In this document: piece by piece, positions 1-24,815 of the stretch
How the letters are laid out: each line of letters begins with the position of its first letter
Position numbering within the stretch: the stretch's first letter is position 1
Source: a virus
Lineage: Duplodnaviria; Caudoviricetes
IMG/VR virus record: IMGVR_UViG_3300037692_000289
Location: 1-24,815 of that record
DNA length: 24,815 bases
Direction: 5' to 3' (one strand)
Translations under genes and position numbers: made by a program
Notes under the pieces: generated by a model
Seen by the model: the letters and a program-made list of their open reading frames with translations, nothing else
Told to the model about the DNA's origin: nothing
Database searches by the model: none

Positions 1-18
1 TTCTGCGTTTGTGGACAT
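1..18 (-). CDS. 5' end of a gene running off the left edge (MSTNAE...)
   Basis: Minus strand reads GGAGGCTCAAATG, with ATG at 18-16 after a GGAGG Shine-Dalgarno; lies just downstream of the promoter at 61-88. Confidence 0.6.
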
Positions 19-60
19 TTGAGCCTCCTGGTGAAGAGCGCGGGATTGCGCCCGTGATTA

Positions 61-88
61 ATGATACCATACCCAACGGGGAAATCAA
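61..88 (-). promoter_or_regulatory. sigma70-type promoter with extended -10
   Basis: Minus strand TTGATT-16 bp-TATCAT with TGn before the -10, about 45 bp upstream of the ATG at 18. Confidence 0.55.
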
Positions 89-137
89 CTAAGCAATGCT
101 CTCCCCATGCATCTCTTTCGTGCCCCCAAGGCCGATC

Positions 138-162
138 GGGCGCAGGGTTTCCCCTGACGCCC
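138..162 (-). other. GC-rich hairpin with GAAA tetraloop
   Basis: Minus strand GGGCGTCAGGG-GAAA-CCCTGCGCCC (one bulge), intergenic. Confidence 0.5.
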
Positions 163-220
163 ACCCGCCCGCCCAGGTTGGAGGCTCATTTCTTTCCTGG
201 ACTTGGCCAAGCCACGCTTG

Positions 221-267
221 ACCTGCCCGGGAAGGGCTCCCTCGTGAGGAACCCTCCCGAGGCAGGC
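221..267 (-). terminator. Long stem-loop directly after the stop of 267..917 (terminator or processing/stability hairpin)
   Basis: Minus strand CCTGCCTCGGGAGGGTTCCT...GGGAGCCCTTCCCGGGCAGG pairs with G-U wobbles; no clear U-tract. Confidence 0.45.
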
Positions 268-917
268 TACGCAGCCATCGCCGCTTCTAGCACTGCGTCG
301 GCGTCCACCTTCGCGGTGGAGGACAGCCGCTCCTTCTCCAACCGGTCGATGATCTTGCCAACTTTGGTAGCGGGGTTACGGAAGCTGTCGTATAGGTCCT
401 TCCGGGAGAGCTTCTCTCCCTTGAGCTTCGCCGCTTCCAACATCCCGTTGAGGAAGGCCTTGACGGAGGCCTGGTCCTTCCCGGAGGCTTCCATGAAGGC
501 TTTGATCACGATCGAGGCGCCAGAGAAGCCATCTCCCTCGCGGCGGGTGGACCACTCACCCTTTTGGATCGTCTCATCCAAGTCATCACACGCGATGACC
601 AGGTCTTCGTCCGCGAGGGGCTTGCTCGCGGGGGAGGCCAGGCAGTCACCGTACTTCTGGCTCCCGCCGTGCCCCGCGAACTTCGGGACGAGGCTCAGCG
701 GTTGAATGTACGTGCGGGTGTCCCCAGTGATGAAGTCCATCCGGACGCCGATCGCGCCTTGCTGCAACACCAGCATCTCTCCGTCGAGCTGGACCTTGGA
801 TTCGTCGATCACTATCTCTTTGTTGACTCGCGAAGTCCCTACGAACTCCACAACCCGACCGTCCGTCAGGGTAACTTGCTTCACAACTCGCTCTTTCTTC
901 TGAACTTCTGCCATCAC
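267..917 (-). CDS. Hypothetical phage early protein (216 aa); probable distant paralog of 4473..5030
   Basis: Long ORF, CAGGAG RBS before GTG917/ATG914, own promoter at 977-1005, hairpin right after the stop. Confidence 0.85.
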   Translation of the reverse strand: MMAEVQKKERVVKQVTLTDGRVVEFVGTSRVNKEIVIDESKVQLDGEMLVLQQGAIGVRMDFITGDTRTYIQPLSLVPKFAGHGGSQKYGDCLASPASKPLADEDLVIACDDLDETIQKGEWSTRREGDGFSGASIVIKAFMEASGKDQASVKAFLNGMLEAAKLKGEKLSRKDLYDSFRNPATKVGKIIDRLEKERLSSTAKVDADAVLEAAMAA

Positions 918-976
918 AATCTCCTGAAAGGTGCCGTGTCTTGTTAGGGGTGCACGGCGTTTGACCCCATGAGGCG

Positions 977-1005
977 ATAATGCCCTAACGGCGGGCGGAT
1001 GTCAA
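977..1005 (-). promoter_or_regulatory. sigma70-type promoter
   Basis: Minus strand TTGACA-TCCGCCCGCCGTTAGGG(17 bp)-CATTAT upstream of 267..917. Confidence 0.7.
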
Positions 1006-1232
1006 CTCAGTTCTGCGTGCTCGCGCAACACCTTGAGGAGCCGCGCGTACTCTTGGCTATTCTTGATCAGCTCTTTATAGTCCTCTCCGAGGACCTCATA
1101 CGTGGTCCAGCGAGCGTAGCAAGCCTCGCAGCGATAGCGGCGGTAAGTCGGCCATTCTCGCGGGCGGCTGTCTGTGCACTGGGCATAGCCCTTCTTCCTG
1201 CACTCCGGGCAGATCTTCTGACTCGTGTTCAT
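1002..1232 (-). CDS. Zinc-ribbon protein resembling the NrdR N-terminal (or Ogr/Delta-type) zinc finger; possible transcription regulator
   Basis: CPEC...TDSR...RRYRCEACYARWTTYE follows the NrdR N-terminal pattern CPxC...DSR...RRRxCxxCxxRFTTYE; no ATP-cone follows. Confidence 0.75.
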   Translation of the reverse strand: MNTSQKICPECRKKGYAQCTDSRPREWPTYRRYRCEACYARWTTYEVLGEDYKELIKNSQEYARLLKVLREHAELS

Positions 1233-1242
1233 CCCTCTGGCC

Positions 1243-1668
1243 TCAGTGCGGCAGGATCAGCTTACTCGGCTGGTCTCCCAGGGAGGTTAGCTGGACCGCG
1301 CGCGTGATGTCTTGCTGGCACTCCCGAATGTCCGCGATGGGCCAGCCTTTGGCTTCAGCTAACTGCGCTGCGATCGTGTTGATTAGTTGGTCCAGGATCG
1401 CGAACTCGCGGGCGGCTGCTCGGTCGACCTTCTCCGCGATGGGCCGCTTTGAAGGTGCAGCCGCTATAGTCTGCAGCGCGAGCCCAAAGGTGCTGCGGAG
1501 CGCATGGAGCCCTCCCCCGATGAGCCCTGTCGTGTTGCAGAACGCAAAGAGTTCTGCTCCCCAACGCTGCGCTACGGGTCGCAGCTCCGGCGGGAGAGAA
1601 GCCAGGAAGGCCTCCTCTGGTGTCGCTTCGCCCTCAGGTGCTGCTTGCCCTGCCTCATCGTCCTGCAT
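1243..1668 (-). CDS. Hypothetical protein (141 aa)
   Basis: AGGAGG RBS, tightly packed with neighbouring leftward genes. Confidence 0.75.
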   Translation of the reverse strand: MQDDEAGQAAPEGEATPEEAFLASLPPELRPVAQRWGAELFAFCNTTGLIGGGLHALRSTFGLALQTIAAAPSKRPIAEKVDRAAAREFAILDQLINTIAAQLAEAKGWPIADIRECQQDITRAVQLTSLGDQPSKLILPH

Positions 1669-1876
1669 CTTCGCCTCCTAAAGAAACGTGCTCTGCGCCT
1701 AACAACTCTTTTGCTACGACTTCATACGCTGTTGCTCTAGCGAGAGTGTGTTTAAGCACTGCTTGCATTACGTTGATTTTCTCCATCTGATTTACAATTC
1801 CTCGAAGTGTCTCTGCCTCTCTGGCACAATACTCGCCAAAGCGTTTCGCTTCTTGCTCACTCAGTAAGAGTCCCAT
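1655..1876 (-). CDS. Hypothetical helical protein (73 aa)
   Basis: AAGGAGG RBS, short overlaps with both neighbours. Confidence 0.75.
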   Translation of the reverse strand: MGLLLSEQEAKRFGEYCAREAETLRGIVNQMEKINVMQAVLKHTLARATAYEVVAKELLGAEHVSLGGEDAGR

Positions 1877-2132
1877 CTTCGCCTCCTTGGTCTGTCGGTA
1901 AGTCCTTCAACTCCGCCAGCACCCTCTCAAGGCTGGCGGCTGCATCTTCCCTTGGCTGCGTAGCAGCCTCTTCACTGAGCCACGCCCAGGTCTCCCTCCG
2001 CCCTATCCTGGCCACCGTTTCCGCGGCACAGCCGTAAACCTGCGCGATCCCCCGCGCGGTGAAGCGACCTGTGTCCCACTTCGCGCGGATAGCGAGGACC
2101 TCGGCGGGGGTTAGCTGTCGCTTGTCAGCCAC
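1857..2132 (-). CDS. Small HTH DNA-binding protein (about 91 aa)
   Basis: LTPAEVLAIRAKW...ARGIAQVYGCAAETVARIGRRETWAWL resembles the HTH found C-terminally in phage HNH endonucleases; start moved to GTG2132 after AAGGGG to avoid a long overlap. Confidence 0.7.
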   Translation of the reverse strand: MADKRQLTPAEVLAIRAKWDTGRFTARGIAQVYGCAAETVARIGRRETWAWLSEEAATQPREDAAASLERVLAELKDLPTDQGGEDGTLTE

Positions 2133-2469
2133 CTTGCCCCCTTTCCCGCTCGATCTCCCGGAGAATCTCTTGGGCCACCCTAGCATTATGCCTCGGCGGA
2201 CATCCCTGCTCTGCCCACACGATAAGCGCCTCAAAGCGCCCCTCGTCTAAGATCCCTGCAGCCTCTGTGTACTCACGCAGAATGTTAGTCAAGATCCGGC
2301 GGGAGTCTCTGCCTTCTAGCGAAGCGTTTGACTCAAGCGCTATAGCTACCAGCCCAATCGCCGCCTCTGCCTTCTCTGCGCGTGTTGCTTCATCTGACTT
2401 GACAATCCTTGCAACACGCGTGATGATATACTGCATAAAGCGTTTCTCCAACTCCTGTTCTATCCCCAT
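2125..2469 (-). CDS. Hypothetical protein (114 aa)
   Basis: GAGGT RBS, 8-bp overlap with the downstream gene. Confidence 0.7.
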   Translation of the reverse strand: MGIEQELEKRFMQYIITRVARIVKSDEATRAEKAEAAIGLVAIALESNASLEGRDSRRILTNILREYTEAAGILDEGRFEALIVWAEQGCPPRHNARVAQEILREIERERGQGG

Positions 2470-2473
2470 TTCA

Positions 2474-2638
2474 TTACCTCACTCGCTTAAGCCGAGGTTC
2501 GACCTCAAGCAGCACCCAGTAAACGAAGCGGCGTGTTTCCCATGTCTCCGCTGGCGCGCGGTCGGCCCTTACCCAGACCTGCCGGCACACCGCACTCCGC
2601 TTGTCGTGGCGATTCACCGCAAAGTACCATTGTTTCAT
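2474..2638 (-). CDS. Small hypothetical protein (54 aa, MKQWYFAVNRHDKRS...), not in the ORF track
   Basis: Translated by hand; ATGA overlap with the stop of 2635..2865 and fills the gap to 2469. Confidence 0.65.
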   Translation of the reverse strand: MKQWYFAVNRHDKRSAVCRQVWVRADRAPAETWETRRFVYWVLLEVEPRLKRVR

Positions 2639-2865
2639 CTCAAGCCACTCCTTTCTTGCCTAACCGCCTCGCGGCTACGCCTTAGAATCCTGTTCCAAGC
2701 TCCGTCGTGTCTTGCAGGCGTTGACTGCAATAAAATCCTCACCGTCTTCTCTGGCGGCCAGCCTGTCTTACTCGCTTTCACAACCAGCCATTCTAAGATT
2801 GCGTCTTTGCTACACCCAGATATCCTTACCAAGACATCGAGCTTCTCTTCCATGCTGTATTTCAT
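2635..2865 (-). CDS. Hypothetical protein (76 aa)
   Basis: AAGGAGG RBS; stop coupled to the next start. Confidence 0.7.
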   Translation of the reverse strand: MKYSMEEKLDVLVRISGCSKDAILEWLVVKASKTGWPPEKTVRILLQSTPARHDGAWNRILRRSREAVRQERSGLR

Positions 2866-2880
2866 CTCAAGCCTCCTTTA

Positions 2881-2936
2881 CCAAGGGACTATTCCCTTGG
2901 GTGAAGGAACCTCCTCGCGGAAGTCCTTCACCCAAG
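2881..2936. other. Two overlapping inverted repeats in an intergenic gap
   Basis: CCAAGGGA-CTAT-TCCCTTGG (2881-2900) overlaps a perfect 13-bp stem CTTGGGTGAAGGA...TCCTTCACCCAAG (2896-2936). Confidence 0.7.
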
Positions 2937-2938
2937 AG

Positions 2939-3112
2939 CTAGGCTTGCTCTGCTATCCCCTGTTGCCTGGCCGTTTCCGCCTTCATCAAAGCGATGTTCG
3001 CCTCGGTCAGAAGCTCCCTAAGCGGTCCTGTCGGCGTCGCTAGGATAAGCCAGTCTATTGCTTGCTGCGCCTCGTACATCCTTCTGTTCCACTCATGCAC
3101 TCTGTCTTTCAT
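2939..3112 (-). CDS. Small hypothetical protein (57 aa, MKDRVHEWNRRMYEAQQ...), not in the ORF track
   Basis: Translated by hand; GGAGG RBS; first gene after the promoter at 3173-3201. Confidence 0.7.
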   Translation of the reverse strand: MKDRVHEWNRRMYEAQQAIDWLILATPTGPLRELLTEANIALMKAETARQQGIAEQA

Positions 3113-3172
3113 CTCAGAGCCTCCATTTACCTGAGTGCGTTTCCCTGGGTCGCACCCTCGCCCATTTCACCC

Positions 3173-3201
3173 ATCATCCCATATCCGCGGGCGGGTGTCA
3201 A
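3173..3201 (-). promoter_or_regulatory. sigma70-type promoter
   Basis: Minus strand TTGACA-CCCGCCCGCGGATATGG(17 bp)-GATGAT with TGn extension; -35 and spacer nearly match the 977-1005 promoter. Confidence 0.6.
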
Positions 3202-3221
3202 CACAGTTGTGCGCTCCCTTC

Positions 3222-3502
3222 CCGCACCACCACCCCTCCCCCCACCCCTCCCCCAACAACACACACCCCCCCGTCTATCCCCGTCCAGGTACGCCAGACT
3301 GGGGCACCTCTCCGGGGATTTCCTCTCTCCAGTTCCCTTACCACCACAGTCCCTTTCCCTCTACTTAAAAAAAGTAAAAAAAAATAAGAAGAAGAGAAGA
3401 GGCTTTGAAATTCCCCGGGAGTTTGCCTCAGTACCACGTTATTTTGACGAGAGAGAGGGGGGGGGGCCTGTTGTTGTTGTGGTGGTGGGGGTTGTTGTGG
3501 TC
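3222..3502. repeat. Large degenerate inverted repeat centred on an A-tract; candidate replication origin
   Basis: 3298-3322 ACTGGGGCACCTCTCCGGGGATTTC mirrors 3407-3432 GAAATTCCCCGGGAGTTTGCCTCAGT; outer CAACAAC/poly-C arm mirrors the poly-G/GTTGTTG arm; A-tract at 3367-3384. The origin function is inference. Confidence 0.6.
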
Positions 3503-3542
3503 CCCCACCTTCGACCCCGCGTCCCGCGCCCTCCCCGCTCCT

Positions 3543-3851
3543 TCAAGCCCCGACCCCTCCCGGCACGCGCTCCGCTAGCTCGCTCAGCCAGGCGTCAGGC
3601 TCTTCCCTCTGCACTTGGATTGCTTGTATCAGGAAACTCAGCGGCCGTCCACTTGGGCTCTCCCCTCGCTCCACAAAGAACACCCACTCAAGCCCTAGCT
3701 CCTCTGCCCGTGCCCGCGTGAGCCTACCCCTTCCCTGCGCCAGCCCGAACCCCTTCCCTGCTCGCCACCTTCGCGAAATCTCTACGTCGTCTAGGCCACT
3801 GGCCAGTACCATCGCATCACGCGCTGTCAAATACCGCCTTCTCCGTGTCAT
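3543..3851 (-). CDS. Hypothetical protein (102 aa)
   Basis: ATG sits in the shared GGGGCTCGAAATG start motif. Confidence 0.65.
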   Translation of the reverse strand: MTRRRRYLTARDAMVLASGLDDVEISRRWRAGKGFGLAQGRGRLTRARAEELGLEWVFFVERGESPSGRPLSFLIQAIQVQREEPDAWLSELAERVPGGVGA

Positions 3852-3868
3852 TTCGAGCCCCCCGAAAT

Positions 3869-3908
3869 CCTGGTCAAGGCGCCAGGGGAGAGGGGTTCTC
3901 CCCTCCCC
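3869..3908 (-). other. Tandem intergenic hairpins
   Basis: Minus strand GGGGAGGGGG-AGAA-CCCCTCTCCCC followed by CCTGG-N8-CCAGG. Confidence 0.55.
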
Positions 3909-3917
3909 GCTGTGCCC

Positions 3918-4154
3918 TTAGTGCTGTTTCACAGCTGCCGCTACCTCTAAACCAAGATTCAACGTCGGTCCGAACCACATGCTTCGACGCGTGTCTTTGT
4001 ACACATCGACCACGTATCCTGTTAGCGTGGGCAGCGCGCTCCACGCATACGCATTACCTCTATACACTGCGAACCCCTCGAAGCGAGGATCGCTTTCCGT
4101 GTCTACCCCAGTGAGTGTAACAGTCATACGCTCGCCTGTGAATAAGTTTTTCAT
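3918..4154 (-). CDS. Hypothetical protein (78 aa)
   Basis: TAGGAGCCCGAAATG start context. Confidence 0.7.
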   Translation of the reverse strand: MKNLFTGERMTVTLTGVDTESDPRFEGFAVYRGNAYAWSALPTLTGYVVDVYKDTRRSMWFGPTLNLGLEVAAAVKQH

Positions 4155-4163
4155 TTCGGGCTC

Positions 4164-4382
4164 CTAAGCTTGCTCGGGCTGTACCGTTGCCGTAAATATA
4201 CTAAGACCCGAGGATGGGAGCGTCCGTAGCTCTTCTGCGTCTAGCTCTTTGTACCTTCCAAAAGTTCCCCAGGCACTCTCTGCAGCGACCAGTGCCATTG
4301 TGCTATCGGCGTCAAAGGCAACTATTCCTATAAACTCACCTATGCTGTTCTTGACTAAAAACGCGCTTTGCTGGATCTTCAT
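4164..4382 (-). CDS. Hypothetical protein (72 aa)
   Basis: TAGGGGCTCGAAATG start context; its stop overlaps the next RBS. Confidence 0.7.
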   Translation of the reverse strand: MKIQQSAFLVKNSIGEFIGIVAFDADSTMALVAAESAWGTFGRYKELDAEELRTLPSSGLSIFTATVQPEQA

Positions 4383-4400
4383 TTCGAGCCCCTATAAATC

Positions 4401-4468
4401 GCCTAGAACGCCCCAGGCTGCCCACGCGAACCCGCGTGCTAGGGTAGCCCGTTTCCGAGCTACCCTAA
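4401..4468 (-). other. Three consecutive hairpins filling the intergenic gap
   Basis: Minus strand TAGGGTAGCTCG-GAAA-CGGGCTACCCTA, CACGCG-GGTT-CGCGTG and GCCTGGG-GCGT-TCTAGGC; mismatches read as G-U only on the minus strand. Confidence 0.6.
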
Positions 4469-4472
4469 CCCG

Positions 4473-5030
4473 CTACTCGTCGTTTAACAAGGCGTCTAGC
4501 GCATCATCCGCCGCGCGTGCTGGTGCGCGTTCGGCTTTAATCTCAGCCAATGCCATTTGCACCGACCGCGCTTGTGCGAGGTACCGCAAGTTCGCCTCCA
4601 CATCCCCCCCGCGCTCGCGCACGCTCGCCTGGACGAGTTTCTCAACGCCCGCTTCATCCCGCTTCGTCGCTCGCCCGATTGCTAGGCGGATATCCGTCAA
4701 GCTCTCAACCCGAGGCGCACGCGCTGCCCGCTCCGGCGCAACCGTCGTAGCTCCGCTGTTCAAATGCTCAACCTTCCGCGACATCCTCTCCCATTTCATC
4801 TGGTTCCGCACGGGTTCGGGGATGATCGCCCCGTCCTTGTCCGTCCGTCCAATCGCGGCGGTATCTATGACCATTACCTGGCTATACCCTGCTACCAAGG
4901 CGCGCGCGTTGTTCTCTGCGCTCGTTGAGTCCAGCCTCAACACGATCGGCTGATCAATCCCCGCTACGCGGTAGGTGACCGTGTTCGCTTCCGCGTCGTG
5001 CGTGTAAACAACTGTTTGGTTCGATTTCAT
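4473..5030 (-). CDS. Hypothetical early protein (about 185 aa), first gene after the leftward sigma54 promoter; probable paralog of 267..917
   Basis: Long ORF; start placed at ATG5030 (GGGGGCTCAAATG context) rather than 5042. Confidence 0.85.
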   Translation of the reverse strand: MKSNQTVVYTHDAEANTVTYRVAGIDQPIVLRLDSTSAENNARALVAGYSQVMVIDTAAIGRTDKDGAIIPEPVRNQMKWERMSRKVEHLNSGATTVAPERAARAPRVESLTDIRLAIGRATKRDEAGVEKLVQASVRERGGDVEANLRYLAQARSVQMALAEIKAERAPARAADDALDALLNDE

Positions 5031-5074
5031 TTGAGCCCCCATGTTCGGCGGACCATTCCGCCATGCCTGATATG

Positions 5075-5091
5075 TAGCAATGCGCGTGCCA
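5075..5091 (-). promoter_or_regulatory. sigma54 (RpoN) -24/-12 promoter, leftward
   Basis: Minus strand TGGCAC-GCGCA-TTGCTA is an exact match to TGGCAC-N5-TTGCW; predicted +1 near 5065, 35 nt before ATG5030. Confidence 0.8.
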
Positions 5092-5107
5092 CATGCCTGC
5101 CCACACC

Positions 5108-5120
5108 TAACCTATTGATT
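5108..5120 (-). promoter_or_regulatory. IHF binding site
   Basis: Minus strand AATCAATAGGTTA matches WATCAANNNNTTR exactly; centred between the two sigma54 elements. Confidence 0.7.
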
Positions 5121-5136
5121 CCATGGAGTTCCCCCA

Positions 5137-5153
5137 TGGCACGCTAGTTGCTA
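5137..5153 (+). promoter_or_regulatory. sigma54 (RpoN) -24/-12 promoter, rightward
   Basis: TGGCAC-GCTAG-TTGCTA, exact consensus; predicted +1 near 5163. Confidence 0.75.
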
Positions 5154-5158
5154 GGCCA

Positions 5159-5257
5159 GTCGAAATCTCGCCACCTACGTCGAAACGTCGCCAGCCCGCG
5201 CCTAACCCGTTGAATTTATTGCCTAACCTGCATCACGGGGGTGTCGAAATCTCGCCA
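5159..5257. repeat. Three copies of GTCGAAA(TC/CG)TCGCCA; candidate enhancer (UAS) or operator sites
   Basis: Copies at 5159-5173, 5179-5193 (20-bp period) and 5243-5257; quasi-palindromic (TGTCG-N6-CGCCA). Confidence 0.7.
5203..5215 (-). promoter_or_regulatory. Second IHF-like site
   Basis: Minus strand ATTCAACGGGTTA, one mismatch to WATCAANNNNTTR; lies between repeat copies 2 and 3. Confidence 0.45.
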
Positions 5258-5654
5258 GCCCCTGATGTGTTGCGTCCACGCAACTGGTTGAGGCGTGTTG
5301 TTGCGGAAATGCCATGCATCAAGCTATCCCGGATTGTGAAATCTCTTGGTGCGACGCAGCACCGTCGGACGGTGGCGCACCATGAGAGTGCATTCCGCCA
5401 GCCGCCTCACCATCCCACGATGTGAAACCCACCTGGTGAAACCAAGCACCACCATCCGGGACGCTCTGTTGCACCGCACCACCAGCCCCCGTGACCCGTC
5501 CGCGCCGTCCGCCTCACTTTCGAGGGGGTGGGGGGCAATTCCAAGGCGAGAAAAAAAAGACGAACACAGTCTGCTGTGCTGCGCCGTTGGGGATAATTCC
5601 CGGGGGATACCATAGAATACTCCCCGGTGGTTTCCCCTCGCGCCACGTCCCCGC

Positions 5655-5683
5655 TTGCCCCCGCCCGCCCCCTCGCGTACAAT
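5655..5683 (+). promoter_or_regulatory. sigma70-type promoter for the packaging/virion operon
   Basis: TTGCCC-17 bp-TACAAT ending 31 bp before ATG5715; the spacer contains CCGCCCGC like the two leftward promoters. Confidence 0.6.
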
Positions 5684-5714
5684 TCCGCGATAGGTCAAGG
5701 ACCAAGGGGCACAG

Positions 5715-6233
5715 ATGGAACTTGGGGAATTGGTGAGCGAGGGGAAGCCCGGTTTGGCGAAGGTTCGGTATAGTCACCTCGATATGATTGATACGCTGAT
5801 CTCGCAGCCGTGGGTGAGCCAGAACGACCTGGCGCTGCGCTACGGGTATACGCCAGGGTGGGTTAGTACGGTGATGGCGAGTGACGCTTTCCAAGCGGCG
5901 CTGGCAGCCCGCCGCGAGGAAGTAGTCAACCCCGCGATGAAGGCCTCGCTGGAGGAGCGCTTCCGCGCGGTTACGGTGCAGAGTTTGACGAGGCTGGCGG
6001 AAGAGCTGGACAAGCCAGTGTGCAGCCCGAATGTGATGCTGAGGGCGGCGGAGTTAGGGGCGAAGAGCCTCGGCCTGGGGGGCCACGCTCCGCCGCCGCC
6101 CGCTCCTCCGGGGGACAGCTTGGCGAGGCTGGCGGATCGCTTGATCGCTCTGCAATCGAACGTGCGCCAGGGCACGACGTATGAGGGGCGGGGGGAGCCG
6201 GTGCTGGTCGAGGGGGAAGACACAAGCCGATGA
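5715..6233 (+). CDS. Putative terminase small subunit (N-terminal HTH)
   Basis: HTH-like SQNDLALRYGYTPGWVSTVM followed by helical segments; first gene of the late operon; AAGGGG RBS. The TerS call is from architecture and position. Confidence 0.6.
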   Translation: MELGELVSEGKPGLAKVRYSHLDMIDTLISQPWVSQNDLALRYGYTPGWVSTVMASDAFQAALAARREEVVNPAMKASLEERFRAVTVQSLTRLAEELDKPVCSPNVMLRAAELGAKSLGLGGHAPPPPAPPGDSLARLADRLIALQSNVRQGTTYEGRGEPVLVEGEDTSR

Positions 6234-6619
6234 GTTACTCGCTAAACAAAGACGAGAAGAGGCTTGACTCGGGGTGCGAACGCTTGCGGGACTGGATAGA
6301 GGATCGCTGGCTGTATGCCGGGTGCTTTAATCGAAGAGCCGTAAATCTTCCTGTGTTAGGTACATTACGTGCACAGACCTTTTCTGTTATGGCAAACACA
6401 GAACAGGACGCGGTAAACTGGATGCTTGCAGAATTTCAAAGCCTTGCAAAGCGCTTTCCAGAAGCAACACATGTAATGTGGCGCTGTGAGCCAGAGTGGA
6501 GGACCGAGGAAAGTGGTCGTGGCAATCTGTGGCTTCGCCTGGCTCTCTTTAATGCTGCTGGTCAGGTTTTACTTGATCACGAGAAAAAAGAGTGCCAGCC
6601 GGCTTATGACCCTTCGTGA
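6230..6619 (+). CDS. Hypothetical protein (129 aa), visibly lower GC than its neighbours
   Basis: ATGA coupling to the upstream gene. Confidence 0.7.
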   Translation: MSYSLNKDEKRLDSGCERLRDWIEDRWLYAGCFNRRAVNLPVLGTLRAQTFSVMANTEQDAVNWMLAEFQSLAKRFPEATHVMWRCEPEWRTEESGRGNLWLRLALFNAAGQVLLDHEKKECQPAYDPS

Positions 6620-6713
6620 GCTTTTAGTGGCCGCCCGTAAGCGTCCGCCGCTCCCCCGTGGCCCGGTGAAGAAGCCCGGGCGCAGCCGTCCTGGGAAGCG
6701 AGGCGGGCGGTGA
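6606..6713 (+). CDS. Small Arg/Lys/Pro-rich peptide (35 aa, MTLRELLVAARKRPPLPRGPVKKPGRSRPGKRGGR)
   Basis: ATG6606; its TGA overlaps GTG6710 of the next gene; fills the gap. RBS is weak. Confidence 0.4.
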   Translation: MTLRELLVAARKRPPLPRGPVKKPGRSRPGKRGGR

Positions 6714-6976
6714 GCGGCCTGGACCAGGCGATAGTCCAGATGGAACTCCTCGTGGAGGGCTTTGGCCAGGGAACTACGGGCGCGCCGAAGCCGGGGACGG
6801 CAGAGTGGTTCCTCCTCCGGGCGCACGCCCTGGGGCTCTCTAGCCTCCGGCGGATGCAGCAGCTCGATGTGGCTAAGGACCCGGCGGCCGCCGAACGCTT
6901 CTACCGACGGTGCAGCCACGACTTTAAGCGCCTAACCGTCCCTGACCCCGTGCAGGTTGTGAAGGACCCTGCGTGA
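6710..6976 (+). CDS. Hypothetical protein (88 aa)
   Basis: GAGG RBS, GTGA overlaps on both sides. Confidence 0.7.
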   Translation: MSGLDQAIVQMELLVEGFGQGTTGAPKPGTAEWFLLRAHALGLSSLRRMQQLDVAKDPAAAERFYRRCSHDFKRLTVPDPVQVVKDPA

Positions 6977-7290
6977 TCCGGGTCACGTTTAAGCCGCTTG
7001 CCGTCGGCGAGATCCGGAAAGAGACCTTCTCGTTCCTCAGTGCTCTCGCAGTGGGCGAGACGATCTCGACGCAGAGTGTGGTTGCCTCCGTCTACAGCGG
7101 CACGGACGCTACCCCCTCTGACCTGGTTAGTGGCTCGGCCAGCGCTTCGGGGGCGGTCGTAACCCAGGCGCTCGATGGCACCGCTGCCGTCCTCGGCGTG
7201 ATCTACCATCTCGTCTGCACTATCACGACCTCCGCCTCGCAGACACTCCAGGCGGGTGGCTACCTCGCAGTTGTGCCTGACACACCCTGA
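6973..7290 (+). CDS. Small beta-rich virion protein, fibre/adaptor-like
   Basis: Ala/Ser/Thr/Val-rich; LAVGETIST...GVIYHLVCTITTS pattern recalled from small phage adaptor proteins; coupled to the 703-aa gene. Confidence 0.55.
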   Translation: MIRVTFKPLAVGEIRKETFSFLSALAVGETISTQSVVASVYSGTDATPSDLVSGSASASGAVVTQALDGTAAVLGVIYHLVCTITTSASQTLQAGGYLAVVPDTP

Positions 7291-9401
7291 TGTCCAACAC
7301 GAACCGCCCGCACGGGTTTCACCCAGTCTCCTACCTCAACGGGGCGCCCTGGAACGGGCAGGCCCGCACGTACTACATCCCAGCGGGGGACGGTGACGCT
7401 TACTTCGCAGGGGACCCGGTTAAGACGCAGGCAGGCGCCTCCGCCGGGATGGCTGCCGGGCAGATGTCGGTGGGAGTGGCCAGGGTAGCTAAAGCGGCTG
7501 GAACCGACGTAGTGCGGGGTGTGGCGATTGCCTTCGGCGCAAACCCCGCGGACCCTTCGGCTAGCAGCATCCCGGCGGTGAAGCGCAGCTCCTACCTCGT
7601 CGCTGTGGTGGATGACCCTTTGGTACTCTTCGAGGTCCAGGGAGATAATGAGGGTATTCTCGAAGCGACGGTGATTGGCAAGTTCGCCAGCTTCAACGTC
7701 GCGACGCCAGACTCCGCCGGGTTCAGCGCCAGCACGCTCAACACCGCGAGTATCGACAGCGACTCTGGGCTTCCCCTCCGCATCCTCGGCCTTGCGAGCG
7801 GAACTTTTGGCCCCTACTGCCGCTTCCTCGTGGTGTGGAACTTGCACGAGCTGCAGGGCGGTACGACGACGGAAGCAGTGGTGGGGGACCAGGCAGCGAA
7901 CACTGTGTACGCTGGCCCAGAGAGCGGGGCGGATGACGCTCCGGAGTTTCGGGAACTTGTTCTGGAGGACTTGCCTAGCGAGGTTCAGACCCTCGTCACT
8001 TCGCCGGTGGCTGGCGGTCGTGTCGCGGCGGATGGAACGTTGCTTGCATCGACAGGCCTGGTTGGTGCGGACCGTGTCGGCCTTGGCGACTACACCGCCA
8101 CGATCGACGGCACAGCGCAGACGATTGGCGGCTTCATCCAGATGTGGCCGGTTGCGACGCCTTCAGGGCAGTCAGGGGATGGCGGATTGGGGATTAGCGC
8201 GTTCAAGGCTTACAGCGGCAATGCGGTAGCAGAGACGGACGCCACAGATCAAATCCAGTTCTATCGCTCCTCTGTATACAACAAAGTCTATGCGCTTGGC
8301 ACCGCCACTGACAACATCTGGATTCATGACATTGATGACTGGACTGCAACGGCTACCCAGGAAGATCCTGGATCTGACCCGATTCGTACCGCCGGCCAAT
8401 CAGGAGCTATGGACTACGAAGGTGAGGTTATTTGGCTCTCTGGTGACTCCACTCCATATTCAGTTCGCGCCTATGTCATAGCCACTGACACGCACGTTGA
8501 TTTTAGTACTACAGCGGATCACATTGTCATGGGAGCTAGGGACGGAAACCTCATGGTGCACGAGGGTAGTAGTACTAAGTCGTTTCTCCCTAACTTAGGG
8601 ACGTCGGCTATGGGGTCTGCCGTCGATACCTGGGCGATTGACACCAATAACTCGATTGATTTAACTGTTACGTGGGACAAGAACTCTTACGGTTGGACTT
8701 GGGCTAGCAACAATCTTTACGCGTTCCAGTTTGGAAACGCAGTATTTGACACGCATGCGTTTCCGTATGAGATAGATGCATCCGGGTCAGTCCTACAAGT
8801 TAACCAGGGAGATTGTCCGCCTGTTTATGACTCTTTGCGCCACGCGCTTCTAATATCACTGCGTCGAGATGCCTCTACGATTCAACCTGGAATATGGCGC
8901 TATTCTGGGTGGGTTCCAGGTGTAGATAATTCAGGCCACTGGGAACGACTTACTTCTGGCCACAGACACCTTTCAATTGTCCATGATCCGGTGATGGATC
9001 TCATAGCGGCAGTGAATTATTACGAGGAAGACGAGGTATATCGATACACGGCACAGGACGGCCTATTAATCGACACGGTGTCAGTTGGAGACACGACTGC
9101 TCCGGACAACGAGCAAGTAGATTATGACCTTGATCAATCACGGCGGTGCTTCTATCTAGATAACTCTTTCTACATTGGAGGCGCAAAAGGGGCGACACAC
9201 TACATCATCAGAATCGACTACAACGGCGACGAAATAACCGACATCAGCGGATCTGGTGTGGCCGCGGTATCCAGCGTCCTAGTCGCGCAGACCAGCGTCA
9301 TCAACGCCACGACGGCGGGCATTCAGATCTACCGCGTTGGCGGGTCGGATCCTCAAGTACGGGCGGACGCGCAGTTCAGCGTCCACATAGGCTTCAAGTA
9401 A
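7290..9401 (+). CDS. Virion protein: decoration-like N-terminal domain, fibre linker and putative receptor-binding beta-rich domain (703 aa)
   Basis: aa 1-190 align by eye with all of 15007..15597; DQAANTVYAGPESGADDAPEFRELVLEDLP is a fibre-type linker; aromatic/Asp-rich C-terminal region. Confidence 0.75.
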   Translation: MSNTNRPHGFHPVSYLNGAPWNGQARTYYIPAGDGDAYFAGDPVKTQAGASAGMAAGQMSVGVARVAKAAGTDVVRGVAIAFGANPADPSASSIPAVKRSSYLVAVVDDPLVLFEVQGDNEGILEATVIGKFASFNVATPDSAGFSASTLNTASIDSDSGLPLRILGLASGTFGPYCRFLVVWNLHELQGGTTTEAVVGDQAANTVYAGPESGADDAPEFRELVLEDLPSEVQTLVTSPVAGGRVAADGTLLASTGLVGADRVGLGDYTATIDGTAQTIGGFIQMWPVATPSGQSGDGGLGISAFKAYSGNAVAETDATDQIQFYRSSVYNKVYALGTATDNIWIHDIDDWTATATQEDPGSDPIRTAGQSGAMDYEGEVIWLSGDSTPYSVRAYVIATDTHVDFSTTADHIVMGARDGNLMVHEGSSTKSFLPNLGTSAMGSAVDTWAIDTNNSIDLTVTWDKNSYGWTWASNNLYAFQFGNAVFDTHAFPYEIDASGSVLQVNQGDCPPVYDSLRHALLISLRRDASTIQPGIWRYSGWVPGVDNSGHWERLTSGHRHLSIVHDPVMDLIAAVNYYEEDEVYRYTAQDGLLIDTVSVGDTTAPDNEQVDYDLDQSRRCFYLDNSFYIGGAKGATHYIIRIDYNGDEITDISGSGVAAVSSVLVAQTSVINATTAGIQIYRVGGSDPQVRADAQFSVHIGFK

Positions 9402-10867
9402 TGGAACACCGCCCAGTCAAGCTAACGGCCGACCTCGTCGAAGCCCTCGCGGGAGTCTTCCTCTCCCCTCGCTACGACGAGCCACGGCCTACGCCGCCCT
9501 TCCACCGGGAGGCCTGGGAACTCTACTGCAGCCCCCACACCCAGGTCGCCTGCATCGCTCCCCGTGACCATGCGAAGTCAACGGGCCTGACCTTCGACTA
9601 TGGGCTGGCGGAGGTCCTCTTCCGCACAAGCGACTACGTCATCATTATTGGAAGCACGGAAGACAAGGCCGGCGAACAGCTGGGCAACCTCTCTGACGAG
9701 CTTCACGATAATGAAGAGCTTCGGCGGGAGTTCGGCGTGAAGAGCTTCGAGTCGGACACTAAGCACGAGATTATCGTGCGGATGCAAGATGACTGGCGCT
9801 TCCGCATCCTAGCCCGCGGGGCAGAGCAGAAGATCCGGGGCTCTCTTTGGAAGGGCAAGAGGCCAAACCTCATCATCTGCGATGATATGGAGGACGATGA
9901 GCAGGTTGAGAACAAGGACAGGCGGACGAAGTTCCGCCGGTGGTTCTTCCGCGCGGCGAAGCAAGCTCTCTCCCAGAGCGGCAAGATCCGCGTCCACGGG
10001 ACGATCCTGCATGAGGATAGCCTCCTGAGCCGCATCCGGCGCATGAAGAGCTGGAACCACGTGTTCTATAAAGCGCACAACAGCTTCGACGACTTCGGCG
10101 GCCTCCTGTGGCCCGAGCGCTGGACGGAGGAGCGGCTTCGCCTCCGCCGCCAGGAGTTCATCGAGGACGGCGACTCTGGGGGGTACAGTCAAGAGTTCCT
10201 CAACGACCCGCAGGACAACAGTGATTCGTTCCTTCGCAAGGACGACTTCATCCCGATGACGGATGATGATGCGAAGTGTTGGAAGACAGTGCATGCCGCC
10301 GCGGACTTCGCCGTCTCCAAGGCCGACATGGCTAACCGGACTAGCTTCACCGTCGGGGGGAAGTGTGTGAGGAACCTGCTTCACTTCCTCGACTTTCGTG
10401 TTGGGCGGTGGGACCCAGTGGAATGGATCGAGGAAATGTTTTCGATCCAGAAGCGGCACAGCCCAGAGGTCTTCTGGGTTGAGGACGGCGTGATTTGGCA
10501 GGCGGTGAAGCGTATCGTCTTCGAAGAGATGCATAAGAGGGATATCTGGATCAACATCGAGGCGGTCCCGAGTATCCGAGACAAAGCGACAAGGGGGACG
10601 AGCTTGCGGAAGCGGATGCGAGCTGGCGGGACGCGGTGGAATACGCTGGCGGAAGGGTACGAAGACGCGCGGGCGGAGATGCTTCGCTTCACCGGGAATG
10701 CCGCCGCCCGCTTGGATGACCAATTCGACTCCGCCGCCCTCCTCAGCCTCGGCTTCGATCGCTCTGCCGTGGTGGAGGAGGAGGATGAGATCCCTGAGGA
10801 AGAGTGGATGATGCGTCGGGAAGATCCCCGGCGGAGCGATGGTCGCAGTTTGGTAACCGGCTACTAA
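9401..10867 (+). CDS. terL: Terminase large subunit
   Basis: Walker A-like IAPRDHAKST, Walker B LIICDDME, coupling motif VHGT, nuclease motifs AADFA and DDQFDS. Confidence 0.95.
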   Translation: MEHRPVKLTADLVEALAGVFLSPRYDEPRPTPPFHREAWELYCSPHTQVACIAPRDHAKSTGLTFDYGLAEVLFRTSDYVIIIGSTEDKAGEQLGNLSDELHDNEELRREFGVKSFESDTKHEIIVRMQDDWRFRILARGAEQKIRGSLWKGKRPNLIICDDMEDDEQVENKDRRTKFRRWFFRAAKQALSQSGKIRVHGTILHEDSLLSRIRRMKSWNHVFYKAHNSFDDFGGLLWPERWTEERLRLRRQEFIEDGDSGGYSQEFLNDPQDNSDSFLRKDDFIPMTDDDAKCWKTVHAAADFAVSKADMANRTSFTVGGKCVRNLLHFLDFRVGRWDPVEWIEEMFSIQKRHSPEVFWVEDGVIWQAVKRIVFEEMHKRDIWINIEAVPSIRDKATRGTSLRKRMRAGGTRWNTLAEGYEDARAEMLRFTGNAAARLDDQFDSAALLSLGFDRSAVVEEEDEIPEEEWMMRREDPRRSDGRSLVTGY

Positions 10868-10868
10868 C

Positions 10869-12920
10869 ATGCTTGAGTTGAACAAGTACATCAAGTTGGA
10901 CGAGGACGCGGTGAAAGCTGCGAACCTGACCTCACGGTTTAGCCAGGAGGACCTCACAGCGATCGCGGATGCTGTCTGGGAGGGGTACCAGCGGGATTTG
11001 AACTCCCGGGCGACCTGGGAAGCTCGCACAAACGCTGCGATGGACCTCGCGATGCAGATTGTAGGGACGAAGAACTTCCCCTGGCCGGGGGCTAGCAACG
11101 TCGCTTTCCCTCTCGTGACCATCGCCGTGATGCAGTTTCACGCCCGAGCCTACCCGAACTTGATCTCCGGCAGCAATGTGGTCAAAATGCGGGTCCTGGG
11201 GGAAGATCCAGAGGGCGAGAGGGACGCTGTAGCCCGGCGGATCTCCTCGCATATGTCTTACCAAGTCCTAGAAGAGGACGAGGGTTGGGAACCTGGGATG
11301 GATTCCCTCCTTATTAACTACAGCGTCGTGGGAACGGCGTTCAAAAAGGCCCGCTTTAGTGGCTCAAAGAGCCATAATGTCTCAGAACTCGTCCTCGCTC
11401 GCGACCTCGTGGTGGATTACTGGACGCAAGACTTCGAAAACTGCCCCAGGAAGACACACGTCATTCCCTTTTTCCGGAATGAGATCTGGGAACAGGTCAA
11501 GCGCGGCGTTTTCCGGGACGTTTTGGACGAAGCTTGGTATCAACAGCCGCCCGCGCCTCGCTCCAGCACGACACAGACGCAAATTGACCAGCGCTCGGGG
11601 CAAACTCCTCCCGCGACGGACGATACGACGCCTTTCACTGTGCTGGAGCAGCACACTTGCCTCGACCTGGACGGCGATGGCTATGCAGAGCCCTACATAA
11701 TCAGCATCGAGGCGGGTTCGAAGACCGTTCTGCAGATTGCCTGTCGCTTCGAGCGCTTTGAGGAAGACGTAGAGCGCAACGCGAAGGGCGAAATCGTTCA
11801 AATCCAGGCGACTGAGTACTTTGAGCGCTACTTGTTCCTCCCCTCCCCGGACGGCGGAGTGTATGGCCTGGGCTTTGGCGTCCTCCTCGGCCCGTTGAAC
11901 GAGTCGGTCAACTCCCTTGTGAACCAGCTCATCGACGCTGGCACGATGTCGAACAGTGCCGGGGGCTTTCTCGCGCGAGGAGCGAAGCTTCGCGGCGGCG
12001 TCTACACTTTCGCTCCGCTGGAGTGGAAGCGAGTCGACTCGACCGGGGATGATCTGAAGAAGTCTATCTTCCCGCTCCCCGTGAGGGAGCCCTCCACCGT
12101 CCTGTTCCAGCTCTTAGGCCTCTTAATCCAGTACGCGGACCGTATCCCAGGGACGAACGAAGCAAACGTGGGGGAGAACATCGGGCAGAACACGCCGGCG
12201 GAAACTGCCCGGAGTATGCTCCTGGAGGGGAAGAAAGTCTACGCCGCCGTGTTCAAGCGATGCTGGCGGGCGATGCGCGGGGAGTTCAGGAAGCTCTACA
12301 GGCTCAACTCTCTCTACCTTTCAGACCAGCCGCGCAGGGTTGGCGGGGTGCAGATCTCCCGAGGGGACTACCTTGCGGACCCGAAGAGTATCATTCCAGC
12401 CGCCGACCCCAACGTAACCTCGGATGAGCTGAAACTATCCCAAGCGCAAGCCCTTATCGAGGCCGCTTACTCCCGCCCTGGCTACGACTACGTTGCGGTC
12501 GAGCGCTTGTGGCTTCGCGCCCTCAAGGTCGATGAGGCTGAGGCTGTCTACCCAGGGCCGGGGAAGGCAAACGTTCCGCCGCTGGGCGGCAAAGATCCCA
12601 AAGTCGAAGTGCAGGAGTCCAAAGAGCGGCTTGAAATGGCCCAAATGGACAGGGATACGCAGCTCGAGATCCTGCAGCTCCGTGTTGAGGCAGAGGAATC
12701 CCAAGCCAAGATCGACAAGTTGCGGGCAGAGACGATGAAGCTCTTGACTGAGATGCAAGGCGAGCCCGCGAAGCAAGAACTCGAGAAGATGAACGTCATC
12801 TTCGACGCGATGAATATGAAAGAACAAAACACAATCAACCGCATTGACTTGATGCTTAAGGCCAAGAAACTGCAGGTTGATGAGAAGAAGCTGGAGAAGG
12901 CAAATGCCGGAGCTAAGTAG
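10869..12920 (+). CDS. Portal protein (P22-like, long C-terminal coiled coil)
   Basis: Directly follows terL; 683 aa; FPWPGASNV, YGLGFG.LL and NQLIDAG motifs typical of podoviral portals; heptad-rich C-terminus. Confidence 0.9.
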   Translation: MLELNKYIKLDEDAVKAANLTSRFSQEDLTAIADAVWEGYQRDLNSRATWEARTNAAMDLAMQIVGTKNFPWPGASNVAFPLVTIAVMQFHARAYPNLISGSNVVKMRVLGEDPEGERDAVARRISSHMSYQVLEEDEGWEPGMDSLLINYSVVGTAFKKARFSGSKSHNVSELVLARDLVVDYWTQDFENCPRKTHVIPFFRNEIWEQVKRGVFRDVLDEAWYQQPPAPRSSTTQTQIDQRSGQTPPATDDTTPFTVLEQHTCLDLDGDGYAEPYIISIEAGSKTVLQIACRFERFEEDVERNAKGEIVQIQATEYFERYLFLPSPDGGVYGLGFGVLLGPLNESVNSLVNQLIDAGTMSNSAGGFLARGAKLRGGVYTFAPLEWKRVDSTGDDLKKSIFPLPVREPSTVLFQLLGLLIQYADRIPGTNEANVGENIGQNTPAETARSMLLEGKKVYAAVFKRCWRAMRGEFRKLYRLNSLYLSDQPRRVGGVQISRGDYLADPKSIIPAADPNVTSDELKLSQAQALIEAAYSRPGYDYVAVERLWLRALKVDEAEAVYPGPGKANVPPLGGKDPKVEVQESKERLEMAQMDRDTQLEILQLRVEAEESQAKIDKLRAETMKLLTEMQGEPAKQELEKMNVIFDAMNMKEQNTINRIDLMLKAKKLQVDEKKLEKANAGAK

Positions 12921-13173
12921 CACACCTGAAGAGCAAGCGTTCAAGGACTGGTTGCTTAATCCAGTGACGAAGAAGCTGCGGGAAGCCGCTGAGAGGCGGA
13001 AGGAGACGCTGAAGGAAGAGTGGGCGTCAGGTTCCTTCACTGCGATGGAGCACTTCGGGACCGCGACACTGAACGCGAAAGCGATCGGGCGGGTGCAGGA
13101 GTTATCCTGGATAATTGAGCTAGACTTTACGGACCTTTACGAGGAGATGGAAATTGGACTCCGTCCAGAGTAG
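12904..13173 (+). CDS. Small hypothetical head-module protein (89 aa)
   Basis: ATG12904 after GGAGAAGG; FKDWLLNPVTK motif; lies between portal and GroES. Confidence 0.75.
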   Translation: MPELSSTPEEQAFKDWLLNPVTKKLREAAERRKETLKEEWASGSFTAMEHFGTATLNAKAIGRVQELSWIIELDFTDLYEEMEIGLRPE

Positions 13174-13510
13174 TGTGTTGAGCAACCCCTCGGGGCTTCG
13201 CCCGGCAGGTCGGGCTGTGCTTGTGCTGCCTTACGAGCCAGAATTTGACCGGGCGAGGCGTGAGAGTAACTTGATTATCCCCCAAACCGTGCGGGAAAGC
13301 ACGATGATGCTGGAGAATCGCGCAGTCGTCATCGCAGTAGGTGCGGCGGCGTGGGATGATGAGAAAGAGCCGCGCGCACGCGTAGGGGACTTAGTCCTCA
13401 TCACGAAATTCGCGGGCTTCGTGAGCCTCGGGGCGGATGGGAAGATCTATCGCCTTGTGAATGACAGAGACATTTTTTGCGTAATCGAGAAGGAGGCCGA
13501 ACATGGCTGA
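13154..13510 (+). CDS. groES: GroES/Cpn10-family co-chaperonin
   Basis: LRPAGRAVLV, mobile-loop SNLIIP, AVVIAVG, RVGDLVLITKFAG and YRLVNDRDIFCVI match Cpn10 motifs; exact start (TTG13154 or TTG13178) uncertain. Confidence 0.9.
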   Translation: MDSVQSSVLSNPSGLRPAGRAVLVLPYEPEFDRARRESNLIIPQTVRESTMMLENRAVVIAVGAAAWDDEKEPRARVGDLVLITKFAGFVSLGADGKIYRLVNDRDIFCVIEKEAEHG

Positions 13511-14390
13511 GGAAGGCGAGCAGGTCCTGGACGAAGGGCAAGAGGATGAAGCGGTTCTGGAGAGCAAGGCAGACCCCGCGGTACAAGCACAGGCGCAGCG
13601 CCTTGGCTGGATGCCGCCGGAGCGTTACAAGGGTGACCCAGAGAAGTTCGTCGACGCGGATGAGTTTGTGCGGCGGGGGGAAGAGGTTCTTCCCATCATT
13701 CGGCAGCAGAAAGCAAAGCTGGAAAGCGACGTAGGCCGCCTCTCTGGGGAGGTCTCTCACCTCAAGGAGATCATCGCGAAGAACCAAGAAGCGATGGCTG
13801 CTCTGGAGGAGTATCACACGGGGGAGACGAAGCGGAAGGTTGCTCAGGTCCGCAAGGAGCTGAAGAGCGAGATCGCGCGGGCGAGTGAGGCGGGGGACCA
13901 CGAGGCGCTGGCGGAGGCAACGGACCAGCTCTCGCAGCTGAATGAGCGAGTGGAAGAAACCGCGCCGGCGGCGAAGAGGCAAGAGACCCCGCCCGCAGAG
14001 CAGCTAGACCCTGGCTTCGTAGCTTGGGCAGAGGATACGGGCTGGTACGGGAAGGATCGCCGCCGGACCGCCCTCGCGAATGCTGTGGCTGTGGAGCTGC
14101 GGGAAAAGGGTGAGAAGTCAACCGGGCGGGAGTTCCTCGATCTCGTCGCGGCGGAGGTTGAGACTGAGCTTCCCCCTGTTCGCCGGGCTCGGCCCAGCCC
14201 CGAGAAGGTCGCGGGCGGTCGGTTAGGAAGCGGCTCCTCTGGCGGACGGAAGGGCTACGCCGACCTTCCCGCCGAAGCGAAGGCCGCCTGTGACACCTTC
14301 GCGGACCAGCTCGTAGGTGAGGGCCGGCGGTATAAGACGCTCGCGGACTGGCGGGCGAAGTACGCAAAAGATCATTTCGAAGAGGTATAA
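13503..14390 (+). CDS. Putative capsid scaffolding protein
   Basis: Acidic N-terminus, coiled-coil centre, located between portal and capsid genes; AAGGAGG RBS. Confidence 0.75.
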   Translation: MAEEGEQVLDEGQEDEAVLESKADPAVQAQAQRLGWMPPERYKGDPEKFVDADEFVRRGEEVLPIIRQQKAKLESDVGRLSGEVSHLKEIIAKNQEAMAALEEYHTGETKRKVAQVRKELKSEIARASEAGDHEALAEATDQLSQLNERVEETAPAAKRQETPPAEQLDPGFVAWAEDTGWYGKDRRRTALANAVAVELREKGEKSTGREFLDLVAAEVETELPPVRRARPSPEKVAGGRLGSGSSGGRKGYADLPAEAKAACDTFADQLVGEGRRYKTLADWRAKYAKDHFEEV

Positions 14391-14391
14391 C

Positions 14392-14991
14392 ATGGACGCA
14401 GAGATGTTGGAACGAGCAAGACAGATGGCGGCGCAGGCTGCCCCCGGAGGGCAGGATATCTTGCCGAAGGACACGGCCGCCGCCGCCCCGCAAACGCAGA
14501 ATCCAGCGGAGAGGCCGGGCCGCTCCCGCGCAGAGCGCCAGCGCGTTCCAATGTCTGTGCCTGTGCAAAAGCTGCACGTACCTGAGATTCCTGGGTATCA
14601 CCTGCACTGGTTTCGGGGCCTTCCCGACCGGATCTTGCGGGCGCAGCAAGCTGGTTACGAATTCGTCGAGCACGACGAAGTGACGTTGAATAACGTGGAT
14701 CTTGGTGGGGAGTCAGCCGCCAGCGGTAACACCAACATGGGAAGTCGAGTTAGCGTTGTTACGGGAGATGAGATAGGACGAGATAACCAACCTGTGCAAC
14801 TAATCCTGATGAAGTTGCGCGAGGAATTGTGGCGGCAGGATCAAGAAGCTGTCGCAGATCGCAATGAGAATGTAGCAGCCGCACTTCGTGGTGGTCGAGT
14901 CGGAGCAGGGATGGCGGGTGGTGAAGGCCCTGGCGACATCGCGACGAGGTATGTGAAACAAGCTTCAAACCTATTCACCCGTAAACGTTAA
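14392..14991 (+). CDS. Hypothetical head-module protein (199 aa)
   Basis: ATG14392 after GAGGT; IPGYHLHW...AQQAGYEFV...LILMK; sits between the scaffold and capsid genes. Confidence 0.75.
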   Translation: MDAEMLERARQMAAQAAPGGQDILPKDTAAAAPQTQNPAERPGRSRAERQRVPMSVPVQKLHVPEIPGYHLHWFRGLPDRILRAQQAGYEFVEHDEVTLNNVDLGGESAASGNTNMGSRVSVVTGDEIGRDNQPVQLILMKLREELWRQDQEAVADRNENVAAALRGGRVGAGMAGGEGPGDIATRYVKQASNLFTRKR

Positions 14992-15006
14992 CTTTAAGGA
15001 GGCCTT

Positions 15007-15597
15007 ATGGCCAATGTAGATAAACCAATGGGACTGAAGCCAGTCTCTCACCTTCTGGGAATCCCCTGGAGTGGTGGATGCCACACGTACTACATTCCGA
15101 GCACGGACAACAACGCCTTCGCGATTGGTGACCCGGTGAAGTCCGCCGGCAGCGCCGACAGCAACGGAGTTGCAAGCGTCACGCTCGGGACGGCGGGGAG
15201 TCCTCTCCGCGGCGCTATCGTCGGCTTTGGCCGCTACGAACACTTGATGGCGGATCCGAACAGCCTGGACACGAACATCATCCCGGCGACGAAGACGCAC
15301 GACTACTACGCCATGGTCGCGGATGATCCTTTTATCATCTTCGAAGCCCAGGAGATCGGCACGGGTACAGCGCTGACCGCCGTGGCGGTCGGGTTGAATG
15401 CAGACCTGGTTGCCGCCGCGAACAACGGGTTTATCTCTGGCTGGGAAATCGACAACACGACGGAGGCGACTACCGCGACCCTCAACGTCCGCCTGCTCGG
15501 CCTCGTGCGGCGAAGCGACAACGCCTTTGGCGCCTATGCCAAGTGGCTCGTCATGATTAACGCTCACGAGCTGAAAGTCGGCTCGGATGGCCTCTAA
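15007..15597 (+). CDS. Putative capsid decoration/cement protein
   Basis: 196 aa, beta/Gly/Ala-rich, strong AAGGAGG RBS, directly upstream of the major capsid gene. Confidence 0.7.
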   Translation: MANVDKPMGLKPVSHLLGIPWSGGCHTYYIPSTDNNAFAIGDPVKSAGSADSNGVASVTLGTAGSPLRGAIVGFGRYEHLMADPNSLDTNIIPATKTHDYYAMVADDPFIIFEAQEIGTGTALTAVAVGLNADLVAAANNGFISGWEIDNTTEATTATLNVRLLGLVRRSDNAFGAYAKWLVMINAHELKVGSDGL

Positions 15598-15608
15598 GGA
15601 GAACTGAT

Positions 15609-16523
15609 ATGGCTGTAACGAACACTGGAAGCCACCCAAAGCTGCTGTGGCCGGGAGTGAAAGAGATTTGGGGGCAGCTCTACGAAGCTTACGCCCGTGA
15701 GTACACTGACCTCTACGACGTGCATACGTCGGACAAGGCGTATGAGCAGGGTGTCCAAGTGACGGGCTACGGTATCGCGCCGATTAAAAACCAAGGCGCC
15801 CCCGTAACGTATGACTCGGAGATTCAGGGCCCAGTCAACACCTATACGCATATCCCGTATGCCTTGGGGTATATCGTGACGTACGAGGAACTGCGGGACA
15901 ACCAATACAAGGAAGTCTCTCAGCGCCGGGTTGAGGCGAATGCCTTCTCGATTAACCAGACGGTTGAGACGGTCGCGGCGTTCCTGTACAACAACGCCTT
16001 TGCCACAACGTACTTCGCGACGGGGGATGGAGCGGCGTTGATCAGTGCCTCTCACGTAAACGCAACGGGAGGGACTTACAGCAACGCTCTCACTCCCGCC
16101 GCCGACCTCTCTGAGGCCGCGTTGGAAGATCTTTGCATCCAGATCATGGGTGTGCAGACGGATAGGGGGCTGCTGTTCCAGTGCATGCCTGAGAGCCTCC
16201 ACGTCTCTCGCCATGACTGGTTCGCCGCGAACCGGATCTTGAAGAGCACCATGCAGCCCGACGTGATGAGCAACAACATCAACGTGCTGAAGTCGACCAA
16301 CGCCTTCCCGAAAGGGATCAAGCTGAATCACTTTTTCACGAACGCAGGTCCGTGGTTCATCCGCACGAACTGCCCCAATGGCATGCGGATGTACTGGCGG
16401 GACAAGCCTTCGTTTGACCAAGACAACGACTTCGATACGAAGAACGCAAAGGCCGCAACGTACATGCGGTTCAGCGTCGGGGCGACTGACCCGCGGGGTA
16501 TCTTTGGTTCCAACGGTCCGTAA
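15609..16523 (+). CDS. Major capsid protein (HK97 fold, Mu gpT-like group)
   Basis: 304 aa; HPKLLWPGV, GDGAALISASH, DLSEAALE, DNDFDTKNAK and DPRGIFGS motifs; AAGGAG RBS; followed by a hairpin. Confidence 0.9.
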   Translation: MAVTNTGSHPKLLWPGVKEIWGQLYEAYAREYTDLYDVHTSDKAYEQGVQVTGYGIAPIKNQGAPVTYDSEIQGPVNTYTHIPYALGYIVTYEELRDNQYKEVSQRRVEANAFSINQTVETVAAFLYNNAFATTYFATGDGAALISASHVNATGGTYSNALTPAADLSEAALEDLCIQIMGVQTDRGLLFQCMPESLHVSRHDWFAANRILKSTMQPDVMSNNINVLKSTNAFPKGIKLNHFFTNAGPWFIRTNCPNGMRMYWRDKPSFDQDNDFDTKNAKAATYMRFSVGATDPRGIFGSNGP

Positions 16524-16526
16524 AGG

Positions 16527-16555
16527 GGTTTGGGGGGTGCAAGCCCCCCGTAACC
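16527..16555 (+). terminator. Hairpin after the capsid gene (attenuator or mRNA-stabilising)
   Basis: GGGGGGT-GCAA-GCCCCCC with GGTT/AACC extension; no U-tract. Confidence 0.5.
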
Positions 16556-16608
16556 TACGGGTAGTAACATAGCATATCCAACGTAGTAATCCTCTCAGGA
16601 GCCTCAAG

Positions 16609-17583
16609 ATGCCTAACACGAACTTTCCTGGTGGATTTCCTCACGGCGTGACCGTTAGGGGACTGCCAATTCTTCAAGCCCAACCAGGCCGCGTGTTCTG
16701 GGTTGGGAATAGTAGTACGTTGCTTCCCGGCACTGTTGGTGGTGCGAATGGAAGCCCGGGGACGTATAACAAGCCCTTCTCTACGATTGACTATGCGGTG
16801 GGGCGTTGCTCTGCTAACTCCGGGGACATCATCATTGTGAAGCCCGGCCACGCTGAGACAATCGAGGATGCCACTTCGTTGCTTCTCGACGTTGCAGGCA
16901 TCTCGATCATTGGCCTCGGAGTGGGGAGCAACCGCCCGACTCTAACGTTCAGCACCGCCGCGACGGCAAACATCCCGGTGACAGCAGCGAACGTCGCGCT
17001 GCAGAACTTCCTCTTCGTCGCTAACTTCGCGGATATCGCGAGCTTCTTCACTGCGACTGGTACGTCGACCCCGACGGACTTTGCAGTGGAAAACTGTGAG
17101 TTCCGGGATACCTCGTCGATTCTGAACGCCCTGAGCATTATTACAGGGAACGCTACGGCCAACTCGATGGACGGACTCTTGTTCAGTGGGAATAGGATCT
17201 CCAGCCTCGGAACCACAGCGGCGACCACGGCGATCGTCCTCTCTTCCGCGACGAAGCGTGTCAAGATCATGGATAACTTTGGGAATTGGGCGGTGCTGAA
17301 CGACACGGCGGCGATGCTGGCGGCTGGCGCGAACGCCCTCACAGACTTCCAGTTCGGTCGAAATGTCCTGAACAAGCCCAACACGTCCAGCACTGGCGGC
17401 TCTTTCATCTCGTGCTCCAGCACAGCCTGCACGGGTCACTGCCATGACAACCGCCTCTGGCAGCTCGACAACTCCGCTGGCATCTGGATTACGGCTGGGA
17501 CGAAGCTAGCCTTCAGCGAGAACTACAGCCCAATCACCGGGGCTGCAGACAAGTCTGGCCTTATCAACCCGGCAGCGGTCTAG
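16609..17583 (+). CDS. Virion fibre/spike with predicted parallel beta-helix
   Basis: VFWV...G.NG..GT..KPFSTIDYAV...GDIIIVKPGH cap motif followed by Asn-ladder-like strands. Confidence 0.7.
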   Translation: MPNTNFPGGFPHGVTVRGLPILQAQPGRVFWVGNSSTLLPGTVGGANGSPGTYNKPFSTIDYAVGRCSANSGDIIIVKPGHAETIEDATSLLLDVAGISIIGLGVGSNRPTLTFSTAATANIPVTAANVALQNFLFVANFADIASFFTATGTSTPTDFAVENCEFRDTSSILNALSIITGNATANSMDGLLFSGNRISSLGTTAATTAIVLSSATKRVKIMDNFGNWAVLNDTAAMLAAGANALTDFQFGRNVLNKPNTSSTGGSFISCSSTACTGHCHDNRLWQLDNSAGIWITAGTKLAFSENYSPITGAADKSGLINPAAV

Positions 17584-17603
17584 CCTTTGCAAAGGAACAT
17601 AAA

Positions 17604-18236
17604 ATGTCATTTGAACTTAAAGGCGACTACGCAGCCGCGGCGGAAGGTCGGTATTTTACGTCTTGGTTGGCCGCTACGGCTAACACAGCGGTGGCGACAA
17701 CGACCCAGGCACTTGCGTCGACCAGCCCGTCCTTGGTGATTTACAATGACCAGCCGGAAGGCGGCAAGAGCATGTACCTCCGCCGGGCACGCTTCCTCAT
17801 GACTGCGGTCACGACAGGAGCGACAACGGCAGAGCACGTTGGGGTTCTCAACTCCTCGGGGGCAACACATACGACTGTTGGAACTCTCATGAGCACTCCC
17901 GTGAACGTGAATGGTGGCTCCGGGGCAGGCTCCATCGCTCGCCTGTACGGTGGGGTGAACGTCTGTGCGACGCCCGCCGCGCAGGCCCGCATTGTCCACA
18001 CAGGTAACGTGACAAACTCCATCCCGATTGTCTTAGACGCTTGGGAGTTGCTGTATGGAGAAGACTCCGCCATCACCACGATGATTGGGACGATGTCACT
18101 GGTGAAAAAGATCACTGTTCCAATCGCGCCAGTCATCATTCCTCCACGAACCTACTACACGCTGGGTTTCTGGGGGGCTAGCTGGGCAGCTTCTGCACCC
18201 ACCTACCGCATGGCGGTGGAGTGGATTGAGTTGTAA
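17604..18236 (+). CDS. Putative virion structural protein (210 aa)
   Basis: AAGGA RBS; Thr/Ala/Gly-rich, beta-strand pattern. Confidence 0.7.
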   Translation: MSFELKGDYAAAAEGRYFTSWLAATANTAVATTTQALASTSPSLVIYNDQPEGGKSMYLRRARFLMTAVTTGATTAEHVGVLNSSGATHTTVGTLMSTPVNVNGGSGAGSIARLYGGVNVCATPAAQARIVHTGNVTNSIPIVLDAWELLYGEDSAITTMIGTMSLVKKITVPIAPVIIPPRTYYTLGFWGASWAASAPTYRMAVEWIEL

Positions 18237-18242
18237 CAAAGC

Positions 18243-18268
18243 GGCGGGGGAGGAATCCCCCGTCCTTT
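18243..18268 (+). terminator. Weak intrinsic terminator
   Basis: GGCGGGGGA-GGAA-TCCCCCGTC followed by CTTT. Confidence 0.5.
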
Positions 18269-18280
18269 CAGGAGCCTTGA

Positions 18281-18913
18281 ATGAAACCTACGAAGCTTAG
18301 CTACACGCCCGAGGATGACGACACAGATGGGATTGCGAACGATGTAACGGCGCTGGAAGGCGTTGCCCTCACCCTCGCGAGTGATGGACCGGCGGATGGC
18401 CTCGCACACTTAATCATCATCACGCCCTTGGGCTCGATCTCGGACGACTTTGTGATTACAGGGACAGACGCGGATGGAGTAGCACAGACCGAGACGCTCG
18501 CTAGCAACACGACGAGCGCTGTCACTTCTGTGAAGTACTACAAAACCGTCACAGAGGTTCTCGCTGCGACGCTTGGTGCGGAGACAGTCGACATCGGCTG
18601 GACCGACGACATTGTGAGTCCGACGTTTCCGCTTAACTGGCGGCAGCAAGACTTCCATGTCAGCCTAGGCGTAGACGTTTCCGGGACGATTGACTACACT
18701 GTCCAGCACACGTTTGACCCGCTCCATCCGCAGGAGCATAACGTAGCTGACCCTGCGCCTTCTACCTTCAAGTGGTGGCCGCATGCCTCCCTTGTCACGA
18801 AGACCGCCGACACAGACGGTAACTACGATTTTCCAGTCACTGCCACTCGCCTACTGATCAACTCTCTTACGGCAGGCGCGACGATCACCTTTCACATAGT
18901 GCAGGGGAACTAA
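18281..18913 (+). CDS. Putative virion structural protein (210 aa)
   Basis: CAGGAG RBS; FVITGTDADGVAQTETL...TSVKYYKTVT motif recalled from phage virion proteins. Confidence 0.7.
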   Translation: MKPTKLSYTPEDDDTDGIANDVTALEGVALTLASDGPADGLAHLIIITPLGSISDDFVITGTDADGVAQTETLASNTTSAVTSVKYYKTVTEVLAATLGAETVDIGWTDDIVSPTFPLNWRQQDFHVSLGVDVSGTIDYTVQHTFDPLHPQEHNVADPAPSTFKWWPHASLVTKTADTDGNYDFPVTATRLLINSLTAGATITFHIVQGN

Positions 18914-18914
18914 T

Positions 18915-19430
18915 ATGAGCATTTCGGTTGATCCGCATAAGCTGGAGAAGCTAGAGCGGCTGAGCGAGGCGCTGGAGTTGCTGCAGAATCCAGAGGGCTA
19001 TACCAAGATGATCGCAGAGGCGAAGGCAGTTCTGCGAATTCATGAAGAAGTCTCCGCGCGCTACGCCACGGTTGAGGCAGCGGAGAGGTTCTTGCAGGAG
19101 TCGAAGAAGGTCTTGACGACTGCGAAGAAGGAAGCGGCGGCTACGATGGAGGGTCTGGCAGCGGAGAAGGCAGCTTTTGAGAAGGCGCAGAAGGAGAAGA
19201 TGGTTAAGCTGCAGGAAGCTGTCTTCGCGGCACAGAAGCGGGAGAGGGAGCTAGGTGAGCGGGAAGATCGGCTGAGCGCCGCGGAGAAGGAACTGGCTGG
19301 CCAGCAGGAAGCGTTCCGAGAGCAAAAAAGCGTGCAAAGCAAGTCTGTGTCAGAGACCACTGCGAAGCTAGCCGCCGAGCGCGCGGAGCTTGATCGACGT
19401 AAGGCGGCACTCACCGCCGCATTACAATAA
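18915..19430 (+). CDS. Coiled-coil protein (171 aa)
   Basis: Glu/Lys/Ala-rich heptad pattern throughout. Confidence 0.75.
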   Translation: MSISVDPHKLEKLERLSEALELLQNPEGYTKMIAEAKAVLRIHEEVSARYATVEAAERFLQESKKVLTTAKKEAAATMEGLAAEKAAFEKAQKEKMVKLQEAVFAAQKRERELGEREDRLSAAEKELAGQQEAFREQKSVQSKSVSETTAKLAAERAELDRRKAALTAALQ

Positions 19431-19439
19431 GGACCCGCT

Positions 19440-19862
19440 ATGGCAACCTTCAACAAGATTCAGCAATTCGTCGAGGACTTGGCGCACAAGGTCCATAACC
19501 TCGGTTCGGACCAGCTCACGCTCGCCTTGACAGCCGCCGCGAACGCTCCAGTCGCGACGAACGAAGTCCTCGCCAACCTCACAGAGATCTCGTATACTAA
19601 CCTGTCAACGAGGGCGATTACTACATCTACCTCAGCGCACACGACAGGGACGTATAAGCTAGTGCTGACAGACCTTGTCCTAACCGCGAGCGGCGGTGCA
19701 GTCGCAGCCTTCCGTTACGTCGTAGTCTACAACGACACGCCTACCTCGCCGGCGGATCCCTTGATTGGCTGGTACGACTACGGCAGTGATTTAACCCTCG
19801 CGGAAAACGAGACGCTAACTGTCGACTTCGACGGCTCTGGCGGATTTATTACCCTTGTCTAA
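19440..19862 (+). CDS. Putative tail/fibre-associated structural protein (140 aa)
   Basis: FRYVVVYNDT...PLIGWYDYG...L...ETLTVDF pattern recalled from small phage tail proteins; AAGGA RBS. Confidence 0.7.
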   Translation: MATFNKIQQFVEDLAHKVHNLGSDQLTLALTAAANAPVATNEVLANLTEISYTNLSTRAITTSTSAHTTGTYKLVLTDLVLTASGGAVAAFRYVVVYNDTPTSPADPLIGWYDYGSDLTLAENETLTVDFDGSGGFITLV

Positions 19863-19872
19863 AGGTGATGAG

Positions 19873-20211
19873 ATGAGCATTGAACTGTTAGAGCAAAACA
19901 TCAAAGAGGCGAAGGCGAAGTACCAAGCTGCGTCGCAGGAGAAGGAAGCTGTCTGGCGCCCTCTGTCAAATCGCGTTGTGGCACTGCAAAAGGAGCTAAC
20001 AGCGGAGATTTCAAGCGGTGCGCTGGAGTGTGATTCGTGCGGGGCGCCCCCGAGAGGTCTCTTCCGTTATCCCCAGACGCCGAAGGGAGTGCCACAGATT
20101 AAGCTGGTTGAAATTGCTTGCGCGAAGCTCTGCCGCCTAGCCGTCGTGGATCAGGACCGGGAGAAGGCCGTAGCGGCGTGGAACTTGCAGTATGGAAGGA
20201 GGATCTCCTAA
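19873..20211 (+). CDS. Coiled coil plus Lar-like (restriction alleviation family) zinc finger
   Basis: CDSCG...IACAKLC...DREKAVAAWN matches the Lar-family CxxCG...CxxC...EAxxAWN pattern; ATG19873 after AAGGTG. Confidence 0.6.
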   Translation: MSIELLEQNIKEAKAKYQAASQEKEAVWRPLSNRVVALQKELTAEISSGALECDSCGAPPRGLFRYPQTPKGVPQIKLVEIACAKLCRLAVVDQDREKAVAAWNLQYGRRIS

Positions 20212-20411
20212 TGCCCTGGGTTGTGGAGTCTCCTGCGCTTGACAGTGTGACAGGGGTGCGTAAGGGCACTATGCGTGTGTGGGTGAAGACGGAAGAGAGG
20301 GCACGGTCGCTGGCGGAGGAGACAGAGGAGCGAAGCTACCGCTATGTGACGCTGGAAGAGATGCACCCGCAGGCACGCGAGAATATGGCGCGGGCCGGTG
20401 TAACGAATTAA
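20211..20411 (+). CDS. Small hypothetical protein (66 aa)
   Basis: AAGGAGG RBS and TAATG overlap place the start at 20211. Confidence 0.7.
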   Translation: MPWVVESPALDSVTGVRKGTMRVWVKTEERARSLAEETEERSYRYVTLEEMHPQARENMARAGVTN

Positions 20412-20437
20412 ACCGCGTGTTGTTGGAGAATTGATCC

Positions 20438-20944
20438 GTGTCGATCGTATCCTCTCAGAATTTCCTGGACGCGCACACGCAGGCAGACGGCACGCGCTAC
20501 TGCAGGCAGGTGTGCACGGACTCTGCCGGGGGCAGCCATCAGCAACTGTTGCGCCTGTCGCCTGGCGATGATGCCGACGCAAGGCTGGCGGACTATGCCG
20601 CACGCCTGGCCGTATCGCTGGCGGAGCAGGAATACCGCAGAGTCGTTAGCCTGGACGCACCGATCGTTTTGGCGCATCAGACGAAAGAGGAATTAGCCGC
20701 GCGGTTCTGGCAGGAATTACTGGAGGCATATCGTGATGTGGACAAGGTACGCATGGGCTATCTCATCTGGTGGGTCTACAACCAATTCTCTGACGGGGAT
20801 TTCACGAGCAATCAATTGCGCCTCACGTTCAACGCAGCTTACGAACGCTCGCTTAACGTCTCGCAGTGGAACGCTCTGGTGACCAATCGCTTGATCCCAA
20901 TACACGATCGCTACCAGGCCATGCTTGATGAGGCGGAACTGTAA
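20438..20944 (+). CDS. Hypothetical protein (168 aa)
   Basis: GGAG RBS, GTG start, TAATG coupling to the next gene. Confidence 0.75.
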   Translation: MSIVSSQNFLDAHTQADGTRYCRQVCTDSAGGSHQQLLRLSPGDDADARLADYAARLAVSLAEQEYRRVVSLDAPIVLAHQTKEELAARFWQELLEAYRDVDKVRMGYLIWWVYNQFSDGDFTSNQLRLTFNAAYERSLNVSQWNALVTNRLIPIHDRYQAMLDEAEL

Positions 20945-22305
20945 TGTCGAACTACTACGTTCGCAGTGGTGCGACGGGCGGGGCGGATGGATCGACCTGG
21001 GCGGATGCATTTGTGAGCATTCAGGCTGCGTTGGCCGTCGCAGTGTCCGGCGATACGCTGTGGGTGGCGAATGATCACGCGAATACGACTTCCGGAGCAT
21101 ATATCTTGACAGGCCCAACAACCGGAGTCGGCGTATTAATCCTTGGGGTGAACACCAACTCTACAGAGCCACCAACGGGGTTGGCCAGTCCGCCTACGGC
21201 CTTGGAGGAAATAGGCGCCTCGAATGCAAAACTAACCATTACTGGCCGCATATTTTTCGACAGCATCATTTTTAAGTCCAGTACGTCTACCGGCAGTAGC
21301 GCCCTGTTTGCTCTAGGATCTAATATACCGTACAGCCTATATTTTCTGCGGTGCTATCTTCACTCCTTGACGACCTCCTCACTCGGCGGGATTCGGTTAG
21401 GCCCTATTGTTGCGACAACCAATGATGATGGCCAAATTGTTATAGAAGATTCTAGTTTCCTGACCACAACCACGACGCGAATGTTTGAGGTCTGTCATGG
21501 GCGGACGATCATAAAAAACTGCACACTGGATTCGGCTGGGGCCACTCCAACACAAATTTTCACGCAGCGGGTTGGGATTAATGGGGATGTGGTATTAGAT
21601 TCCAGCGATTTGTCGGGAGAATCGTTTAGCTACATGATGGATGTCTCGGGGGCAGGCCTATCCCGTGTGATGATCCGCAACCTGAAGTTGCCCTCTGGTA
21701 CCGTGATATCGACAGGCACAGCCGATGGTCCAGGTGGTCCAATCGTCGCGATGCATAACTGCGCTTCTGGTGACGTGTATACCAATATGGGTCGCAGCGA
21801 GCCAGCCGGAACGCAGGTAGAGGAGACGACGTTAGTCCGCACTGGTGGCTCAGATGTCTCATATCGTATCGATACGAATGCGCTTGCCGCCTACCCGAAT
21901 GTTCCGTTCACTTCATCTGAAGGTGCGATGCACAACTCGGTGACGACCGAGCAGACATTGACCGTCGAAATCCTGCACGATACGAACGTAGCGGCAGGGC
22001 AAGGATCAGGGACTGACTTCGACTTTACGAACGCGGAAGTTTATCTGCGCGTCATGGCGCTAACGACAGCGGGATTCCCGCTAGGCGAGTGGATGAGCGA
22101 TGCGTCTGCGGACGTGTTTGCCACACCAACGGATCAGGATGCATCGAGCGAGGCGTGGACGACTACAGGCATGACGACGCCGGTTAAGCAAAAACTCTCA
22201 GTCACGTTCACTGCGGCGGAGGCTGGATATCTGCATTGGGAGGTTTGCGTTGCGGCGGCTAGCAAGACGCTCTATGTGGATCTATCGAGCCCGACGCTGA
22301 GCTAA
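20944..22305 (+). CDS. Virion fibre/spike with predicted beta-helix (453 aa)
   Basis: YYVRSGATGGADGSTWADAFVSIQAAL...SGDTLWVA pectin-lyase-type cap; Ser/Thr/Gly-rich strands. Confidence 0.7.
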   Translation: MSNYYVRSGATGGADGSTWADAFVSIQAALAVAVSGDTLWVANDHANTTSGAYILTGPTTGVGVLILGVNTNSTEPPTGLASPPTALEEIGASNAKLTITGRIFFDSIIFKSSTSTGSSALFALGSNIPYSLYFLRCYLHSLTTSSLGGIRLGPIVATTNDDGQIVIEDSSFLTTTTTRMFEVCHGRTIIKNCTLDSAGATPTQIFTQRVGINGDVVLDSSDLSGESFSYMMDVSGAGLSRVMIRNLKLPSGTVISTGTADGPGGPIVAMHNCASGDVYTNMGRSEPAGTQVEETTLVRTGGSDVSYRIDTNALAAYPNVPFTSSEGAMHNSVTTEQTLTVEILHDTNVAAGQGSGTDFDFTNAEVYLRVMALTTAGFPLGEWMSDASADVFATPTDQDASSEAWTTTGMTTPVKQKLSVTFTAAEAGYLHWEVCVAAASKTLYVDLSSPTLS

Positions 22306-23306
22306 TGGCTACCTCGCGACTGATTCCGGGCTATGGCTTCATCGTCGAGACGCTGGACGAGGATAAGCTACTTCCGGGGTATGGGTTTATTGTTGAGACG
22401 GAGGCGGCGGGTGGCGCCTTTACCCTCACTGCTGAAGCCGGTTCGTACACCCTAACAGGTCAAGCCGCCGCTCTCACCAAGCAAAGTTTACTCAGCGCAG
22501 CGGCCGGAAGCTACGCACTAACTGGTCAAGACGCGGGGCTTTTCGCCGGGCGCTCCTTGCTTGGTGCAACAGGCGCTTACGCCCTGACAGGCCAGGACGC
22601 TGGCCTAATCAAAGCGAGTCTCCTCGCCGCAGCTACTGGTGCGTACAGTTTAACAGGGCAGGACACAGGGCTTGTCTACACTCCGCTGGGCAACTTCACA
22701 CTCACTGCGGAGGCAGGCAGCTACGCACTGACTGGGCAAGCAGCTAGCCTATTAAAGGCCAGCAGCCTCCTCGCAGAACTCGGGACGTTTAGCTTAACGG
22801 GGCAAGACGCAGGCTTGCTCGCCGCGAGGCAGCTTCTTGCTGAGGCTGGCGCCTACGCGTTGACAGGTCAAGATGCGGGGTTACTCAAGGCTAGCCTATT
22901 GGCTTGTGTCCTGGGGGAGTACACCCTTACAGGTAATGAAGCTGCTCTCACCTACACGCCGCAAGGCGCTTTTCTCCTCACGGCAGATACGGGGGCTTAC
23001 CTACTAACGGGGCAAGCTGCCTCGCTCTTGAAAGACAGCATTCTTGCCTGCGGCACAGGCGTATATGTGTTGACAGGCAACGCAGCGGGGTTATCAATCA
23101 ACGCAGGAGCTACCGTCATTCTCTTTCAGGGCGTCAGCTCCGCCGACGGACCTACGCGGCACCAGGGCATCTCCCGGCCGACAATCATACTGACAGACGC
23201 TGGCGGCGGCTTCTACACTGTGGAGAAGACGTACCAGGTCTCTGGCAACTTCAACCCCGAGTCAGTTTCCGCCGAGACTTACCTAATCGATGGAGAACTT
23301 CCGTGA
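22305..23306 (+). CDS. Repeat-rich fibre-like virion protein (333 aa)
   Basis: Ten 22-aa units built around GxYxLTG(Q/N)xAxL. Confidence 0.8.
   Translation: MATSRLIPGYGFIVETLDEDKLLPGYGFIVETEAAGGAFTLTAEAGSYTLTGQAAALTKQSLLSAAAGSYALTGQDAGLFAGRSLLGATGAYALTGQDAGLIKASLLAAATGAYSLTGQDTGLVYTPLGNFTLTAEAGSYALTGQAASLLKASSLLAELGTFSLTGQDAGLLAARQLLAEAGAYALTGQDAGLLKASLLACVLGEYTLTGNEAALTYTPQGAFLLTADTGAYLLTGQAASLLKDSILACGTGVYVLTGNAAGLSINAGATVILFQGVSSADGPTRHQGISRPTIILTDAGGGFYTVEKTYQVSGNFNPESVSAETYLIDGELP
22413..23097 (+). repeat. Degenerate 66-bp coding tandem repeat, 10 units grouped 4+4+2
   Basis: Each block starts with FxLTA(E/D)xG; the first two end in YTPxG. Confidence 0.8.
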
Positions 23307-24019
23307 CAGCACCAGCTCTTAACACTCCATTCGCCGTAATCAAAGACGCATTCCATGACGCCGGGCTGACGCAGCTTGGCCAGTTTCCCGACAGCGACCA
23401 GATCGTCTTGGGCATGGGGAAGTTAACAGACTTAATCAACCTATGGCAGACGGATGGGCTGAAGCTCTGGCTCAACGTGGACACGGAGGTGACCTTGGTT
23501 GCAGACCAAGCGACCTATACCTTCATGCCCTCCGGGGATGTGGATATGGCGAAGCCGCATCGAGTGCTCCAGGCTTACTACCTTGACACTAGCAATGTTC
23601 GCCGGCCGCTTACTCCGCTCTCCTGGGAAGAGTACCTGCGGCTCAGCCAGGTTACCGGGAACAGCGGCGCGGTTAATTCCTACTTCGTCAACAAGCTCCA
23701 GTCTCAGCTCTCTGTCTCCTTCTGGAACACGCCGGATGCAACTGCTGCCCTTGGGACAGCCCACGTCCTCCTGCAGACCCAAGTGACAAACTTCACCGCA
23801 GTTGACGAGACGATGAACTTCCCCAACGAGTGGCGGATTGCGCTACGCTGGGGACTGGCGGACGAGCTGGCAACTGGACAGCCCCAGGCCATTATGGATC
23901 GCTGCGAGCGGCGGGCGGCAATGTTCAAGGCTGCGCTCGAGGACTGGGATGTTGAAGATGCCCCGACAAGGTTCCAGCCGGATATCGCGCAGTCCTACCC
24001 GCAGGGGAGCTTTCGGTAA
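23303..24019 (+). CDS. Head-tail adaptor (P22 gp4-like)
   Basis: VIKDAF..AGL...G...GMGKLTDLINLW and FPNEWRIALRWGLADELA motifs; directly upstream of the gp10-like gene. Confidence 0.75.
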   Translation: MTAPALNTPFAVIKDAFHDAGLTQLGQFPDSDQIVLGMGKLTDLINLWQTDGLKLWLNVDTEVTLVADQATYTFMPSGDVDMAKPHRVLQAYYLDTSNVRRPLTPLSWEEYLRLSQVTGNSGAVNSYFVNKLQSQLSVSFWNTPDATAALGTAHVLLQTQVTNFTAVDETMNFPNEWRIALRWGLADELATGQPQAIMDRCERRAAMFKAALEDWDVEDAPTRFQPDIAQSYPQGSFR

Positions 24020-24815
24020 TGGCGCAGCAGTCTGACACCGTTGGAATCCCAAAGAGGCTGCCTCTAGTTAGCCAGGCTGCGAACCGGGATACTTCGCCGG
24101 CGAAAGACGCGAGGATGGTGAATTGCTTTGCAGAGAGAGCGGGGGAGAGCGACTACCGGATTTATAAGCGACCTGGCCTACTGGAAATCGCGAGTCTGTC
24201 TGAGACGGGAGTAGGCAGGGGGATGTACAACTGGCGGGGGAATGTTTACACTGTCTTCGGAGCGGCCTTGTTCAAGAATGGGACCAGCCTCGGGACAGTG
24301 GACGCGAACGGGATTTACCACTTCAGTGAGTGTCTAGGCGGAACCCCGCGGCTGTTCCTCGCGAATGGGATTGAGGCTTACACGTGGGACGACTCAACCT
24401 TGACCAACGTGACAGATGCGGACTTCCCCTCCGCCTTTGTCCCAGGAAGTGCGTACCTCGACGCCACGACTTACGTCATGACAGCCGCCGCGGTTATTCA
24501 AGGAAGCGACCTCGACGACCCCGAGGCGTGGGAGCCTTTGAACTTCATCACCGCTCAGATCGAGCCTGACCAGGGCGTCGCAATAGCGAAACAGCTTGTC
24601 TACGTCGTTGCATTTAAGCAGTGGACCACGGAGATCTTCTACGACGCGGAGAACCCGACGGGGAGTCCGCTTGGTGCAGTCCAAGGCGCGAAGGTCTCCT
24701 TCGGCTGTGCGAATGGGGAGAGCGTCCAGCGGATTGATGACACGCTGCTCTGGCTCTCCACCACGCGGGAGGCCCAGCCACAGGTCGTGCTGATGAGTAA
24801 TCTCAAGGCCGAGGT
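24019..24815 (+). CDS. Tail hub / DNA-stabilisation protein (P22 gp10-like), truncated by the window end
   Basis: ATG24019 (TAATG overlap); hand translation gives MAQQSDTVGIPKRLPL...MVNCFAE...YKRPGL...LNFITAQIEPD...FKQWTTEIFYD...GCANGESV with no stop seen before the edge. Confidence 0.8.
   Translation, partial: MAQQSDTVGIPKRLPLVSQAANRDTSPAKDARMVNCFAERAGESDYRIYKRPGLLEIASLSETGVGRGMYNWRGNVYTVFGAALFKNGTSLGTVDANGIYHFSECLGGTPRLFLANGIEAYTWDDSTLTNVTDADFPSAFVPGSAYLDATTYVMTAAAVIQGSDLDDPEAWEPLNFITAQIEPDQGVAIAKQLVYVVAFKQWTTEIFYDAENPTGSPLGAVQGAKVSFGCANGESVQRIDDTLLWLSTTREAQPQVVLMSNLKAE

Follow-up and report, generated by a model that had tools for sequence, protein, structure and literature searches.

A likely one-way sigma-54 early promoter with host pilin-type activator sites in an uncultured tailed phage

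Phage region and relatives

The control region described here is likely a one-way sigma-54 early promoter under the control of a pilus activator of the host that is not PilR; the phage family appears to swap promoter classes at this place. The case is built on sequence comparison. The window, i.e. the whole stretch of DNA that was analysed, comprises 24,815 bases, and its record has a completeness of 54%. All motifs lie in a 680-bp gap between a leftward and a rightward gene arm. The features were as follows:

4473-5030, minus strand: first leftward (early) gene, 185 aa, function unknown, of a family kept at the same position across relatives
5047-5062, minus strand: short hairpin where the leftward transcript is predicted to begin (+1 at 5065)
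5075-5091, minus strand: leftward sigma-54 -24/-12 box (GG at 5090-5089, GC at 5078-5077), likely the real early promoter
5108-5120, minus strand: exact IHF consensus match at -43 to -55 relative to the leftward start
5137-5153, plus strand: rightward sigma-54 box with no gene behind it, followed after 5 nt by activator site 1
5158-5173, no strand assigned: activator site 1, of the 16-bp MSHA-pilin type (score 12.5, rank 2), at -93 to -108 relative to the leftward start
5178-5193, no strand assigned: activator site 2, a weak match (score 6.2, rank 6) that is not significant alone, at a spacing of 20 bp from site 1
5203-5215, minus strand: second IHF-like site with one mismatch
5242-5257, no strand assigned: activator site 3, the strongest, -177 to -192, score 18.2, rank 1
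5376-5392, no strand assigned: NtrC-type box GCAC-N7-GTGC, about -311 to -327, an addition to the first-pass annotation
5524-5558, plus strand: G-run followed by an A-run, conserved upstream of the first rightward gene
5655-5683, plus strand: sigma-70-like promoter candidate TTGCCC-17-TACAAT for the rightward virion genes
5715-6233, plus strand: first rightward gene, 172 aa, kept upstream of the terminase large subunit (9401-10867)

The plus strand of the window encodes a large terminase, an SU10-like portal, a capsid-like gene and GroES, and the minus strand carries small genes to which no function was assigned. Near-identical DNA was present in sediment and soil metagenome runs. Relatives were gathered by searches with the terminase and the first rightward gene, which gave 73, 2 and 80 viral loci and 15 genome-bin contigs. 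At least 650 bases upstream of the rightward gene were available in 103 loci (window included), and these were reduced to 65 distinct regions.

The most likely start of the first leftward gene is the ATG at 5030, not the one at 5042. Its 185-aa product had no match in Pfam or PHROGs, nothing significant among PDB sequences (best E 0.63) and no match in annotated phages. No close relatives of the gene were found in the viral and metagenome contigs searched, and the best value of an atlas search (0.76) is a lead at most. The first rightward gene gave no family match and no useful match to PDB sequences, and the genome contigs searched held no close relatives of it. Judged by position only, it would be the small terminase. 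The sigma-70-like candidate in front of it is weak on its own (1 found and 0.7 expected by shuffling); a strict TTG[AC]C-17/19-TAnnnT pattern occurred upstream of the rightward arm in 10 of the 65 relatives.

Motifs and chance expectation

The first-pass annotation had described two outward-facing sigma-54 boxes, an IHF site between them and three repeats, and all of these were found in the 24,815 bases at the places it gave. The pattern TGGCAC-N5-TTGCW occurred exactly twice, at 5076-5091 (minus strand) and 5137-5152 (plus strand), with a chance expectation of ~0.025 per window (a figure that comes from just 3 matches in 3 Mb simulated with a third-order Markov model). The sole exact WATCAA-N4-TTR of the window was the one at 5108-5120 (minus strand), and its midpoint, 5114, is also the midpoint of the box pair; the chance expectation was 0.31 per window and 0.008 per 680 bp. 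The repeat GTCGAAAnnTCGCCA was found at 5159, 5179 and 5243 and never in 3 Mb of simulated sequence, the pattern having been defined post hoc. The GG and TGC elements of the sigma-54 consensus used here are confirmed in PMC3844500.

Outward-facing box pairs with the correct N5 spacer were found at 106 loci in IMG/VR. A control with an N6 spacer gave only 3. Only two of the 106 loci had any tblastn match to the 22 window proteins, both of them weak terminase matches; hence, outward-facing sigma-54 pairs are a general phage feature. Many of the loci listed (L001-L012 and L051-L106) were arrays of several boxes in both orientations. In these unrelated viral contigs (L001-L106), some pairs were located near contig ends or by alternating purine-pyrimidine tracts.

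The leftward box as a likely early promoter

The leftward box has GG at -24 and TGC at -12 with the fixed spacing, activator-type sites upstream (-93 to -128 and -177 to -192) and an IHF site between these sites and the promoter. In the available text of PMC3844500, activator sites of sigma-54 promoters are placed ~70-150 bp upstream.

We placed +1 by rule for every sigmaE- and sigma-54-type motif and then looked for a ribosome-binding site with an ATG. Such a start was found 20-90 nt after +1 behind 17 of 37 leftward boxes, 1 of 27 rightward boxes and 32 of 49 sigmaE motifs (leftward versus rightward boxes: p=1.6e-4). In the window, it is found 35 nt after the predicted +1 of the leftward box. 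A leftward GG-N10-GC box with 33-50 nt between predicted +1 and ATG was present in 13 of the 65 relatives, window included (this tally, like that of 26 relatives given below, was counted by hand from the motif output). No sigma-70 or sigmaE promoter candidate was found for the leftward arm of the window.

The gap between the IHF site and the left box was 14-16 nt in the window, L130, L152, L178 and, on the opposite strand, L217. The two IHF sites of the window are 95 bp apart, and L152 has a second exact site 93 bp from the first. Strain variants with 26-27 substitutions in 246 nt left GG, GC and the IHF consensus positions unchanged; the changes fell in repeats 1-2, the hairpin, spacers and flanks. 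As we read the alignment, the spacing of the left box is also preserved where it contains a pair of indels. One variant contig skips 5174-5239, meaning that activator site 2 and the second IHF-like site are missing from it. Taken with the gene spacing, the constant IHF offset supports the earlier proposal that the leftward box is a sigma-54-type early promoter with IHF and upstream activator sites.

The first-pass annotation had also expected the activator to come from the host. In agreement with this, a search of 22 relatives, of which 14 are near complete, gave no PF00158 domain above the cut-off, and neither HTH_8 nor Sigma54_DBD domains were found in the window or in the 4 near-complete relatives covered per search.

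The hairpin stem begins 2-3 nt after +1 in the window, L130, L152, L164 and L178. As a discriminator between left and right it was weak, because many rightward boxes also fold early stems. In L234, L243, L251 and L257, orphan sigma-54 boxes adjoin sigma-70-like early promoters (read by eye).

Host pilin promoters with a matching site

One relative with the two-box layout, L280, sits in a Rhodocyclaceae bin, and this family was therefore chosen for the host search. A sigma-54 box with the repeat 60-90 nt upstream was sought in 151 Rhodocyclaceae genomes. The single match lay before a prepilin-type gene, whose family (MSHA-type pilin-like) was present in 70 of 81 genomes. Thirty pilin-like loci were fetched, and 14 of them had a sigma-54 box and enough upstream DNA. 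All 14 carried TGTCGA-N4-TCGACA 40-110 nt upstream of the box. The 16-bp host sites are often tandem, 19-21 bp apart; sites 1 and 2 of the window are spaced by 20 bp, and site 1 is 67 nt from GG.

A matrix made from the host sites ranked repeat 3 of the window first (18.2) and repeat 1 second (12.5), followed by a score of 6.7 elsewhere; repeat 2 reached 6.2. Scores of 18.2, 12.5 and 6.2 are expected by chance 0.017, 0.2 and 3.9 times per window and 0.0005, 0.005 and 0.11 times per 680 bp, in a test that was not blind because the seed was chosen with knowledge of the phage motif. In the right half, all three phage sites read GCCA where the host consensus has GACA.

In the two genomes examined, a regulator of the REC-AAA+(GAFTGA)-HTH type heads the host pilus cluster, ~17 kb from the pilin gene. 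The cluster genes resemble MshL, GspE/PilB and GspF. A gene resembling histidine kinases is oriented divergently to the pilin gene. Site and regulator co-occurred as 15/0/0/5 in 20 genomes (p=6e-5 without kinship correction), and 4 of the 15 co-occurring genomes were outside the matrix training set. These 20 belong to the 30 loci; 9 were left out of the regulator search and 1 was too short. The candidate activator scored below the cut-off for all 20 NCBIfam families listed and was present in 48 of 121 genomes sampled from the order, a tally that includes the unpublished genome G198. We propose TGTCGA-N4-TCGACA as the predicted binding site of this MSHA-cluster activator. The 16-bp site was found before the regulator gene in only 1 of 24 orthologs, which does not support autoregulation; as the site is not conserved there, the pairing of site and regulator rests on synteny and co-occurrence. 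Side matches in Betaproteobacteria (L375, L376 and L362-L367) showed an MSHA-type cluster that includes a sigma-54 activator of its own as well as an adenylate/guanylate cyclase and a kinase-like gene.

A second matrix was made from 17 pilA-type promoters with a 15-bp site, TGACG-N5-CGTCA. By analogy with the available text of PMC6058289, this site is likely read by PilR. The window repeats were not among its top matches, and the best score in the control region was 6.0. The matrix did pick sites in L130, L164, L178, L226, L235, L236, L240, L246, L248, L258 and L280. Pilus-type sites of either length were present in 17 of 25 sigma-54-only, 4 of 18 sigmaE-only, 2 of 13 mixed and 0 of 7 relatives with neither promoter type. 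Among sigma-54-only relatives they were hence more frequent than in sigmaE-bearing ones (17/25 versus 6/31, p=3e-4). The site tallies cover 63 relatives, with L272 and L278 left out.

Genome bins often contain stray phage contigs. The 15 genome-bin contigs with terminase relatives were from many phyla; only 3 were Rhodocyclales-type and 1 was from Rhodoferax.

Two other candidates were dropped. A 17-bp palindrome of the L236 group occurred in 28 of 151 Rhodocyclaceae genomes, but the 21 loci inspected were scattered, many of them intragenic, and formed no regulon. PspF had been considered from a likeness of sites and was displaced by the host-derived match. L238 and L242 have another palindrome (TGTAAA/TTTACA-like) upstream and near the leftward box, which suggests a third host activator. 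At approximately L243:1990-2010, a CRP-type TGTGA-N6-TCACA palindrome lies upstream of a sigma-70-like early promoter.

Promoter classes among relatives

Sister phages probably use a stress-sigma (sigmaE-type) promoter at the equivalent position. GGAAC-N17-GTC was found 23-50 nt before the ATG in 26 of the 65 relatives, with no overlap with the 13 sigma-54 relatives. The motif fits the E. coli sigmaE consensus GGAACTT-16-TCAAA (PMC1312014). In a candidate host family, the motif stood before rpoE in 1 of 17 genomes, as against 2 of 17 controls, and thus found no support from this host comparison. A sigma-70-like promoter was seen at the same place in L143, L234, L243, L251 and L257 (read by eye).

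The classes can also lie on top of each other. At L217:3415-3440, a sigmaE and a sigma-54 motif are nested within 25 bp and have nearly the same predicted start, and the two motifs of L130 overlap in much the same way, with an 18-nt spacer. The first rightward protein of the window grouped with the sigmaE relatives in a quick tree (support 90, not starred). Because the early gene and control region of the window are nevertheless of the sigma-54 type, this suggests a swapped module.

The sigmaE-type promoters (L110, L111, L113, L114, L118, L121 and 20 more) were often tandem, ~80-100 bp apart. Further copies were seen deeper in the early arm of L118, L149, L160, L176, L181, L201 and L220.

An NtrC-type box

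A matrix derived from host glnA upstream regions had its top window match at 5376-5392 (16.9, next 9.3). GCAC-N7-GTGC was found in 23 of 25 host glnA upstream regions and in 0 of 25 controls; a strict sigma-54 box was present in only 3 of the 25 glnA regions. Among the relatives, 22 of 63 carried the box, including 13 of the 18 sigmaE-only ones.

The rightward box and alternative readings

The right box is a perfect consensus (score 18.1, the best plus-strand match in the window), and its core positions were unchanged in strain variants. Of 26 rightward boxes scored, 13 had a pilus-type site downstream, 10 of them at 3-5 nt and 3 at 12 nt. In the window, activator site 1 covers -5 to +11 of the predicted right start. 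Host promoters rarely have such an extra box (0 of 14 MSHA-type pilin-like and 1 of 17 pilA-type promoters), so the right box appears to be a phage addition under selection. According to the available text of PMC3844500, secondary sigma-54 sites can speed the polymerase search or repress an adjacent promoter. The right box is likely an extra docking or occluding site of this kind rather than a gene promoter, although it may give rise to a non-coding transcript running rightward.

An alternative is that gene control is secondary. The boxes and sites would then act as a decoy that titrates sigma-54, pilus activators and NtrC while the genome replicates, shutting down pilin synthesis and thereby removing the receptor and excluding superinfection. 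The main support comes from activator sites that are kept without a sigma-54 promoter: among sigmaE-only relatives, 4 of 18 have the pilus-type site and, as given above, most have the NtrC-type box. Boxes surround the sites in any orientation and number in relatives, arrays occur in unrelated viral contigs, and the extra box is what host promoters lack. However, the leftward box keeps a promoter-like distance to the ribosome-binding site and a constant IHF offset, the window has no other candidate early promoter, and pilus sites are enriched where sigma-54 boxes occur. As the main function we consider titration unlikely, although it is compatible with a one-way promoter and the two are not exclusive.

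The first-pass annotation had favoured a symmetric two-way switch with mutually exclusive directions. Both boxes would be productive and share IHF and the activator, the right one yielding a leader or non-coding RNA towards the virion genes, perhaps with activation from the neighbouring sites downstream of it. The quality and constancy of the right box speak for it. So does its spacing: where an activator site follows the box, the distance is 3-5 nt in 10 of 13 cases, and activation from downstream enhancers is reported for FleQ and FlbD. The symmetry did not hold up, however: 26 of 27 right boxes, that of the window among them, have no ribosome-binding site and ATG behind them, and site 1 overlaps the right start. 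The IHF site is at the exact midpoint in the window (gaps 16/16), but this centring is particular to the window, the only one of eight two-box genomes to show it. In the eight two-box relatives with an exact IHF site between the boxes, the gaps were 16/16 in the window, 28-29/39 in six and 28/4 in one. L130, L152 and L178 have a left box with IHF at the conserved distance (14-15 nt) but no right box, some relatives have convergent or tandem boxes, and an Rfam search of 2800-6000 gave no match. In contrast to a divergent productive pair of the hycA/hypA type, there is no gene for each box, and the geometry is not conserved. We regard a two-way switch as quite improbable.

There is a slim chance that the repeats are operators of a phage regulator, e.g. 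the small HTH-like gene at 1857-2234, and that their likeness to host sites is a convergence on a GTC-N8-GAC theme. The shared deviation of all phage sites from the host consensus fits this reading, as do the related small HTH-like gene in relatives and the proposed FleQ consensus, which shares a 14-bp outline. Against it, the 20-bp spacing and the distance to GG match host promoters, other relatives carry a second host-type site (pilA), and neither HTH_8 nor Sigma54_DBD turned up in the window or in the 4 near-complete relatives per search.

A genome-end function (DNA entry, end protection or packaging) instead of gene control is hardly likely at all: the region is 390-450 bp from the conserved G-run/A-run upstream of the probable small terminase and several of the 106 unrelated pairs are near contig ends, but contig starts near the rightward gene share no single position, and sigmaE-type relatives have the same G-run without strong boxes.

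The G-run/A-run element itself is possibly a packaging or end signal. The contig starts did not reveal a fixed genome end at the G-run. Beside it, at 5424-5551, the summed contig depth was 6-10 times that of the flanks in three of four runs; as evidence for a terminus this was dismissed, since the sum counts many variant contigs that share the segment.

Proposed mechanism

We consider it probable that the region works as an early promoter in one direction only, gated by a pilus activator of the host and tuned by the right box. The leftward box would recruit sigma-54 RNA polymerase from the host, and repeats 1-3 would be bound by the phosphorylated host activator of the MSHA-type pilus. From there, it would loop over the IHF-bent DNA, and the leftward early genes would start near 5065. 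The candidate for this activator is the REC-AAA+-HTH response regulator at the head of an MSHA-type pilus cluster in Betaproteobacteria. The right box, packed against activator site 1, may capture polymerase or damp the enhancer. Because the early promoter bears host pilin-type sites, infection would likely start only when the host pilus activator is on. The motifs, their conservation and spacing, the likeness to sites of host pilin promoters and the joint occurrence of site and regulator in hosts were observed; from them we infer which activator and host are involved, that binding and transcription take place, what the right box does and that the pilus is a possible receptor.

A wider reading is tentative. 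The DNA before the first early gene may be an exchangeable sensor of host state, and members of the family would read the envelope-stress sigma, sigma-54 with PilR, sigma-54 with the MSHA-pilus activator (the window) or plain sigma-70. The window phage would fire only in pilus-signalling cells, perhaps triggered by its own attachment, and the extra box might then trap polymerase and activator, stop pilin synthesis and exclude later phages.

Comparison with known systems

Pseudomonas phage YuA uses sigma-54 promoters (PMC10914365, citing Ceyssens 2008) and thus resembles the window as a phage that uses host sigma-54 promoters. In contrast to the window with its identifiable activator sites, no activator or enhancer is named for YuA in the available text of PMC10914365. 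The first-pass annotation knew of no description of this architecture for a phage; sigma-54 promoters as such are already known in YuA. A phage promoter with host pilus-activator sites, or a swap between sigmaE and sigma-54, was not found in the literature searched, which covered few subscription papers. The sigma-54 promoters of YuA reportedly serve particle and lysis genes, whereas that of the window would serve the first early gene.

A close bacterial system is the control of pilA by PilS-PilR and sigma-54, where a two-component activator tied to pilus state acts with upstream palindromes (available text of PMC6058289). L226, L236, L248 and L280 carry the same 15-bp pilA-type site. The window repeats, in contrast, match the other, 16-bp MSHA-type pilin site and score poorly with the pilA matrix, and the host promoters do not have the extra inverted box of the window.

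Divergent bacterial sigma-54 pairs such as hycA/hypA (FhlA) and zraP/hydH (ZraR), described in the available text of PMC3844500, have outward -24/-12 boxes that share an activator, as in the window. There, both boxes drive genes and are >100 bp apart, whereas the window pair is 46 bp apart and its right box is geneless. The activator sites of the window also lie outside the box pair, unlike those of the bacterial pairs. In Caulobacter flaN/flbG with ftr and IHF, the flaN enhancers are reported to be downstream of one promoter. Compared with E. coli sigmaE promoters, the sister phages carry the consensus with the preferred spacing, and the window region does not have it.

If the main reading is true, a two-component signal of the host that conveys the state of a surface pilus controls whether infection takes its first step, i.e. 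there is a decision point inside the cell, apart from adsorption. Mutants in the activator or in rpoN would then be resistant after DNA entry, and enhancer sequences would predict host and receptor of uncultured phages. Moreover, a proposed site and target are supplied for an uncharacterised activator. The exchange of sigmaE, sigma-54 and sigma-70 at one position in one family would be a natural experiment on the choice of host state by phages.

Other features of the window

Right after the first early gene, an 18-bp inverted repeat (4434-4473) is a possible terminator or processing hairpin. The early arm also has the small HTH-like gene at 1857-2234, which has relatives in the family, an NrdR-like zinc-ribbon gene at 1002-1232 and, between early genes, a low-complexity G- and T-rich stretch (3198-3540) that could be an origin or a second control region. 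On the rightward side, the GroES co-chaperonin gene (13154-13510) lies among head genes. A 703-aa ORF with a low-GC stretch is inserted before the terminase (7290-9401); its homolog in relatives is found ~5.5 kb downstream of the terminase start.
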